From the UHGV virus genome UHGV-0120089: a stretch of 14,833 nt of DNA; one strand, written 5' to 3'. The notes under the pieces are model-generated. The model searched no databases. It had not been told where the DNA came from and saw only the letters and a list, made by a program, of their open reading frames with translations. Origin of the DNA: a virus. This document shows, piece by piece, positions 1 through 14,833 of the stretch. The position numbers were made by a program, and so were the translations under genes. How positions within the stretch are numbered: position 1 is the first letter of the stretch; each line of letters opens with the position of its first letter.

Positions 1-8
1 GAAGTGCT

Positions 9-104
9 TCAATAATCGTTATCCACATCATCAGCCGCCGACCTGAATATCAGCCAGGCGGCGATCACAAACACCAATGCAACCCCACCAATTGCCAACC
101 ACAT
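9..104 (-). CDS. Possible 31-aa hydrophobic peptide (MWLAIGGVALVFVIAAWLIFRSAADDVDNDY), below the ORF-track size cutoff
   Basis: Hand translation of the minus strand: ATG at 104-102, TGA at 11-9, one predicted TM helix plus acidic tail, G-rich stretch just upstream of the ATG. No homolog recognised. Confidence 0.25.
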   Translation of the reverse strand: MWLAIGGVALVFVIAAWLIFRSAADDVDNDY

Positions 105-200
105 AGACACCCCCCGCTTCGACAATCTAAATCTCCTTGCTTCTCATGGTCTTTTCAATTCGTGCATTCGATCTTCTTAATCAAATTCACTGATCGATAT

Positions 201-220
201 TACTGTATATGCATACAGTA
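201..220. promoter_or_regulatory. LexA (SOS) box TACTGTATATGCATACAGTA overlapping the promoter of the 241-800 operon
   Basis: Perfect CTGT-N8-ACAG palindrome with near-consensus flanks, about 20 bp upstream of the RBS AGGAGGG (227-233) and the ATG at 241. Confidence 0.8.
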
Positions 221-240
221 ATCATCAGGAGGGACAAGCG

Positions 241-480
241 ATGCCCCGAGACTACGACATTCCATATGCTTTCACGCTAGCCATCACACCAAACGCCAGA
301 GGTGTGCAGGTCGTCGCCACATCAGTATTCCGCCGTGAACTACACAAGCTTAATCACGACTGGACTCTGCAGCGCTGCAATGAGTGGATAATTAGCAGGC
401 AGACGTTCTTCGCGGACATCACCGAAGGTGATTCAGTTGATGGTACTTACGCGCTACGCAACATGGGGAGGGTTCTCTAA
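241..480 (+). CDS. Hypothetical 79-aa protein, first gene of an SOS-box bicistron
   Basis: ORF with a strong RBS at 7 nt spacing; its stop overlaps the next start (TAATG at 478-482), implying translational coupling. No family recognised. Confidence 0.55.
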   Translation: MPRDYDIPYAFTLAITPNARGVQVVATSVFRRELHKLNHDWTLQRCNEWIISRQTFFADITEGDSVDGTYALRNMGRVL

Positions 481-800
481 TGGGATTTCCTTCACCGGCA
501 ACTGATTATGTTGAAGAACGCATTAACCTCAACCGCATATTCATACCCAATCCAGCGAACACCTTCATGATTGAGACATCGACCGGCTGCATTCTGGTTG
601 ACAGGGTGGCTAAGGTTTCGCCTGGCGATTTGGTTGCGTTCCAGATGGAAGGCAATCCCATGCTTGGAAAATGGTACCCGAAGCACCTGATGACGGATGA
701 CGGTTTGATAGAGGGTGAGCAACTGGAAGAGGTAATAGTGCTGGGTGCGGTGACGGTGGAAGTGCTGACGCTGGATGAGAAGTGGAGGCCGACTATATAG
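480..800 (+). CDS. UmuD'-like (HumD-like) protein, S24/LexA-fold C-terminal domain lacking the N-terminal cleavable arm
   Basis: N-terminus MGFPSPATDYVEERINLN matches, from memory, E. coli UmuD residues 25 onward (GFPSPAADYVEQRIDLN), i.e. it starts where processed UmuD' starts. Downstream VSPGDLVAF resembles ISDGDLLIV. The GDSM serine motif is not obvious (ETSTGC instead). No umuC-like gene follows. Confidence 0.6.
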   Translation: MGFPSPATDYVEERINLNRIFIPNPANTFMIETSTGCILVDRVAKVSPGDLVAFQMEGNPMLGKWYPKHLMTDDGLIEGEQLEEVIVLGAVTVEVLTLDEKWRPTI

Positions 801-1111
801 GGGATTACTCCCCATCAATCCAGTCCGCCCACCATTGCATCATTTCTCTGCGCTTAACGTGGCAGATGCCTCACTATCACACGGTGATGGTTCATTACTG
901 GTTTGCAGAATGGATAGAGAACTGAGGATAAAAGATATCCCAAAACTCCAAAATCTCATCTTTAGGATTTGCAGAAAGGGAGGCGTGAACAAATACCTGC
1001 GCATGAAAACGGAACTAGTCCAGATGTGATGTTTGTGGTGATCACATACATCATCAACGATGCTCGTTATGGTGAGTTTTATGACTGCCAAGTAATGTGA
1101 AAATTGCGATG

Positions 1112-1135
1112 CGTACCAAATTGTGTACCAAATTA
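1112..1135. repeat. Tandem direct repeats CGTACCAAATTG / TGTACCAAATTA (candidate integrase or excisionase arm-type sites)
   Basis: Two adjacent 12-bp copies sharing the GTACCAAATT core, seen directly in the sequence. Confidence 0.5.
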
Positions 1136-1362
1136 AAATCATAAACCATGAAACCCTTACTCATGGCTGTTCTCAGGCTGGGTGCGTGTAATCGTGAAAG
1201 AGAAAGGTAGGTTGCTTATCTGTGTCTGTCATTGTCTAGCATTGTCCACTGTAGTTAATTAACTGCCTGTTATAACTCGAAAAACAACCATTTTTTCACC
1301 TGAGTATGTCTACGAACGTCAAATATAGTTGTTTACTGTGCGCTGTTGTCCATGTGATATTG

Positions 1363-1407
1363 TGTACCAGATGTGTACCAAACTATTAATTCTGAGCGTA
1401 CCAAATA
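1363..1407. repeat. Three more copies of the GTACCA(A/G)A motif immediately upstream of the integrase start
   Basis: TGTACCAGA (1363-1371), TGTACCAAACT (1374-1384), CGTACCAAATA (1397-1407); the last copy ends 7 bp before the int ATG at 1414. Confidence 0.5.
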
Positions 1408-1413
1408 TTATTT

Positions 1414-2592
1414 ATGGCTATAAGCGACACAAAACTGCGTACTATTTATGGTAAACCATATTCGGGCCCACAAGAAGTGGCTGATGCTGATGGCCTCAGC
1501 GTACGAATTTCACCGAAGGGGGTCATCCAGTTCCAGTACCGCTATCGCTGGCATGGCAAGCCTAATCGACTTGGGCTTGGTCGATACCCATCCCTGTCTT
1601 TGAAGGATGCCAGACAGATCACTGCTGACTTGCGAAAGCTCTATTTCTCAGGAACGGATCCACGCACTTATTTTGAAGAGAAGGTGGAGAACTCCATGAC
1701 GGTCGCCCAGTGTCTCGACTACTGGTTCGACAACTACGTCTCTACAACTCTCAGAGAAAAGACCCAGGCACTTTACCGATCAACGGTTATGAAGCGCATG
1801 CATGACGCCTTTCCTAATCGTCCGGCATCTTCTATCACGGTTAAGCAATGGGTTGACCTGCTTACCGAAGAAGAAAGAGATAATCCACGCCGAGCAAGGC
1901 AGGTGCTAAGTCAACTAAGATCAGCAATAAGTTGGTGCATGCGGCGTCAGTTGATAGATAGTTGCGCAATTATGAGCATCCAACCAAGGGACTTCGGCTC
2001 CCGCGCTGAGGTAGGGGATCGGGTACTGTCGTATCACGAACTGGCTAAGATTTGGCTTGCTATTGAAAGAAGCCGTGCGTCTACGTCAAATAAGCTACTT
2101 CATCAGATGCTTATGCTGTGGGGGGCGAGGCTCTCAGAGCTTAGGCTGGCAACAAAGACAGAATTTGACCTGCTGGACAACGTATGGACCGTACCGAAAG
2201 AGCATAGCAAGATGGGCAATGTTATCCGCCGTCCAATCTTCGAACAAATTAAGCCTTTCCTCGAAAAGGCCATGACAACGTATAATGATGTTCTTTTCCC
2301 TGGAGAAGACATAAGCAAGCCGATCAGCATCGCTGCAGCCAACCGATTCGTAAATAGAATAAGGGGAGGGATGGATCTAGGTTACTGGCGAACACACGAT
2401 TTCAGAAGAACGCTTGTTACACGTCTGTCCGAGATGAATGTCGAGCCTCATGTTACTGAGCGAATGCTCGGTCATGAACTTGGCGGGATAATGTCAGTAT
2501 ACAATAAACACGACTGGATAGAGGCTCAGCGCAAAGTGTATGAGCTTCACGCTGATAAATTGTTCTGGCACATCAGGAGCATTTCTGATTAA
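1414..2592 (+). CDS. int: Tyrosine site-specific integrase, P4-type (N-terminal arm-binding domain plus catalytic domain)
   Basis: 392 aa. N-terminal GLSVRISPKGVIQFQYRYRWHGK is typical of the P4-integrase arm-binding (DUF4102-type) domain. C-terminus carries the catalytic signature: R in GARLSELR, HDFRRT (H-x-x-R), and LGHELGGIMSVYNKHDW (His and nucleophile Tyr). Confidence 0.93.
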   Translation: MAISDTKLRTIYGKPYSGPQEVADADGLSVRISPKGVIQFQYRYRWHGKPNRLGLGRYPSLSLKDARQITADLRKLYFSGTDPRTYFEEKVENSMTVAQCLDYWFDNYVSTTLREKTQALYRSTVMKRMHDAFPNRPASSITVKQWVDLLTEEERDNPRRARQVLSQLRSAISWCMRRQLIDSCAIMSIQPRDFGSRAEVGDRVLSYHELAKIWLAIERSRASTSNKLLHQMLMLWGARLSELRLATKTEFDLLDNVWTVPKEHSKMGNVIRRPIFEQIKPFLEKAMTTYNDVLFPGEDISKPISIAAANRFVNRIRGGMDLGYWRTHDFRRTLVTRLSEMNVEPHVTERMLGHELGGIMSVYNKHDWIEAQRKVYELHADKLFWHIRSISD

Positions 2593-2764
2593 CGCCACCG
2601 TTAAGAATCCACCCCTCAACAGCTTCACGAAGGTATGATTTGGGGTGGGTTCTGACTGGCTTCGGAAATCCGTGCCGTTTGGTATAGTTCCAGATTGTCT
2701 GACGTGATGAAACACCGAGCTTGTTCATCACTTCTTTCTCAGGAATCAGGCTGGTATCGGTCAT
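2573..2764 (-). CDS. AlpA/Xis-family excisionase or transcriptional regulator
   Basis: 63 aa; the central stretch SSRQTIWNYTKRHGFPKPV resembles the winged-helix motif of AlpA-family proteins (e.g. LSRSTIYRLIKEGKFPKPI). Convergent with int, 3' ends overlapping by 20 bp. Confidence 0.75.
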   Translation of the reverse strand: MTDTSLIPEKEVMNKLGVSSRQTIWNYTKRHGFPKPVRTHPKSYLREAVEGWILNGGVNQKCS

Positions 2765-2824
2765 CTTAATTCTCCAGGCAAAAATAAACCGCCATATAGC
2801 GGCTCTATCAGATATGAACAGGCC

Positions 2825-3103
2825 TCATCGAGTGTGAGGCTGTATGATTCCATGGTTACCTCTGCTTTTTGAACGCATGTCACGTAACTTCTTAATGTGT
2901 TCTGCCGTTTCGATCTCTTCTGCTATCCGATCTGCATCAGCTTTATTCACAGGTTCAAAGTCATGATTAAAGCGGAACATGCTGGCGATACATGTTCTGC
3001 CTTTTCGGATGTAGTGAACTTTGTTGTGGGTAGAACGCAGGATTTTGCAGGGAGTGCCGTGGTGGTCGACGTACCAGGTGTTAGGAAAAATGATTCTGAA
3101 CAT
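2825..3103 (-). CDS. Hypothetical 92-aa early-left accessory protein
   Basis: ORF in operon orientation between excisionase and TraR-like genes; no family recognised. Confidence 0.5.
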   Translation of the reverse strand: MFRIIFPNTWYVDHHGTPCKILRSTHNKVHYIRKGRTCIASMFRFNHDFEPVNKADADRIAEEIETAEHIKKLRDMRSKSRGNHGIIQPHTR

Positions 3104-3150
3104 TTTTACACCTCAGTTGGACGATGTTGAAATTTGCTGCTTTGAGGCCA

Positions 3151-3369
3151 TCACAGTCCCCATTGTTTGTTCTTAAGTTCGATCTCCTCCTGGCAACTTG
3201 CACAAGTCCGACAACCCTGAACGGCCAGGCGTCTTCGTTCATCTATCGGATCGCCACACTCACAACAATGAGTGGCAGATATAGCCTGGTGGTTCAGGCG
3301 GCGCATTTTTATTGCTGTGTTGCGCTGTAATTCTTCAATTTCTGATGCTGAATCAATGATGTCTGCCAT
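3151..3369 (-). CDS. TraR/DksA-family C4 zinc-finger protein (phage TraR-like RNA polymerase-binding regulator)
   Basis: 72 aa with CxxC...(17)...CxxC (CCECGDPIDERRRLAVQGCRTCASCQ) and size typical of the TraR/DksA family. Confidence 0.8.
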   Translation of the reverse strand: MADIIDSASEIEELQRNTAIKMRRLNHQAISATHCCECGDPIDERRRLAVQGCRTCASCQEEIELKNKQWGL

Positions 3370-3417
3370 CTTTCATTAATCCCTGAATTGTTGGTTAATA
3401 CGCTTGAGGGTGAATGC

Positions 3418-3445
3418 GAATAATAAAAAAGGAGCCTGTAGCTCC
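3418..3445 (-). terminator. Rho-independent terminator-like hairpin on the minus strand
   Basis: Minus-strand reading GGAGCTACAGGCTCC followed by TTTTTTATTATT; lies between the 3468-3683 ORF and the TraR-like gene. Confidence 0.5.
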
Positions 3446-3467
3446 CTGATGATTTTGCTTTTCATGT

Positions 3468-3683
3468 TCACCGTTCCTTAAAGACGCCGTTTAACATGCC
3501 GATCGCCAGGCTTAAATGAGTCGGTGTGAATCCCATCAGCGTTACCGTTTCGCGGTGCTTCTTCAGTACGCTACGGCAAATGTCATCGACGTTTTTATCC
3601 GGAAACTGCTGTCTGGCTTTTTTGATTTCAGAATTAGCCTGACGGGCAATGCTGCGAAGGGCGTTTTCCTGCTGAGGTGTCAT
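3468..3683 (-). CDS. Hypothetical small early-left protein (71 aa from the MTPQQ start; a 93-aa form from 3749 is possible)
   Basis: ORF in operon orientation. Start is ambiguous: neither candidate ATG has a strong SD. Confidence 0.5.
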   Translation of the reverse strand: MTPQQENALRSIARQANSEIKKARQQFPDKNVDDICRSVLKKHRETVTLMGFTPTHLSLAIGMLNGVFKER

Positions 3684-3759
3684 TGAACAAGTCCCATGTC
3701 GGCAAGCATAAGCACACAGAATATGAAGCCCGCTGCCAGAAAAATGCATTCAGTGGTTG

Positions 3760-3951
3760 TCATACCTGGTCTCTCTCATCTGCTTCTGCTTTCGCCACCA
3801 TCATTTCCAGCTTTTGTGAAAGGGATGCGGCTAACGTATGAAATTCTTCGTCTGTTTCTACTGGTATTGGCACAAACCTGACTCCAATTTGAGCGAGGCT
3901 ATGTGCCATCTCGATACTCGTTCTTAACTCAACGGGAGATGCTTTGTGCAT
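3760..3951 (-). CDS. Small early-left protein, lambda orf63-like (63 aa)
   Basis: Position and size match lambda orf63 just upstream of orf60a-exo; sequence matches what I recall of lambda. Not verified. Confidence 0.6.
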   Translation of the reverse strand: MHKASPVELRTSIEMAHSLAQIGVRFVPIPVETDEEFHTLAASLSQKLEMMVAKAEADERDQV

Positions 3952-4106
3952 ACAGCCCCCCGTTTATTATTTATCTCCTCAGCCAGCCGCTGTGCTTTCA
4001 GGGGATTTCGGATAACAGAAAGGCCGGGAAATACCCAGCCTCGCTTTGTAACGGAGTAGACGAAAGTGATCGCGCCTACCCGGATATTATCGTGAGGATG
4101 CTTCAT
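3924..4106 (-). CDS. Small early-left protein, lambda orf60a-like (60 aa from the second ATG)
   Basis: ORF ending inside the exo start region; GGAG SD lies 8 nt before the second ATG (4106), giving a 60-aa product. Confidence 0.6.
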
Positions 4107-4783
4107 CGCCATTGCTCCCCAAATACAAAACCAATTTCAGCCAGTGCCTCGTCCATTTTTTCGATGAACTCCGGCACCATCTCGTCAAAACTCGCCATGT
4201 ACTTTTCATCCCGCTCAACCACGACATAATGCAGGCCTTCACGCTTCATACGCGGGTCATAGTTGGCAAAGTACCAGGCATCTTTTCGCGTCACCCACAT
4301 GCTGTACTGCACCTGGGCCATGTAAGCCGACTTTATGGCCTCGAAACCACCGAGCCGGAACTTCATGAAATCCCGGGAGGTAAACGGGCATTTCAGCTCA
4401 AGGCCATTGCCGTCACTGCATAAACCATCGGGAGAGCAGGCGGTGCGCATACTTTCGTCGCGATAGATGATCGGGGATTCAGTAACATTCACGCCGGAAG
4501 TGAATTTAAACAGGGTTCTGGCGTCGTTCTCGTACTGTTTTCCCCAGGCCAGCGCCTTAGCATTAACTTCCGGAGCCACACCGGTGCAAACCTCAGCCAG
4601 CAAGGTGTGGAAGTAGGACATTTTCATGTCAGGCCACTTCTTTCCTGAGCGGGGCTTTGCTATCACGTTGTGAACTTCTGAAGCGGTGATGACGCCGAGC
4701 CGTAATTTGTGCCATGCATCATCCCCCTGTTCGACAGCTCTCACGTCGATCCCGGTACGCTGCAGGATAATGTCCGGTGTCAT
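4103..4783 (-). CDS. exo: Lambda-type 5'-3' exonuclease Exo (Red-alpha, YqaJ fold)
   Basis: 226 aa; matches my memory of phage lambda Exo ([40 protein letters not shown]...) almost residue for residue. Start overlaps the bet stop (ATGA). Confidence 0.95.
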
Positions 4784-5565
4784 GCTGCCACCTTCTGCTC
4801 AGTGGCTTTCTGTTTCAGGAATCCAAGAGCTTTCACTGCTTCGGCCTGTGTCAGTTCTGACGATGCGCGAATGTCGCGGCGAAATATCTGGGAACAGAGC
4901 GGCAATAAGTCGTCATCCCATGTTTTATCCAGGGCGATCAGCAGAGTGTTAATCTCCTGCATGGTTTCATCGTTAACCGGAGTGATGTCGCGTTCCGGCT
5001 GACGTTCCGCAGTGTATGCAGTATTTTCGACAATGCGCTCGGCTTCATCCTTGTCATAGATACCAGCAAATCCGAAGGCCAGACGGGCACACTGAATCAT
5101 GGCTTTATGCCGTAACATCCGTTTGGGATGCGACTGCCACGGCCCCGTGATTTCTCTGCCTTCGCGAGTTTTGAATGGTTCGCGGCGGCATTCATCCATC
5201 CATTCGGTAACGCAGATCGGATGATTGCGGTCTTTGCGGTAAATCCGGCATGTGCAGGATTCATTGTCCTGCTCAAAGTCCATGCCATCAAACTGCTGGT
5301 TTTCATTGATGATGCGGGACCAGCCATCAACGCCCACCACCGGAACGATGCCGTTCTGCTTATCAGGGAAGGCGTAAATTTCTTTCGTCCACGGATTAAG
5401 GCCGTACTGGTTGGCGACGATCAGCAATGCGATGAACTGCGCATCGCTGGCATCACCTTTAAATGCCGTCTGGCGAAGAGTGGTGATCAGTTCCTGTGGG
5501 TCGACAGAATCCATGCCGACACGTTCAGCCAGCTTCCCAGCCAGCGTTGCGAGTGCTGTACTCAT
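4780..5565 (-). CDS. bet: Lambda Bet (Red-beta) single-strand annealing protein
   Basis: 261 aa; essentially identical to lambda Bet as I recall it ([66 protein letters not shown]...). Confidence 0.95.
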
Positions 5566-5570
5566 CCGTT

Positions 5571-5987
5571 TTATACCTCTGAATCAATATCAACCTGGTG
5601 GTGAGCAATGGTTTCAACCATGTACCGGATGTGTTCTGCCATGCGCTCCTGAAACTCAACATCGTCATCAAACGCACGGGTAATGGCTTTTTTGTTGGCC
5701 CCGCAGCGTTGCAAATGATCGATGCAGAGTGATTCAAACAGGTGCTGTGGAAGACCTTTTTCCATGTCGTCTGCCAGTTCTGCCTCTTTCTCTTCACGGG
5801 CGATCTGCTGGTAGTGACGCGCCCAGCTCTGAGCCTCAAGACGATCCTGAATGTAATAAGCGTTCATGGCTGAACTCCTGAAATAGCTGTGAAAATATCG
5901 CCCGCGAAATGCCGGGCTGATTAGGAAAACAGGAAAGGGGGTTAGTGAATGCTTTTGCTTGATCTCAGTTTCAGTATTAATATCCAT
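5571..5987 (-). CDS. gam: Lambda Gam (RecBCD inhibitor); 138-aa long form, with the short form starting at internal MNAYYIQ
   Basis: Near-identical to lambda Gam from memory ([61 protein letters not shown]...). Confidence 0.93.
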
Positions 5988-6085
5988 TTTTTATAAGCGT
6001 CGACGGCTTCACGAAACATCTTTTCATCGCCAATAAAAGTGGCGATAGTGAATTTAGTCTGGATAGCCATAAGTGTTTGATCCAT
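5942..6085 (-). CDS. kil: Lambda Kil (47 aa; FtsZ-targeting host-killing peptide)
   Basis: [47 protein letters not shown] matches lambda Kil from memory. It is the C-terminal 47 codons of the 89-aa track ORF and overlaps cIII as in lambda. Confidence 0.8.
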
Positions 6086-6218
6086 TTTTTGGGACTCCTG
6101 GCTGATTAAGTATGTCGATAAGGCGTTTCCATCCGTCACGTAATTTACGGGTGATTCGTTCAAGTAAAGATTCGGAAGGGCAGCCAGCAACAGGCCACCC
6201 TGCAATGGCATATTGCAT
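6054..6218 (-). CDS. cIII: Lambda CIII (54 aa; FtsH/HflB inhibitor protecting CII)
   Basis: Hand translation from ATG at 6218: [54 protein letters not shown], stop at 6054-6056; matches lambda CIII from memory. Below the ORF-track cutoff. Confidence 0.85.
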   Translation of the reverse strand: MQYAIAGWPVAGCPSESLLERITRKLRDGWKRLIDILNQPGVPKNGSNTYGYPD

Positions 6219-6290
6219 GGTGTGCTCCTTATTTATACATAACGAAAAACGCCTCGAGTGAAGCGTTATTGGTATGCGGTAACGCCGCGC

Positions 6291-6658
6291 TCAGGCGGCT
6301 TTGATAGTCATATCATCTGAATCAAATATTCCTGATGTATCGATATCGGTAATTCTTATTCCTTCGCTACCATCCATTGGAGGCCATCCTTCCTGACCAT
6401 TTCCATCATTCCAGTCGAACTCACACACAACACCATATGCATTTAAGTCGCTTGAAATTGCTATAAGCAGAGCATGTTGCGCCAGCATGATTAATACAGC
6501 ATTTAATACAGAGCCGTGTTTATTGAGTCGGTATTCAGAGTCTGACCAGAAATTATTAATCTGGTGAAGTTTTTCCTCTGTCATTACGTCATGGTCAATT
6601 TCAATTTCTATTGATGCTTTCCAGTCGTATCAATGATGTATTTTTTGATGTTTGACAT
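6291..6658 (-). pseudogene. ea10: ea10-like gene disrupted by a 1-nt frameshift near codon 11; the downstream 97-codon ORF (6291-6584) remains intact
   Basis: ATG at 6658 opens a 16-codon ORF (MSNIKKYIIDTTGKHQ*). The frame of the 97-aa ORF is open for 15 further codons upstream (YDWKASIEIEIDHDV) up to a TGA. Restoring one T at GATACGAC (about 6625-6632) joins them into 122 codons, the size I recall for lambda ea10. The total span is 368 nt, i.e. 369 minus 1. Confidence 0.6.
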
Positions 6659-6675
6659 CTATTCATATCCTCATA

Positions 6676-6704
6676 GATAAAAAATCGCCCTCACATTGGA
6701 GGGC
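6676..6704 (-). terminator. Rho-independent terminator on the minus strand (tL-like)
   Basis: Minus-strand reading GCCCTC-CAATGT-GAGGGC followed by GATTTTTTAT; sits between the N/sieB region and ea10. Confidence 0.55.
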
Positions 6705-6766
6705 AAAGAAGATTTCCAATAATCAGAACAAGTCGGCTCCTGTTTAGTTACGAGCGACATTGCTCC

Positions 6767-6794
6767 GTGTATTCACTCGTTGGAATGAATACAC
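6767..6794. repeat. Perfect 9-bp inverted repeat GTGTATTCA-N10-TGAATACAC
   Basis: Seen directly; located in the 260-bp gap upstream of the sieB-like gene. Confidence 0.45.
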
Positions 6795-6854
6795 AGTGCA
6801 GTGTTTATTCGTATGCCTGTCTTTTAACCACATCAGGCTCGGTGGTTCTCGTGT

Positions 6855-6904
6855 ACCCCTACAGCGAGAAATCGGATAAACTCTATTCACCCCTACAGAG
6901 AGAA
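6855..6904. repeat. Two 16-bp direct repeats ACCCCTACAG(C/A)GAGAA spaced 34 bp apart, just upstream of the sieB-like start
   Basis: 6855-6870 and 6889-6904, one mismatch; the second copy ends 16 bp before the ATG at 6921. Confidence 0.45.
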
Positions 6905-6920
6905 TGATGGAGATTCACCG

Positions 6921-7460
6921 ATGAGTAACTGGTGGCAGGAACTATTACGTTTCTTCCTGCGTGGTCTTACGCTACAACAGTTAATTCATATGCTTATTAT
7001 TTTAATTGCCTTGATAATAATCACCCCAGCATCAATTAAAGAGTGGGTAGATATAAGGAACCCCGAAATACTTCCAGATCACTGGATGTATTACGCAATG
7101 CTTTTGTGTATCAGTTATGTTCTGAACAGGGGGATGGAGTTTATATTTCTGGCATCTTCAGACAGATATAAAAAATATCTCAGTAAGAGAGATGAGGCTA
7201 AAGTAATTGTGGAGACTGAGCGCCTATTCAATTCTCTGAGTATTCAGGAAAAAGAGGTTTTAGCATTTGCTGTTATGGCAAATAACAAAATCGTACTTAA
7301 GCACGGCGATCCGGTCGCTTTATCTCTTATGAGAAAAGGCCTTCTCCATCGCTCAGGTGTGACTTACAGCGCGTCAGGTAAAGAGAAATTTGTTATACCT
7401 GACGTCTGGTTCCATGAGTGTTATATGCGCTTTGCTGGTAAAGCTGATGAGCTAATTTAG
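6921..7460 (+). CDS. sieB: SieB-family superinfection exclusion protein (membrane-anchored)
   Basis: 179 aa with a long N-terminal hydrophobic segment (LIHMLIILIALIIITPA); encoded opposite to the pL operon between the N gene and ea10, the position I recall for sieB in lambda and P22. Family assigned from position and architecture, not from alignment. Confidence 0.7.
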   Translation: MSNWWQELLRFFLRGLTLQQLIHMLIILIALIIITPASIKEWVDIRNPEILPDHWMYYAMLLCISYVLNRGMEFIFLASSDRYKKYLSKRDEAKVIVETERLFNSLSIQEKEVLAFAVMANNKIVLKHGDPVALSLMRKGLLHRSGVTYSASGKEKFVIPDVWFHECYMRFAGKADELI

Positions 7461-7482
7461 TTCCTCGACGGCGGGGGGATCG

Positions 7483-7755
7483 TCACCTCGCTGTCAGTTG
7501 TTTTGATTTCCGGTAGCCTGCCGCGTAAATGGCTACGTTTGGCAGGCAAATACTTCCACTGCATTCATCTGCCTTCTTGCAGCAAAGGCTTCCTAGCGAT
7601 GCTGCTTTGTCTGCTCTGACGCAACCAGAGAGCTTTAGCGCAATTTTTCGCGCCAGTCGCTGTTCTTGCATTGCCTGCTCACGTTGAGCCTGTCTGCGTG
7701 CTCTGCGGCGATTTCTGGTGTTATCGTCAGCCAGATATGTAATGACTACTGCCAT
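7483..7755 (-). CDS. N: N-type transcription antiterminator, P22 gp24-like
   Basis: 90 aa with an N-terminal arginine-rich motif (NTRNRRRARRQAQREQ). The C-terminal end VAIYAAGYRKSKQLTAR resembles P22 N (GVALYAAGHRKSKQITAR, from memory). First gene downstream of pL/nutL. Confidence 0.85.
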   Translation of the reverse strand: MAVVITYLADDNTRNRRRARRQAQREQAMQEQRLARKIALKLSGCVRADKAASLGSLCCKKADECSGSICLPNVAIYAAGYRKSKQLTAR

Positions 7756-7862
7756 GTTGACCTCCGATGATTGACTTTGGCGGTGACGCGCCGGGTGCTT
7801 ATCTTCCGGTTGCCGTCGTGCAGCTGCACTTCACGTCACCCCAAAGCCAACTACTCTTTGGT

Positions 7863-7904
7863 TCCCGCATTTCGGCGGGACAATCCCATCAATGTTAAAG
7901 AGCC
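7863..7904 (-). promoter_or_regulatory. nutL: boxA (GGCTCTTTAACA) plus boxB hairpin (TCCCGCCGAAATGCGGGA)
   Basis: Minus-strand boxA at 7904-7893 and boxB stem-loop at 7880-7863, about 110 nt upstream of the N start. An identical boxB occurs at nutR. Confidence 0.7.
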
Positions 7905-7949
7905 TGCCAATCTGTTCCGTTTGGCTTCCAGCGTCCTGCTGATGGCTAA

Positions 7950-8035
7950 AGAATACTGTAGGTATTTTATTGTGTAAATACCCAAGGTATTTATTTTTGA
8001 TGAAATAATGATAAACAAATGAATACAAAGGATAT
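7950..8035 (-). promoter_or_regulatory. pL promoter with OL operators
   Basis: Minus-strand -35 TTTACA (7978-7973) and -10 TATTCT (7955-7950), 17-bp spacer. Three ATAC-N5-(G/A)TAT operator-like sites at 7953-7965, 7978-7990 and 8023-8035, resembling the OR sites. Confidence 0.6.
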
Positions 8036-8122
8036 TTATTTTTTCGCTGTCTGCTTGTTCAGTGATTTTTATGCGGGATATGTGAAGTGGATCCCGATAG
8101 CTATTGCTGCCGGGATTATGGG

Positions 8123-8491
8123 TTAGTCAGCGAAGGTTAAGACGAGAATTACCTTAATGATGTCTGCTACAACAGACACGGCCATAGATAAACCAAAGAC
8201 GATCCAAGCCACAGTGATGTCTTCACTACCATCGTATAGAGTTCCGTAATCACTGGTGTAAGGCGTAAATGTCGCGCCTTGATACAATAGGTATAAGCTT
8301 GATCCATAGAGGAAAAATGCAGATATCCCTTGTATTGCCATGATCACCAGAATCATGAAACGAGCTGATCTATGCGCCCAAGCCTGGCTTATTTTTTCTG
8401 ATAGAGATTTCGCAATAAAAGCATGCGCTAAGCAGTAAATTGTCGATATTGCCAACATCCCTAAAAAGCTTGCTATAGCGGTTCCAACCAT
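8123..8491 (-). CDS. Unknown 122-aa membrane protein with three predicted TM helices, co-transcribed downstream of cI (rexAB position)
   Basis: ATG at 8491 preceded by SD AAGGGG at 5 nt spacing, 17 nt after the cI stop. The track ORF begins at TTG 8512, an alternative start. Hydrophobic stretches VGTAIASFLGMLAISTIYCLAHAFIA, FMILVIMAIQGISAFFLYGSSLYLLY, ITVAWIVFGLSMAVSVVADIIKVILVLTF. No similarity to RexA/RexB recognised. Confidence 0.65.
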   Translation of the reverse strand: MVGTAIASFLGMLAISTIYCLAHAFIAKSLSEKISQAWAHRSARFMILVIMAIQGISAFFLYGSSLYLLYQGATFTPYTSDYGTLYDGSEDITVAWIVFGLSMAVSVVADIIKVILVLTFAD

Positions 8492-8508
8492 ATTCGCCCC
8501 TTGCGTGA

Positions 8509-9225
8509 TCAAACCAGTCTGAGTTTTGTCTCAATTGCAACGCCTATAATCTTGCAGTTTCCATTGATTGGCACGAGAGGCCATGCAGGATTAAGTCCCT
8601 TGAGGTATTTATTTCCGCCGTCGATTATCAGCTTCTTGAATGTTGCTTCGTTAGAGTCAGAAAGTTTTGCTATGACCAAGCTGCCGTTGATCGCCTCCCT
8701 TCCGGTATCGAAAAGAACGAATGTTCCCTCTGGAATGCTTAACCCAACCGGTGACGTCATTGAATCACCTTCCACTTTAAGCCAGAACGCATTACCTTGA
8801 ATATGCGCGTCAGACTCAAGCCAAACATCTATGTCTTTAATGGTGTATGGTTCGCATGCTTCACACCACGAGCCAGCCTGGATACTGCTTAACACCGGAT
8901 ACCTCTTTCCTGCTCTGTATTCCCCTGCATACCTTACGTTGGCATCGCTCTTAAGGCTTTCTGCCTGTTCTGCAACCTTGGCAGCAATTGACTGGCTAAA
9001 ATCAGCAATTGAGACTTGCAACAATCGTGCAAAACCAGATGCAACCTCAACGTTTAGCGCATTTCTGCCATTAAGATAATGCCCTACCGCTCCTTGGGTG
9101 ATACCCAGTTCATCAGCGATTGAGTATTGGGTTATCCCCAATTCTTTCTTTTTTGACTCATACAAAGCCTTAAGCCGCTTAGCGTCTTCGAGCTGTTCTG
9201 TCGTCAGTGATTTTTTATTTTCCAT
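8509..9225 (-). CDS. cI: CI-type prophage repressor (HTH plus S24 autopeptidase domain)
   Basis: 238 aa. N-terminus LTTEQLEDAKRLKALYESKKKELGITQ parallels lambda CI ([27 protein letters not shown], from memory). Ala-Gly cleavage site (SIQAGSW), GDSM serine motif and catalytic Lys (TFKKL). Confidence 0.92.
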   Translation of the reverse strand: MENKKSLTTEQLEDAKRLKALYESKKKELGITQYSIADELGITQGAVGHYLNGRNALNVEVASGFARLLQVSIADFSQSIAAKVAEQAESLKSDANVRYAGEYRAGKRYPVLSSIQAGSWCEACEPYTIKDIDVWLESDAHIQGNAFWLKVEGDSMTSPVGLSIPEGTFVLFDTGREAINGSLVIAKLSDSNEATFKKLIIDGGNKYLKGLNPAWPLVPINGNCKIIGVAIETKLRLV

Positions 9226-9261
9226 AGCTTAATTCTAATAGCTAAGGTACTTAAACTAAAA

Positions 9262-9302
9262 ATACCCTGAGTATTGATTGTTTTGAATACCTGTAGTATT
9301 CT
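9262..9302. promoter_or_regulatory. OR operators with pR (and divergent pRM)
   Basis: Operator-like palindromes ATACCCTGAGTAT (9262-9274) and ATACCTGTAGTAT (9287-9299). pR -35 TTGATT (9274-9279) and -10 TATTCT (9297-9302), the same -10 hexamer as pL. A third operator was not confidently located. Confidence 0.6.
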
Positions 9303-9331
9303 TTGTTCATGGTTAATAACGGAGAGTGCAT

Positions 9332-9526
9332 ATGATTCGAATGACACTTGCCGATTACGCCAAAATCCATGGACAGGCTAAAGCAGCCAGTGACTTTGGT
9401 GTAATCCAGTGCGCTATCAGCAAGGCCATTCTGGCAGGCCGTAACATTATGGTTACGGTAAAGCCTGATGGCAGTGTGATTGGAGAGGAGGTTCGTCCTT
9501 TCCCAAGCAACAAGAAAAACAAATAG
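9332..9526 (+). CDS. cro: Cro repressor
   Basis: From ATG 9332 (SD GGAGAG 5 nt upstream): [64 protein letters not shown], parallel to lambda Cro ([59 protein letters not shown], from memory). Confidence 0.9.
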
Positions 9527-9532
9527 TAACAC

Positions 9533-9577
9533 CGCTCTTTAACAGTCATGGTCCTCATTCCCGCCGAAATGCGGGAA
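9533..9577 (+). promoter_or_regulatory. nutR: boxA (CGCTCTTTAACA) plus boxB hairpin (TCCCGCCGAAATGCGGGA)
   Basis: boxA at 9533-9544 and boxB at 9558-9577, between cro and cII; boxB is identical to the nutL copy. Confidence 0.7.
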
Positions 9578-9634
9578 TACAACGCGCATCAGTTGGTGCG
9601 CATAACTTCTTATTTGTTAAGGAAATACTTACAT

Positions 9635-9841
9635 ATGCAACTTACAAGTACTCGCAAGAAAGCGAATGCAATTACAAGCAACATCCTAAATCGAATTGCT
9701 GTACGTGGTCAGCGAAAGGTTGCTGATGCATTAGGGATCAATGAATCGCAAATTTCGCGATGGAAAGACAGCTTTATCCCAAAGATGGCCATGCTTCTGG
9801 CTGTGCTGGAGTGGGGTGTTGAAGACGAGGAATTAGCGTAG
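9635..9841 (+). CDS. cII: CII-like lysogeny activator, ending at an in-frame TAG after 68 codons (apparent truncation; 23 further CII-like codons follow in frame)
   Basis: From ATG 9635: ...ADALGINESQISRWKDSFIPKMAMLLAVLEWGVEDEELA*, parallel to lambda CII (AEAVGVDKSQISRWKRDWIPKFSMLLAVLEWGVVDDDMA). After TAG 9839-9841 the frame continues LAKKVAMVLTKEKPQDCGNSFEA* to 9913, resembling the lambda CII tail LARQVAAILTNKKRP. Confidence 0.7.
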   Translation: MQLTSTRKKANAITSNILNRIAVRGQRKVADALGINESQISRWKDSFIPKMAMLLAVLEWGVEDEELA

Positions 9842-9947
9842 CTGGCAAAGAAAGTAGCCATGGTGCTGACAAAAGAAAAGCCTCAAGACTGCGGCAACAG
9901 TTTTGAGGCCTGATGTAGAAAGACTGGATCAATCCACAGGAGTAATT

Positions 9948-10109
9948 ATGACAAAACGTCGTAAGAAATACCAGGAAAAAGAAGAGATTCGACACCCTGA
10001 TTCACCTGAGGGATTAGTGGTAGCCGCAGCAAATAACAGGGCGTTCGCAGAGCGCCTTGTTGGTGTTCACAGACTAGCCAAAGCAGGAGTGAAACATGGG
10101 CGTCGTTAA
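9948..10109 (+). CDS. Hypothetical 53-aa basic protein between cII and the initiator gene
   Basis: ATG at 9948 with SD AGGAG 7 nt upstream; lysine/arginine-rich N-terminus. No family recognised. Its 3' end overlaps the O-like start. Confidence 0.4.
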   Translation: MTKRRKKYQEKEEIRHPDSPEGLVVAAANNRAFAERLVGVHRLAKAGVKHGRR

Positions 10110-10917
10110 GTTAGCTGATTACAGGCCTCAACTGGAGGTCGTGGAGCATCGCGTGGCAGATACCGAAGATGGTTTCATGCGCGTTGCTAACGAGATTACC
10201 GACAGTCTGCTGATGGCTGATTTAACCGTCCGGCAGCTGAAGGTGATGCTCGCTATCATGCGCAAGACATACGGATTCAATAAGCCGATGGATCGACTCA
10301 CAAACACGCAGATAGCAGCCATGACAGGTATTCATCACACTCATGTTTGCGCTGCCAAGCGCCAGCTTATTGAGCGTAAATTCCTCATTGCTGATGGCGT
10401 GAAAATCGGAGTGAACAAGGTGGTTTCTCAGTGGATTAGCCAGGACAGCTTAACATTAGCTAAAACAGCTAATAAAACATTAGCCAAGTCGGCTAATGGG
10501 TATAAGCCAAGTCAGCTAAACACAAAAGACAATATACAAAAGACAATAAATACAAATACCCCCTTACCCCCTAACGGGGGCGGCGATGGGCAGGTTAAAC
10601 CTGAACGTCGCAAGGCAGAACGAATCGACTACGAATCCTTCCTGAACGCCTACAACACCGAAGTCGGTGACAGACTTCCACATGCTGTTGCAGTCAACGA
10701 GAAACGCAAACGCCGCCTGAAGAAAATCATCCCGCAACTGAAAACGCCAAACGTGGACGGTTTCAGAGCGTATGTCAGGGCGTTTGTGCATCAGGCCAAG
10801 CCGTTTTACTTCGGAGACAACGACACGGGCTGGACGGCCGATTTTGATTACCTGCTGAGGGAAGACTCGTTAACGGGAGTTCGGGAAGGGAAGTTTGCAG
10901 ACAGGGGGATTGCATGA
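10096..10917 (+). CDS. O: Replication initiator, lambda O-like (N-terminal iteron-binding domain) with internal ori
   Basis: 273 aa. [34 protein letters not shown] parallels lambda O (ADLTKRQFKVLLAILRKTYGWNKPMDRITDSQLS, from memory). Iterons and an AT-rich tract lie in the middle of the gene. Confidence 0.9.
10447..10560. repeat. Replication origin: three to four iterons (TTAGC(T/C)-N5-(A/G)GCTAA type, about 24-bp period) followed by an A/T-rich tract
   Basis: TTAGCTAAAACAGCTAA (10456-10472), TTAGCCAAGTCGGCTAA (10480-10496), TAAGCCAAGTCAGCTAA (10503-10519), then AAAAGACAATATACAAAAGACAATAAATACAAATA (10523-10558). Confidence 0.65.
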
Positions 10918-12290
10918 GACAGGATATCGAAGCGAGCGTTATCGGTGGCCTGCTGATTGGTGGATTAACGCCAACCGCCAGTGACGTTCTGGCAACGCTG
11001 GAGCCGGAAGCGTTTTCAATTCCGCTCTACCGGAAAGCCTTCGAGGTTATCCGCAAGCAGGCGCGAAACAGAAACCTAATCGACGCGCTGATGGTTGCCG
11101 AGGAGTGCGGAGAGGAGCATTTCACGTCAATCCTGATGACCAGCAAAAACTGCCCGAGTGCCGCAAACCTGAAGGGATATGCCGGAATGGTCGCGGATAA
11201 CTATCACCGCCGTCTGGTGCTGGAAATCATGGATGAAATGCGTGAACCAATCCAAAGCGGAACCATCGACGCATCGAGTCAGGCGATGGATGAACTTGTA
11301 AAGCGTCTTTCAGCCATCAGAAAGCCCCGTGACGAGGTTAAACCTGTACGGTTAGGGGAAATCATCACTGACTACACTGACACGCTTGACAGGCGTCTGA
11401 GGAACGGAGAAGAGTCAGATACCCTGAAGACCGGAATCGAAGAACTTGACGCCATCACCGGAGGGATGAACGCGGAAGACCTGGTGATTATCGCCGCTCG
11501 TCCTGGTATGGGGAAAACCGAACTGGCGCTGAAGATTGCCGAAGGCGTTGCAAGCCGCGTTATTCCTGGTTCTGACGTTCGGCGCGGAGTATTGATTTTC
11601 TCGATGGAAATGAGCGCATTGCAGATTGCAGAGCGAAGCATTGCCAACGCCGGGAGGATGTCGGTTAGCGTGCTGCGAAATCCTGCTTCGATGGATGACG
11701 AAGGCTGGGCGCGCGTTGCTAACGGCATGAGTCAGCTTGCAGATTTGGATGTATGGGTAGTCGATGCCTCGCGGTTATCGGTCGAAGAAATACGCTCAAT
11801 CGCAGAACGGCACAAACAGGAAAATCCAAACCTGTCACTCATCATGGTGGATTATCTTGGCCTGATTGAGAAGCCGAAAGCAGATCGCAACGACCTCGCA
11901 ATTGCTCACATCTCCGGAAGCCTGAAGGCGATGGCGAAAGACCTGAAAACGCCAGTTATCTCCCTAAGTCAGCTTTCGCGCGATGTTGAGAAGCGACCAA
12001 ACAAACGCCCGACAAACGCAGATTTGCGTGATTCAGGAAGCATTGAACAGGACGCAGACTCAATCATCATGCTCTATCGGGAAGCGGTATATGACGAGAA
12101 CAGTAGCGCCGCGCCATTTGCTGAAATCATTGTGACGAAAAACCGTTTTGGCTCGCTTGGTACGGTTTACCAGCGGTTCTGCAACGGACACTTTGTTGCA
12201 TGTGACCAGGATGAAGCCAGACAGATTTGCACAGCATCAAATGCACCTGCTGCGCGTGGCAGACGATATGCACAAGGGGCTGACGTATGA
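10914..12290 (+). CDS. Replicative DNA helicase, DnaB family (phage-encoded, P22 gene 12-like)
   Basis: 458 aa. Walker [10 protein letters not shown], Walker [10 protein letters not shown], and the N-terminal DnaB-like domain. Start overlaps the O stop (ATGA). Confidence 0.92.
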
Positions 12291-12315
12291 CCATCTACAT
12301 CACTGAGCTAATAAC

Positions 12316-12347
12316 AGGCCTGCTGGTAATCGCAGGCCTTTTTATTT
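12316..12347 (+). terminator. Rho-independent terminator downstream of the replication genes (tR2-like position)
   Basis: AGGCCTGC-TGGTAATC-GCAGGCCT followed by TTTTTATTT. Confidence 0.7.
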
Positions 12348-12375
12348 GGGGGAGAGTAATTGGAGGCTTTGAGAA

Positions 12376-12591
12376 ATGAGTACGATAGCTGTACTTGTCA
12401 GGGCTAATTTTCGTGAAGAGTTGGTGCGTTGGTATCGGTATCGTTCATCGTCCAGTTTGCCGCTTGATGAGTTGTATGAGCATTCACCTGCCGCACGACG
12501 CTATCCGCGTGACCGTGTTCTTCGACGGTTGTCCAAACTCAACAATGAGTTTCAGCGCAACAGAATTATTCGGAGTCTGGATTTAAAGTAA
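12376..12591 (+). CDS. Hypothetical 71-aa arginine-rich protein
   Basis: ATG with GGAGG upstream; immediately followed by the next ORF. No family recognised. Confidence 0.5.
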   Translation: MSTIAVLVRANFREELVRWYRYRSSSSLPLDELYEHSPAARRYPRDRVLRRLSKLNNEFQRNRIIRSLDLK

Positions 12592-12601
12592 AGGAGTGAG
12601 T

Positions 12602-12808
12602 ATGACAAATCAGGAGCAAATAGAGTTCATCCTTGAGCAGATCCGAAAAATGCGAGAAAAGAACCAACCAGACATGATGGAACTATGGAGACGACAGCAG
12701 GAAGAATGCCGCAAGCAGATTTTTGGTGAGAGAAAACAGGATGGCTGGAGCCTATATGGCTATGGCACCAGGCCAAATAAAAACGGATACAGCCTTTACA
12801 CATATTGA
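12602..12808 (+). CDS. Hypothetical 68-aa protein with Tyr/Gly-rich C-terminal repeat (GWSLYGYG...GYSLYTY)
   Basis: ATG at 12602 with SD AAGGAG 5 nt upstream (the track ORF starts at an upstream GTG). No family recognised. Confidence 0.5.
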   Translation: MTNQEQIEFILEQIRKMREKNQPDMMELWRRQQEECRKQIFGERKQDGWSLYGYGTRPNKNGYSLYTY

Positions 12809-12816
12809 GGAATTCC

Positions 12817-13227
12817 ATGAAACAGACAATTTTCCTCAGGAGTAAGCAACAACAGCAAGCTGCAATAAATGCCATCCTCGCAACACCACTCGATAAAGAC
12901 AAGCCAGTCACCATCCGCATTACTGACTACAAGCGCAACCTTGACCAGAACGCAAAATTTCACGCGATGCTGGCGGATATCGCACGTCAGGTTCAATGGT
13001 GCGATAAATGGTTAAAACCAGAACAATGGAAGGTTTTGTTGATTAGCGGTCATGCAGTGGCGACAAAGCAGGAAGCTGATGTTTTGCCCGGCCTTGAAGG
13101 TGAATACGTCAACATTCGCGAAAGCAGCGCACAGATGAGCGTGAAGCGCATGGCAAGCCTGATTGAGTACACGACAGCATGGGCTATTGGTCAGGGTGTC
13201 AGATTTACCGACAGGAGGTACGAATGA
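12817..13227 (+). CDS. ninB: NinB (Orf) recombination mediator
   Basis: From ATG 12817 (SD GAGGA): [32 protein letters not shown] parallels lambda NinB (IVVTIQERNRSLDQNRKLWACLGDVSRQVEW, from memory). Confidence 0.85.
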
Positions 13228-13406
13228 GACGACAGCGACGAAGTATCACCGACATCATCTGCGAAAACTGCAAATACCTTCCAACGAAGCGCTCCAGAAA
13301 TAAACGCAAGCCAATCCCAAAAGAATCTGACGTAAAAACCTTCAACTACACGGCTCACCTGTGGGATATCCGGTGGCTTAGAGAACGTGCGAGGAAAACA
13401 AGGTGA
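13224..13406 (+). CDS. ninE: NinE-like small basic protein (60 aa)
   Basis: [52 protein letters not shown]... matches lambda NinE from memory. The name is less certain than the family, because I may be confusing NinD/E/F labels. ATG overlaps the ninB stop, SD AGGAGG. Confidence 0.7.
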
Positions 13407-13573
13407 TTGACCCAAATCGAAGTTACGAACAAGAAAGCGTCGAGCGAGCTTTAACGTGCGCTAACTGCGGTCAGAAGCTGCATGTGCTGGAATTTCACGT
13501 GTGTGAGCACTGCTGCGCAGAAGTGATGAGCGATCCGAATAGCTCAATGTACGAGGAAGAAGACGATGAATGA
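13403..13573 (+). CDS. NinF-like zinc-ribbon protein (56 aa, GTG start)
   Basis: Hand translation: [56 protein letters not shown]; CxxC...CxxCC motif; GTGA overlap with the preceding stop. Below the ORF-track cutoff. Confidence 0.6.
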
Positions 13574-13820
13574 GTTAATAAATGGCAATGCCATCAAAAT
13601 GACAAGCATTGAAATCGCTGAGTTGGTGGGTAAGCGTCATGACAATGTGAAACGTACCATCGAAACGCTGGCTAAAAATGGTGTTATCCGGCTTCCTCAA
13701 ATTGAGGTTTCCGAAAGAATCAATAACTTAGGGTTCAATGTTCAGTACGAGCATTACGTCTTCGAAGGCGAACAAGGAAAGCGCGACAGCATTATTGTCG
13801 TTGAAGGAGGTGTTGCATGA
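13566..13820 (+). CDS. Short Rha-family (pRha-like) phage regulatory protein, N-terminal domain only
   Basis: 84 aa; MTSIEIAELVGKRHDNVKRTIETL resembles the conserved motif of the Phage_pRha domain. Overlaps the next gene by ATGA. Confidence 0.55.
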   Translation: MNELINGNAIKMTSIEIAELVGKRHDNVKRTIETLAKNGVIRLPQIEVSERINNLGFNVQYEHYVFEGEQGKRDSIIVVEGGVA

Positions 13821-14587
13821 ATGCCGTAATTATTGCCAACGCAGAAATCGTGCCGATTGAGTTTAATGGTGAGCGTGTTGTTACGTATCAAATGATTGCT
13901 GATATTCACGGGGTTCCAGTAACCACTATCAAAGATGGTTATGCGAGAAACGCGAAATATTTTATAGACGGAGAAGATACGTATCTTATTGATTTTACGC
14001 AACAGACGGCCTACCCGTCGATGAAGATTTCACCAAATGGCTTAAGGGTTTTCACAGAATCCGGCTATCTGATGCTGGTAAAGACACTACGTGATGAGAC
14101 AGCGTGGCGCGTACAGCGAGAGTTGGTGAGGAACTATTTCCGCAACAAAGTGAGCCAGCAATTACAACTGCCTGACTTCTCCAACCCGGCAGAGGCTGCC
14201 AGAGCATGGGCTAATGAGTATGAGCAGAAGGTGAAGTTGGAACAGCAGCTTGCTCTCGCAGCACCTAAAGTTGAGTTTGCCGATCGCGTTGGCGAGGCCA
14301 GTGGAATTTTGATTGGAAACTTTGCAAAGGTTGTTGGAATTGGTCCAAACAAACTGTTTGCGTGGATGCGCGATCACAAAATCCTTATTGCTTCAGGTTC
14401 CCGGCGCAATGTGCCAATGCAGGAATATATGGAGCGCGGCTATTTCACAGTGAAAGAAACAGCGGTCAACACAAATCACGGAATACAGATATCGTTCACC
14501 ACAAAAATCACCGGGCGTGGTCAACAGTGGCTGACCAGAAAGCTGCTCGATAACGGAATGCTGAAAGTAACAGGTGAGGCTGCTTAA
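13817..14587 (+). CDS. Phage antirepressor-type protein (KilA-N/ORF6N N-terminal domain plus KilAC C-terminal domain)
   Basis: 256 aa; domain architecture judged from the sequence (N-terminal YQMIADIHGVPVTTIKDGY...LRVFTESGYLML and C-terminal AEAARAWANEYEQKVKLEQQL...FAKVVGIGPNKLFAWMRDHKIL). Assigned from memory. Confidence 0.75.
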   Translation: MNAVIIANAEIVPIEFNGERVVTYQMIADIHGVPVTTIKDGYARNAKYFIDGEDTYLIDFTQQTAYPSMKISPNGLRVFTESGYLMLVKTLRDETAWRVQRELVRNYFRNKVSQQLQLPDFSNPAEAARAWANEYEQKVKLEQQLALAAPKVEFADRVGEASGILIGNFAKVVGIGPNKLFAWMRDHKILIASGSRRNVPMQEYMERGYFTVKETAVNTNHGIQISFTTKITGRGQQWLTRKLLDNGMLKVTGEAA

Positions 14588-14833
14588 TGGCTAATCTACG
14601 CAAAGAAGCACGCGGCAGAGAATGCCAGGTACGTATTTACGGCGTATGCAATGGCAACCCTGAAACTACAGTTCTGGCACATTACCGGATGGCTGGAATT
14701 TGCGGAACGGGAATGAAGCCTGACGACCTGATCGGTGCATGGGCTTGTAGTGACTGCCACGCGGAGATCGACCGACGCACCCATAATCTCGACAACAAAG
14801 ACGCCAGACTTTACCACCTCGAAGGCGTGATCA
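14587..14833 (+). CDS. YbcO-like (DUF1364) protein, 5' partial (runs off the window end)
   Basis: Hand translation: MANLRKEARGRECQVRIYGVCNGNPETTVLAHYRMAGICGTGMKPDDLIGAWACSDCHAEIDRRTHNLDNKDARLYHLEGVI..., resembling E. coli prophage YbcO (MADLRKAARGRECQVRIPGVCNGNPETSVLAH..., from memory). ATG overlaps the preceding TAA. Confidence 0.65.
   Translation, partial: MANLRKEARGRECQVRIYGVCNGNPETTVLAHYRMAGICGTGMKPDDLIGAWACSDCHAEIDRRTHNLDNKDARLYHLEGVI

What the first reader, a model, noticed from the sequence alone, without database searches (positions are those of the whole stretch)
201..800. LexA-box bicistron encoding a pre-truncated UmuD'-like protein with no umuC partner
A near-perfect SOS box sits on the promoter of a tightly coupled two-gene operon. 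The second product begins at the position where RecA-mediated cleavage turns UmuD into UmuD', so it is born in the processed form, as phage P1 HumD is. The usual GDSM serine motif is not evident, and no UmuC/DinB-like polymerase gene follows. The 79-aa upstream partner is unrecognised. An SOS-induced orphan UmuD' mimic could engage host UmuC/UmuD or RecA filaments, for example to modulate mutagenesis or a DNA-damage checkpoint, or serve another element's induction circuit. It sits just outside the integrase end of the prophage, so it may belong to the host or to a neighbouring island.
Basis: partly seen in the sequence, partly recalled or inferred. Interest (0 to 1): 0.62.

Follow-up and report, generated by a model that had tools for sequence, protein, structure and literature searches.

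The report
SOS-controlled phage UmuD'-like two-gene cassette
This is a DNA-damage-inducible two-gene cassette carried by temperate phages next to their attachment site; it encodes an uncharacterised small winged-helix protein and a stripped-down, ready-made copy of the UmuD' subunit of the bacterial error-prone DNA polymerase, and it most likely lets the phage use the host's polymerase without waiting for normal activation.

Summary
A 20-bp palindromic LexA box (201-220, 18/20 to consensus) sits on the promoter of two overlapping genes, ORF1 (241-480, 79 aa) and ORF2 (480-800, 106 aa).

- **ORF2:** It starts at the residue equivalent to UmuD Gly25 and is predicted to have the UmuD' fold. The loop carrying the catalytic Ser is deleted and the Lys is not conserved.
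- **ORF1:** A confidently predicted generic winged-helix protein with no known family.

The cassette is not host DNA or a separate island. It is a temperate-phage moron lying between the tail genes and attP/int. The window shows the phage-type junction: cassette, a decayed long humD gene (813-1100), attP core (1188-1200), then int.

The LexA box and the overlapping gene pair are conserved in 28 of 28 species loci and in about 45 phage genomes, and both genes are under purifying selection. The promoter copies the umuDC promoter architecture. Near-identical ORF1s pair with either a true HumD orthologue or the short type.

An armless short-type relative is translationally coupled to umuC in 64 of 70 viral loci. 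The short core is therefore most likely a Pol V accessory subunit that here serves host UmuC.

ORF1's role is unknown. I class this as a new variant of the known HumD kind, of moderate interest.

The parts
177..182 (+). -35-like hexamer TTAATC (TTGATC in relatives and in the E. coli umuDC promoter), 18 nt upstream of the -10
   Evidence: TTGATC, a 17-18 nt spacer, then TACTGT is conserved in 14 of 16 cassette promoters compared. The E. coli umuDC promoter has the same architecture. The window carries a G-to-A change relative to near-identical copies.
201..220 (.). LexA (SOS) box TACTGTATATGCATACAGTA; its left half TACTGT (201-206) is the inferred -10 hexamer
   Evidence: 18/20 to consensus, unique in the window, 0 of 200 shuffles. 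A box lies 34-43 nt upstream of the ORF1 ATG in 26 of 27 species loci and in all phage loci examined.
241..480 (+). ORF1, 79 aa: small winged-helix-fold protein of an uncharacterised family (PHROG 3893)
480..800 (+). ORF2, 106 aa: short, catalytically dead UmuD'/HumD-type protein that starts at the Gly25 equivalent
   Evidence: phmmer to UmuD/UmuD' E about 1e-8 from Gly25. PHROG 3469 'UmuD-like' E 3e-20. AF2 model best matches UmuD' 1umu/1ay9 at TM 0.61, prob 1.0. Ser loop deleted and Lys not conserved. dN/dS 0.06-0.17.
813..1100 (+). Frameshifted 3' remnant of a long (P1/N15/HK140-type) humD gene
   Evidence: Two reading frames give ...VADASLSHGDGSLLVCRMDRELRIK... and ...VMFVVITYIINDARYGEFYDCQVM*, matching HumD ...VVDSSLTPVDGSLLVCAMEGEYRIK... 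and ...VFGVITHVINDARSGEFDDCPVI. The same remnant is present at 97% in phages Sf101, mEp234 and E212 and in 1218 E. coli genomes, one of which annotates it as an S24 pseudogene.
1188..1200 (.). attP core (type 2851, sbcB-dacD site); context showing that the cassette lies on the phage right arm
   Evidence: The mEp234 attP annotation maps to these coordinates. Stx-prophage records begin at 1188. Similarity to prophage-B-free E. coli ends at 1214.
1414..2592 (+). Tyrosine integrase (context), followed by AlpA-type excisionase at 2573-2764 on the minus strand
   Evidence: Pfam Arm-DNA-bind_3 plus Phage_integrase. 97% identical module in HK140, Sf101 and mEp234.

Best explanation
The region is a LexA-repressed accessory operon (moron) of a temperate phage, placed between the tail genes and attP.

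In a lysogen, LexA sits on a box that overlaps the -10 of a promoter with the umuDC architecture and keeps the operon off. DNA damage cleaves LexA, and both genes are then made together through translational coupling.

ORF2 is a minimal HumD/UmuD'-type protein. It is born at the post-cleavage Gly and has lost the active-site loop it no longer needs. It most likely pairs with host UmuC, which nearly every E. coli carries. That would give a Pol V-like translesion activity early in the SOS response, bypassing the slow RecA-dependent UmuD cleavage step. This would help replicate damaged phage or host DNA during induction.

ORF1 is a small winged-helix protein made in step with ORF2. I infer that it is an accessory factor of this UmuD'-type protein, acting as an adaptor, stabiliser or partner-selector. 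Its activity is unknown.

**Shown:** the sequence features, their conservation, the predicted folds, the phage ownership and the operon contexts.

**Inferred:** LexA control in vivo, ORF2-UmuC pairing, and any ORF1-ORF2 complex.
For: **Operator and promoter**
- A LexA box at a fixed distance is conserved across about 35 diverged loci.
- TTGATC, a 17-18 nt spacer, then TACTGT matches the E. coli umuDC promoter.

**ORF2 is UmuD'-type**
- It aligns to UmuD from Gly25.
- It matches the HumD and UmuD NCBIfam models over residues 1-36 and PHROG 'UmuD-like'.
- The predicted fold matches UmuD'.
- It shares a C-terminal P-x-I tail with HumD.

**Same slot as real HumD**
- HK140 has dinI, a LexA box, an ORF1 homologue, then a 129-aa protein 66% identical to P1 HumD, then the same attP/int. 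The P1 record notes that HumD functionally complements UmuD' and has a LexA site.
- ORF1s that are 97% identical pair with either the long HumD type or the short type.

**The short core partners a polymerase**
- CobraSix gp29 (101 aa) is 40-49% identical to the ORF2 family and has the same loop deletion.
- It overlaps the start of a UmuC that is 85% identical to E. coli UmuC, behind a LexA box.
- 64 of 70 such IMG/VR loci are followed directly by umuC.

**Host partner available**
- umuC is present in 5423 of 5426 complete E. coli genomes.
- No umuC occurs in any cassette locus.

**Both genes are functional**
- dN/dS is 0.03-0.17.
- The stop/start overlap is kept in 26 of 28 loci as scanned, plus one variant with an inserted Pro.
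Against: - ORF2 resembles UmuD/HumD strongly only in the first 36 or so residues. It scores 38.9 bits against a 120-bit cut-off for the NCBIfam HumD equivalog, and is below the Pfam S24 gathering score.
- The UmuC-coupled short proteins lack the GFPSPA arm, and they come from one lineage (67-100% identical). The link to UmuC is by homology of the core and by gene adjacency only.
- The UmuD residues that contact RecA* (Y52, F94, D91, E93; PMC9926225) are not conserved across the short family.
- ORF1 has no detectable relation to any Pol V, RecA or SOS protein.
- No experiment or paper on this cassette was found.
Confidence: 0.5

Rival explanations
1. Brake rather than accelerator. ORF2, with ORF1, is a dominant-negative decoy. 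It heterodimerises with host UmuD/UmuD', titrates UmuC, or occupies RecA* filaments. The effect would be to damp SOS mutagenesis or tune RecA* coprotease activity, and hence the induction threshold, during prophage induction.
For: - The catalytic loop is lost and the core is much diverged, while the UmuD' N-terminal arm is kept almost unchanged.
- ORF2 is strongly acidic: median pI 4.4, net charge about -7.5.
- In mEp390, HK140, HK225 and 7 of 28 species loci, a dinI homologue (a RecA-filament binder) is transcribed divergently from the same operator region.
- UmuD binds in the RecA* groove (PMC9926225).
Against: - The RecA*-contact residues of UmuD are not conserved in the family.
- The same core is the sole UmuD-like gene in front of umuC in many phages. 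That arrangement argues for a productive partner, not a poison.
- The short type is interchangeable with orthologues of HumD, which promotes mutagenesis according to the P1 record annotation.
Confidence: 0.22
2. Split LexA-like regulator or antirepressor. The ORF1 winged-helix domain plus the ORF2 S24-like dimerisation domain act together as an SOS-made transcription factor or antirepressor. It would control phage genes such as excision or lytic promoters, like the LexA-controlled antirepressor modules Tum, GfoA/GftA and AntC.
For: - ORF1 is a winged helix.
- ORF1 ends exactly where ORF2 starts, at the position of the LexA/UmuD cleavage site.
- The cassette always lies beside attP/int.
- LexA-controlled antirepressor operons exist in Gifsy prophages, 186 and N15 (PMC3121763).
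Against: - There is no sequence or specific structural relation to the LexA N-terminal domain.
- The ORF1 'recognition helix' and wing are acidic or neutral, and the family has net charge about +1.
- No second conserved operator-like repeat occurs in the promoters.
- Carrier phages have ordinary cleavable HTH+S24 repressors (window cI; mEp390), so they do not need an antirepressor.
- int orientation relative to the cassette varies between phages.
- ORF2 homology is to UmuD', not to repressor C-terminal domains.
Confidence: 0.1
3. Decaying or selfish leftover of a phage-borne umuDC operon with no present function.
For: - A dead humD remnant lies immediately downstream (813-1100).
- Several loci carry frameshifted ORF2 copies (L023, L035, L036, L039).
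- HK225 has lost ORF2.
Against: - Both genes are under purifying selection (dN/dS 0.03-0.17).
- Lengths are constant: 79 aa for ORF1 and 104-107 aa for ORF2.
- The SD sequences, the stop/start overlap and the operator are conserved across Escherichia, Klebsiella, Enterobacter, Cronobacter, Pantoea, Erwinia and others.
Confidence: 0.05

Closest known systems
Phage P1 HumD (and N15 gp26 / phiKO2 gp23): LexA-regulated, born-truncated UmuD' homologue without umuC
   Same: - It starts at the Gly25 equivalent with the same MGFPSPAxDYVE arm.
- It has a LexA box just upstream and no cognate polymerase gene.
- It shares the C-terminal P-x-I tail.
- It occupies the same post-tail-fibre slot in N15-like and HK-type phages.
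   Different: - ORF2 is 106 aa rather than 129 aa and only 34% identical over 85 aa.
- It lacks the whole active-site loop and an internal insertion.
- It fails the NCBIfam HumD cut-off.
- It is always preceded by the translationally coupled ORF1, which P1, N15 and phiKO2 lack.
Chromosomal umuDC operon of E. coli (UmuD to UmuD' plus UmuC = Pol V)
   Same: - Promoter and operator architecture: TTGATC, 17 nt, then TACTGT within the LexA box. Some cassette boxes are identical to the umuDC box.
- The UmuD' fold and N-terminal arm.
   Different: - It has no residues 1-24, no Ser60/Lys97 and no self-cleavage step.
- It has no umuC.
- An unrelated 79-aa gene occupies the position of the umuD 5' end.
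Phage umuD'-like/umuC operons of the CobraSix type (annotated only; not studied as far as I found)
   Same: - The same short-type core with the same loop deletion, 40-49% identical.
- A LexA box upstream.
- The same genomic slot between tail genes and int.
   Different: - These proteins lack the GFPSPA arm and are coupled to their own umuC.
- They have no ORF1. ORF1 and umuC never co-occur in the loci examined.
LexA-controlled prophage operons with dinI and antirepressors (Gifsy dinI-gfoA/gftA, 186 tum; PMC3121763)
   Same: - A prophage-borne small operon under host LexA control, independent of the phage repressor.
- dinI is adjacent in some carriers.
   Different: - There is no sequence relation.
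- Carrier phages here have cleavable repressors.
- The product is UmuD'-like, not an antirepressor.
Acinetobacter UmuDAb with its small co-factor DdrR
   Same: A UmuD-family protein that works with a small (about 80 aa) lineage-specific partner encoded next to it.
   Different: - UmuDAb is full length, self-cleaving and DNA-binding.
- I did not test DdrR against ORF1; this comparison rests on my own recall plus abstracts seen.

Membership tests
HumD / UmuD'-type phage Pol V accessory proteins | The protein begins at the residue equivalent to UmuD Gly25 and has the conserved GFPSPAxDYVE arm | tested here: met
   phmmer alignment puts query G2 at UmuD G25. MGFPSPAxDYxE is invariant in the family.
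HumD / UmuD'-type phage Pol V accessory proteins | Full-length sequence match at family (equivalog) level | tested here: not met
   NCBIfam HumD 38.9 bits against a cut-off of 120, and UmuD 39.3 against 110; both match residues 1-36 only. PHROG 3469 'UmuD-like' does match full length, E 3e-20.
HumD / UmuD'-type phage Pol V accessory proteins | UmuD'-like beta fold | tested here: met
   AF2 pLDDT 79.8. Foldseek top hits are 1umu/1ay9 UmuD' (TM 0.61-0.62, prob 1.0), then 8gmt UmuD, then LexA and lambda cI C-terminal domains.
HumD / UmuD'-type phage Pol V accessory proteins | Restores UmuD' function with UmuC (mutagenesis complementation, UmuC binding) | not testable with these tools
   Indirect evidence only. 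The short-type core is coupled to umuC in 64 of 70 viral loci, and it is interchangeable with HumD orthologues behind the same ORF1.
Peptidase S24 (LexA/UmuD/cI self-cleaving proteases) | Ser-Lys catalytic dyad | tested here: not met
   The loop carrying UmuD S60 is deleted. The position of K97 is G/K/R/F/S across the family.
Peptidase S24 (LexA/UmuD/cI self-cleaving proteases) | Pfam PF00717 at gathering score | tested here: not met
   14.9 bits against 23.3.
SOS (LexA) regulon promoters of Enterobacterales | CTGT-N8-ACAG palindrome close to consensus, overlapping the promoter | tested here: met
   18/20 to consensus, 0 of 200 shuffles. It overlaps the inferred -10, and its position is conserved in about 35 loci.
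SOS (LexA) regulon promoters of Enterobacterales | LexA binding and damage-inducible, lexA(Ind-)-blocked transcription | not testable with these tools
   No expression data were found for this cassette.
LexA-controlled prophage antirepressor modules (Tum, GfoA/GftA, AntC) | The cognate phage repressor is non-cleavable and needs an antirepressor | tested here: not met
   The window prophage cI has HTH_3 plus a full S24 domain (84.6 bits). The mEp390 repressor is annotated as LexA-family.
Winged-helix DNA-binding domains / LexA N-terminal domain (for ORF1) | Winged-helix topology | tested here: met
Winged-helix DNA-binding domains / LexA N-terminal domain (for ORF1) | Specific relation to the LexA N-terminal domain, or a basic DNA-reading helix and wing | tested here: not met

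The most novel reading that the evidence does not exclude
ORF1 is a previously unrecognised, phage-encoded regulator of DNA polymerase V. It would be a small winged-helix protein that binds the conserved N-terminal arm of UmuD'/HumD-type proteins, or binds host UmuC. It would decide which UmuD'-like subunit the host polymerase uses. The phage could then switch host error-prone synthesis on for its own genome, or shut it off, within minutes of SOS induction.
Probability: 0.25. Interest if true: 0.7.

Novelty: new variant of a known kind. Interest (0 to 1): 0.45.

Why it matters
Pol V activation is normally delayed by slow RecA-dependent cleavage of UmuD. That delay limits SOS mutagenesis, which is a driver of antibiotic-resistance evolution.

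A cassette present in roughly a thousand protein clusters across Enterobacterales prophages supplies a ready-made UmuD'-like subunit under LexA control. If it works as proposed, many clinical E. coli, Klebsiella and Enterobacter lysogens could have altered timing or level of damage-induced mutagenesis.

The conserved 79-aa partner is a testable candidate for a new Pol V accessory factor.

The series of arrangements also documents how phages dismantle a host repair operon into a minimal hijacking module. In order: umuDC; short umuD' plus umuC; humD alone; ORF1 plus humD; ORF1 plus short umuD'.

Tried and rejected
**ORF1 homology**
- Pfam, NCBIfam and PADLOC give nothing for ORF1. Scanning 58 family members gave only weak, inconsistent Pfam hits.
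- ORF1 against the LexA sequence, UmuC and phage DinI by hhalign: no relation.
- Sequence search of solved structures gave only chance talin hits.
- An exhaustive profile search of 1.84 billion representatives found only about 210 relatives, almost all around 79 aa and none with informative domain fusions.
- The three ORF1-ORF2 fusions (P0023, P0183, P0292) look like -1 frameshift artefacts.

**RecA-contact residues**
- I mapped the published UmuD-RecA* contact residues onto ORF2. They are not conserved, so a RecA*-groove-binding role is not supported.

**Locus searches**
- The search for related loci with the broad ORF1 alignments failed because no stretch was conserved enough. A narrower alignment worked.

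**Other checks**
- I looked for a second conserved operator in the promoters and found none.
- The 38-aa divergent membrane ORF is shared only with the same element.
- Eight literature searches found no study of this cassette. The P1 HumD paper (PMC94175) is not held, so HumD function is cited from the P1 record annotation and from reference lists.

Full report
**The observation**

The window carries TACTGTATATGCATACAGTA at 201-220. This is a perfect 20-bp palindrome with 18/20 matches to the E. coli LexA consensus. It is the only CTGT-N8-ACAG in 14.8 kb, and no comparable match occurred in 200 shuffles.

A Shine-Dalgarno sequence (227-233) follows 20 nt downstream, then ORF1 (241-480, 79 aa). 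A second Shine-Dalgarno (465-471) precedes ORF2 (480-800, 106 aa), whose ATG shares an A with the ORF1 stop codon.

**What ORF2 is**

- phmmer against solved structures aligns ORF2 Gly2 to UmuD Gly25, the first residue of UmuD' (E about 1e-8).
- The NCBIfam UmuD and HumD models match only residues 1-36 and fall far below their cut-offs. Pfam S24 is below its gathering score.
- PHROG 3469 'UmuD-like protein' matches over the full length (E 3e-20).
- An AlphaFold model (pLDDT 79.8, with a flexible N-terminal arm) finds UmuD' (1umu, 1ay9) as best structural match at TM 0.61, prob 1.0. Next come UmuD on RecA, then the LexA and lambda cI C-terminal domains.
- Family alignments show that the 10-11-residue loop carrying UmuD Ser60 is deleted. 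The Lys97 position is not conserved.

ORF2 is thus a UmuD'-fold protein that cannot be a protease and needs no processing.

**What ORF1 is**

ORF1 has no Pfam, NCBIfam or PADLOC match and hits only PHROG 3893, 'unknown function'.

Helix 3 and the wing are mostly acidic or neutral, and the family's net charge is about +1, so DNA binding is not obviously indicated.

The family is confined to Enterobacterales. It comprises about 980 clusters at 90% identity and about 210 representatives at 50%, almost all of exactly 79 aa.

**Who owns the cassette**

It is phage cargo, not host DNA.

- ORF1 and ORF2 homologues occur together in about 45 temperate phage genomes. These include HK140, mEp390, phiES15 and many Klebsiella, Enterobacter, Erwinia and Pantoea phages. 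The pair always lies between the tail-fibre or tailspike genes and attP/int.
- The exact ORF2 protein is found on at least 24 contigs. In all six contexts shown, it sits at the right end of a P22-like prophage (gp7, gp20, gp16, mnt/arc, ant, tailspike) immediately before dacD-sbmC.

Downstream of ORF2, window 813-1100 is a frameshifted 3' remnant of a long humD gene. Phages Sf101, mEp234 and E212 carry the same remnant next to attP and the same integrase, and so do 1218 E. coli genomes.

The attP core annotated in mEp234 maps to window 1188-1200. HK140 has its cassette, this attP and this int in the same order.

The window therefore shows a phage-type junction: right arm, attP core, then int. 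That means either a phage or circular form, or two prophages in tandem. The rest of the window is an ordinary lambdoid/P22-like early region with a cleavable cI, and it has no Y-family polymerase.

**Conservation**

I examined 28 loci from different species genomes.

- **LexA box:** A box lies 34-43 nt upstream of the ORF1 ATG in 26 of the 27 loci with enough upstream sequence. The remaining locus has a one-mismatch box.
- **Gene pair:** Every locus has a UmuD'-type gene starting at the ORF1 stop. Most are the intact short type (104-107 aa), two are the long HumD type, and the rest are frameshifted or cut.
- **Selection:** dN/dS is 0.03-0.17 for both genes.

The promoters share TTGATC, a 17-18 nt spacer, then TACTGT, where TACTGT is the left half of the box. 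The E. coli umuDC promoter has this same architecture, and several cassette boxes are identical to the umuDC box. The operon therefore looks like a remodelled umuDC operon in which the first 24 codons of umuD have been replaced by a separate gene.

**Evidence on function**

1. HK140 gp28 follows an ORF1 homologue and is 66% identical to P1 HumD. The P1 record describes HumD as LexA-regulated and able to complement UmuD'.
2. ORF1 proteins that are 97% identical are paired with the long HumD type in one genome and with the short type in others. The two types are therefore interchangeable in this slot.
3. Phage CobraSix gp29 (101 aa) is 40-49% identical to the short family and has the same loop deletion. 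It overlaps the start codon of a UmuC that is 85% identical to E. coli UmuC, behind a LexA box and in the same genomic slot.
4. Among IMG/VR relatives of gp29, 64 of the 70 loci with enough downstream sequence are followed directly by umuC, and 74 of 79 have the LexA box.
5. No ORF1-bearing locus has umuC, whereas 5423 of 5426 complete E. coli genomes do.

The most economical reading is that the short core is a Pol V accessory subunit and that the ORF1-linked form serves the host's UmuC.

**Caveats and rivals**

- The gp29 lineage lacks the GFPSPA arm and is a single clade. Its link to UmuC rests on gene adjacency only.
- Only the N-terminal third of ORF2 resembles UmuD' closely.
- The UmuD residues that contact RecA* (Y52, F94, D91, E93; PMC9926225) are not conserved in the short family. 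This weakens models based on RecA*-groove binding.
- A decoy or brake role remains possible. It fits the acidic nature of ORF2 and the divergent dinI found in some carriers.
- A split-regulator or antirepressor role is less likely. ORF1 lacks DNA-binding hallmarks, no extra operator is conserved, and carrier phages have cleavable repressors, unlike the Gifsy and 186 systems (PMC3121763).
- A non-functional relic is excluded by purifying selection.

**Novelty**

LexA-regulated, born-truncated phage UmuD' homologues have been known since P1 HumD, and databases already label this family 'UmuD-like'. Four things appear undescribed; I found no paper on any of them in eight searches:

- the minimal, loop-deleted lineage;
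- its two alternative operon contexts, with umuC or with ORF1;
- the umuDC-type promoter;
- the conserved winged-helix partner.

I class the finding as a new variant of a known kind, of moderate interest. Most of that interest lies in ORF1.

Noticed in passing
window 813-1100: Frameshifted 3' remnant of a long (P1/N15/HK140-type) humD gene lies directly behind the intact short ORF2. Two generations of UmuD'-like genes therefore occupy one attP-proximal slot. The same remnant is in phages Sf101, mEp234 and E212 and in 1218 E. coli genomes.
   Followed up: yes
window 9-125 (minus strand): A 38-aa ORF (MSKRGVSMWLAIGGVALVFVIAAWLIFRSAADDVDNDY) with one predicted transmembrane helix and an AAGGAG Shine-Dalgarno. 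It is transcribed divergently about 76 nt from the LexA box, in the position where other carriers have dinI. It was found only in the same element (L001) and has no family match.
   Followed up: partly
window 177-206; L001, L042-L047 at the equivalent positions: Regulatory point variants occur among otherwise about 99.6%-identical copies. The window has -35 TTAATC where the others have TTGATC. Five of seven copies have TGCTGT instead of TACTGT in the left half of the box, which is the inferred -10. Both changes would be expected to alter promoter strength.
   Followed up: partly
window 1188-1200 and flanks: The window has a phage-type attP junction, with phage right arm to the left of the core and int to the right. 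It is not a host/prophage attL. It therefore comes from a phage or circular form, or from tandem prophages at the sbcB-dacD site.
   Followed up: partly
L049 3196-4769 (phage CobraSix) and L053-L120 (IMG/VR): A widespread phage operon: LexA box, a 101-aa armless short UmuD'-like gene, then umuC. In RefSeq the polymerase is annotated as hypothetical. ORF1 and umuC never co-occur in the loci examined.
   Followed up: yes
L003 5397-5663, L011 2580-2846, L005 3662-3949: In mEp390, HK140, HK225 and 7 of 28 species loci, a dinI homologue is transcribed divergently from the cassette, about 85 nt from the single LexA box. This suggests a shared SOS-controlled divergent unit.
   Followed up: partly
P0023, P0183, P0292: Rare database proteins fuse ORF1 to ORF2 through the -1 frame, which is open for about 13 codons before the ORF2 ATG. 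They are probably indel artefacts, but I did not test for programmed frameshifting.
   Followed up: partly
L050 2079-2498 (Salmonella phage Oslo): The annotated 79-aa 'UmuD-like protein' gp31 is a mis-called start. The reading frame extends upstream to a full-length UmuD (MEFFRPTELREI...CGFPSPAADY...GDSM) behind a consensus LexA box.
   Followed up: yes
L005 4001-4908 (phage HK225): HK225 keeps the LexA box and the ORF1 homologue, but ORF2 is replaced by a DNA invertase gene. This is an example of ORF1 without its partner.
   Followed up: no
window 6173-6231 (minus strand): Rfam match to the lambda cIII thermoregulator element (88.5 bits) in the early-left operon of the prophage. This is an ordinary lambdoid feature.
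   Followed up: no

Follow-up and report, generated by a model that had tools for sequence, protein, structure and literature searches.

Judged from its sequence, the segment at positions 1032-1413 of the 14,833-bp stretch of viral DNA analysed here (the window) is the complete and intact attP of a lambdoid phage, of the integration type of phages 2851, Sf101, mEp234 and HK544. Its core recombines with the 5' end of sbcB (exonuclease I), where the identical sequence occupies codons 13-17. Two clusters of GTACCA(A/G)A repeats flank this core, and we consider it very probable that all five are arm-type sites recognized by the N-terminal domain of the adjoining integrase (Int). The element is an ordinary P4-like attachment site rather than a new kind of element; it corresponds to the sbcB-type attP already on record and is built along the lines of the P4/KplE1 model.

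The preliminary description had reported five repeats in two clusters, and this count proved correct: GTACCARA has exactly five matches in the whole window, all on the + strand and none elsewhere, and no additional degenerate copy appears in the att region when two mismatches are allowed. The copies start at 1113 and 1125 in the left cluster and at 1364, 1375 and 1398 in the right one, and all five are direct. The two left copies are spaced 12 bp apart and the three right ones 11 and then 23 bp; counted from the int start, the pair is at -301/-289 and the triplet at -50/-39/-16. Between the last repeat and the int ATG there are 8 bp, or the 7 bp given previously if the trailing T of GTACCAAAT is counted. 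Table 1 lists the positions of all features.

Table 1. Coordinates of the attP features and neighbouring genes in the window.
Feature	Position	Strand	Remarks
Arm-type repeat P1, GTACCAAA	1113..1120	+	P arm
Arm-type repeat P2, GTACCAAA	1125..1132	+	12 bp after P1; ends 54 bp left of core
Terminator-like hairpin, then T-run	1144..1168	-	between core and P2
attP core, TGTAATCGTGAAA	1187..1199	.	13 bp; published core CGTAATCGTGAAA, 'type 2851'; crossover with sbcB
Phage-borne replacement sbcB 5' end, MTDTDKQPTFLFHDY	1187..1232	-	ATG 1232-1230, down to core
TGTC(C/T) block 1, candidate excisionase (RDF) sites	1223..1247	+	at 1223, 1233, 1243; includes ATTGTC repeats
Palindrome, AGTTAATTAACT	1253..1264	.	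12 bp, perfect; chance frequency
TGTC-type block 2	1307..1351	+	TGTCT 1307, CGTCA 1317, TGTCC 1347; phased 10 + 30 bp
Predicted int promoter	1332..1361	+	-35 TTTACT 1332-1337, 18-nt spacer, extended -10 TGtGATATT (hexamer 1356-1361)
Arm-type repeat P'1, GTACCAGA	1364..1371	+	first of triplet; 164 bp right of core
Arm-type repeat P'2, GTACCAAA	1375..1382	+	11 bp after P'1
Arm-type repeat P'3, GTACCAAA	1398..1405	+	23 bp after P'2; 8 bp before int ATG
Tyrosine integrase, 392 aa, N-terminal arm-DNA-binding domain	1414..2592	+	Pfam, PDB matches
AlpA-like small HTH protein, candidate excisionase (RDF)	2573..2764	-	overlaps int 3' end

The crossover core, which the preliminary description had left out, is a known 13-mer. 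The GenBank records of mEp234 and HK544 annotate CGTAATCGTGAAA as a 13-bp 'prophage attachment site (type 2851)', and this sequence maps to the core position in the window with a single difference, T for C at its first base. [quoted passage not shown] The motif of the repeats is unrelated to the core and is present on both of its sides, with two copies to the left and three to the right. At the DNA level, window 813-2849 and the attP-int segments of Sf101, mEp234, EC.P3 and E212 share 97% identity, while HK544 and HK140 match from about 1032 on and many records of Stx-converting prophages match from 1188 onward. The integrase is 99% identical to that of the type-2851 phages (Stx2c phage 2851, Sf101, mEp234, HK544), and the window is the same element as their attP, with the same target; beyond the first base of the core, it differs by a synonymous G>A at 1203. 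In the accessible literature and annotation, which does not include the original 2851 paper, earlier descriptions of this site consist of the 13-mer only or of a 147-bp 'putative attP' in HK140. In the Sf101 paper the term 'arm' does not appear, and 'repeat' is used twice, once of the O-antigen and once in the title of a reference (PMC4159516).

Junctions of lysogens, when aligned to the window, divide it at the core. What the window has in common with attR is the left flank as far as the core, with both left repeats in it; with attL it has in common the core and all that follows to the right, with the three right repeats. The opposite side of each junction is sbcB, and the repeats are not present in these host flanks. 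After integration, P1 and P2 pass to attR, and P'1-P'3 to attL beside int. It had been proposed that the two prophage ends be compared for a shared core duplication, and such a duplication exists: the 13-mer is found at both ends of sbcB-integrated Stx prophages, and in the prophage LC645408 it is annotated 'duplication due to insertion' at both ends. The earlier suggestion that the target might be a protein-coding gene, given that no tRNA was visible, is borne out by sbcB, and ARAGORN detected no tRNA in the window. Rfam covariance models gave no match at E<=1 in 900-1500, and no core-type Int sites, in the form of inverted repeats around the 13-mer, could be identified by inspection.

The integrase itself has the domains expected of a protein that contacts two kinds of site. 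Residues 4-85 match the Pfam family PF13356 (Arm-DNA-bind_3; E 8.4e-18, 64.7 bits against a cut-off of 27), and residues 1-77 match PDB entry 3JTZ, annotated as a CP4-like integrase (E 1.8e-11). Residues 204-366 match PF00589 (Phage_integrase; E 2.6e-16), residues 42-364 match lambda Int, and the catalytic R...HxxR...H...Y signature (R239, H328, R331, H354, Y363) is invariant in the alignment with relatives. The gene lies to the right of the core and is read away from it, which is the arrangement that had been proposed for the attachment region of a P4-like integrase. The expectation of arm-type integrase sites in this region likewise fits the observations, as the repeats flank the core, Int carries PF13356 and the layout is conserved. 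Int molecules bound to the repeats would bridge arm and core sites to form the intasome.

Conservation of the repeats can be followed over a wide range of relatives. In Sf101, mEp234, HK544, HK140 and at the attR of Stx prophages, the P1 and P2 8-mers are invariant while the surrounding P arm is only 82-92% identical. The more distant phages SEN34, phi349 and yong2 (60, 57 and 54% Int identity) have the motif GTACA.A. at the positions seen in the window, the pair at about -303/-291 and the triplet at about -52/-41/-17 from the int start. We extended the comparison to 80 further loci (84 in all) with integrases 43-99% identical, from Enterobacterales to Vibrionaceae (Escherichia, Buttiauxella, Erwinia, Pantoea, Serratia, Tatumella, Xenorhabdus, Gilliamella, Vibrio, Photobacterium and others). 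In 73 of the 84 loci, three direct repeats spaced 11-12 and 20-24 bp apart abut the int start, compared to 1/84 shuffled and 0/84 coding controls; the layout is retained in relatives with integrases 43-74% identical. The P-arm pair was observed only in four phage-form lineages and in P4, because prophage loci show the attL side only.

The sequence of the arm motif varies among these loci in classes that follow lineage, with variants that include GTACCAAA, GTACA.A. and GTGTCCAA. GTACCAAA occurs in the window, in Buttiauxella and in some Pantoea and Tatumella, GTACA.A. in most Enterobacterales and G(T/C)GTCC(A/T)A in Vibrionaceae; GTGCCCAA and GTGTATAT are each confined to single lineages. The G variant of P'1, GTACCAGA, is also kept in one Buttiauxella locus (L012). 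Inspection by eye of N-domain residues revealed no clean single-residue correlate that separates GTACC- from GTACA-type integrases. The layout is the same whether the locus adjoins sbcB or tRNA-Arg, and since it is independent of the target in this way, the repeats are part of the integrase module and not of the host site.

Three other origins of the repeats deserve consideration. Functionless repetition, by chance or through base composition, has a single point in its favor, the shortness of an 8-bp motif, and is already excluded statistically: shuffled windows contain a mean of 0.47 copies of GTACCARA and none of 200 reached five or more, every copy lies on the same strand inside 300 bp, and the layout recurs in diverged loci at a frequency far from that of the shuffled controls. 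We regard its probability as negligible. That the GTACCAAA repeats are sites for the AlpA-like excisionase (recombination directionality factor, RDF) rather than for Int is unlikely. It would fit with an AlpA-like gene adjoining int and with the known ability of RDFs to bind direct repeats in att arms, but the characterised RDF sites of KplE1, the nearest system to have been studied, are int-proximal, between core and int promoter, with the motif GTTCG/GATCG/GTCCG, and this window and 56 relatives contain a separate class of repeats of the same position and motif type, biased to one strand and phased at 10 bp. The GTACCARA copies instead flank the core at the positions of P4's annotated arm repeats (GenBank), and the arm-binding domain of Int needs a cognate site. 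Still less probable, in our estimation, is a role as operators for a transcription factor acting on int only, or as promoter or leader elements, with no part in recombination. Three copies do lie in the predicted int promoter and leader, the last one ending just short of the ATG; however, two identical copies lie about 290-300 bp upstream, across the crossover point, and in a lysogen this left pair sits tens of kilobases from int, at attR. The position of the left pair is conserved in SEN34, phi349 and yong2. Arm-type sites for Int are thus the reading we prefer.

A different question is whether the region is an attP at all. The preliminary description had expected attL here, which would place a prophage-host boundary within or just left of 1100-1413, and it is true that the part from core to int becomes attL in lysogens. 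The sequence to the left of the core is, however, phage P arm and not sbcB: this flank aligns with free phages (from 813 in the case of Sf101, from about 1032 in those of HK140 and HK544) as well as with the attR end of prophages, whereas the host flank of real attL junctions is absent from the window. Moreover, free phages have this intact P-core-P' junction in their genomes, and in some O157 chromosomes it separates tandem prophages. The attL reading, which we rate as very improbable, is already contradicted by these alignments. Because phage DNA lies on both sides of the core, the attP is intact and no prophage boundary falls in the window.

An example of the tandem arrangement is found in an E. 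coli O157:H7 chromosome (L092; NZ_CP040107.1, 2014829-2015436). Here two neighbouring prophages meet at an intact P-core-P' site, 94% identical to window 813-1420, with the tail-fibre/nleG7 end of one prophage on one side and the integrase of the other on the opposite side. This junction indicates that tandem prophages occupy sbcB.

The core and P'1 are separated by a second class of repeats, the TGTC type, which forms the densest cluster of TGTC(C/T) in the window (1223, 1233, 1243, 1307, 1347). Block 1 includes the ATTGTC repeats that had been noticed between the clusters, at 1231-1236 and 1241-1246, and overlaps the phage-supplied sbcB replacement start; block 2 reaches into the spacer of the predicted int promoter. 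In relatives the second repeat class is GTTC(A/G) (L012-L066), roughly -215 to -55 from the int start. In the interval from core to P'1, 56 distinct relatives show a strong preference of GT[TC]C for one strand (GTTC 126 vs 14), and pairs occur at spacings of 10, 20 and 30 bp (30, 20 and 16 pairs) and almost never at others. TorI, the RDF of KplE1, binds GTTCG/GATCG/GTCCG in two blocks between the core and the promoter (PMC2951348), and the TGTC class resembles these sites in position, motif type and block structure. By analogy, we consider the TGTC repeats candidate sites for the AlpA-like excisionase. The earlier expectation of excisionase (AlpA) sites in this region is plausible for the TGTC/ATTGTC repeats, in view of their strand bias and 10-bp phasing, rather than for the GTACCAAA repeats.

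The AlpA-like protein has a weak match to Pfam AlpA (E 0.003, below the cut-off), and a homologue is annotated in RefSeq as an AlpA family regulatory protein; a comparison with TorI gave no significant similarity (E 1.1). The 12-bp palindrome AGTTAATTAACT lies where the preliminary description had placed it, yet there is nothing remarkable about it: the window contains 4 perfect 12-bp palindromes against 3.5 expected, and relatives keep only its TTAAC...CTG part. With this frequency and lack of conservation, we ruled it out as a core or an operator.

Transcription of int is predicted to start within the arm-site triplet. A strict scan for the sigma-70 consensus gave no match on either strand in 1000-1500, and a looser search yielded the predicted int promoter, with an 8/12 match and an extended -10. 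This TTTACT-18-TGnGATATT element abuts P'1 and is conserved, with the hexamers shared by genomes of Buttiauxella, Xenorhabdus, Providencia and an Enterobacteriaceae MAG; five loci (L012, L023, L025, L026, L034) have it in the same place with different spacers. The predicted start, at about 1368, falls inside P'1. The relatives of the tRNA-Arg type have TTGCCA-18-CA(T/G)AAT instead, with the -10 inside P'2. As the arm sites overlie the predicted promoter or start in both types, we infer that Int regulates its own gene through the P' sites: P'1-P'3 cover the predicted start and the int 5' leader, and bound Int would repress int, as do P4 Int and KplE1 IntS. KplE1 IntS is known to repress its own gene from arm sites overlapping the int promoter, repression of intS by both IntS and TorI was shown experimentally, and autoregulation of P4 Int by binding near the int start is cited in the same work (PMC2951348).

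The phage also appears to restore the gene into which it inserts. In lysogens, MTDTDKQPTFLFHDY fuses in frame to host sbcB at attL, giving MTDTDKQPTFLFHDYETFGTHPALDRP... compared to the native MMNDGKQQSTFLFHDY..., and because of this in-frame fusion of the replacement 5' end the exonuclease I reading frame is preserved. An equivalent replacement segment is found in SEN34, whose sbcB core is the same; in the window, the segment shows one difference only, the synonymous A for G at 1203. No convincing leftward promoter for the reconstituted sbcB was found in 1000-1500 by the strict sigma-70 scan; TATAAC at 1274-1269 on the minus strand was rejected, as it has no good -35. On the other side of the core, mEp234, HK544 and HK140 retain the terminator-like hairpin of 1144-1168, though with an altered sequence. 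At attR the orphaned sbcB promoter would be directed at this hairpin, which may stop leftward read-through into the prophage.

Compared to P4, the window shows the same overall plan with different sequences. In P4, too, int is transcribed away from the core and the integrase has an arm-type DNA-binding domain. The 'attP arm sequence repeats' annotated in GenBank are two tandem 12-mers on the far side of the core from int, ending 53 bp from it, so that both the tandem spacing (12 bp) and the distance to the core (53-54 bp) are as in the window; on the int side P4 has another tandem pair of 12-mers, together with a single additional copy at the int ATG. The differences are that P4 Int is only 25% identical to the window Int, that its arm motif is (T/A)GGGGGCA, and that its int-proximal copy is inverted and overlaps the ATG, with a further copy inside int, whereas the copies in the window are all direct. 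The P' arm is also shorter, 112 bp in P4 and 164 bp in the window. The target of P4 is the 3' end of tRNA-Leu, unlike the sbcB 5' end used here.

KplE1 (CPS-53)/HK620 offers a parallel for the predicted int promoter: its own is embedded in attL, with P' arm sites that overlap the -10 and the leader up to the ATG. Its RDF sites, of the GT(T/C)CG type, form two blocks between core and promoter like the candidate TGTC blocks of the window. The proteins are distant, as IntS is 21% identical to the window Int and TorI shows no significant similarity to the AlpA-like protein, and the arm motif, which contains TAAA, differs. KplE1 targets the 3' end of argW, which lies on the int strand, whereas the gene targeted here runs opposite to int and is entered at its 5' end. 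Integration at a tRNA 3' end, typical of the KplE1 type, does not describe the window, in which there is no tRNA and the target is the sbcB 5' end (PMC4159516).

Like the attP of the window, lambda attP (P1, P2, P'1-P'3) is served by a heterobivalent integrase and has its arm sites divided two and three across the core, with a close 11-bp spacing inside the triplet; the catalytic parts of the two integrases are detectably homologous. The N-terminal domain of the window Int (PF13356) is of a different family, and int points the other way: in lambda it is transcribed from pL/pI in the direction of attP (PMC2951348), and therefore has no promoter overlap with the arm sites. IHF sites between arms and core, a feature of the lambda type, were also not found in the window. 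A search for WATCAANNNNTTR with at most one mismatch gave only two overlapping matches, at P'2 (1376-1391), and the total of 17 is that expected by chance (16.9). In phi349, the P arm (L009, about 965-977) carries a perfect IHF consensus, AATCAATGACTTA, between the P2 repeat and the core, and the window has no IHF site at the equivalent place.

To the left of the P arm, TACTGTATATGCATACAGTA at 201-220 is a near-perfect LexA (SOS) box, 21 bp upstream of a 79-aa ORF (241-480) that overlaps a UmuD-like ORF (480-800) by one base. Relatives of the latter are annotated as S24 peptidase or UmuD-like, and it has no Pfam match. This looks like a phage-borne, SOS-regulated umuD-like operon beside attP. 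Further to the right, a match to the 3' end of UmuD-like genes, from HK140, HK639, BTP1 and other phages, covers 1030-1100, and 813-1030 is common only to Sf101, mEp234, EC.P3 and E212. The arrangement suggests a mosaic joint, or an insertion that split an ancestral umuD-like gene just outside the P arm.

Targeting of tRNA 3' ends is the usual mode of integration. In one group of relatives (L009, L010 and L035-L059; for example L035:1233-1307, minus strand), integrases 51-57% identical adjoin the 5' end of tRNA-Arg(CCU), which lies on the strand opposite to int. In the attP of this type, the initial ~23 nt of the tRNA are present (GTCCTCTTAGTTAAATGGATATA), along with what appears to be a conserved promoter for leftward transcription (TTGAT(T/G), ~18 nt, TAnnAT). 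The integrases of this group would then target the 5' rather than the 3' end of a tRNA gene.

It is tempting to read these observations jointly, although we hold the combined reading only tentatively and would not bet on it. Its first part is a large uncharacterised integrase clade that would span Enterobacterales, Orbaceae and Vibrionaceae, with a rigid scaffold of 2+3 arm sites in which the 8-bp motif was re-specified repeatedly (GTACCAAA, GTACA.A., GTGTCCAA, GTGCCCAA, GTGTATAT). Its second part is that the sbcB- and tRNA-Arg-targeting lineages compared here would target the 5' ends of genes (sbcB, tRNA-Arg CCU) and bring along a replacement 5' end, with a promoter in the P' arm that reads leftward, and would in this way keep the target gene expressed under signals supplied by the phage. 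If true, the re-specified motifs are a natural series from which a recognition code of the PF13356 arm-binding domain could be read.

With respect to the accessible annotations and papers, what is new is the mapping of arm sites, candidate RDF sites and sbcB replacement start, as well as the breadth of the integrase clade with this scaffold. The map, which covers the whole attP with the predicted int promoter, provides targets for studying integration, excision and the tandem arrays of sbcB prophages, and it could be of use in the design of integration vectors and in the automatic delimitation of prophages in genomes. The element adds an example to the P4/KplE1 paradigm of self-repressed integrases and leaves that paradigm unchanged. 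Its biological weight lies in its carriers, as the sbcB-type module is borne by many Stx1a, Stx2a, Stx2c and serotype-converting phages of E. coli and Shigella.

What the first reader, a model, noticed from the sequence alone, without database searches (positions are those of the whole stretch)
2825..3750. Non-lambda accessory cluster between the excisionase and the lambda-like orf63/orf60a/exo block
The exo-bet-gam-kil-cIII block appears lambda-identical, but the stretch where lambda carries ea22/ea8.5 holds different cargo: an unrecognised 92-aa protein, a TraR/DksA-type zinc finger (a class known to bind RNA polymerase and reprogramme host transcription), a terminator-like hairpin (3418-3445) inside the operon, and a small ORF with ambiguous start. 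This is a mosaic junction and a typical location for host-takeover or anti-defence morons.
Basis: partly seen in the sequence, partly recalled or inferred. Interest (0 to 1): 0.45.

Follow-up and report, generated by a model that had tools for sequence, protein, structure and literature searches.

The report
Known lambdoid phage exo-xis accessory genes
This stretch is the already well-studied "exo-xis" accessory region of lambda-like phages: most of it is lambda sequence, and only one small gene of a known but poorly understood family (DUF4222) replaces lambda's ea22/ea8.5, so it is ordinary.

Summary
Window 3174-6810 is 98% identical to lambda 30418-34056.

- **72-aa zinc finger (3151-3369, -):** this is lambda orf73 (65/71 aa identical). 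Published work on lambda Orf73 shows a TraR-type RNA-polymerase binder that shuts off rRNA and r-protein promoters and raises phage yield.
- **Hairpin (3447-3429, -, plus U-tract):** base-for-base the predicted lambda terminator "t2".
- **71/93-aa ORF (3468-3683/3749, -):** this is orf61, 99% identical to the 933W copy. The lambda reference copy is broken by one extra A.
- **92-aa gene (2825-3103, -):** the only non-lambda part. It is Pfam DUF4222 / PHROG 285, and also occurs in phage 21, SfI, HK639, phiP27 and Klebsiella and Salmonella phages. It shares a family with the EHEC prophage regulator RgdR, at 24% identity and without the RGD motif.

Mosaic joints lie at about 3164-3185 (inside the last codons of orf73), 2874 and 2818. 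The whole block recurs at 97-99% identity in at least 35 sequenced phages and at least 79 IMG/VR contigs. Verdict: already known, low interest. The only open question is what DUF4222 does.

The parts
2825..3103 (-). 92-aa DUF4222-family gene. It is the only part of the finding that is foreign to lambda, and it occupies the slot of lambda ea22/ea8.5.
   Evidence: ORF. Pfam DUF4222 E 1.9e-19 and PHROG 285 E 3e-38. Good Shine-Dalgarno GAGGTG, with 5 nt between it and the ATG. 134 homologues across Enterobacteriaceae, all named only 'DUF4222'. Found in 57 phage records. AF2 model with pLDDT 82: small beta-barrel at residues 10-51 plus a long helix at 54-82. 24% identical to RgdR/ECs1581.
2818..2874 (.). 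Two recurrent left-hand mosaic joints. One is at 2818/2819, just past the DUF4222 stop. The other is at 2874, at codon ~77, and swaps the C-terminal tail of the protein.
   Evidence: BLAST end-points in 80 IMG/VR loci and in phage records, where matches begin at query position 54 or 110. The family alignment shows a variable tail after KKLRxMR.
3164..3185 (.). Right-hand mosaic joint with lambda, inside the last ~8 codons of orf73.
   Evidence: BLAST to lambda begins at window 3174 = lambda 30418. The pairwise alignment loses identity after ...CAGGAGGA.
3151..3369 (-). orf73: a 72-aa TraR-family RNA-polymerase-binding protein, orthologue of lambda Orf73.
   Evidence: 65/71 aa identical to lambda Orf73. 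DIIDSA = the DxxDxA motif; C35xxC38-17-C56xxC59 zinc finger plus the extra C36 and C53 also present in lambda Orf73; R45-R46 align with the TraR RR pair that the paper numbers R48/R49. Function of lambda Orf73 from PMC9239242.
3373..3465 (-). 29-codon small ORF (31 codons if it starts at GTG 3471) whose coding sequence contains the hairpin. It is followed by a 7-codon ORF that overlaps the orf73 start.
   Evidence: Translation. Shine-Dalgarno AAGGA, with 8 nt between it and the ATG. In lambda this is the only 31-codon ORF of the region, matching the 31-aa 'orf2313' reported from ribosome profiling (PMC8614690). Polymorphisms show no codon-position bias, so the peptide sequence itself may not be under selection.
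3419..3447 (-). Intrinsic-terminator-like hairpin plus U-tract, equal to the predicted lambda/Phi24B terminator t2. The BPROM-predicted promoter p1 overlaps it.
   Evidence: 8-pair stem, 3-nt loop, TTTTATTATT tail. Identical to the t2 sequence in Table 4 of PMC4195576. Conserved in 53 IMG/VR loci apart from a change at the G-U base pair of the stem and one extra T.
3468..3683 (-). orf61, the intact 71-aa form. The 93-aa reading from ATG 3749 is less likely.
   Evidence: 99% identical to the 933W ORF61 homologue. PHROG 303 E 2.5e-43. Polymorphisms are mostly at third codon positions in the core but at positions 1 and 2 in the 3686-3749 extension, and ATG 3683 becomes GTG in 4 variants. A weak Shine-Dalgarno GGGA precedes 3683 and none precedes 3749. 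RefSeq/PGAP aa. AF2 gives a three-helix bundle, pLDDT 78.

Best explanation
The interval is the promoter-distal end of the 'exo-xis' accessory region in the early leftward (pL) operon of a lambdoid prophage. In related E. coli genomes this prophage sits next to sbcB. Read in the direction of transcription (minus strand), it contains:

- **orf61.** An intact 71-aa three-helix protein. Published deletion phenotypes are mildly pro-lytic; the mechanism is unknown.
- **A short translated leader-like ORF** that contains a weak intrinsic terminator (t2).
- **orf73.** A TraR-type protein that inserts into the RNA polymerase secondary channel. It shuts down rRNA and ribosomal-protein promoters without ppGpp, diverting host resources and raising burst size.
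- **A 92-aa DUF4222 protein.** This replaces lambda's ea22/ea8.5 through recombination at a joint inside the 3' end of orf73.

What is shown and what is inferred:
- Shown: everything from 3174 rightward is lambda sequence.
- Shown for lambda, inferred here by 92% identity and conserved motifs: the Orf73 function.
- Inferred: the DUF4222 protein is most likely a small pleiotropic regulatory or adaptor protein that acts by protein-protein or non-specific nucleic-acid contacts. This rests on its SH3/Tudor-like barrel plus basic C-terminal helix, and on the one studied family member, RgdR.
For: - 98% nucleotide identity to lambda 30418-34056, with a base-level alignment.
- Orf73 is 92% identical to lambda Orf73, with DxxDxA, C4 zinc finger and RR motifs intact.
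- Biochemistry and phage-yield data for lambda Orf73 are in PMC9239242.
- The hairpin is identical to the published t2, and mRNA drops downstream of it in lambda (PMC4195576).
- Orf61 is 99% identical to the 933W copy. The literature already notes that lambda Orf61 is truncated (PMC8614690).
- DUF4222 assignment. RgdR is also DUF4222 (PMC3378721).
- The same gene order int / xis / DUF4222 / TraR / 71-aa ORF is annotated by PGAP in E. coli CUWW06 next to sbcB and in phages ev243 and 21.
- 79 of 80 IMG/VR loci with this Orf73 allele have the DUF4222 gene downstream.
Against: - No experiment exists on this exact allele.
- The last ~10 residues of Orf73, which form part of the helix that contacts the beta-Si1 insertion in TraR, differ from lambda (EEIELKNKQWGL versus EDLELISKQRGSK).
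- The DUF4222 protein is only 24% identical to RgdR and lacks the RGD motif. RgdR's own mechanism is unknown, so the functional inference is weak.
- Terminator activity of t2 has only been predicted and correlated with qRT-PCR, not measured directly.
Confidence: 0.85

Rival explanations
1. One reading: an independent, non-lambda moron or anti-defence cassette inserted between xis and the lambda recombination block, with its own terminator.
For: - The DUF4222 gene is foreign to lambda and is bounded by recurrent recombination joints.
- Terminator-like hairpins lie upstream (3447-3429) and downstream (2805-2786) of the orf73-DUF4222 pair.
- BPROM predicts a promoter p1 upstream of orf73 (PMC4195576).
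Against: - About 62% of the interval is lambda sequence at 98% identity.
- The consensus scan finds no minus-strand promoter in 2400-4300.
- All genes are co-oriented with pL and tightly packed, each with its own Shine-Dalgarno sequence.
- There are no credible PADLOC hits.
- The block is a standard alternative allele in dozens of lambdoid phages, including phage 21.
Confidence: 0.07
2. The DUF4222 protein is a second RNA-polymerase-binding host-takeover factor. Its Tudor/SH3-like barrel would dock on the beta lobe as the UvrD/PcrA C-terminal domains and the CarD RNAP-interacting domain do, working alongside Orf73.
For: - RgdR is a pleiotropic regulator with no sequence-specific DNA binding, proposed to act as a co-factor (PMC3378721).
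- A TraR-family gene lies within 0-4 genes of the DUF4222 gene in divergent Klebsiella, Salmonella and E. coli phages.
Against: - The neighbourhood association is positional, since both genes live in the variable ea region. It is absent in the phiP27 and RgdR contexts.
- No interaction data exist.
Confidence: 0.08

Closest known systems
Bacteriophage lambda exo-xis region (orf60a-orf63-orf61-orf73-ea22-ea8.5), and the same region of the Stx phages Phi24B and 933W
   Same: Same position in the pL operon. Identical order orf60a, orf63, orf61, t2 hairpin, orf73. 98% nucleotide identity to lambda from 3174 rightward, and Orf61 99% identical to 933W.
   Different: ea22, ea8.5 and lambdap35 are replaced by a single DUF4222 gene. 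orf61 is intact here (A6) but frameshifted in the lambda reference (A7). The int/xis module is different: a P4-type integrase convergent with an AlpA-like xis, and an sbcB integration site in related genomes.
Lambda Orf73 / F-plasmid TraR (DksA/TraR family)
   Same: DxxDxA tip motif, CxxC-17-CxxC zinc finger, RR pair, ~72 aa. Carries the same two extra cysteines as lambda Orf73.
   Different: The last ~10 residues (C-terminal helix) come from a different allele. Only ~25% identical to F TraR. Lambda Orf73 did not activate the amino-acid promoters tested, unlike TraR.
RgdR (ECs1581) of EHEC O157:H7 prophage Sp7/CP-933C
   Same: Same Pfam family (DUF4222). Small (92 versus 99 aa), basic, and encoded on a prophage near the integrase end.
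   Different: 24% identity. No RGD motif (the window has P7-N8-T9 at that position). RgdR sits in a P4/PICI-like element upstream of a primase, not in a lambdoid pL operon.
Phage 21, SfI, HK639 and ev243 early-left regions
   Same: They carry the same or a closely related DUF4222 gene (74-100% aa identity) just upstream of xis/int and downstream of the TraR-like gene.
   Different: Different int/xis modules. Some have one extra small ORF between orf73 and the DUF4222 gene (phage 21), or the 79-aa tail variant.

Membership tests
TraR/DksA family, lambda Orf73 subgroup | N-terminal DxxDxA motif that reaches the RNAP active site | tested here: met
   Residues 3-8 are DIIDSA. The motif definition is from PMC9239242.
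TraR/DksA family, lambda Orf73 subgroup | C4 zinc finger CxxC-17-CxxC | tested here: met
   C35/C38 and C56/C59 are separated by 17 residues. The extra C36 and C53 match lambda Orf73. Pfam PF01258 scores 35.2 bits against a cut-off of 24.9.
TraR/DksA family, lambda Orf73 subgroup | Arg pair equivalent to TraR R48/R49 (contacts with the rim helices and beta'Si3) | tested here: met
   ERRRL aligns with TraR EARRK.
TraR/DksA family, lambda Orf73 subgroup | Binds RNAP and inhibits rRNA and r-protein promoters without ppGpp | not testable with these tools
   Shown for lambda Orf73 (PMC9239242). The window protein is 92% identical, but its C-terminal helix differs.
TIGR02419 C4_traR_proteo (NCBIfam) | Score above the curated cut-off | tested here: not met
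   54.4 bits against a cut-off of 59.7. It is a near miss, and Pfam and PHROG membership are met.
Lambdoid Orf61 (PHROG 303) | Full-length sequence match to the Stx-phage Orf61 | tested here: met
   92/93 identical to the 933W copy. PHROG 303 E 2.5e-43.
Lambdoid Orf61 (PHROG 303) | Homeodomain-like DNA-binding fold, as proposed in PMC8614690 | tested here: inconclusive
DUF4222 (PF13973) | Pfam gathering threshold | tested here: met
   69.4 bits against a cut-off of 27, matching profile positions 1-53 of 53.
RgdR-type LEE/motility regulators | RGD motif at residues 20-22, with R20 functionally important | tested here: not met
   In alignment A2 the window protein has P-N-T where RgdR has R-G-D. 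Overall identity is 24%.
Intrinsic (Rho-independent) terminator | GC-rich stem-loop followed by a U-tract on the transcribed strand | tested here: met
   8-pair stem (4 GC pairs), 3-nt loop and a U6AUUAUU tail.
Intrinsic (Rho-independent) terminator | Measured termination activity | not testable with these tools
   The literature offers only an ARNold prediction and a qRT-PCR drop in lambda (PMC4195576). pL transcripts are N-antiterminated, which is established lambda biology.
Moron (autonomous promoter-gene-terminator insert) | Own promoter upstream of the inserted gene | tested here: not met
   There is no minus-strand sigma-70-like site in 2400-4300. The DUF4222 gene starts 47 nt after the orf73 stop.

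The most novel reading that the evidence does not exclude
The DUF4222 protein, a Tudor/SH3-like barrel plus a basic helix, could be a previously unrecognised RNA-polymerase-lobe-binding host-takeover factor that cooperates with the secondary-channel binder Orf73. This would also explain the pleiotropic effects of RgdR on LEE expression and motility in EHEC. A secondary idea is that translation of the 29/31-codon ORF across the t2 hairpin gates how much transcription reaches orf73, the DUF4222 gene and xis.
Probability: 0.08. Interest if true: 0.5.

Novelty: already known. Interest (0 to 1): 0.1.

Why it matters
It matters little beyond correct annotation. The region is the textbook exo-xis accessory block, and its best-understood gene, orf73, has already been shown to reprogramme host transcription. 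The practical value is in three points:
- orf73 is missing from the RefSeq lambda annotation, which can make it look foreign.
- The intact 71-aa Orf61 is the common form, and lambda's copy is a one-base frameshift variant.
- DUF4222 is the one component still without a mechanism. It is linked by family to an EHEC virulence regulator, so a biochemical study of any member would be useful.

Tried and rejected
- **PADLOC scan of the three proteins:** no credible hit.
- **NCBIfam:** nothing for the 92-aa and 93-aa proteins.
- **PDB sequence search:** nothing for DUF4222. For Orf61 there were only spurious DARPin matches.
- **Rfam:** no family in 2700-3850. The one match, SNORD12 at E 0.55, is chance.
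- **Weak Pfam hit of the 93-aa ORF to Viral_DNA_Zn_bi:** E 0.008, below the cut-off, and it falls in the doubtful N-terminal extension. Rejected.
- **RefSeq label 'cell division protein ZapA' for 933W ORF61:** no ZapA family was returned by the Pfam or NCBIfam scans of this ORF.
- **Strict TraR-DUF4222 gene adjacency as evidence of a functional pair:** rejected, because the spacing varies and some contexts lack TraR altogether.
- **Liu et al. 2013 ribosome-profiling paper:** could not be read. The identity of the small ORF with 'orf2313' is therefore inferred from its length alone.

Full report
**Observation.** The minus strand of 2825-3750 carries three ORFs: 92 aa at 2825-3103, 72 aa at 3151-3369, and 93 aa at 3468-3749 with an internal ATG at 3683 that gives 71 aa. 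A terminator-like hairpin lies on the same strand at 3447-3429, followed by TTTTATTATT. Its predicted stability is modest, -10.8 kcal/mol for the surrounding 61 nt (z -1.6).

**Relation to lambda.** BLAST of the whole window against lambda 27500-36000 gives one long match: window 3174-6810 = lambda 30418-34056 at 98.0% identity. The base-level alignment shows uninterrupted identity through orf63, the 71/93-aa ORF, the hairpin and the zinc-finger ORF. Identity is lost only after ...CAGGAGGA, at about window 3164-3185, inside the last eight or so codons of the zinc-finger ORF.

The lambda ORF at that place is orf73 (73 aa, L001 2893-3114). It is not annotated in RefSeq NC_001416 but is well known in the literature. 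The claim of a 'non-lambda accessory cluster' therefore holds only for 2825-3173. Roughly 62% of the interval is lambda's own orf61-t2-orf73.

**orf73.**
- The window protein is 65/71 identical to lambda Orf73.
- It passes Pfam zf-dskA_traR and matches PHROG 54 and the TraR chains of RNAP cryo-EM structures.
- It keeps the DxxDxA motif (DIIDSA), the CxxC-17-CxxC zinc finger, the RR pair, and the two extra cysteines peculiar to lambda Orf73.
- Gopalkrishnan et al. 2022 (PMC9239242) showed that lambda Orf73 binds RNAP and complements a dksA-null strain. It inhibits rRNA and r-protein promoters in vitro and in vivo, slows host growth, and raises phage yield 3- to 4-fold. It did not activate thrABC, argI or rpoH P3.
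- The only caveat is that the mosaic joint changes the last ~10 residues (EEIELKNKQWGL versus EDLELISKQRGSK). These belong to the helix that contacts beta-Si1 in TraR.

**Hairpin.** The sequence AAAATCATCAGGGAGCT-ACA-GGCTCCTTTTTTATTATT is identical to 't2-lambda / t2-Phi24B', predicted with ARNold by Bloch et al. 2014 (PMC4195576). They also reported lower mRNA for genes downstream of it in lambda, and a BPROM-predicted promoter p1 overlapping it. In 53 IMG/VR relatives the hairpin is conserved apart from a change at the G-U pair at the base of the stem and one extra T.

The hairpin lies inside a small ORF of 29 codons starting at ATG 3465, or 31 codons starting at GTG 3471. This ORF has a good Shine-Dalgarno sequence (AAGGA). 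In lambda it is the only 31-codon ORF of the region. That matches the 31-aa 'orf2313' said to be translated in ribosome profiling (PMC8614690). I could not read the primary paper.

**orf61.**
- The 93-aa reading is 92/93 identical to the 933W ORF61 homologue.
- Lambda's annotated orf61 (61 aa) differs because the reference has A7 where the window has A6. This splits the gene, and explains the remark in the literature that lambda Orf61 'appears truncated' (PMC8614690).
The intact form is therefore the common one.
- The 71-aa start is favoured by four observations. Polymorphisms in the core (3468-3683) are concentrated at third codon positions, while the seven in 3686-3749 are mostly at positions 1 and 2. 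ATG 3683 changes only to GTG. The codon before ATG 3749 is TGA here but GGA in lambda, so the N-terminal reading frame is not conserved. A GGGA Shine-Dalgarno precedes 3683 and none precedes 3749.
- RefSeq and PGAP also aa.
- Published deletion phenotypes are mild and pro-lytic (PMC6213356). The mechanism remains unknown.

**The 92-aa gene.** This is the only truly non-lambda element.
- It is Pfam DUF4222 (E 1.9e-19) and PHROG 285.
- It has a strong Shine-Dalgarno sequence.
- It has 134 homologues in E. coli, Citrobacter, Enterobacter and Salmonella, none with a functional name.
- tblastn finds it in 57 phage records, including phage 21, SfI, HK639, phiP27 and Klebsiella and Salmonella phages. 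In each context examined it lies close to xis/int at the distal end of the early-left operon.
- One family member has been studied. RgdR (ECs1581) of the O157:H7 Sakai prophage Sp7 activates LEE1/T3SS and represses motility. It binds DNA only non-specifically and was proposed to act as a co-factor (PMC3378721; PMC10877973).
- I confirmed that RgdR is DUF4222 (E 2e-23). It is only 24% identical to the window protein, which has P-N-T in place of the RGD motif.
- An AF2 model built from 39 homologues (pLDDT 82) shows a five-stranded small barrel (residues 10-51) followed by a long basic helix (54-82), with a disordered tail.

**Mosaic structure.** Besides the lambda joint at about 3175, comparison with 80 IMG/VR loci and with sequenced phages shows recurrent joints at:
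- 2818/2819, just after the DUF4222 stop;
- 2874, at codon ~77, which swaps the C-terminal tail and produces the common 79-aa form;
- 3503, 3589 and 3665, within orf61;
- 3763 and 3949, which flank orf63.

79 of 80 loci with this Orf73 allele have the DUF4222 gene downstream. At least 35 sequenced phages carry 80% or more of the interval at 97-99% identity. The full order int / xis / DUF4222 / TraR / 71-aa ORF occurs next to sbcB in E. coli CUWW06. No complete E. coli genome matches more than 63% of the whole window, as expected for a mosaic prophage.

**Verdict.** Host-transcription takeover by the TraR-like protein is correct and already demonstrated. A moron or anti-defence role is not supported.

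Everything here belongs to a described and actively studied region. The only unknown is the biochemical role of DUF4222, for which I offer a low-probability RNAP-adaptor hypothesis. Novelty: already known. Interest: 0.1.

Noticed in passing
window 3618-3623 (minus-strand A-run in orf61); lambda 30,8xx: The lambda reference has A7 where the window and most relatives have A6, which frameshifts orf61 into the annotated 61-aa product. IMG/VR scans find 13 contigs with A7 against at least 120 with A6. The truncation of lambda Orf61 noted in the literature is thus a single-base insertion in a homopolymer run.
   Followed up: yes
window 3373-3471 (-): A 29/31-codon ORF with a good Shine-Dalgarno sequence overlaps the orf61 stop, contains the t2 hairpin, and ends at a TAATG that starts a 7-codon ORF overlapping the orf73 start. 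This is a chain of coupled small ORFs, probably the orf2313 and orf2311 seen by ribosome profiling in lambda. Translation could modulate termination at t2.
   Followed up: partly
window 1414-2764 and 2786-2805: The P4-type integrase (plus strand) converges on the AlpA-like xis (minus strand) with a 20-bp overlap, so int cannot be expressed from pL. A second terminator-like hairpin (minus strand, 2805-2786) lies between the DUF4222 stop and the xis start.
   Followed up: no
window 6291-6662 (-): The ea10 homologue has a divergent N-terminus with an in-frame stop at about codon 11 relative to lambda Ea10. Only a 97-aa ORF remains, so the gene is possibly pseudogenised or uses a later start.
   Followed up: partly
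window 6173-6231 (-): Rfam Lambda_thermo (the cIII thermoregulator) scores 88.5 bits, confirming a lambda-type cIII leader.
   Followed up: no
window 241-800 (+) and 1-1187: A PHROG 3893 protein (79 aa) and a UmuD-like protein (106 aa) lie upstream of the integrase. This flank is not the sequence found next to sbcB in most E. coli genomes with this integrase, so the window's left end may be another mobile element or a different host.
   Followed up: no
window 3763-3949: The orf63 slot is exchanged for unrelated alleles in about 30 of 80 related IMG/VR loci. In E. coli CUWW06 a 250-aa gene occupies it. orf63 is therefore another recombination cassette within the 'conserved' exo-xis block.
   Followed up: no
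L087 (933W) 5193-5474: RefSeq labels the 933W ORF61 homologue 'cell division protein ZapA'. The Pfam and NCBIfam scans of the 99%-identical window protein returned no ZapA family, so this is likely an annotation artefact.
   Followed up: partly

What the first reader, a model, noticed from the sequence alone, without database searches (positions are those of the whole stretch)
6585..6660. Single-nucleotide frameshift splitting an ea10-like gene
An ATG at 6658 opens a 16-codon ORF, and the frame of the 97-aa ORF is open for 15 codons upstream of its annotated ATG. Adding one T in GATACGAC fuses them into a 122-codon gene, the size I recall for lambda ea10. The surrounding block (exo, bet, gam, kil, cIII) appears to be essentially lambda-identical, so this looks like a recent inactivating or truncating mutation, or a sequencing error at that position. 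A 97-aa product could still be made from the internal ATG.
Basis: partly seen in the sequence, partly recalled or inferred. Interest (0 to 1): 0.4.

Follow-up and report, generated by a model that had tools for sequence, protein, structure and literature searches.

The report
Frameshifted copy of lambda ea10 gene
A lambda-like prophage on a low-coverage metagenome contig carries the accessory gene ea10 with one T missing at codons 10/11; this almost certainly inactivates a non-essential gene of unknown function, or is a read or assembly error, and is an ordinary finding.

Summary
On the minus strand, ATG 6658 opens 16 codons ending at TAG 6610-6608. The 97-codon ORF (6584..6291) is open for 15 codons upstream. 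Lambda ea10 is 122 codons, and the window differs from it by one missing T (GATTAC to GATAC, next to position 6629) plus two synonymous changes.

This is the only gap in a 3,057-nt alignment to lambda (98.0% identity). All 118 related loci compared have the base. The deleted allele was found nowhere else: not in 1,476 complete E. coli records, 202 phage records, IMG/VR, JGI metagenomes or GTDB species representatives.

The window is ENA contig ERZ1309804 NODE_3968, coverage about 4x. A real private mutation (about 0.65) cannot be separated from an error (about 0.3) without the reads.

A working 97-aa product is unlikely. The internal ATG has no Shine-Dalgarno sequence and is not conserved. The lost 25 residues carry invariant Tyr7, the near-invariant E-I-D-H motif and two of the three predicted beta-strands. 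Programmed frameshifting is rejected.

ea10 is non-essential and intact in 108 of 109 sampled copies. Other contigs carry different lesions in its 5' end. This is an ordinary pseudogene or error of low interest.

The parts
6291..6658 (-). The whole ea10 (Pfam DUF2528) locus, 368 nt instead of 369. It is a frameshifted allele or pseudogene.
   Evidence: Alignment to lambda ea10 and Lambda_2E9; Pfam PF10800 hit; synteny between cIII and sieB.
6608..6658 (-). The 5' remnant: the native ATG, 16 codons (MSNIKKYIIDTTGKHQ) and a TAG stop. The first 10 codons match lambda Ea10, and the next 6 are out of frame.
6628..6631 (-). Site of the 1-nt deletion. GAT|AC replaces lambda's GAT TAC, so one of two adjacent T's is missing next to position 6629.
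   Evidence: The base is present in 118/118 related loci. No exact match to the deleted allele in any collection searched.
6291..6584 (-). The 97-codon ORF from internal ATG (Met26 of Ea10) to the native stop. Its frame is open a further 15 codons upstream, to 6629.
   Evidence: It covers Pfam DUF2528 profile positions 11-104 only.
6668..6672 (-). Native ea10 Shine-Dalgarno sequence (GAGGA), intact.
   Evidence: Anti-SD duplex of -6.1 kcal/mol for the native start against -0.3 for the internal ATG.
6676..6706 (-). tL2a-like intrinsic terminator (hairpin plus T-run) just upstream of ea10. In lambda this is the 3' end of the sRNA LPR1.
   Evidence: Terminator scan; lies within the 98% lambda-identical block; bioRxiv 10.1101/2024.10.31.621285.
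6248..6267 (-). Terminator-like hairpin between the ea10 stop and cIII.
   Evidence: It is a pattern match only.

Best explanation
The window carries a lambda-type ea10 gene (DUF2528 family, early pL operon, between cIII and sieB). A private deletion of one T at the codon 10/11 boundary has inactivated it. Translation from the intact native ribosome-binding site and ATG ends after 16 codons. At most trace amounts of an N-terminally truncated 97-aa protein could arise by reinitiation 24 nt downstream. That protein would lack the conserved N-terminal beta-hairpin and is most likely non-functional. ea10 is dispensable for lambda growth, and pL transcripts are N-antiterminated, so no polar effect on cIII, kil, gam, bet or exo is expected. 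This is therefore a neutral or nearly neutral pseudogenisation in a prophage. Shown here: the lesion, its uniqueness, the conservation of the lost segment and the absence of an internal SD. Inferred: that it is a real mutation rather than an error, that function is lost, and that there is no polarity.
For: There is a single gap against lambda in 3,057 nt and against Lambda_2E9. It is the only indel in window 3000-7000 where the window disagrees with every related locus covering the site (118/118). The contig is otherwise accurate: it is 100% identical to two independent assemblies over 4.6-5.3 kb (L143 and L142 right of 6675). That argues against a generally error-ridden consensus. Disrupted ea10 alleles do occur in nature. 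ATG to ATA is seen in two independent data sets (L142, L070). TCA to TAA, ATG to ATT, IS insertions and A6 to A5 are seen in others. The N-terminal 25 residues contain invariant Y7 and the 90%-conserved or better M1, K5, E20, I21, D22 and H23, across 74 homologues down to 36% identity. AlphaFold2 (pLDDT 95) places beta1 (4-11) and beta2 (15-22) there, with only one further strand at 101-107. The internal ATG has no SD, and position 26 is M, V, C or L in homologues. Complete homologues down to 36% identity are nearly all 113-131 aa, and the short entries are near-identical E. coli, Shigella or E. albertii fragments or lesion carriers. ea10 is non-essential, both by CRISPRi (PMC10695390) and because a viable lambda carries IS10 in ea10 (PMC2327257).
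Against: The source contig has only about 4x k-mer coverage (NODE_3968_length_14833_cov_4.11), and no reads can be inspected. The allele is seen in no other sequence anywhere, which is also what an error would look like. The closest relative of the right arm (L142) has the T. Loss of function is inferred from conservation and a predicted fold, because Ea10 has no known assay.
Confidence: 0.65

Rival explanations
1. The missing T is a sequencing or assembly artefact of a low-coverage metagenome assembly, and the real prophage has an intact 122-codon ea10.
For: Contig coverage is about 4x. The deletion is in a TT dinucleotide, where flow-based platforms undercall (my own knowledge). The allele is absent from every other data set. 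ea10 is intact in 108 of 109 sampled copies, so an intact gene is the prior expectation. Several other '97-aa' calls are A6 to A5 changes or N-gaps that look technical.
Against: The same contig is 100% identical to independent assemblies over 4.6-5.3 kb. No other window-private indel exists in the 4 kb with deep comparators. The SPAdes-style contig name suggests short-read data, where single-base deletions are rare (my own knowledge). Real 5' lesions of ea10 exist elsewhere.
Confidence: 0.3
2. The two-frame arrangement is functional. A programmed -1 ribosomal frameshift or transcriptional slippage restores full-length Ea10, or efficient reinitiation makes a useful 97-aa isoform.
For: The frames overlap by only 19 nt (6629-6611), so a -1 shift there would restore Ea10. 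The upstream stop lies 24 nt before the internal ATG, a distance at which reinitiation is known in E. coli (my own knowledge of lacI and T4 rIIB restarts). A mini-ORF, ATG ACG TAA, overlaps the internal ATG as TAATG.
Against: The overlap sequence, in the upstream (zero) frame A CGA CTG GAA AGC ATC AAT AG, contains no X XXY YYZ slippery heptamer. The A6 run lies upstream of the TGA that closes the target frame, so slippage there cannot rescue. None of more than 1,900 related copies has this arrangement. There is no SD at the internal ATG, Met26 is not conserved, and the truncated product lacks two of three strands.
Confidence: 0.03

Closest known systems
Bacteriophage lambda ea10 (lambdap45, NP_040621; Pfam PF10800 DUF2528)
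   Same: The position in the pL operon next to cIII is the same, as are the RBS, start and stop. The DNA differs by two synonymous changes, and the restored protein is identical.
   Different: One T is missing at the codon 10/11 boundary, so the gene reads as a 16-codon stub plus a 97-codon ORF. In the window ral and orf28, which lie upstream of ea10 in lambda, are absent.
Other disrupted ea10 alleles in public assemblies
   Same: All are lesions within the first 25 codons that leave the same 97-aa ORF callable. They are A6 to A5 (L125, L128, L132), Ser16 TCA to TAA (L127), ATG to ATT (L131), ATG to ATA (L142, L070) and IS3-family insertions (L124, L129).
   Different: Each is a different event, and none shares the window's T deletion. 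Those found through the 97-aa look-up are a biased sample. L142 and L070 were found without that bias.
Frameshifted accessory genes of laboratory lambda, for example the stf frameshift of lambda PaPa (recalled from memory, not tested here)
   Same: A single-base frameshift splits a dispensable phage gene into two ORFs without affecting viability.
   Different: It affects a different gene. That case is experimentally verified, whereas this one rests on a single low-coverage contig.

Membership tests
Lambda Ea10 / Pfam PF10800 (DUF2528) | Significant match to the PF10800 profile above the gathering score | tested here: met
   The 97-aa ORF scores 143.7 bits (cut-off 22) over profile positions 11-104. 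Lambda Ea10 scores 160.6 bits over positions 1-104.
Lambda Ea10 / Pfam PF10800 (DUF2528) | A single uninterrupted ORF of about 113-131 codons that includes the conserved N-terminal segment (Y7, E-I-D-H at 20-23) | tested here: not met
   The reading frame is broken after codon 10, and the conserved segment is split between two frames. The locus is therefore an ea10 pseudogene or frameshifted allele, not an intact member.
Lambda Ea10 / Pfam PF10800 (DUF2528) | Position in the leftward early operon between cIII/kil/gam and ral/sieB/N | tested here: met
   Gene order is exo-bet-gam-kil-cIII-ea10-sieB-N. The cIII thermoregulator lies at 6173-6231.
Programmed ribosomal frameshift site | A slippery heptamer (X XXY YYZ) inside the frame overlap | tested here: not met
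   The overlap 6629-6611 has no such motif (read directly).
Programmed ribosomal frameshift site | The two-frame arrangement is conserved in relatives | tested here: not met
   None of 118 loci has it. No exact match in 1,476 E. coli records or 202 phage records. Zero hits in three large collections.
Single-stranded DNA-binding protein (the historical 'ssb' label attached to ea10 in some records) | OB-fold or Pfam SSB domain | tested here: not met
   [not shown]

The most novel reading that the evidence does not exclude
Loss of full-length Ea10 may be selected, not just tolerated, in prophages with this particular immunity/sieB backbone. Only two contigs found with this right arm reach ea10, and they carry different ea10 alleles. 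Each allele is knocked out within its first 11 codons, by the T deletion in the window and by ATG to ATA in L142. The background rate is about 1% disrupted copies. A second, separate speculation is that Ea10, encoded next to the FtsH inhibitor cIII, has a weak SPFH/HflC-like fold and acts on the FtsH-HflKC axis.
Probability: 0.08. Interest if true: 0.4.

Novelty: already known. Interest (0 to 1): 0.1.

Why it matters
It matters little. At most it is one more case of decay of a dispensable phage accessory gene, and a reminder that gene callers will report a 97-aa 'DUF2528 protein' from such alleles. The exact 97-aa product is on record in 234 blocks of the collection, produced by at least six different lesions or by assembly gaps. 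For annotation, the locus should be flagged as an ea10 pseudogene or possible error, not as a short paralogue. The side observations could be useful to anyone trying to give ea10 a function. These are the strongly conserved N-terminus, a confident fold model with no clear structural relatives, and the recurrent 5' lesions.

Tried and rejected
1. **Programmed frameshift or slippage.** Rejected. There is no slippery site in the 19-nt overlap, the A6 run is upstream of the closing TGA, and the arrangement is not conserved.
2. **A shared, circulating allele.** Rejected. The 70-bp query found no 100% match in 1,476 E. coli or 202 phage records. The 23-mer with the deletion gave 0 hits in genome contigs, IMG/VR and JGI metagenomes. 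As a positive control, the wild-type 24-mer gave at least 120 IMG/VR hits.
3. **A natural short (about 97 aa) DUF2528 subfamily.** Rejected. Complete homologues down to 36% identity are nearly all 113-131 aa, and the short entries are near-identical E. coli, Shigella or E. albertii fragments or lesion carriers.
4. **A contig riddled with indel errors.** Not supported.
5. **Looking for the same prophage elsewhere.** The SieB look-up led to unrelated neighbourhoods, and no complete E. coli genome has the ea10-sieB junction without ral. A neighbouring 122-aa protein did lead to L142 and L143.
7. **Window-private SNPs as an error indicator.** Two are synonymous and two non-synonymous, which is uninformative.

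Full report
**What is in the sequence**

All coordinates below are on the minus strand.
- An intact Shine-Dalgarno sequence (GAGGA, 6672-6668) precedes ATG 6658.
- That ATG opens MSNIKKYIIDTTGKHQ, which is 16 codons, and stops at TAG 6610-6608.
- A second ORF of 97 codons starts at ATG 6584 and ends at 6291.
- Its frame stays open for 15 more codons upstream (YDWKASIEIEIDHDV), back to TGA 6632-6630.

**Comparison with lambda**

Lambda ea10 (NC_001416 33536-33904, complement) is 369 nt and 122 aa.

The window differs from it inside the gene in three ways: one missing T (GAT TAC to GAT AC, next to window 6629) and two synonymous substitutions. Restoring the T gives a protein identical to lambda Ea10.

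Window 3755-6810 aligns to lambda 31000-34056 at 98.0% identity. There are 60 mismatches and exactly one gap, which is this one. 'Essentially lambda-identical' is therefore a fair, if generous, description.

The window as a whole is a mosaic lambdoid prophage. It has a different integrase, immunity region, O gene and DnaB-type helicase, and no database record matches more than about 63% of it.

**How unusual the deletion is**

| Search | Result |
|---|---|
| 70-bp query centred on the site, 1,476 complete E. coli records (1,754 places) | Best hits all 98.6%, i.e. 70 bases against 71 |
| Same query, 202 phage records | No 100% match |
| 23-mer carrying the deletion, GTDB species representatives | 0 hits |
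| 23-mer carrying the deletion, IMG/VR | 0 hits |
| 23-mer carrying the deletion, JGI metagenomes | 0 hits |
| Wild-type 24-mer, IMG/VR (positive control) | At least 120 hits |
| BLAST of the window against all fetched loci | Extra base present in 118 of 118 loci covering the site |

In the region 3000-7000, where 43-118 comparators are available, no other indel sets the window apart from all of them.

**Where the window comes from**

An exact-protein look-up identified the window as ENA metagenome assembly contig ERZ1309804 NODE_3968_length_14833_cov_4.11. It is identical to the window, deletion included.

Coverage of about 4x means an error cannot be excluded. Against a generally poor consensus, two independent assemblies agree with it exactly:
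- L143 (ERZ27288119) is 100% identical to the window over 4,575 nt.
- L142 (ERZ28617222) is 100% identical from 6675 to 11991.

I put a real mutation at about 0.65 and an artefact at about 0.3. Only the reads can decide.

**Consequences for the protein**

Ea10 belongs to Pfam DUF2528. The lambda protein matches profile positions 1-104, and the 97-aa ORF matches only positions 11-104.

I aligned 74 complete homologues with 36-94% identity, nearly all 113-131 aa long. The first 25 residues are among the best conserved:
- Y7 is invariant.
- M1, K5, E20, I21, D22 and H23 are conserved in at least 90% of sequences.
- Position 26, the internal Met, is M, V, C or L, so there is no conserved internal start.

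AlphaFold2 run with this alignment gives a confident model (pLDDT 95, pTM 0.86). It has beta1 at 4-11, beta2 at 15-22, helices at 28-80 and a single further strand at 101-107. The 97-aa product would lose two of the three strands.

The internal ATG has essentially no anti-SD complementarity, at -0.3 kcal/mol against -6.1 for the native start. The upstream stop is 24 nt away, so low-level reinitiation is conceivable (my own knowledge). A stable, active product is unlikely.

**Rejected alternatives**

A -1 ribosomal frameshift would have to occur in the 19-nt overlap (6629-6611). That stretch has no slippery heptamer.

Slippage in the A6 run (6646-6641) cannot help, because the target frame is closed by TGA 6632-6630 downstream of it.

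The arrangement is conserved nowhere.

**Biological weight**

- ea10 is non-essential in lambda by CRISPRi (PMC10695390).
- A viable lambda carries IS10 in ea10 (PMC2327257).
- Its role is described as not fully understood (bioRxiv 10.1101/2024.10.31.621285).
- pL transcripts are N-antiterminated and the downstream genes have their own ribosome-binding sites. I therefore infer no polar effect, from established lambda biology.

The gene is nevertheless normally kept intact. Of 109 complete copies in IMG/VR loci chosen only by the wild-type 24-mer, 108 are intact 122-codon genes.

**Other lesions in ea10**

Contigs on which a gene caller produced the same 97-aa product have different causes:
- A6 to A5 in L125, L128 and L132. 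L132 looks like lambda itself.
- TCA to TAA at Ser16 in L127.
- ATG to ATT in L131.
- IS3-family insertions in L124 and L129.
- N-gaps in L123 and L130.

That sample is biased towards 5' lesions.

One observation is not biased. L142 was found through a neighbouring gene and is the closest relative of the window's right arm. It has the T but has ATG to ATA at the ea10 start.

All 10 differences between the window and L142 lie at 6087-6674. The two contigs therefore carry different left-arm modules joined near the tL2a region. L142's left arm matches IMG/VR locus L070 at 99.9%, including the ATA start and C79Y.

So only two contigs found with this immunity backbone reach ea10, and each has a broken ea10 start region. 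That is curious, but with n = 2 it is no more than a hint.

**Fold and function**

ea10 lies next to cIII, an FtsH inhibitor, so the HflC resemblance is suggestive. It is too weak to claim. The historical 'ssb' label has no support from domain or fold evidence.

**Verdict**

The finding is real in the sequence and was correctly interpreted. It is an ordinary frameshifted copy, or possibly an assembly error, of a known dispensable lambda gene. Novelty is 'already known' and interest is low.

Noticed in passing
L142:5290-5421 (ENA ERZ28617222 scaffold_6423), L070 (IMGVR_UViG_2563366837_000010); corresponds to window 6656: L142 is the closest relative of the window's right arm and is 100% identical over 6675-11991. 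Its ea10 has the T, but the start codon is ATG to ATA and there is a C79Y change. The same allele occurs in IMG/VR locus L070 on a different immunity backbone. Both contigs with this backbone that reach ea10 therefore have a broken ea10 5' end, caused by different events.
   Followed up: partly
window 6087-6674 vs 6675-11991: All 10 differences between the window and L142 cluster in 590 bp covering cIII and ea10, and the adjacent 5.3 kb is identical. This marks a mosaic (recombination) junction just upstream of ea10, near the tL2a terminator.
   Followed up: yes
window ~6811-6813: Lambda's ral and orf28 (lambda 34057-34395) are absent. The alignment to lambda jumps from 34056 to 34396. No complete E. 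coli genome in the collection has this ea10-sieB junction in one piece.
   Followed up: partly
window ~6681-6768, minus strand: The region homologous to lambda's Hfq-dependent sRNA LPR1 is retained at about 98% identity, even though ral is gone. LPR1 is about 88 nt and ends at terminator tL2a. The hairpin lies at 6706-6685 and is followed by a T-run.
   Followed up: partly
window 6173-6231, minus strand: There is an Rfam Lambda_thermo match (the cIII thermoregulator) at 88.5 bits over the full model. The cIII translational control element is therefore intact downstream of the broken ea10.
   Followed up: no
[not shown]
   Followed up: partly
L125, L128, L132 (corresponds to window 6641-6646): Three unrelated assemblies have A5 instead of A6 at ea10 codons 5-6, and one of them looks like lambda itself (SRR100309). 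This is a recurrent homopolymer frameshift that may be technical or real slippage.
   Followed up: no
window 13566-13820 and 13817-14587, plus strand: An 84-aa ORF matches only the first 27 positions of Pfam Phage_pRha. It overlaps by 4 nt the start of a 256-aa ORF6N + KilAC antirepressor gene. It may be a truncated or remnant Rha-like gene.
   Followed up: no
window 4507, 4603, 5008, 5695: Four substitutions are private to the window among 76-92 related loci: exo E93K, exo L61 synonymous, bet A186 synonymous and gam S98N.
   Followed up: partly

What the first reader, a model, noticed from the sequence alone, without database searches (positions are those of the whole stretch)
6767..6920. Structured non-coding region upstream of sieB: perfect inverted repeat plus paired 16-bp direct repeats
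The 260-bp gap between the minus-strand terminator and the sieB-like start contains GTGTATTCA-N10-TGAATACAC and two ACCCCTACAG(C/A)GAGAA repeats 34 bp apart, ending at the sieB RBS region. This gene is transcribed against pL transcription, so it needs its own promoter and probably its own control; the repeats look like binding sites for a regulator, or RNA structure. Lambda has ral in this interval, which is absent here.
Basis: seen in the sequence. Interest (0 to 1): 0.4.

Follow-up and report, generated by a model that had tools for sequence, protein, structure and literature searches.

The report
Known sieB promoter and antisense-RNA region
The repeats upstream of this prophage's sieB gene are real, but they lie in the already characterised sieB promoter and sas antisense-RNA region of phages P22 and lambda, and the inverted repeat belongs to a separate conserved hairpin of the phage's leftward early operon.

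Summary
Both repeats are real and exceed chance. They belong to two separate things.

**Direct repeats (6855-6870 and 6889-6904).** They lie in an ~85-bp block, 6815-6899, that is almost identical in lambda, P22 and VT1-Sakai. In P22 this block carries the annotated sieB promoter and the mapped sieB RNA start. Transferred by alignment, copy 1 covers the weak -35 region, TAAACT at 6877-6882 is the -10, and copy 2 begins at the predicted start, A6889. A P22 small-RNA study recovered a 127-nt leftward RNA, which it named as the published sas antisense RNA. That RNA spans both copies.

**Inverted repeat (6767-6794, extendable to 6757-6804).** It sits in an invariant block found in 387 phage records, including phages without sieB. 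It lies about 50 nt before terminator tL2A in the leftward pL operon, so it is not sieB-specific.

**ral** is indeed absent.

**New angle.** The same cassette precedes many unrelated prophage genes, in a one-copy and a two-copy form. In the two-copy form the copies co-vary across at least five motif types. Copy 1 forms the loop and one arm of a hairpin that folds better on the leftward strand. I infer an IS10-like design in which the antisense hairpin loop matches the mRNA 5' end.

Verdict: already known, with modest added interest.

The parts
6675..6706 (-). Intrinsic terminator of the leftward (pL) operon. It is the equivalent of tL2A and lies just upstream of the ea10 start.
   Evidence: One search finds an 8-bp stem with 5 G-C pairs followed by TTTTTT. 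The homologous HK620 site is annotated 'terminator tL2A'.
6757..6804 (-). It is part of an invariant non-coding block (~6707-6810) of the pL operon, about 50 nt before tL2A. It is not specific to sieB.
   Evidence: Searches give -29.2 and -29.8 kcal/mol, z = -7.0 and -6.1. One search finds 387 phage records, 318 of them at 95% identity or more. One search shows it identical in lambda, HK97, HK620 and VT1-Sakai. No run of U follows it on the minus strand.
6811..6813 (.). Junction at which the 339 bp of lambda that carry ral and orf28 (lambda 34057-34395) are absent.
   Evidence: BLASTN coordinates and lambda annotation. The same ral-less junction is seen in VT1-Sakai and HK620.
6815..6845 (.). 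Conserved 'module' GCCTGTCTTTTAACCACATCAGGCTCGGTGG. It is the 3' part of the P22 sas-like RNA. In one-copy cassettes it occupies the -35 and spacer position of the promoter. Its function is unresolved.
   Evidence: It is also present in SieB loci that were found by protein search, in Yersinia and Arsenophonus. Variants are rare. One compensatory change, CCGC with GCGG, was seen.
6846..6870 (-). Hairpin TTCTCGTGTA-CCCC-TACAGCGAGAA. Direct-repeat copy 1 (6855-6870) forms its loop plus one arm.
   Evidence: One search gives -9.9 (minus) and -9.1 (plus) kcal/mol. One search finds 5 pairs changed on both sides and still paired. Across the family the hairpin is more stable on the minus strand. The Yersinia variant pairs fully only on the minus strand, by my reading of the sequence.
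6852..6882 (+). sieB promoter: weak -35 TGTACC at 6852-6857 and -10 TAAACT at 6877-6882.
   Evidence: The 31 nt are identical to the P22 feature 'sieB promoter', 29690-29720. A consensus promoter scan does not detect it.
6889..6904 (+). Direct-repeat copy 2. Its first base, A6889, is the predicted sieB transcription start, so copy 2 forms the first 16 nt of the mRNA.
   Evidence: The P22 'sieB RNA start site' 29727 is the A of ACCCCTACAG.
6889..6920 (+). Predicted 32-nt sieB 5' leader, with ribosome-binding site GGAG at 6909-6912.
   Evidence: Read from the sequence. The leader is not more structured than shuffled sequence (z = 0.27).
6921..7460 (+). sieB (179 aa). The in-frame internal esc start is at 6990, Met24, which aligns with the P22 esc start codon.
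   Evidence: Pfam PF14163. M24 is invariant in alignment A5. P22 esc is annotated at 29830.
6815..6925 (-). Homologue of the P22 sas antisense RNA. The 5' end is placed by homology at 6925. The 3' end is uncertain, because the window diverges from P22 to the left of 6814. Transcripts could instead run on to tL2A near 6680.
   Evidence: The 127-nt P22 RNA reported in PMC13397905 maps to P22 29636-29762 on the minus strand.

Best explanation
**What the region is.**
- 6815-6925 is the control region of the sieB/esc superinfection-exclusion gene, as described for P22 and lambda.
- On the plus strand, a weak promoter (-10 TAAACT, 6877-6882) starts the sieB mRNA at A6889. That base is the first base of repeat copy 2.
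- On the minus strand, the same DNA is part of a leftward antisense RNA, sas. This RNA covers the sieB ribosome-binding site but not the internal esc start at 6990. It therefore shuts off SieB while Esc, the inhibitor of SieB, continues to be made. This lets a phage that carries the module grow lytically.

**Why the sequence is repeated (inferred).**
- Copy 1 is the loop plus one arm of a hairpin in the antisense RNA.
- Copy 2 keeps the 5' end of the mRNA complementary to that loop and arm.
- This is the geometry known from IS10 RNA-OUT and RNA-IN.
- The arrangement probably arose by a 33-34-bp tandem duplication of a one-copy cassette. In that one-copy form the mRNA starts opposite the hairpin loop.

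**The inverted repeat.**
- It is a separate element: a stable hairpin in the leftward pL transcript, in an invariant block just before terminator tL2A.
- Its role is most likely RNA processing or 3'-end stabilisation. That role is inferred and untested.

**Shown and inferred.**
- Shown: sequence identity to the annotated P22 promoter and RNA start, and to the region that gives the P22 small RNA. Also shown: family-wide co-variation of the two copies and compensatory changes in the hairpin.
- Inferred: expression in this prophage, the loop-to-5'-end pairing, and the role of the inverted repeat.
For: **Identity with the P22/lambda locus.**
- 6815-6899 is almost identical in lambda, P22 and VT1-Sakai, while both flanks are mosaic.
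- P22 is annotated with the sieB promoter at 29690-29720, the RNA start at 29727, sieB at 29758 and esc at 29830. The promoter 31-mer is identical in the window, and the RNA start is the A of ACCCC.
- The P22 sas RNA sequence maps onto both repeats, the hairpin and the module. Secondary sources describe the sas, SieB and Esc switch.
- The ORF is SieB by Pfam, and the esc Met is conserved.

**Family survey.**
- 31 one-copy cassettes all have a TA(T/C)NCT -10 with TG upstream and no repeat.
- About 35 two-copy cassettes all lack A-11 at that position. They have a repeat of period 32-35 nt (nearly all 33-34) and a good -10 about 3-8 nt (mostly 5-7) before copy 2.
- Copy 1 matches its own copy 2 at 11.07 of 12 positions, against 5.66 of 12 when pairs are permuted (maximum 7.13 in 5000 permutations), across at least 5 motif types.
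- The same layout is present in SieB loci of Yersinia and Arsenophonus that were found by protein search.

**Hairpin.**
- 5 pairs have changes on both sides with pairing kept.
- It is more stable on the minus strand. In two-copy cassettes the mean difference is -2.36 kcal/mol (15 versus 3). In one-copy cassettes it is -1.33 kcal/mol (21 versus 2).
- The mRNA leader is unstructured.

**Inverted repeat.**
Against: - I could not read the two primary papers (Ranade and Poteete 1993). The published ends and promoter of sas therefore come only from secondary sources, and these disagree on length: 105 nt and 127 nt.
- No consensus promoter for sas was found upstream of the RNA-seq 5' end, in P22 or in the window.
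- The whole sas homologue is not more stable than shuffled sequence (z = -0.53).
- In the two-copy form the antisense RNA is already perfectly complementary to the leader. A second matching site is therefore not obviously needed.
- By my inspection of the sequences, mismatches between the copies are G-U compatible about as often as not.
- The surveyed cassettes were collected with a fixed DNA pattern and are related to one another. Counts are therefore not independent events.
- Expression in this prophage is untested.
Confidence: 0.72

Rival explanations
1. The direct repeat is only a relic of the 33-34-bp tandem duplication that created the present sieB promoter from a one-copy cassette. The repeat as such has no present function. 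Copy 1 is kept because it is the -35 region and a hairpin arm. Copy 2 is kept because it is the start of the mRNA.
For: - There is a strict split between one-copy and two-copy cassettes. The old -10 is always dead in two-copy cassettes, and the period is fixed.
- By my inspection of the sequence, similarity continues beyond the repeat in P22. GAGAAATCG-GATAAAC after copy 1 resembles GAGAATCGCCGATGAAC at the sieB start. This suggests that the new -10 derives from a duplicated start-codon region.
Against: - All two-copy cassettes share the same kind of lesion, GGTGGT-TC in place of GGTGGTATC, which suggests a single origin.
- Yet the motif has since diverged into at least 5 types, with copy 2 tracking copy 1 each time. 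A relic under separate constraints would drift apart.
Confidence: 0.25
2. The two copies are DNA binding sites for a regulator protein. A protein bound at the -35 region and at +1 would repress or activate the sieB promoter. The copies would then co-vary because the protein differs between phage or host lineages.
For: - Two matching sites lie about three helical turns apart, at -35 and at +1.
- The two copies co-vary.
- The neighbouring module is highly sequence-constrained and contains two interleaved inverted repeats, which could be a protein site.
Against: - The motif is identical in lambda, P22 and VT1-Sakai, whose records annotate different repressors and N proteins.
- There are no further copies in the 14.8-kb window.
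- The genes downstream of the cassette are unrelated proteins, so none of them is a candidate autoregulator.
- In several lineages the hairpin around copy 1 pairs only as minus-strand RNA, through G-U pairs. A DNA palindrome would not show this.
Confidence: 0.1
3. The inverted repeat, and with it the whole gap, is a terminator or insulator that shields sieB from neighbouring transcription.
For: - The hairpin is very stable on both strands.
- On the plus strand it is followed by a T-rich stretch, GTGTTTATTCGTAT.
- It lies between two convergently and divergently transcribed units.
Against: - The terminator scan does not report it. No run of U follows it on the minus strand, and a canonical terminator, tL2A, lies about 50 nt further on.
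- The block is equally conserved in HK97, whose annotated stretch here has no plus-strand gene. In HK022 the block is present but cut by IS903.
- No plus-strand gene upstream would need terminating.
Confidence: 0.1

Closest known systems
The sieB / esc / sas module of Salmonella phage P22, and the homologous lambda sieB region (Ranade and Poteete 1993)
   Same: - The 31-nt promoter is identical, and the RNA start base is the same.
- The block that gives the sas RNA is the same.
- The SieB protein family is the same, and the internal Esc start is conserved.
- The position is the same: between the N-type antiterminator gene and the early-left genes, opposite to pL.
   Different: - SieB here is only 49% identical to P22 SieB, and it diverges in its C-terminal half.
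- ral and orf28 are missing. The antisense region therefore abuts the conserved hairpin and tL2A block directly.
- The 32-nt leader after copy 2 differs, and it contains a 6-codon upstream ORF.
IS10 (Tn10) RNA-OUT and RNA-IN antisense control.
   Same: - The antisense RNA carries a stem-loop.
- The 5' end of the target mRNA is complementary to the loop and to the 5' side of that stem.
- Pairing would cover the ribosome-binding site.
- In one-copy cassettes the predicted mRNA start lies opposite the loop.
   Different: - There is no sequence relationship.
- Overlapping convergent promoters were not demonstrated.
- In the two-copy form the match between loop and 5' end is provided by a direct repeat, not by true overlap.
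The lambda tL2 terminator cluster of the pL operon, as annotated in phage HK620
   Same: The terminator at 6675-6706 is homologous to the HK620 feature labelled tL2A. The inverted repeat lies in the same invariant block, just upstream in the direction of pL transcription.
   Different: The inverted repeat itself is not annotated in any record examined. It also lacks the U-run of an intrinsic terminator.
Other phage antisense RNAs: lambda/P22 oop, and P22 sar
   Same: They are short antisense RNAs that control a phage gene at the level of translation or mRNA stability. They were detected together with sas in the same P22 small-RNA data set.
   Different: oop and sar end in canonical terminators. 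The sas region has none near its reported 3' end. No Rfam family matches the sas region.

Membership tests
P22/lambda sieB-esc-sas module | The downstream gene encodes a SieB-family protein. | tested here: met
   Pfam PF14163, E = 1.5e-19, for 6921-7460. It is 49% identical to P22 SieB.
P22/lambda sieB-esc-sas module | An in-frame internal start gives Esc. | tested here: met
   Met24 (ATG at 6990) is invariant in alignment A5 and aligns with the P22 esc start at 29830. Translation from this start was not tested.
P22/lambda sieB-esc-sas module | The sieB promoter and RNA start are as mapped in P22. | tested here: met
   The 31-nt promoter feature is identical. The RNA start A aligns with 6889. 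This is homology only, with no expression data for this prophage.
P22/lambda sieB-esc-sas module | The gene lies between the N-type antiterminator gene and the early-left genes, and is transcribed against pL. | tested here: met
   N_peptide at 7483-7755 (minus), Ea10/DUF2528 at 6291-6584 (minus), and the cIII thermoregulator RNA at 6173-6231 (minus).
P22/lambda sieB-esc-sas module | A leftward antisense RNA (sas) covers the sieB ribosome-binding site but not the esc start. | not testable with these tools
   The reported P22 RNA maps to 29636-29762. The window is nearly identical over 6815-6899. Expression cannot be measured here.
P22/lambda sieB-esc-sas module | sas has its own promoter. | tested here: inconclusive
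   There is no consensus promoter upstream of the reported 5' end. Promoter-like sites near the esc start fall in AT-rich codons. The primary paper was not available.
IS10 RNA-OUT/RNA-IN type antisense control | The antisense RNA carries a conserved stem-loop. | tested here: met
   Compensatory changes are seen in 5 pairs. Many different stems occur across cassettes. The minus strand is favoured.
IS10 RNA-OUT/RNA-IN type antisense control | The 5' end of the target mRNA is complementary to the loop and to the 5' side of the stem. | tested here: met
   mRNA positions +1 to +16 (6889-6904) match copy 1 (6855-6870) at 15 of 16. Copy 1 is the loop plus arm. The two copies co-vary. This is complementarity only.
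IS10 RNA-OUT/RNA-IN type antisense control | Pairing starts at the loop and controls translation. | not testable with these tools
   This needs pairing kinetics and reporter assays.
   There are no other copies in the window. The motif is identical in lambda, P22 and VT1-Sakai, whose records annotate different repressors.
Intrinsic terminator (for the inverted repeat) | A G+C-rich stem is followed by a run of U. | tested here: not met
   The scan does not list it. The stem is A+T-rich, and no U-run follows it on the minus strand.

The most novel reading that the evidence does not exclude
The sieB upstream region is one member of a widespread, portable control cassette for prophage accessory or defence genes that sit against the pL operon.

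- The cassette consists of a sequence-constrained 31-bp module, a hairpin that functions in the leftward RNA, and a promoter whose mRNA starts opposite the hairpin loop.
- It occurs in a one-copy and a two-copy form.
- In the two-copy form a co-evolving direct repeat preserves the match between the antisense loop and the mRNA 5' end.
- Any phage that transcribes the cassette leftward would then silence such genes, including those of a resident prophage with the same motif type. The motif types would act as specificity classes.
Probability: 0.35. Interest if true: 0.55.

Novelty: already known. Interest (0 to 1): 0.3.

Why it matters
For this window the finding is housekeeping. It places the sieB promoter, the predicted RNA start (6889), the esc start (6990) and the sas antisense region. 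It also shows that the inverted repeat belongs to the pL operon and not to sieB.

The comparative result could matter more. The same cassette precedes many unrelated prophage genes, in two forms, and its repeat co-varies. If the repeat sets the specificity of an antisense switch, it would explain how phages escape the exclusion genes of related prophages. It would also give a simple sequence marker for prophage-expressed accessory genes in the early-left region.

Tried and rejected
- **Rfam.** At gathering thresholds only the cIII thermoregulator was found. A permissive search of 6650-7050 gave only chance-level hits. sas has no Rfam model.
- **Consensus promoter scan.** No site was found in 6500-7600. 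The promoter call therefore rests on homology.
- **Search for a sas promoter.** Nothing convincing lies upstream of the RNA-seq 5' end. Sites near esc are confounded by AT-rich codons.
- **Primary papers.** They are not held under DOI, PubMed id or PMC id.
- **Module as an RNA helix or pseudoknot** (CCAC with GTGG, and GCCTG with CAGGC). There is one compensatory event, CCGC with GCGG, in L236 and L239. All other changes are single and uncompensated. Variants of the CAGGC arm are very rare. This is unproven.
- **Link to the EHEC anti-sRNAs AgvB and AsxR.** Rejected, because those lie at the PR' moron site.
- **ORFs 6767-6907 (plus) and 6744-6890 (minus).** Rejected as genes, because lambda has the ral segment inserted within them.
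- **Strand test on the inverted repeat.** Both strands fold equally well, and the block has no variation to test.
- **G-U compatibility of mismatches between the copies.** The picture is mixed and carries no signal (my inspection).
- **Protein-based search for distant SieB loci.** It returned only 4 loci.

Full report
**1. Observation**

The window is the early-left region of a lambdoid prophage.
- Genes on the minus strand include a truncated ea10 (DUF2528), cIII with its thermoregulator RNA, and an N-type antiterminator gene at 7483-7755.
- A SieB-family gene lies on the plus strand at 6921-7460.

- The perfect 9-bp inverted repeat is at 6767-6775 and 6786-6794. It extends to 22-nt arms at 6757-6804.
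- The 16-nt direct repeats are at 6855-6870 and 6889-6904, matching 15 of 16.
- Neither is expected by chance. None of 1000 shuffles gave such a direct repeat, and 7 of 1000 gave a perfect 9-bp inverted repeat.
- The extended hairpin has z = -7.0 on the minus strand and -6.1 on the plus strand.
- The 16-mer occurs nowhere else in the window.
- Relative to lambda, 339 bp holding ral and orf28 are missing between 6810 and 6814.

**2. The direct repeats lie in the known sieB promoter and sas region**

An ~85-bp block, 6815-6899, is almost identical in lambda, P22 and VT1-Sakai, whereas both flanks are mosaic.

The P22 record annotates four features here:
- a sieB promoter at 29690-29720;
- the sieB RNA start at 29727;
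- sieB at 29758;
- esc at 29830.

The promoter 31-mer, TGTACC-N19-TAAACT, is identical in the window. The start base is the A of ACCCCTACAG. In window coordinates:
- the weak -35 is at 6852-6857, inside copy 1;
- the -10 is at 6877-6882;
- the predicted start is A6889, the first base of copy 2;
- the leader is 32 nt, with GGAG at 6909-6912.

A consensus scan does not detect this promoter, so the call rests on homology to the P22 annotation.

The internal esc start is conserved at 6990.

A 2026 small-RNA study of P22 infection recovered a 127-nt RNA that it calls sas. I mapped it to P22 29636-29762 on the minus strand. It begins 5 nt inside sieB. It then runs through the ribosome-binding site, copy 2, the -10, copy 1 and the conserved block.

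[quoted passage not shown] I could not read the primary papers. One review gives the length as 105 nt rather than 127 nt. No Rfam family covers the region.

**3. The inverted repeat is a different element**

The segment 6712-6812 is found in 387 phage records, 318 of them at 95% identity or more.
- It is identical in lambda, HK97, HK620 and VT1-Sakai.
- HK97 has no plus-strand gene annotated there. In HK022 the hairpin is cut by IS903.
- In the direction of pL transcription, it lies about 50 nt before the intrinsic terminator at 6675-6706. The homologous HK620 site is annotated tL2A.
- The hairpin folds equally well on both strands and lacks a U-run. The block does not vary, so covariation cannot be tested.

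I take it to be a processing or stabilising hairpin of the pL transcript. This is an inference. Because ral is absent in this prophage, leftward sas-type transcripts that are not ended earlier would run through the hairpin to tL2A.

**4. Why the sequence is repeated: family evidence**

The left part of the conserved block is a 31-bp 'module' at 6815-6845. A pattern taken from it hit at least 120 viral contigs. Downstream genes are diverse, and the distance from module to start codon is bimodal.

*One-copy cassettes (35-41 nt; 31 distinct sequences).*
- All have TA(T/C)NCT directly after GGTGG, with TG at -15/-14, which makes an extended -10.
- They have a single hairpin whose 3' arm abuts or contains the ribosome-binding site.
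- They have no repeat.

*Two-copy cassettes (66-75 nt; about 35 distinct sequences).*
- All lack A-11 at that position.
- They carry a direct repeat of period 32-35 nt, nearly all 33-34.
- They have a good -10 (TAAACT, TATAAT, TAAAAT or TATATT) about 3-8 nt, mostly 5-7, before copy 2.

The repeat motif differs between lineages: CCCCTACAG, CCCCAACAAC, TTCCACAGTCAA, CCCCCACAA and CCCCAATGCAA. Within each genome, however, the two copies agree at 11.07 of 12 positions. Permuted pairs agree at 5.66 of 12.

SieB loci found by protein search, not by the DNA pattern, show the same layout in Yersinia and Arsenophonus.

The hairpin around copy 1 has compensatory changes. It is more stable as minus-strand RNA in both forms. 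In several lineages, including the Yersinia locus, it pairs fully only on the minus strand, through G-U pairs.

Copy 1 equals the loop plus the 5' arm of this minus-strand hairpin. Copy 2 equals the first 16 nt of the mRNA, which is otherwise unstructured.

The simplest reading has three steps.
- In one-copy cassettes the mRNA begins opposite the loop of an antisense hairpin, as in IS10 RNA-IN and RNA-OUT.
- A 33-34-bp duplication then moved the promoter downstream.
- Selection has since kept copy 2 matched to the loop.

This is an inference. The repeat could instead be a relic of the duplication, or a pair of protein sites. Against the protein idea, the motif is identical in lambda, P22 and VT1-Sakai, whose records annotate different repressors, and it has no other copies in the window.

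**5. Limits**

- The cassette set was gathered with a fixed pattern, and its members are related.
- The conservation of the module is partly by construction. Tests for helices within it were inconclusive.
- No promoter for sas could be identified.
- Nothing here measures expression.

**6. Verdict**

There is an own promoter, and RNA structure is involved. The two repeat types belong to two separate, previously described or conserved elements. No regulator protein is indicated.
- The feature itself is already known.
- The co-varying repeat and the two cassette forms are the only part that may be new.

Noticed in passing
window ~6629 (ea10, minus strand; ORF 6291-6584): ea10 has a 1-nt deletion relative to lambda and VT1-Sakai (ATTGATTACGAC becomes ATTGA-TACGAC). 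The lambda-type start at 6658 is therefore out of frame, and only a 97-aa ORF remains. This is either a pseudogene or a sequencing error.
   Followed up: yes
window 6815-6845; loci L011-L130 (IMG/VR), L136 (Rac-SA53): The 31-bp module precedes many unrelated small plus-strand genes set against the early-left operon. It comes in a one-copy and a two-copy form, and the live -10 positions of the two forms are mutually exclusive. The Rac prophage carries the one-copy form.
   Followed up: partly
window 6815-6845; L236, L239, L381-L391: The module holds two interleaved inverted repeats, GCCTG with CAGGC and CCAC with GTGG. On the minus strand these could form an H-type pseudoknot with an A-rich 8-nt loop. 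One compensatory change (CCGC with GCGG) was seen. All other variants are rare single changes, so the structure is unproven.
   Followed up: partly
L117, L105, L066, L024, L034 (IMG/VR): In another class of contigs the module sits directly downstream of what I read as a pL-like promoter and operator-like repeats, next to a cI-like repressor gene. No accessory gene lies in between. Leftward of it comes an ORF-poor stretch of several hundred nt and then a conserved 123-aa gene (MSNDRMTVVPDF...). No Rfam family matched in the three of these loci that were searched (L117, L024, L034).
   Followed up: partly
window 6904-6924: A 6-codon upstream ORF (ATG ATG GAG ATT CAC CGA TGA) ends in an ATGA overlap with the sieB start codon. 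It is absent from P22, VT1-Sakai and lambda, and it has no evident ribosome-binding site.
   Followed up: no
window 7128-7482: The second half of sieB has no DNA match to VT1-Sakai or lambda, although both flanks do match. The protein is 179 aa, against 192-193 aa in P22 and VT1-Sakai. This points to a mosaic junction inside the gene.
   Followed up: no
window 7292-7305 (minus strand): A terminator-like hairpin followed by ATTTTGTTAT lies inside sieB on the pL strand. HK620 annotates tL1 inside its equivalent gene. This one may be a tL1-type site that stops pL transcripts lacking antitermination before they reach the sieB 5' end.
   Followed up: no
L134 (HK022) 978 onward: In HK022 an IS903 copy is inserted into the 3' arm of the conserved hairpin. 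The hairpin is therefore dispensable for that phage.
   Followed up: no
window 6560-7000: Parts of this region occur in 2245 of 5426 complete E. coli genomes. No complete genome shows this exact arrangement: the best matches are 98.2% identical with ral present, or 92.6% identical as one piece.
   Followed up: no

What the first reader, a model, noticed from the sequence alone, without database searches (positions are those of the whole stretch)
8123..8512. Unknown 3-TM membrane protein in the rexAB slot, translationally coupled to cI
In lambda the genes directly downstream of cI, expressed from pRM in the lysogen, are the rexA/rexB exclusion system, and this slot is a known moron/defence hotspot. 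Here it holds a single 122-aa, three-helix membrane protein with a good SD 17 nt after the cI stop, no resemblance to RexA or RexB that I can see, and no partner gene. It lies between cI and OL/pL and would be made constitutively in the lysogen. That is the profile of a lysogen-expressed superinfection exclusion or abortive infection effector; that role is inferred from position and topology only.
Basis: partly seen in the sequence, partly recalled or inferred. Interest (0 to 1): 0.78.

Follow-up and report, generated by a model that had tools for sequence, protein, structure and literature searches.

The report
HkaS: orphan prophage membrane protein after cI
The gene is real and is the already catalogued but never characterised hkaS of coliphage HK620, a small three-helix inner-membrane protein that always sits just after one type of prophage repressor gene, where other phages keep anti-phage genes, so it is a reasonable but untested candidate for a new phage-exclusion protein.

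Summary
A 122-aa ORF (ATG 8491 to stop 8123, minus strand) starts 17 nt after the cI stop, has its own Shine-Dalgarno sequence, and lies between cI and OL/pL with no partner gene. It is not a new sequence. It is HkaS of phage HK620 (96.7% identical) and belongs to phrog_6534, function unknown.

It is a real gene: dN/dS is 0.15 at dS about 0.7, and 78 of 79 readable viral copies are intact. AlphaFold (pLDDT 88.6) and hydropathy give three long helices. Charge distribution predicts N-terminus out, C-terminus in, a basic cytoplasmic loop and a conserved Tyr/Asp-rich periplasmic hairpin.

The family is an orphan. An exhaustive HMMER search of 1.84 billion representatives found one true cluster. 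Pfam, NCBIfam, PADLOC and PDB gave nothing, and there is no similarity to RexB or P22 SieA.

It is inseparable from this cI allele: the same 146 of 5,426 complete E. coli genomes carry both, as do loci from Salmonella genomes and loci encoding the Hafnia-named variant. It occurs in at least three phage genera with different virion-gene sets.

Other phages put rexAB, bstA, a restriction-modification pair, unrelated envelope proteins or nothing in the slot.

Function is untested. The best guess (about 0.4) is a lysogen-expressed inner-membrane block to superinfecting phage genome entry. Abortive infection, host-physiology and phage-lifecycle roles remain open.

The parts
8123..8491 (-). hkaS coding sequence (122 aa plus stop), a predicted 3-TM inner-membrane protein
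   Evidence: Translation. phrog_6534 E=2e-77 over the full length. 96.7% identical to HK620 HkaS. dN/dS 0.15. AF2 pLDDT 88.6 with three long helices. Hydropathy.
8497..8502 (-). Shine-Dalgarno sequence AAGGGG, 5 nt before the hkaS ATG
   Evidence: Read from the sequence. An AAGGx or AGGGA purine-rich motif is kept at the same place in the Salmonella-, Hafnia- and metagenome-type loci.
8509..9225 (-). cI repressor (238 aa, HTH_3 + Peptidase_S24), the upstream gene of the presumed immunity operon
   Evidence: Pfam HTH_3 8e-10 and Peptidase_S24 5e-24. 99.2% identical to HK620 cI. The same 146 E. coli genomes carry cI and hkaS.
8091..8116 (-). RNA hairpin 7-32 nt after the hkaS stop codon, a candidate 3' end or stabiliser of the cI-hkaS transcript (no U-tract)
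   Evidence: Centroid -13.7 kcal/mol, z = -2.4. Kept in Hafnia-type loci with a G-U to A-U change and a different loop. A different hairpin sits at the same place in Salmonella-type loci.
8011..8041 (-). Stretch annotated 'tIMM' in the HK620 record; it contains an operator-like site GAATACAAAGGATATTT (8021-8037)
   Evidence: HK620 annotation mapped onto identical sequence. The operator resemblance is my own reading (13/17 identical to OL1).
7943..7992 (-). OL1 (7951-7967), OL2 (7976-7992) and pL, the left boundary of the slot
   Evidence: HK620 annotation. Promoter-like site TTTACA-17-TATTCT at 7978-7950. Operator pattern gave 6 hits against 0.14 expected.
7483..7755 (-). N antiterminator, the first gene of the pL operon
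   Evidence: Pfam N_peptide 5e-14 and phrog_271 2e-32.
9236..9301 (.). OR1-OR3 region with the divergent pR and presumed pRM promoters, from which cI-hkaS would be transcribed in the lysogen
   Evidence: HK620 annotation of OR1-3 and pR mapped by offset. Operator pattern hits at 9259-9275 and 9286-9302. pRM itself is not annotated and was not detected by the consensus scan.
9326..9526 (+). cro, a co-inherited part of the immunity module
   Evidence: Pfam Cro 3.6e-26. It stays 79-87% identical in loci where N drops to 21-36%.

Best explanation
hkaS is the second gene of the prophage immunity operon of HK620-type lambdoid phages.

Shown:
- It is a conserved, selected gene for a 122-aa protein.
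- It begins 17 nt after cI and has its own ribosome-binding site.
- It is never found apart from this cI/cro/operator cassette.
- It is an orphan family.

Predicted:
- Three transmembrane helices, with the N-terminus in the periplasm and the C-terminus in the cytoplasm.
- A basic amphipathic cytoplasmic loop (K28-R44).
- A conserved Tyr/Asp-rich periplasmic beta-hairpin (LLYQGATFxxYxSxYGxxYxG).
- A strongly conserved third helix carrying D110 and K113.

Inferred:
- It is transcribed with cI from pRM in the lysogen (and from pRE during establishment), as rexAB is in lambda and bstA in BTP1, so the protein sits in the inner membrane of every lysogen.

Most likely function (inference only):
- It is a stand-alone superinfection-exclusion protein that acts at the inner membrane to prevent incoming phage genomes from crossing it.
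- It would do this either by interfering with the phage's trans-envelope DNA conduit or by occupying or altering a host inner-membrane component that phages use for entry.
- This is the way P22 SieA, T4 Imm, HK97 gp15 and DicB act.
- A protein of this size, with loops of only about 17-20 residues and no partner, has no room for a cytoplasmic sensor. That favours a passive block over a triggered suicide system.
For: - Gene reality and selection.
- Identity with HK620 hkaS and phrog_6534.
- Operon-like junction, with no promoter or terminator signal between the genes.
- Topology and fold. Loop 1 has net charge +3 to +5 and loop 2 has -1 to -4 in all five family variants.
- The periplasmic loop and TM3 hold the highest share of invariant positions (52% each, against 33-38% for TM1 and TM2).
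- The slot holds defence cargo in other phages: lambda rexAB, a P13374 restriction-modification pair, and BTP1 bstA. bstA is transcribed from the cI promoter in all 17 conditions, with reads across the intergenic gap (PMC7067206), and acts as an abortive-infection defence (PMC8585504).
- The cI-to-N region is a recognised site of mosaicism and morons (PMC7067206, PMC8585504).
- A 3-TM inner-membrane protein is sufficient for an injection block in P22 SieA (PMC10883804).
- There is no match to any holin, lysis, transport or other non-defence family.
Against: - No experiment or transcript data for hkaS were found.
- It has no sequence or specific fold similarity to any known exclusion protein: PADLOC best E=0.9, SieA hhalign probability 0.25%, RexB 0.2%.
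- Known entry blockers (SieA, gp15, Cor) travel with the virion or entry genes they protect against. hkaS travels with the repressor and occurs in at least three phage genera with different virion-gene sets (Lederbergvirus, Hendrixvirinae, Sepvirinae). Its target, if any, is therefore not obviously tied to one entry route.
- The two best-studied cargoes of this exact slot, rexAB and bstA, are abortive-infection systems, not entry blocks.
- The conserved periplasmic loop argues against a fast arms race at that surface. Amino-acid variation is concentrated in TM1 and TM2.
Confidence: 0.4

Rival explanations
1. Abortive-infection effector. HkaS oligomerises in the inner membrane and, when triggered by an infecting phage, depolarises or permeabilises the membrane and kills the cell before progeny form. 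The trigger could be a phage membrane protein, a holin or pinholin, or membrane perturbation during DNA entry. This would be a one-gene functional analogue of RexB.
For: - It occupies the same slot as rexAB and bstA, both abortive-infection systems (PMC8585504).
- It is a small polytopic membrane protein with conserved polar or charged residues inside helices: Q54, D110 and K113 are invariant.
- Its N-out/C-in 3-TM topology matches that of class I holins (holin topology from general knowledge).
- Linkage to the immunity module rather than to a virion type fits a general post-entry mechanism.
Against: - There is no sensor partner in the slot, and the loops are too short to form a sensor domain.
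- There is no similarity to RexB or to any PADLOC membrane effector. The best hit is a generic 2TM model at E=0.9.
- Constitutive expression of a self-triggering pore would be costly.
- It lacks the charged C-terminal tail typical of holins; the protein ends two residues after TM3.
Confidence: 0.17
2. Lysogenic-conversion factor unrelated to phage defence. HkaS is a small inner-membrane protein that modulates a host membrane protein (a transporter, sensor kinase or protease) or envelope physiology. It would raise lysogen fitness in the gut in the way small membrane regulators such as MgrB or AcrZ act on their partners.
For: - It is probably expressed in every lysogen together with cI (inference).
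- It is found in E. coli from humans, livestock, food and water, and in Salmonella, Enterobacter and Hafnia.
- It is under purifying selection with a conserved, slowly evolving periplasmic loop and TM3, as expected for binding a conserved host partner.
- Other occupants of the slot are envelope proteins of unknown role: an HK446/Sf6 gp38-like secreted protein, and the coiled-coil plus TM proteins of HK542 and BHUENT3.
Against: - No homolog exists in any host chromosome outside prophages, and no similarity to known small membrane regulators was found.
- No phenotype has been reported.
- The characterised cargoes of this slot are all anti-phage.
Confidence: 0.2
3. Function in the phage's own life cycle, tied to this particular repressor. 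Examples are tuning of repressor level or induction, protection of the induced cell from premature lysis or from its own progeny, or self-immunity. This would explain why hkaS is never separated from this cI allele.
For: - There is perfect one-to-one linkage with the cI allele in 146 E. coli genomes and in all other loci examined. The linkage persists over divergence at which synonymous sites are saturated.
- The conserved block is cro-OR-cI-hkaS-OL, while N and the replication genes are swapped.
Against: - Tight linkage is expected anyway for a gene 17 nt from cI that lies inside the immunity cassette. In lambda, rexAB likewise lies in the immunity operon with cI (PMC9836094).
- A cI with an 82% identical C-terminal domain works in phage BHUENT3 with different genes in the slot.
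- Related cI genes in mEp213, ST64T and the imm21 phage DE3 have no annotated gene there at all.
- hkaS evolves about 4-5 times faster than cI at the protein level.
Confidence: 0.1
4. A decaying or functionless hitch-hiker ORF, kept only by its linkage to cI.
For: - Within E. coli the ratio of non-synonymous to synonymous variants is high: 29 against 23, compared with 5 against 42 in cI.
- Pairwise dN/dS between close copies is 0.15-1.2, based on very few changes.
Against: - dN/dS is 0.15-0.22 over long divergence.
- 78 of 79 viral copies and the E. coli genome copies are intact at exactly 122 codons.
- Forty-eight positions are invariant across 54-100% identical variants.
- The start codon and SD are conserved.
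- The AlphaFold model is confident.
Confidence: 0.03

Closest known systems
HkaS of coliphage HK620 (HK620p19, NP_112052; phrog_6534)
   Same: It is the same gene: 96.7% amino-acid identity, the same length, and the same position between cI and OL. The flanking non-coding sequence is identical for 160 nt.
   Different: Only a few conservative substitutions differ (C20, M51, F60). The family has no assigned function, so membership names the gene but does not explain it.
Lambda RexB (with RexA), the abortive-infection system in the cI-to-OL slot
   Same: It shares the genomic slot and the presumed pRM/pRE transcription with cI. Both are small polytopic inner-membrane proteins.
   Different: There is no sequence similarity. 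HkaS has 3 predicted TM helices and 122 aa, against four hydrophobic segments in my hydropathy scan and 144 aa for RexB. It has no RexA-like partner. No internal promoter comparable to pLIT was detected.
P22 SieA (inner-membrane superinfection-exclusion protein)
   Same: Both are prophage-encoded, stand-alone proteins with three predicted TM segments and no signal peptide. SieA alone blocks DNA injection (PMC10883804). This is the closest analogue for the proposed mechanism.
   Different: There is no homology (no PHROG cross-hit). SieA is 162-164 aa with a roughly 50-residue soluble loop. It is encoded next to the ejection-protein genes with its own promoter and targets P22-like ejection proteins. 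hkaS is linked to the repressor and occurs in three phage genera with different virion-gene sets.
BstA of Salmonella prophage BTP1
   Same: It is a single gene immediately downstream of cI, transcribed from the cI promoter and highly expressed in lysogeny. The association with the repressor locus is conserved across genera (PMC8585504, PMC7067206).
   Different: In the papers read here, BstA localises to sites of phage DNA replication, mediates abortive infection and has a DNA-based self-immunity element (aba). HkaS is a small membrane protein with no similarity to any PADLOC model, and I did not look for an aba-like element.
HK97 gp15, T4 Imm and DicB (small inner-membrane or membrane-acting proteins that block phage genome entry)
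   Same: They are small prophage or phage proteins acting at the inner membrane that protect the cell without killing it. gp15 and DicB act through host inner-membrane entry factors. gp15 is described in PMC10883804 and DicB in the abstract of bioRxiv 10.1101/708461; the remaining details are from general knowledge.
   Different: There is no sequence relationship (no PHROG or Pfam cross-hits). They differ in TM number and genomic location. The targets of those proteins are defined, whereas none is known for HkaS.
Class I holins (for example lambda S105)
   Same: Both have three TM helices with N-out/C-in topology and a size of about 105-120 aa (topology predicted; holin features from general knowledge).
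   Different: HkaS has no charged C-terminal tail and no dual-start motif. It lies outside the lysis cassette, is placed for expression in the lysogen, and gives no holin PHROG or Pfam hit.

Membership tests
HkaS / phrog_6534 | Full-length sequence match to the family profile | tested here: met
   phrog_6534 E=2.1e-77, residues 1-122 on profile positions 1-122 of 122. 96.7% identity to HK620 HkaS.
HkaS / phrog_6534 | Position immediately downstream of an HK620-type cI and upstream of OL/pL and N | tested here: met
   The same arrangement appears in HK620, HK140, phi296, 611R6, the loci recovered from Salmonella genomes, from metagenomes (carrying the Hafnia-named variant) and from Logan assemblies, and 78 IMG/VR loci.
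Lambda RexB (Pfam RexB) | Sequence similarity to RexB | tested here: not met
   BLASTP E=9.9 and hhalign probability 0.2%. No Pfam hit at E<=1.
Lambda RexAB system | Adjacent RexA-like cytoplasmic sensor gene | tested here: not met
   hkaS is the only ORF between cI and OL. No second gene is called there in any homologous locus.
Lambda RexAB system | Exclusion of T4 rII and other phages with loss of membrane potential | not testable with these tools
   This needs infection assays.
P22 SieA family | Sequence similarity to one of the SieA sequence types | tested here: not met
   hhalign probability 0.25% against P22 SieA. No SieA PHROG hit. Only the P22 type was compared directly.
P22 SieA family | Inner-membrane protein with three TM segments | tested here: met
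   Prediction only: hydropathy and the AF2 model. Localisation was not measured.
P22 SieA family | Blocks DNA injection by specific phages; escape mutations map to ejection proteins | not testable with these tools
   This needs plating, K+ efflux and escape-mutant experiments, as in PMC10883804.
Class I holin | Three TM helices, N-out/C-in | tested here: met
   Positive-inside analysis: loop 1 is +3 to +5 and loop 2 is -1 to -4 in all variants. This is a prediction only.
Class I holin | Charged cytoplasmic C-terminal tail; gene in the lysis cassette next to the endolysin; match to a holin profile | tested here: not met
   The protein ends with ...LTFAD directly after TM3. The gene lies in the immunity region. 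No holin Pfam or PHROG hit appeared; the only lysis-category hit is an amidase family at E=0.2.
Known anti-phage defence systems (PADLOC-DB v2) | Match to any defence-protein model | tested here: not met
   The best hit is a generic '2TM effector' model at E=0.9 and 7.5 bits.
Prophage immunity-operon accessory gene (moron in the cI-to-N slot) | Located between cI and OL, on the same strand, with no intervening promoter or terminator; slot content variable among related phages | tested here: met
   Searches cover the junction. The slot holds rexAB, a restriction-modification pair, unrelated genes or nothing in other phages.
Prophage immunity-operon accessory gene (moron in the cI-to-N slot) | Transcribed in the lysogen from the repressor promoter | not testable with these tools
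   This is inferred by analogy with lambda rexAB and BTP1 cI-bstA (PMC7067206). No transcript data for hkaS were found.

The most novel reading that the evidence does not exclude
HkaS is the founding member of a new, structurally minimal class of single-gene prophage immunity proteins. It would be a 122-aa, three-helix inner-membrane protein with no homolog outside one repressor cassette. It would protect lysogens against heteroimmune phages of several virion types through a host inner-membrane step common to them, not through a virion-specific target. That would explain why it travels with the repressor and not with the tail or ejection genes.

A still more speculative variant (about 0.05) is that it feeds a membrane signal into the stability of this particular repressor.
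Probability: 0.3. Interest if true: 0.6.

Novelty: new member of a known kind. Interest (0 to 1): 0.4.

Why it matters
About 2.7% of complete E. coli genomes (146 of 5,426), plus Salmonella, Enterobacter and Hafnia prophages and some Stx2-converting phages, carry this gene in the position most likely to be expressed in every lysogen. Its function has stayed blank since HK620 was sequenced.

If it is an exclusion or abortive-infection protein, it adds a non-homologous, one-gene family to the small set of membrane-acting prophage defences. It would also affect which phages, including therapeutic ones, can infect such lysogens.

Its small size, confident model and strict genetic context make it an easy experimental target. 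If it is not a defence gene, it is still a lysogen-expressed membrane protein of pathogenic and commensal E. coli and is worth placing.

Tried and rejected
- **Remote homology.** None was found.
  - Pfam, NCBIfam and PADLOC gave nothing.
  - PHROGs returned only the family's own unknown-function group.
  - The word-indexed search of 5.8 billion proteins returned 11 clusters, all close relatives.
  - The exhaustive profile search of 1.84 billion representatives returned one true cluster, a 44-aa fragment, and a 5,949-aa RHS/YD-repeat protein. That protein's score comes from nine identical copies of a motif worth about 7 bits each, so I rejected it as chance multiplied by repetition.
  - PDB sequence search gave no hits at E<=10.
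- **Fold search of the AF2 model.**
  - BFVD and PDB Foldseek gave nothing at E<=0.001.
  - The afdb50 library was unavailable.
- **Direct comparisons.** RexB and P22 SieA showed no similarity.
- **Literature.** Searches for hkaS, HK620p19, NP_112052, phrog_6534, mEpX2, HK140, HK630, and HK620 plus superinfection found no functional data. The svsR sRNA paper (PMC12803456) concerns an element inside another prophage's cI gene and was set aside.
- **Horizontally acquired island of different base composition.** Rejected: GC is about 0.43, close to cI at about 0.46.
- **The 129-aa TTG-start version of the ORF.** Rejected: the upstream 7 codons overlap the cI stop and are not conserved, whereas the ATG and SD are.
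- **Rfam.** No RNA family lies in or next to the gene.
Full report
**What is in the window.** The window is the early region of a lambdoid prophage.
- Integrase at 1414-2592.
- Exo/Bet/Gam recombination genes at 4103-5987.
- The cIII thermoregulator RNA at 6173-6231.
- A SieB-family gene at 6921-7460.
- N at 7483-7755.
- The target ORF, cI at 8509-9225 and cro at 9326-9526.
- O and a DnaB-type helicase downstream.

The mechanical ORF 8123-8512 (minus strand) starts at a TTG that overlaps the cI stop. The conserved start is the ATG at 8491, giving 122 aa. The minus-strand junction reads TGA-TCACGC-AAGGGG-CGAAT-ATG, a 17-nt spacer containing a good Shine-Dalgarno sequence. No promoter-like or terminator-like site lies between the two genes on that strand. 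The one caveat is that the genes do not overlap, so translational coupling is a possibility, not an observation.

**Identity.** The protein matches phrog_6534 (unknown function) over its full length at E=2e-77. It is 96.7% identical to HkaS of coliphage HK620, HK620p19. The 160 nt after its stop codon are identical to HK620. The HK620 record annotates the same layout: OR1-3, cI, hkaS, a putative tIMM, OL3-OL1/pL, nutL, N. The exact window protein is in NCBI as WP_171934966.1. Every named member read from its 525-member 90% cluster and from the 12-member Salmonella/Enterobacter cluster is called 'hypothetical protein'. So the sequence is catalogued but uncharacterised. Literature searches for the gene name, its accessions, the PHROG and its carrier phages found no functional statement.

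**Is it a real gene?** Yes.
- Against the copy named for Hafnia paralvei, synonymous divergence is 0.69 and dN/dS is 0.15. The neighbouring cI has the same dS (0.74) and dN/dS 0.03.
- In IMG/VR, 78 of the 79 loci where the junction could be located keep an intact 122-codon frame; one is frameshifted.
- All 146 E. coli genome matches cover at least 80% of the gene at 95-99% identity.
- Among those viral copies hkaS shows 23 synonymous and 29 non-synonymous variants, against 42 and 5 in cI. The cI figure is biased downwards because the loci were chosen as the best cI matches.
- HkaS therefore evolves several-fold faster than cI at the protein level but is clearly constrained.
- Most changes are conservative swaps in TM1 and TM2. 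The end of TM2, the periplasmic loop and TM3 hold the highest share of invariant positions.

**Anatomy of the protein.** Hydropathy gives three segments at about 3-27, 45-70 and 92-120. AlphaFold2 on the six-sequence alignment gives pLDDT 88.6 and pTM 0.77. The model has helices at 2-29, 31-38, 41-73 and 89-121 and a short beta-hairpin at 78-86.

In all five sequence variants, loop 1 carries net +3 to +5 and loop 2 carries -1 to -4. The positive-inside rule therefore places the N-terminus and loop 2 in the periplasm, and loop 1 and the C-terminus in the cytoplasm.

Invariant features are:
- the amphipathic cytoplasmic stretch LSxKxxQxWxHxxARF;
- Q54 in TM2;
- the periplasmic motif LYQGATFxxYxSxYGxxYxG;
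- AWxxFG at the start of TM3;
- DIxKxIxVLTFAD at its cytoplasmic end.

There is no soluble domain.

**Relatives.** The family is an orphan.
- The word-indexed search of 5.8 billion proteins returned 11 clusters. Those that carry a source name come from E. coli, Hafnia and Salmonella.
- The exhaustive HMMER profile search of 1.84 billion representatives returned one genuine cluster, a fragment, and a repeat-driven artefact in an RHS protein.
- Pfam, NCBIfam, PADLOC and the PDB sequence search gave nothing.
- Direct comparisons with lambda RexB and P22 SieA were negative.

**Context and linkage.** Every copy examined has the same arrangement: cro, operators, a 238-240-aa cI called in some loci as 210 or 254 aa from alternative starts, a 17-20-nt spacer, hkaS, operators, then N.
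- This holds in HK620 and 611R6 (Lederbergvirus), HK140 (Hendrixvirinae), the Stx-type phage phi296 (Sepvirinae), the loci from Salmonella genomes, metagenomes and Logan assemblies, and the IMG/VR set.
- In complete E. coli genomes, hkaS and this cI each occur in 146 of 5,426 genomes. A 2.2-kb probe spanning both is at least 80% covered in the same number of genomes.
- The two genes co-diverge: cI 99/95/86/84/83% against HkaS 94-97/81/59/57/54%.
- N falls to 21-36% in the same loci, and the replication genes differ.
- The inherited unit is therefore cro-OR-cI-hkaS-OL, independent of virion type.
- The linkage is not absolute at greater distance. Enterobacter phage BHUENT3 has a cI whose C-terminal domain is 82% identical and whose N-terminal domain is only 38% identical. 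It carries two unrelated genes in the slot, with the similarity ending at the cI stop.

**What else occupies the slot.**
- Lambda: rexA and rexB.
- BTP1: bstA, an abortive-infection gene co-transcribed with cI (PMC7067206, PMC8585504).
- Stx phage P13374: a DNA methylase and a restriction endonuclease.
- HK446/Sf6 type: a 134-aa protein with a hydrophobic N-terminus that reads as a signal peptide.
- HK542/HK244 type: a 144-aa protein and a 206-aa protein with one hydrophobic segment near its C-terminus.
- BHUENT3: a CxxC protein and a 109-aa protein with heptad-like repeats and one C-terminal hydrophobic segment.
- VT2-Sakai: a 173-aa hypothetical protein.
- mEp213, ST64T and the imm21 phage DE3: no annotated gene.

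None of the three uncharacterised slot proteins I tested (HK446 gp39 and the two HK542 proteins) matches PADLOC.

**Mechanism.**
- Shown: a selected, membrane-type, partner-less gene placed to be read with cI.
- Inferred by analogy with lambda rexAB and BTP1 cI-bstA: expression in every lysogen.
- Not shown: any activity.

I commit, at about 0.4, to a stand-alone superinfection-exclusion protein that blocks genome passage at the inner membrane.
- The protein is too small and too membrane-buried to hold a sensor.
- It has no partner.
- Its most invariant surface-exposed element is periplasmic.
- Single small inner-membrane proteins with known roles in prophages mostly act this way (SieA, gp15, Imm, DicB; PMC10883804).

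Against this, known entry blockers travel with the entry machinery they target, whereas hkaS travels with the repressor across at least three phage genera with different virion-gene sets. In addition, the two best-studied cargoes of this very slot are abortive-infection systems.

The rivals are an abortive-infection pore (0.17), a host-physiology modulator (0.2), a role in the phage's own switch or lysis (0.1), and a functionless ORF (0.03).

**Novelty and verdict.** The sequence is known and the function is not. If the leading hypothesis holds, this is a new, non-homologous member of a known kind: prophage membrane exclusion proteins. That is useful but not categorically new. Interest is moderate at 0.4. 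It is a clean, cheap experimental target present in about 2.7% of complete E. coli genomes and in some Stx2 phages, but no evidence here points to an unprecedented mechanism.

Noticed in passing
window 8021-8037 (and 7998-8014): An operator-like site, GAATACAAAGGATATTT, is 13/17 identical to OL1. It is conserved in the Salmonella- and Hafnia-type loci. It lies inside the stretch the HK620 record calls the terminator tIMM, whereas the record's 'OL3' (tgatgaaataatgataa) looks unlike OL1 or OL2. The third leftward operator may be mis-assigned in the reference annotation.
   Followed up: partly
window 8091-8116 (-): A hairpin right after the hkaS stop has -13.7 kcal/mol, z = -2.4 and no U-tract. 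Hafnia-type loci keep it with a G-U to A-U change and a different loop. Salmonella-type loci have a different hairpin at the same position. It may be the true 3' end or a stabiliser of the immunity transcript.
   Followed up: partly
window 6921-7460 (+): A SieB-family gene (Pfam SieB 1.5e-19; phrog_1301 1.6e-93) lies next to N on the opposite strand, as in lambda and P22. It is a second candidate lysogen-expressed exclusion gene in the same prophage.
   Followed up: no
window 6173-6231 (-): The Rfam Lambda_thermo element (the cIII thermoregulator RNA) matches at 88.5 bits. It is the only Rfam hit in the window.
   Followed up: no
L095 (Enterobacter phage BHUENT3) 1941-3386: This is a mosaic repressor. 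Its C-terminal domain is 82% identical to this cI and its N-terminal DNA-binding domain only 38%. It is followed by two unrelated slot genes: a 127-aa CxxC protein and a 109-aa protein with heptad-like repeats and one C-terminal hydrophobic segment. Similarity ends at the cI stop codon.
   Followed up: partly
L100 (Stx2 phage P13374 of E. coli O104:H4) 2597-4278: A DNA methylase and a restriction endonuclease sit directly downstream of cI. This is a complete restriction-modification pair in the rexAB slot.
   Followed up: no
P0013 (5,949-aa metagenomic RHS/YD-repeat protein), residues ~2378-4481: It holds nine identical copies of SATFQTYSSGYTTLYEWKGANQIDVRW, which resembles the HkaS periplasmic loop GATFTPYTSDYGTLYDGSEDITVAW. 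Each copy scores only about 7 bits, so this is probably chance amplified by repetition.
   Followed up: partly
window 241-800 (+): Two adjacent ORFs (79 and 106 aa, abutting at 480) lie to the left of the integrase gene and have no Pfam match. It is unclear whether they belong to the prophage, the attachment-site flank or another element.
   Followed up: no
hkaS codons 10, 50-51, 93-94 (78 intact IMG/VR copies among L015-L094): Intermediate-frequency amino-acid polymorphisms occur at F10L (17/78), I50V (10/78), I51M (6/78) and the paired S93T/M94V (36/78) at the periplasmic edge of TM3. The rest of TM3 is almost invariant. This suggests two main alleles of unknown significance.
   Followed up: no

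What the first reader, a model, noticed from the sequence alone, without database searches (positions are those of the whole stretch)
9635..9913. cII reading frame interrupted by an in-frame TAG; the remaining CII tail is still encoded
The CII homolog stops after 68 codons (...EWGVEDEELA-TAG), yet the next 23 in-frame codons (LAKKVAMVLTKEK...) still resemble the C-terminal part of CII, and the read-through length would be 92 aa, a normal CII/C1 size. This looks like a recent nonsense (amber) mutation rather than a naturally short gene. A truncated CII would lack part of the oligomerisation helix and the C-terminal FtsH degradation tag, so the lysis-lysogeny decision of this phage would be altered; alternatively the host may carry an amber suppressor.
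Basis: partly seen in the sequence, partly recalled or inferred. Interest (0 to 1): 0.55.

Follow-up and report, generated by a model that had tools for sequence, protein, structure and literature searches.

The report
Nonsense-mutated phage cII lysogeny gene
A single G-to-T change has put a stop codon two-thirds of the way into the cII lysogeny-activator gene of a lambda-like E. coli phage, almost certainly killing the protein; this is a classical and ordinary kind of phage mutation.

Summary
The cII gene (9635-9841, +) stops at TAG after 68 codons, and the same frame runs 23 more codons to TGA at 9911-9913. Over all 279 bases it is identical to intact 92-codon alleles (WP_021544312.1) except G->T at window 9839, which turns GAG (Glu69) into TAG. 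In 80 related viral contigs codon 69 is always a sense codon (Lys, Glu or Arg); 79 encode 92 aa. No complete E. coli genome or deposited phage has this T. The protein aligns without gaps to lambda CII. Published lambda deletions show CII1-81 works, CII1-80 does not, and CII1-77 and CII1-67 are null. The product should therefore be an inactive activator. The phage could no longer establish lysogeny efficiently, while prophage maintenance and lytic growth would be unaffected. cIII, cI, cro, N, the pRE CII box and an OOP-like antisense terminator are intact, so the mutation looks recent. The same TAG is present in a non-identical assembly (L008), which argues against a read error. An independent G->T at the same base (GAA->TAA) occurs in an unrelated phage (L005). 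This is a curiosity that I could not separate from sampling bias. No suppressor tRNA lies in the window, and the host genome is not available. Verdict: ordinary, low interest.

The parts
9635..9841 (+). Truncated cII (P22 C1 / lambda CII family) reading frame: 68 codons plus TAG
   Evidence: Pfam PF05269 E = 4e-33, covering model positions 1-68 of 91. It lies between cro and the O-like replication gene (gene table).
9839..9841 (+). Premature amber codon. The T at 9839 replaces the G of GAG (Glu69) in otherwise identical intact alleles.
   Evidence: Alignment A1. It is the single difference from L001, L035 and L037. No 28-mer spanning this T occurs in 5,426 complete E. coli genomes or 50,697 phage records.
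9842..9913 (+). Orphaned 3' part of cII: 23 codons (LAKKVAMVLTKEKPQDCGNSFEA) plus the original TGA
   Evidence: Identical at nucleotide level to intact alleles; 14 of 80 IMG/VR loci are identical over columns 208-279. It aligns to lambda CII residues 70-83.
9644..9657 (-). CII recognition box TTGCGAGTACTTGT at the -35 region of pRE, inside the 5' end of cII; intact
   Evidence: Pattern match. It falls within the region annotated in phage HK620 as the cII-protein binding site and pRE, and the window is identical to HK620 there.
9868..9911 (-). OOP/tO-like antisense hairpin plus U-tract overlapping the last ~45 nt of the cII frame; not touched by the mutation
   Evidence: RNA fold -26.4 kcal/mol, z = -4.0, 0 of 200 shuffles as stable, followed by UUUUCUUUUGU. 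The assignment as an OOP terminator is by analogy with lambda, where 52 nt of oop overlap cII (PMC5869508). 'attatg', the lambda pO -10 equivalent, lies at 9945-9950.
9332..9526 (+). cro, intact (context)
   Evidence: Gene table with PF09048; the same protein is annotated in relatives.
8509..9225 (-). cI-type repressor (HTH_3 + Peptidase_S24), intact (context: prophage maintenance does not depend on cII)
6054..6218 (-). cIII (54 aa), intact, with its thermoregulator RNA element at 6173-6231
   Evidence: Rfam RF01804, 88.5 bits. The translation is identical to the CIII of L007.

Best explanation
This is a recent loss-of-function allele of the lysogeny-establishment activator gene cII in a lambdoid E. 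coli phage or prophage sampled in a gut metagenome. A single G-to-T transversion at window 9839 changed codon 69 from GAG (Glu) to TAG. Translation therefore ends after residue 68. The product keeps the N-terminal DNA-binding (helix-turn-helix) part. It loses the C-terminal helix that lambda CII needs to form its active tetramer, and it loses the C-terminal tail that marks lambda CII for FtsH degradation. By analogy with lambda, such a product cannot activate pRE (and pI or paQ where present). After infection or induction the phage would therefore grow lytically and lysogenise only rarely, the clear-plaque phenotype. A resident prophage is unaffected, because CII is not needed once the repressor is made from pRM. 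Shown here: the mutation, its uniqueness, the intact state of relatives, and intact neighbouring lysogeny genes and sites. Inferred: loss of activity, from lambda deletion data transferred by gapless alignment, and the phenotype.
For: The window gene differs by one base from intact alleles. Codon 69 is a sense codon in 80 of 80 IMG/VR relatives and 79 of 80 encode 92 aa. A stop at codon 69 is absent from complete E. coli genomes, INPHARED phages, IMG/VR, JGI metagenomes and GTDB representative genomes. The repaired product covers the full Pfam CII model, while the truncated one covers only 1-68 of 91. The repaired protein aligns without gaps to lambda CII 5-83, PDB 1XWR and 1ZS4. Lambda CII1-81 is functional and CII1-80 is not; CII1-77, 1-67, 1-57 and 1-47 fail to complement and lose toxicity; the C-terminal 16 residues are the FtsH signal (PMC5869508). 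CII is a tetramer and is dispensable once lysogeny is established (PMC9986795, PMC3053222). The same TAG appears in L008, which differs from the window by 9 SNPs and 1 indel over 9 kb, and in L010. cIII, cI, cro, N, the pRE box and the OOP-like terminator are intact.
Against: No experiment has been done on this protein, and the activity loss is transferred from lambda, a homologue whose alignment leaves many positions different. The contig has low coverage (name says cov 4.1). L006, L008 and L010 may be different assemblies of the same or related samples, so independent confirmation of the base call is not certain. The host genome is unknown, so suppression cannot be excluded. Low-level natural read-through of UAG would yield some full-length protein, and position 69 tolerates Glu, Lys and Arg.
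Confidence: 0.85

Rival explanations
1. Sequencing or assembly error: the real phage has GAG at codon 69 and an intact cII.
For: The contig is a low-coverage metagenome assembly (NODE_3968, cov 4.1). No complete genome or deposited phage has the T. The L009 stop at the same codon sits near a contig end together with two further A->T changes, which shows that such artefacts may occur in this kind of data.
Against: The T lies mid-contig. The same T is present in L010 (a different assembler naming style, identical sequence) and in L008, which is not identical to the window (9 SNPs and 1 indel). Several reads would all have to carry the same error.
Confidence: 0.07
2. The amber codon is read through, by a host amber suppressor tRNA or by natural leakiness of UAG followed by C, so that functional 92-aa CII is still made.
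For: The downstream frame is fully intact. Position 69 is tolerant: Glu, Lys and Arg occur in relatives and Arg in lambda.
Against: There is no tRNA gene in the window. To my knowledge suppressor alleles are rare in natural E. coli. The independent case in L005 is TAA, which an amber suppressor does not read. No relative conserves a stop here, so this is not programmed recoding. To my knowledge CII acts as a tetramer with a threshold response, so a small read-through fraction should not restore function.
Confidence: 0.04
3. Codon 69 is a recurrent target. Either a mutational hotspot or selection for a specific CII(1-68) fragment explains why the same base is hit in independent phages.
For: G205T arose separately on two divergent alleles in different phage backgrounds: the window lineage (GAG->TAG) and L005 (GAA->TAA). 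Each is one base from its own intact allele, and the alleles differ at flanking columns 198, 201, 207 and 213. L009 shows a possible third event, AAG->TAG.
Against: There is ascertainment bias, because the look-up asked for exactly the 68-aa prefix, so only stops at codon 69 could be found. Thirteen of the 20 prefix lengths tested are also on record; most are contig-end partials, and one 65-aa entry is not flagged partial. There were zero stops at codon 69 among about 377 IMG/VR relatives and in four other collections. The two events share no sequence context that would suggest a templated mechanism. cII is not transcribed in a repressed prophage, so a fragment would have little chance to act. 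Lambda CII1-67 has no detectable activity. Loss of cII is expected to be neutral in a resident prophage, so with very deep sampling repeated hits per site are expected.
Confidence: 0.04

Closest known systems
Bacteriophage lambda CII (PDB 1XWR, 1ZPQ, 1ZS4; Pfam PF05269)
   Same: It is a homologue: gapless alignment over residues 5-83, E = 5e-23. It has the same gene position between cro and the replication genes, a TTGC-N6-TTGY box at pRE inside the 5' end of the gene, an antisense OOP-like terminator at the 3' end, and cIII with its thermoregulator elsewhere in the early region.
   Different: The repaired protein is 92 aa where lambda CII is 97 aa, with a different C-terminal tail. Here the frame is cut at codon 69, so the product corresponds to the inactive lambda CII1-67/1-77 deletion class.
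P22 C1 / HK620 cII-type alleles of lambdoid E. coli and Salmonella phages (e.g. WP_021544312.1; HK620 AAK28870.1)
   Same: The first 197 nt are identical to HK620 cII, and all 279 nt bar one base are identical to WP_021544312.1-type alleles in E. coli prophages and Stx2c phages.
   Different: Those alleles are intact at 92 codons; the window carries TAG at codon 69.
Classical cII- clear-plaque mutants of lambda (e.g. cII68, cII2002) and engineered C-terminal deletions
   Same: The expected phenotype class is the same: no activation of pRE, a strongly reduced lysogenisation frequency, and normal lytic growth (PMC5869508, PMC3053222).
   Different: Those are laboratory mutants of lambda. This is a natural allele in a gut metagenome phage, and its phenotype is untested.

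Membership tests
Lambda CII / P22 C1 family (Pfam PF05269 Phage_CII) | Significant match to the family profile | tested here: met
   68-aa product: E = 4e-33, 113.9 bits against a cut-off of 21.3. Repaired product: E = 7e-45. Lambda CII structures hit at E = 5e-23.
Lambda CII / P22 C1 family (Pfam PF05269 Phage_CII) | Full-length product including the C-terminal helix region (profile positions 69-91) | tested here: not met
   The product as encoded covers only profile positions 1-68 of 91. Positions 69-91 are encoded in frame, but after the TAG. It is therefore a disrupted member, a pseudogene allele, of the family.
Lambda CII / P22 C1 family (Pfam PF05269 Phage_CII) | Position immediately downstream of cro/nutR/tR1 and upstream of the replication genes, with the CII box of pRE in the 5' end of the gene | tested here: met
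   The gene order is cI - cro - cII - small ORF - O - dnaB-like. TTGCGAGTACTTGT lies at 9644-9657(-), identical to the annotated HK620 site.
Lambda CII / P22 C1 family (Pfam PF05269 Phage_CII) | Activates pRE, pI and paQ as a tetramer; degraded by FtsH through its C-terminal tail | not testable with these tools
   This needs reporter, lysogenisation and oligomerisation assays. The inference from lambda deletions (PMC5869508) is that residues 1-68 are inactive.
Recent nonsense pseudogene | One-base difference from an intact allele, a sense codon in relatives, and no decay downstream | tested here: met
   G205T is the only difference. 80 of 80 relatives have a sense codon. The downstream 72 nt are identical to intact alleles.
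Programmed stop-codon read-through / recoding | In-frame stop conserved among relatives | tested here: not met
   There are no stops at codon 69 in 80 IMG/VR loci. The degenerate stop pattern is absent from IMG/VR, JGI metagenomes and GTDB representatives, and no 28-mer spanning the window's T occurs in complete E. coli genomes or INPHARED phages.
Amber-suppressed phage gene (suppressor-dependent) | A suppressor tRNA (CUA anticodon) in the phage or host | tested here: inconclusive
   ARAGORN finds no tRNA in the 14.8-kb window. The rest of the phage and the host genome are not available.

The most novel reading that the evidence does not exclude
The same base (column 205 of cII) has been hit by G->T in at least two unrelated phage backgrounds, and possibly by A->T in a third. 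The most novel reading not excluded is that codon 69 is a genuine mutational hotspot, or that a CII(1-68) fragment is selected, for example as a way for prophages to switch off re-lysogenisation while leaving the overlapping pRE and OOP elements untouched.
Probability: 0.04. Interest if true: 0.4.

Novelty: already known. Interest (0 to 1): 0.13.

Why it matters
It matters little beyond this phage. It is a natural example of the classical cII-null (clear-plaque) class, and it shows a prophage or phage lineage that has just lost the ability to choose lysogeny. If this phage is inducible, it would behave as an obligately lytic derivative on sensitive hosts. There is a practical lesson for annotation. 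Most short CII proteins in large sequence collections are contig-end fragments created where alleles diverge, not true truncations, so DNA-level checks are needed before calling pseudogenes.

Tried and rejected
1. I looked for the TAG allele elsewhere. There were no hits with a 41-mer centred on the T in complete E. coli genomes or INPHARED phages. There were none with a degenerate codon-69 stop pattern in IMG/VR, JGI metagenomes or GTDB representatives.

2. I tried to test the hotspot idea by looking up other truncation lengths. Thirteen of 20 prefixes exist, but most named ones are flagged 'partial' (contig ends). True stops at other codons could therefore not be counted, and the test is inconclusive.

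3. Three of the eight contigs carrying the '68-aa protein' (L007, L011, L012) turned out to be contig ends of the common Lys69 allele. Complete genomes have that allele intact. I rejected them as disruptions.

4. I suspected a cIII-kil fusion, because gene callers report an 89-aa 'Kil' ORF starting near the cIII thermoregulator. I rejected this: cIII (54 aa) and kil are both intact in overlapping frames.

6. The primary lambda CII structure and proteolysis papers (PMC1183575, PMC137528) are not held. I used PMC5869508, PMC9986795 and PMC3053222 instead.

7. The simple terminator scan found nothing at the cII 3' end because it only accepts loops of 3-8 nt. Direct folding found the hairpin.

8. 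The count of CII-box patterns in the window (2) is not above chance. Only the box that coincides with the HK620 annotation is claimed.

Full report
**What is in the sequence.** The window is a 14,833-bp metagenome contig (ENA ERZ1309804, NODE_3968, cov 4.1). It carries the early region of a lambdoid E. coli phage:
- int, 1414-2592 (+)
- exo, bet, gam and kil
- cIII, 6054-6218 (-)
- N, 7483-7755 (-)
- cI, 8509-9225 (-)
- cro, 9332-9526 (+)
- cII
- a small ORF, 9948-10109
- an O-like replication gene, 10096-10917
- a DnaB-like helicase gene, 10914-12290
- nin-region genes

The cII frame starts at ATG 9635, runs 68 codons to TAG at 9839-9841, and continues in frame for 23 codons to TGA at 9911-9913.

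**Is it a mutation or a naturally short gene?** It is a mutation.
- The 426 bases around the gene find no 100% match in 5,426 complete E. coli genomes or 50,697 phage records. The best hits differ by one base.
- Alignment with four relatives shows the gene is identical over all 279 bases to the allele encoding WP_021544312.1, except G->T at gene position 205 (window 9839), GAG -> TAG.
- I took an unbiased sample of 80 IMG/VR contigs chosen only for matching the first 68 codons. Of these, 79 encode a 92-aa protein, one has a 1-nt deletion near codon 83 (L086), and none has a premature stop.
- In that sample codon 69 is AAG (31), GAG (26), GAA (22) or AGA (1).
- A 41-mer centred on the T finds nothing in complete E. 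coli genomes or deposited phages.
- A degenerate pattern for any TAA or TAG at codon 69 finds nothing in IMG/VR, JGI metagenomes or GTDB representative genomes.
- Pfam's CII model is matched at positions 1-68 of 91 by the encoded product and 1-91 of 91 by the repaired one.

Neither is met.

**Is the base call real?** The exact 68-aa product is on record on eight contigs.
- L010 is identical to the window over 4.6 kb.
- L008 is 99.89% identical over 9 kb, with 9 SNPs and 1 indel clustered at window 6087-6630, and carries the same TAG.
- A mid-contig base shared by non-identical assemblies is unlikely to be a read error.
- I cannot show that these assemblies come from independent samples, so I leave about 7% for an artefact.

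**What the truncation does.**
- The repaired protein aligns without gaps to lambda CII residues 5-83 (PDB 1XWR and 1ZS4, E about 5e-23). Glu69 therefore corresponds to lambda Arg69.
- Lambda CII is a tetrameric activator of pRE, pI and paQ, and it is no longer required once lysogeny is established (PMC9986795, PMC3053222).
- Published C-terminal deletions of lambda CII give CII1-92 and CII1-87 as active, CII1-81 as functional and CII1-80 as non-functional.
- CII1-77, 1-67, 1-57 and 1-47 neither complement cII- phages nor retain toxicity or plasmid-loss activity. The last 16 residues are the FtsH degradation signal (PMC5869508).
- A 1-68 product is thus expected to be null. This step is inferred by homology and is not shown for this protein.
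- The attribution of the missing segment to the tetramerisation helix (alpha4) rests on the titles of Datta et al. 2005 and Parua et al. 2010 seen, and on my recollection of those papers.

**Surroundings.** Everything else in the lysogeny circuit looks intact.
- cIII is identical to that of relatives, and its thermoregulator RNA is found by Rfam at 88.5 bits.
- cI, cro and N are intact.
- The CII box of pRE, TTGCGAGTACTTGT at 9644-9657 (-), is identical to the site annotated in HK620.
- On the minus strand, 9868-9911 folds into a strong hairpin followed by UUUUCUUUUGU (z = -4.0).
- 'attatg', which matches the lambda pO -10, lies at 9945-9950. This is the expected OOP/tO arrangement (52 nt of oop overlap cII in lambda; PMC5869508).
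- The TAG lies about 27 nt beyond the 3' end of this element and does not affect it.
- The complete nucleotide identity of the post-stop codons with intact alleles, together with the intact partners, indicates a recent event.

**The suppressor alternative.** ARAGORN finds no tRNA in the window. The rest of the phage and the host are not available, so this alternative is untested. It is unlikely on general grounds.

**Recurrence at the same base.** Among the eight contigs, L005 comes from a different phage. It has a lambda-like cI with rexAB, a different nutR region and an HK620-type cII 3' end. It carries GAA->TAA at the same base, and that is its only difference from its nearest intact alleles. 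Flanking allele-specific differences at columns 198, 201, 207 and 213 rule out transfer by recombination, so this is an independent event.

L009 has AAG->TAG on the Lys69 allele. It also has two further A->T changes 38 and 40 nt downstream, in the last 90 nt of the contig, so it may be an artefact. L007, L011 and L012 are contigs that end one base into codon 69. Complete genomes have that allele intact.

I do not read the recurrence as a hotspot, for these reasons:
- The look-up could only find stops at codon 69.
- Thirteen of the 20 prefix lengths tested are also on record. Most are partials whose ends often coincide with allele-variable columns such as 150 and 177, and one 65-aa entry is not flagged partial.
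- Loss of cII should be neutral in a resident prophage, and the collection is extremely deep.
- The DNA of the other truncations could not be retrieved, so the question stays formally open at low probability.

**Verdict.** This is a real, recent nonsense mutation in a well-known gene, with a well-understood expected consequence: a cII-null phage with clear plaques that cannot establish lysogeny efficiently. It is ordinary and already known in kind, and of low interest.

Noticed in passing
L005:7928-8134 (Logan ERR1822512): An unrelated lambdoid phage (lambda-like cI with rexA/rexB, an HK620-type cII 3' end) has an independent G->T at the same base of cII, GAA->TAA at codon 69. This is its only difference from the intact alleles L078, L084 and L085.
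   Followed up: partly
L009:5027-5293: A third stop at codon 69 (AAG->TAG on the Lys69 allele) is accompanied by two more A->T changes (gene columns 243 and 245) within the last 90 nt of a metagenome contig. It is possibly an error-rich contig end and not a real allele.
   Followed up: partly
L007:10001-10205, L011:2724-2928, L012:1045-1249: Three contigs from different assemblies end exactly one base into codon 69 of cII. Other 'partial' CII entries (49 aa, 58 aa) end just before allele-variable columns 150 and 177. Short CII proteins in large databases are therefore mostly assembly forks at allele-divergence points, not truncations.
   Followed up: partly
L086:1501-1974 (IMG/VR UViG_2859810971_000008): A 1-nt deletion in a C-run near codon 83 of cII (GCCCCG -> GCCCG) fuses CII to the downstream small ORF, giving a 157-aa product. 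It is the only defective cII among the 80 sampled viral contigs.
   Followed up: no
window 9868-9950 (-): An OOP-like antisense RNA module: a hairpin plus U-tract at 9868-9911 (z = -4.0) and 'attatg' (the lambda pO -10 equivalent) at 9945-9950, overlapping the start of the small ORF 9948-10109. The simple terminator scan missed it because of its internal structure and long loop.
   Followed up: partly
window 9668-9681 (-): A second, perfect TTGC-N6-TTGC (TTGCTTGTAATTGC) lies 24 nt inside cII from the annotated pRE box. The count of such patterns in the window is not above chance, so its significance is unknown.
   Followed up: no
window 9832-9913 versus relatives (gene columns 198-279): cII is mosaic. 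Gene columns 1-197 vary at only a few, mostly synonymous positions among 34 distinct alleles. From about column 198 onward the alleles fall into two main C-terminal types: ...AMVLTKEKPQDC(G/C)NSFEA and ...ARMLTKEKAPKNGEFFEA.
   Followed up: partly
window 5942-6231 (-): Gene callers report an 89-aa 'Kil' ORF (5942-6211) that overlaps the intact 54-aa cIII (6054-6218) in another frame. The Rfam Lambda_thermo element (6173-6231) marks the true cIII start. This is an annotation trap, not a fusion.
   Followed up: yes
window 8123-8491 (-): A 122-aa strongly hydrophobic ORF lies immediately downstream of cI, in the position occupied by rexAB in lambda. It has no Pfam match and is a candidate lysogen-expressed membrane protein or moron.
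   Followed up: no
window 1-812: The DNA to the left of the integrase region (ORFs 241-480 and 480-800, no Pfam hits) matches only one of 5,426 complete E. coli genomes (NZ_OZ501607.1, 96.6%). I did not determine whether it is phage or chromosomal flank.
   Followed up: partly
L005:9269-11734: The DnaB-like helicase gene in this relative encodes 821 aa, against 458 aa in the window. This suggests an insertion such as an intein or a fused domain.
   Followed up: no

Follow-up and report, generated by a model that had tools for sequence, protein, structure and literature searches.

Two small accessory genes between the ninA-embedded terminator tR2 and ninB of a Stx-phage-like lambdoid element

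What occupies the interval between the replicative helicase gene and ninB in a lambda-like phage, and what might its genes do? The question is raised by a stretch of 14,833 nucleotides of the virus genome UHGV-0120089, referred to here as the window, in which a sequence-only reading had described two small ORFs after a helicase terminator, likened their location to that of lambda ren, and proposed anti-exclusion or anti-defence functions for them. The two genes lie on the plus strand between the terminator and ninB, as described, and encode proteins of 71 aa (ORF A, 12376..12591) and 68 aa (ORF B, 12602..12808). The element that hosts them is a Stx-phage-like lambdoid. The anatomy of the interval can be given with little doubt: it is a cargo slot between tR2, a terminator embedded in ninA, and ninB, within the N-antiterminated early-right operon. 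In lambda-like phages the stretch after tR2 and just before ninB is well known for holding variable cargo, and the finding is an ordinary case of unannotated small genes in it.

The left border of the interval is the gene for a DnaB-type replicative helicase (10914..12290, plus strand; PF03796, E=8.5e-79, and PF00772), and the right border is ninB (12817..13227, plus strand; PF05772, E=4.5e-54), which encodes an Orf-family recombination mediator. Directly 3' of the helicase gene is a mini-gene of 30 codons (12287..12379, plus strand) that had been overlooked. It matches phrog_5907 (E=5e-17), the family of NinA, a named ORF of lambda (PMC4824070), and its DNA, tR2 included, differs from that of lambda at the same place by a single base. 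The product is a hydrophobic, single-helix peptide of 30 aa, and the gene is coupled on both sides by ATGA overlaps, with the helicase stop upstream and with the ORF A start downstream. The intrinsic terminator tR2 (12316..12349, plus strand) lies inside this gene, as it does in lambda, and was identified by terminator scan, folding energy and lambda identity. Its hairpin (12316-12339), a GC-rich stem of 8 bp with a loop of 8 nt, precedes a T-run; the folding energy is -16.8 kcal/mol (z = -2.3), and the scan found no other terminator. The hairpin and T-run reported after the helicase gene are indeed there, but the terminator is within a coding frame rather than a spacer, given that ninA overlaps the genes on both sides. 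The K-12 gene ylcH was checked as a ninA homologue and rejected. A small RNA or other RNA element was also rejected, as an Rfam search of the region returned no family at E<=1 except for a chance snoRNA-like match.

A search for a plus-strand promoter of ORF A or ORF B found none. Both genes are thus transcribed only within the pR operon, and their transcripts must pass tR2, presumably with the help of N antitermination. Translation of ORF A is coupled to that of ninA through the ATGA overlap. The gene map of the window contains N, kil and sieB, and ren and rex are absent from it.

ORF A had been called arginine-rich, and it contains 14 arginines and no cysteine, with a pI of 11.1 and a net charge of +7.6. 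The good ribosome-binding sites noted for both ORFs were also found; that of ORF A is a GGAGG (12362..12366, plus strand) located within ninA, 9 nt upstream of the ATG. The protein is not beyond recognition, as had been thought, since it belongs to the named Pfam family DUF7301 (PF23975), with E=6.5e-24 and 84.3 bits against a gathering cutoff of 27, and to phrog_1785 (E=4e-31). Residues 1-64 cover profile positions 1-64 of 65, making ORF A a full-length member that does not differ from its family; the family has no assigned function, and a literature search found no paper that mentions DUF7301, PF23975 or the PHROG identifiers. Alignments of 18 full-length members show a core, YPRDRVLRRL (residues 43-52; 12502..12531, plus strand), that is invariant or nearly so. 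N-terminal and C-terminal allele types meet at this core, and the allele alignments reveal ORF A to be an intragenic mosaic. Because codons differ synonymously inside the core, the constraint acts at the level of the protein. Between allele types dN/dS is about 0.4, with frame and length kept, and frameshifted relatives exist (P0056 and P0061-P0063). High positive charge is common to three divergent forms of the protein (pI 10.6-11.4). An AlphaFold2 model predicts a helical hairpin, with helices at residues 3-25 and 44-70 and a mean pLDDT of 77.7, at moderate confidence (pTM 0.43).

ORF B is preceded by an AAGGAG (12591..12596, plus strand) 5 nt upstream of its ATG at 12602, with a further in-frame GTG at 12596. 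For this protein the earlier judgement largely stands, as its only match is phrog_18758 (E=5.5e-41, residues 1-68 of 68), a small, unnamed family listed with unknown function. Membership is evident from an N-terminal hairpin motif, EQ..FI.E.C...R..N.PDL.ELW..QQE, and a C-terminal LY[ST]Y. The tail had been read correctly as GWSLYGYG...GYSLYTY: in the family alignment, residues 46-68 (12737..12805, plus strand) hold two copies of G[WY]SLY, and the closing tetrapeptide LYTY (12794-12805) is kept at the extreme C-terminus family-wide, with L65, Y66 and Y68 present in at least 90% of members. Frame, length and C-terminal motif are retained down to 42% identity, with the motif itself seen at 42-56%, and dN/dS is 0.06-0.26 for divergent pairs with saturated synonymous sites and 0.08-0.33 for the tail alone. 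AlphaFold2 predicts a two-helix hairpin (residues 3-41; helices 3-21 and 25-41) followed by a Tyr/Gly-rich tail that is predicted to be disordered (pLDDT below 50). The family comprises 19 clusters at 90% identity, with only 12 matches among 1.84 billion representatives and none in scans of species-representative genomes. It is present in the model phage Bas106 CurroJimenez. Prophages often carry tailless 51-aa alleles or frameshifted ones, so the tail can be lost in that setting.

Several explanations for the tail were considered and set aside. It could be an artefact of the ribosome-binding site of ninB, as the stop codon of ORF B contributes to the Shine-Dalgarno sequence of ninB (TGAGG) at the junction TGA GGAATTCC (12806..12816, plus strand), which runs to the ninB ATG. 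The motif, however, shows synonymous codon variation, and persists with a TAA stop where a gene other than ninB follows. Peptides that bind the beta-clamp follow a consensus of the QL[SD]LF type, with Gln at position 1 and Leu and an aromatic residue at positions 4-5. The ORF B tail reads x-x-[SN]-L-Y, with G, S, T or N at position 1 and Y, H, C or S at position 2, and never Q-L. A YxF signal like that of outer membrane proteins was rejected because there is no signal peptide and the protein is hence cytoplasmic. A RiPP precursor was rejected, given that no maturase gene is nearby. Among all plus-strand ORFs of the loci, an LY[ST]Y-type motif is exclusive to the ORF B family.

The profile and structure-prediction searches that the sequence-only reading had called for yielded the families DUF7301 and phrog_18758 and no significant fold match. 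Searches of Pfam, NCBIfam, PADLOC and PDB sequences found no functional homologue for ORF A or ORF B, with nothing below E=0.3 in the PDB-sequence profile searches. The best Foldseek hits are insignificant, at E=6 (PDB) and 2.3 (BFVD) for the ORF A model and 8.5 (BFVD) for the ORF B model. Neither PADLOC nor NCBIfam gave a match to a component of a defence system, and that assignment was rejected. Homology to a characterised nin-region protein of housekeeping function was looked for and not found, and a comparison of ORF A with ORF B showed none between the two.

The comparison with lambda ren fails on position. The lambda order is P, ren, ATGA, ninA with tR2 inside, ATGA, ninB; Ren is therefore encoded upstream of tR2, whereas ORF A and ORF B are downstream of it. 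Because lambda ninA abuts ninB, the two genes fill a slot that is empty in lambda. Moreover, ORF A co-occurs with ren in 933W, BP-4795, PhiR12_5 and Bas106, and neither protein has sequence similarity to Ren (hhalign probability 0.1-0.15%). What they share with Ren is that it is a small, non-essential protein from the same operon. On position and sequence, then, neither ORF A nor ORF B is a Ren analogue. A closer likeness is to the small nin genes of lambda and P22 (ninA, ninD, ninE, ninF, ninH and others), which resemble them in operon, in delayed-early, N-dependent expression, in ATGA packing, in size, in dispensability and in having mostly unknown functions. In contrast, the interval from ninA/tR2 to ninB is empty in lambda and P22; DUF7301 and ORF B are additional cargo, homologous to no named nin protein.

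Sampling of other phages shows how the slot is used. It is empty in 57 of the 110 tR2-bearing phage contigs sampled. The remainder have between one and five small genes there, combined in many ways, and hardly any of these has a known function: Lar, for restriction alleviation, is the sole slot gene with a known role in these contigs. A Lar-family gene (PF14354, E=1.8e-10) lies between DUF7301 and ninB in PhiR12_5, BP-4795 and 933W, and in one locus (L043) between ORF B and ninB. The Lar/Ral proteins are thus similar to ORF B in being small and in the same place in 933W-type phages, but Lar is a Cys4 zinc-ribbon protein, whereas ORF B is helical with one cysteine. Neither ORF A nor ORF B matches PF14354 at E<=1 or contains the CxxC...CxxC of a zinc ribbon. 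In the K-12 prophage DLP12, the ren-ninB interval has also accepted foreign genes, emrE, ybcK, ybcL and ybcM, which are larger than and unrelated to ORF A and ORF B. Each of the two genes is an independent, separately mobile accessory module, given that in several loci a gene other than DUF7301, often one of the PF26207 family, precedes ORF B, and that ORF B is absent from 182 of the 183 phage records with DUF7301. The genes are conserved from E. coli to Cronobacter-type phages.

Where ORF B is found, ninB usually follows. Of 56 fetched loci with an ORF B relative, 50 have ninB or a weak NinB match directly 3', and a spacing of exactly 8 nt to the ninB ATG is seen in nearly all loci with a full-length ORF B, including those with relatives of 48-56% identity. 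One exception (L052) has an Ead/Ea22-like gene instead of ninB. Identities of ORF B and of NinB are correlated (Spearman 0.70). This gives no sign of co-evolution, as linkage explains the correlation and alleles are clearly shuffled: a 42% ORF B is paired with an 86% ninB in L058, and an 82% ORF B with a 37% ninB in L009. As gene order is conserved across lambdoid nin regions, the adjacency may reflect module order only.

On the evidence of family matches, purifying selection and conservation from E. coli to Cronobacter-type phages, ORF A and ORF B are real accessory protein genes rather than chance ORFs. They are probably dispensable, since the whole nin region of lambda can be deleted with plaque formation retained (PMC10695390). 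The explanation that we prefer is tentative when taken as a whole, and falls short of an even chance. In it, ORF A would act early in lytic growth next to replication functions. DUF7301 genes do come early after the replication module, directly 3' of ninA via ATGA, or directly 3' of the primase-helicase gene in a Cronobacter-type phage. Given the high charge and a YPRDRVLRRL core that is kept while the rest diverges, ORF A might most plausibly bind nucleic acid or an acidic protein partner, although this specific role is doubtful. For ORF B, it is just as doubtful that the protein is a small adaptor in which the C-terminal LY[ST]Y peptide of the flexible tail docks on a partner. Such a partner would most likely belong to the context of NinB recombination or replication restart, because the two proteins are produced together and ORF B nearly always stands directly upstream of ninB. 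The stop of ORF B, 8 nt before the ninB start, forms the ninB ribosome-binding site. A more ambitious version, and a decidedly improbable one, makes ORF B the founder of an undescribed class of small phage adaptors and DUF7301 a basic nucleic-acid-binding factor at the start of the nin operon. ORF B would be co-translated with NinB, and its hairpin would present LY[ST]Y so as to tether or block a host factor for DNA transactions or immunity, such as a recombination mediator, a replisome hub or a defence sensor.

Alternatively, one or both proteins could be lytic anti-defence or anti-exclusion effectors, with the tR2-ninB slot serving as a counter-defence locus, a reading that is on the unlikely side. 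It is consistent with the placement of Lar beside both genes, with the hypervariability of the slot, a pattern typical of counter-defence loci, with the dispensability of the nin region in the laboratory (PMC10695390), and with expression in lytic growth only, as expected of genes that lack their own promoter. However, the proteins resemble no characterised protein, Ren and Lar included, and as DUF7301 and ORF B are found alongside both Ren and Lar they replace neither. ORF A is strongly basic, in contrast to the acidic, DNA-mimic anti-restriction proteins. In addition, DefenseFinder reported only methyltransferases, Ral and Gam in related EHEC phages (PMC12502783).

It is unlikely that the proteins act in host takeover or as toxic proteins like Kil, perturbing division, transcription termination or the nucleoid without relation to NinB or to defence. 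Small delayed-early proteins of this kind are plentiful in the region, with kil and sieB in the window itself; the positive charge of ORF A would also fit, as would its place directly after tR2 in a nin region that holds terminators. Nevertheless, no homology or fold match points to any target. Finally, it is very improbable that the ORFs are chance frames or decaying remnants in DNA kept as a recombination linker or regulatory region: the frequency of tailless and frameshifted ORF B alleles, the mosaicism and fairly high dN/dS of ORF A and its frameshifted relatives suggest decay, but the low dN/dS and conserved frame, length and motif of ORF B, the constancy of the DUF7301 core in protein while its codons vary, the strong ribosome-binding sites or ATGA coupling of both ORFs and the lack of an Rfam family largely refute it.

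DUF7301 is present in most of the Shiga-toxin-converting phages sampled and in about 10% of complete E. coli genomes (543 of 5426), yet is without an assigned function. If it acts in replication, recombination or counter-defence, it has a bearing on the propagation of Stx phages. ORF B is rare, but offers a testable feature, as its C-terminal peptide is conserved and its coupling to ninB is fixed. As to database annotation, DUF7301 is wrongly annotated in reference genomes such as 933W, and fragments of it are called "Lar family" in some database entries through annotation spill-over.

The interval between the DnaB-type helicase gene (10914-12290, + strand; PF03796, E=8.5e-79), its left border, and ninB (12817-13227, + strand; PF05772, E=4.5e-54), its right border, contains ninA (12287-12379, + strand, 30 aa), ORF A (12376-12591, + strand, 71 aa) and ORF B (12602-12808, + strand, 68 aa). 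The sequence-only reading had placed two ORFs here, and both exist, but ninA is present as a third. It had also described a helicase terminator; the hairpin and T-run are there (stem at 12316-12339, -16.8 kcal/mol), but sit inside the ninA frame. Its account of the sizes, arginine content, aromatic and glycine-rich tail, and ribosome-binding sites is borne out by the sequence. ORF A has 14 arginines among 71 residues (pI 11.1, net charge +7.6), and the tail of ORF B (residues 46-68) contains five tyrosines, one tryptophan, four glycines and two G[WY]SLY repeats. The ribosome-binding sites are GGAGG, 9 nt 5' of the ORF A ATG, and AAGGAG, 5 nt 5' of the ORF B ATG. The ninA ATG shares an ATGA with the helicase stop, and the ninA stop shares another with the start of ORF A. 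Both ORFs lie within the pR operon, 3' of tR2, and this anatomy, including the ninA coupling and the junction of ORF B with ninB, is strongly supported.

No + strand promoter was predicted across the interval, and no Rfam family matched within it. On the - strand, a 97-aa antisense ORF spans ORF B and the start of ninB (12627-12920), and a weak promoter-like site is found at 12592-12565; both are treated as chance because of the + strand coding signal. The window as a whole is a Stx-phage-like early region, with int, exo, bet, gam, kil, sieB, N, cI, cII, O, the helicase and nin genes, through to an antirepressor; ren and rex are absent from its gene map. The antirepressor gene encodes 256 aa with ORF6N and KilAC domains (13817-14587), and its start is overlapped by an 84-aa ORF (13566-13820) that looks like a fragment, because its match to the Rha regulatory domain is confined to positions 1-27 of that domain.

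Lambda itself has P, ren, ATGA, ninA (26 codons, with tR2 within), ATGA and ninB, in that order. Over the stretch that begins with the ninA ATG and ends shortly beyond the T-run, the window is lambda DNA except for one base. The similarity starts exactly at the ATGA irrespective of the upstream gene: that gene is the helicase in the window and ren in both lambda and PhiR12_5, and another fetched locus (L013) has an 89-aa ORF there. On this comparison, therefore, ORF A and ORF B are an insertion between ninA/tR2 and ninB, where lambda is empty. The lambda ren position that had been proposed for them does not hold, as lambda Ren is encoded upstream of tR2, whereas ORF A and ORF B lie downstream. 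DUF7301, the family of ORF A, occurs together with ren in 933W, BP-4795, PhiR12_5 and Bas106, and hhalign gives no resemblance to Ren for either ORF (probability 0.1%). The tR2 terminator lies inside a translated mini-gene with an ATGA overlap at each end; in lambda, NinA has been named as an ORF and its translation start is recognised (PMC4824070, which cites Kroger and Hobom 1982 and Liu et al. 2013). Given that reporter work found termination at tR2 to be suppressed by nearby ribosomes (PMC4824070), ninA translation may adjust how much read-through reaches ORF A.

The slot from tR2 to ninB was surveyed in 120 IMG/VR contigs with the exact tR2 sequence (L063-L182), with ninB within reach in 110. 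The slot is empty in 57 of the 110 (tR2-ninB distance 14-15 nt), which is the state of lambda and P22, and the remainder contain between one and five small genes, combined in many ways. Occupants include two-TM peptides of phrog_1165, phrog_343 (the family of 933W p31, related to PF26207), DUF7301 (15 contigs), ORF B (three contigs), Lar and further PHROGs; all are labelled as of unknown function, except Lar and one that PHROGs calls a "moron". The commonest are phrog_1165 (54-64 aa) and phrog_343 (92-94 aa), for which no function is listed, and a PF26207 gene lies directly upstream of ORF B in several loci. In the cryptic prophage DLP12 of E. coli K-12 (L062, 685-6922), emrE, ylcJ, ybcK, ybcL, ybcM and ylcH lie between renD and ybcN, a ninB homologue; the ren-ninB interval has therefore taken large cargo there.

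Textbook lambda already has the slot, ninA and tR2, and both ORFs belong to existing families of unknown function, for which no mention was found in the literature searched. What is added is their corrected position, their independence and position rules, and the motif conserved at the C-terminus of ORF B, with its fixed 8-nt ninB junction. The profile searches that had been suggested did yield families for both. ORF A is an ordinary DUF7301 protein (PF23975, 84.3 bits, cutoff 27; also phrog_1785), but neither Foldseek on PDB and BFVD nor profile comparison with PDB sequences gave anything significant for it. DUF7301 is found in 183 phage records, nearly all of them of E. coli phages that are Stx-converting or related to such phages. 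Among 5426 complete E. coli genomes, 543 carry it; source names also include E. albertii, Salmonella and Shigella. A divergent copy lies directly 3' of the primase-helicase in a Cronobacter ENT47670-like phage (PF23975, E=3e-15). An alignment of relatives (A5) reveals an intragenic mosaic, with two N-terminal and two C-terminal types in every combination, joined at the invariant YPRDRVLRRL core. One chimeric relative (P0045) has a Cro/YdaS-like N-terminus joined to the C-terminal half of DUF7301. Three divergent forms share a basic charge (pI 10.6-11.4), and the AlphaFold2 model of ORF A is a helical hairpin (helices 3-25 and 44-70; mean pLDDT 77.7, pTM 0.43). DUF7301 is unannotated in the 933W and BP-4795 records, in which RefSeq "Lar-like restriction alleviation protein" CDSs (NC_000924, L061, 2998-3357; L002, 2538-2963) extend N-terminally, in another frame, over the DUF7301 ORF. 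The true length of Lar is 78 aa (PhiR12_5, L003:2727-2963), and some DUF7301 fragments carry the NCBI name "Lar family ..., partial".

ORF B is a full-length member of phrog_18758. Its family comprises 19 clusters at 90% identity, with 12 matches in 1.84 billion representatives; it occurs in one phage record (Bas106) and 37 of 5426 complete E. coli genomes, and two scans of species-representative genomes found no relatives. The N-terminal hairpin, modelled by AlphaFold2 as helices 3-21 and 25-41 with a disordered tail, is retained in remote members (59-69 aa, 42-56% identity), most of which also keep the extreme C-terminal LY[ST]Y. A ninB or weak NinB match lies directly downstream in 50 of the 56 fetched loci with a relative, and this order is kept even with ninB alleles as low as 31-39% identical to that of the window. 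Where ORF B is full-length, nearly every locus has exactly 8 nt between its stop and the start codon (ATG) of ninB, and the stop codon forms part of the TGAGG ribosome-binding site of ninB. The tail is not an artefact of that site, given that the motif varies synonymously and is retained in loci with a TAA stop and no adjacent ninB (L005, L041). Between ORF B and ninB, L005 carries a 69-aa ORF and L043 carries Lar; in L052, ORF B is followed by an Ead/Ea22-like gene rather than ninB. At L005 4208-4240, the TAA stop is followed by a hairpin and T-run that looks like a terminator, then the 69-aa ORF and ninB. In loci from outside the Stx-like phages of E. coli, ORF B is preceded by a gene other than DUF7301, often one of the PF26207 family, so ORF B is, by gene order, independent of DUF7301. 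Tailless 51-aa alleles are common; in these, ORF B to about codon 51 is fused to the 3' end of phrog_1165 (KMAWRFVS*), at about 3001-3156 in L013-L019, L045-L049 and L053, with a different ninB allele downstream. They are recombination scars within the slot rather than products of a point nonsense mutation.

The window encodes an N protein, and ORF A and ORF B would be delayed-early products, made only when N-modified polymerase passes tR2. The lambda nin region is dispensable as a whole (PMC10695390). DUF7301, as a conserved basic hairpin encoded where the replication module ends, might bind nucleic acid or an acidic partner, and ORF B could be an adaptor, with its C-terminal peptide docking a partner, most plausibly in the context of NinB recombination; each of these roles is a tentative proposal. 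An anti-defence role, the main rival and the idea first put forward for these ORFs, is likewise rated as rather unlikely, and draws only on the hypervariability of the slot and on the Lar gene that 933W-type phages have at this place (PF14354, E=1.8e-10). Host takeover is somewhat less probable again. That the ORFs are not genes is essentially excluded: ORF B has a dN/dS of 0.06-0.26 in divergent pairs with near-saturated synonymous sites, and of 0.08-0.33 in the tail by itself, while ORF A, at about 0.4 between divergent allele types, preserves its length and frame, and the YPRDRVLRRL core of DUF7301 is invariant as its codons vary. By these signatures, both are real genes.
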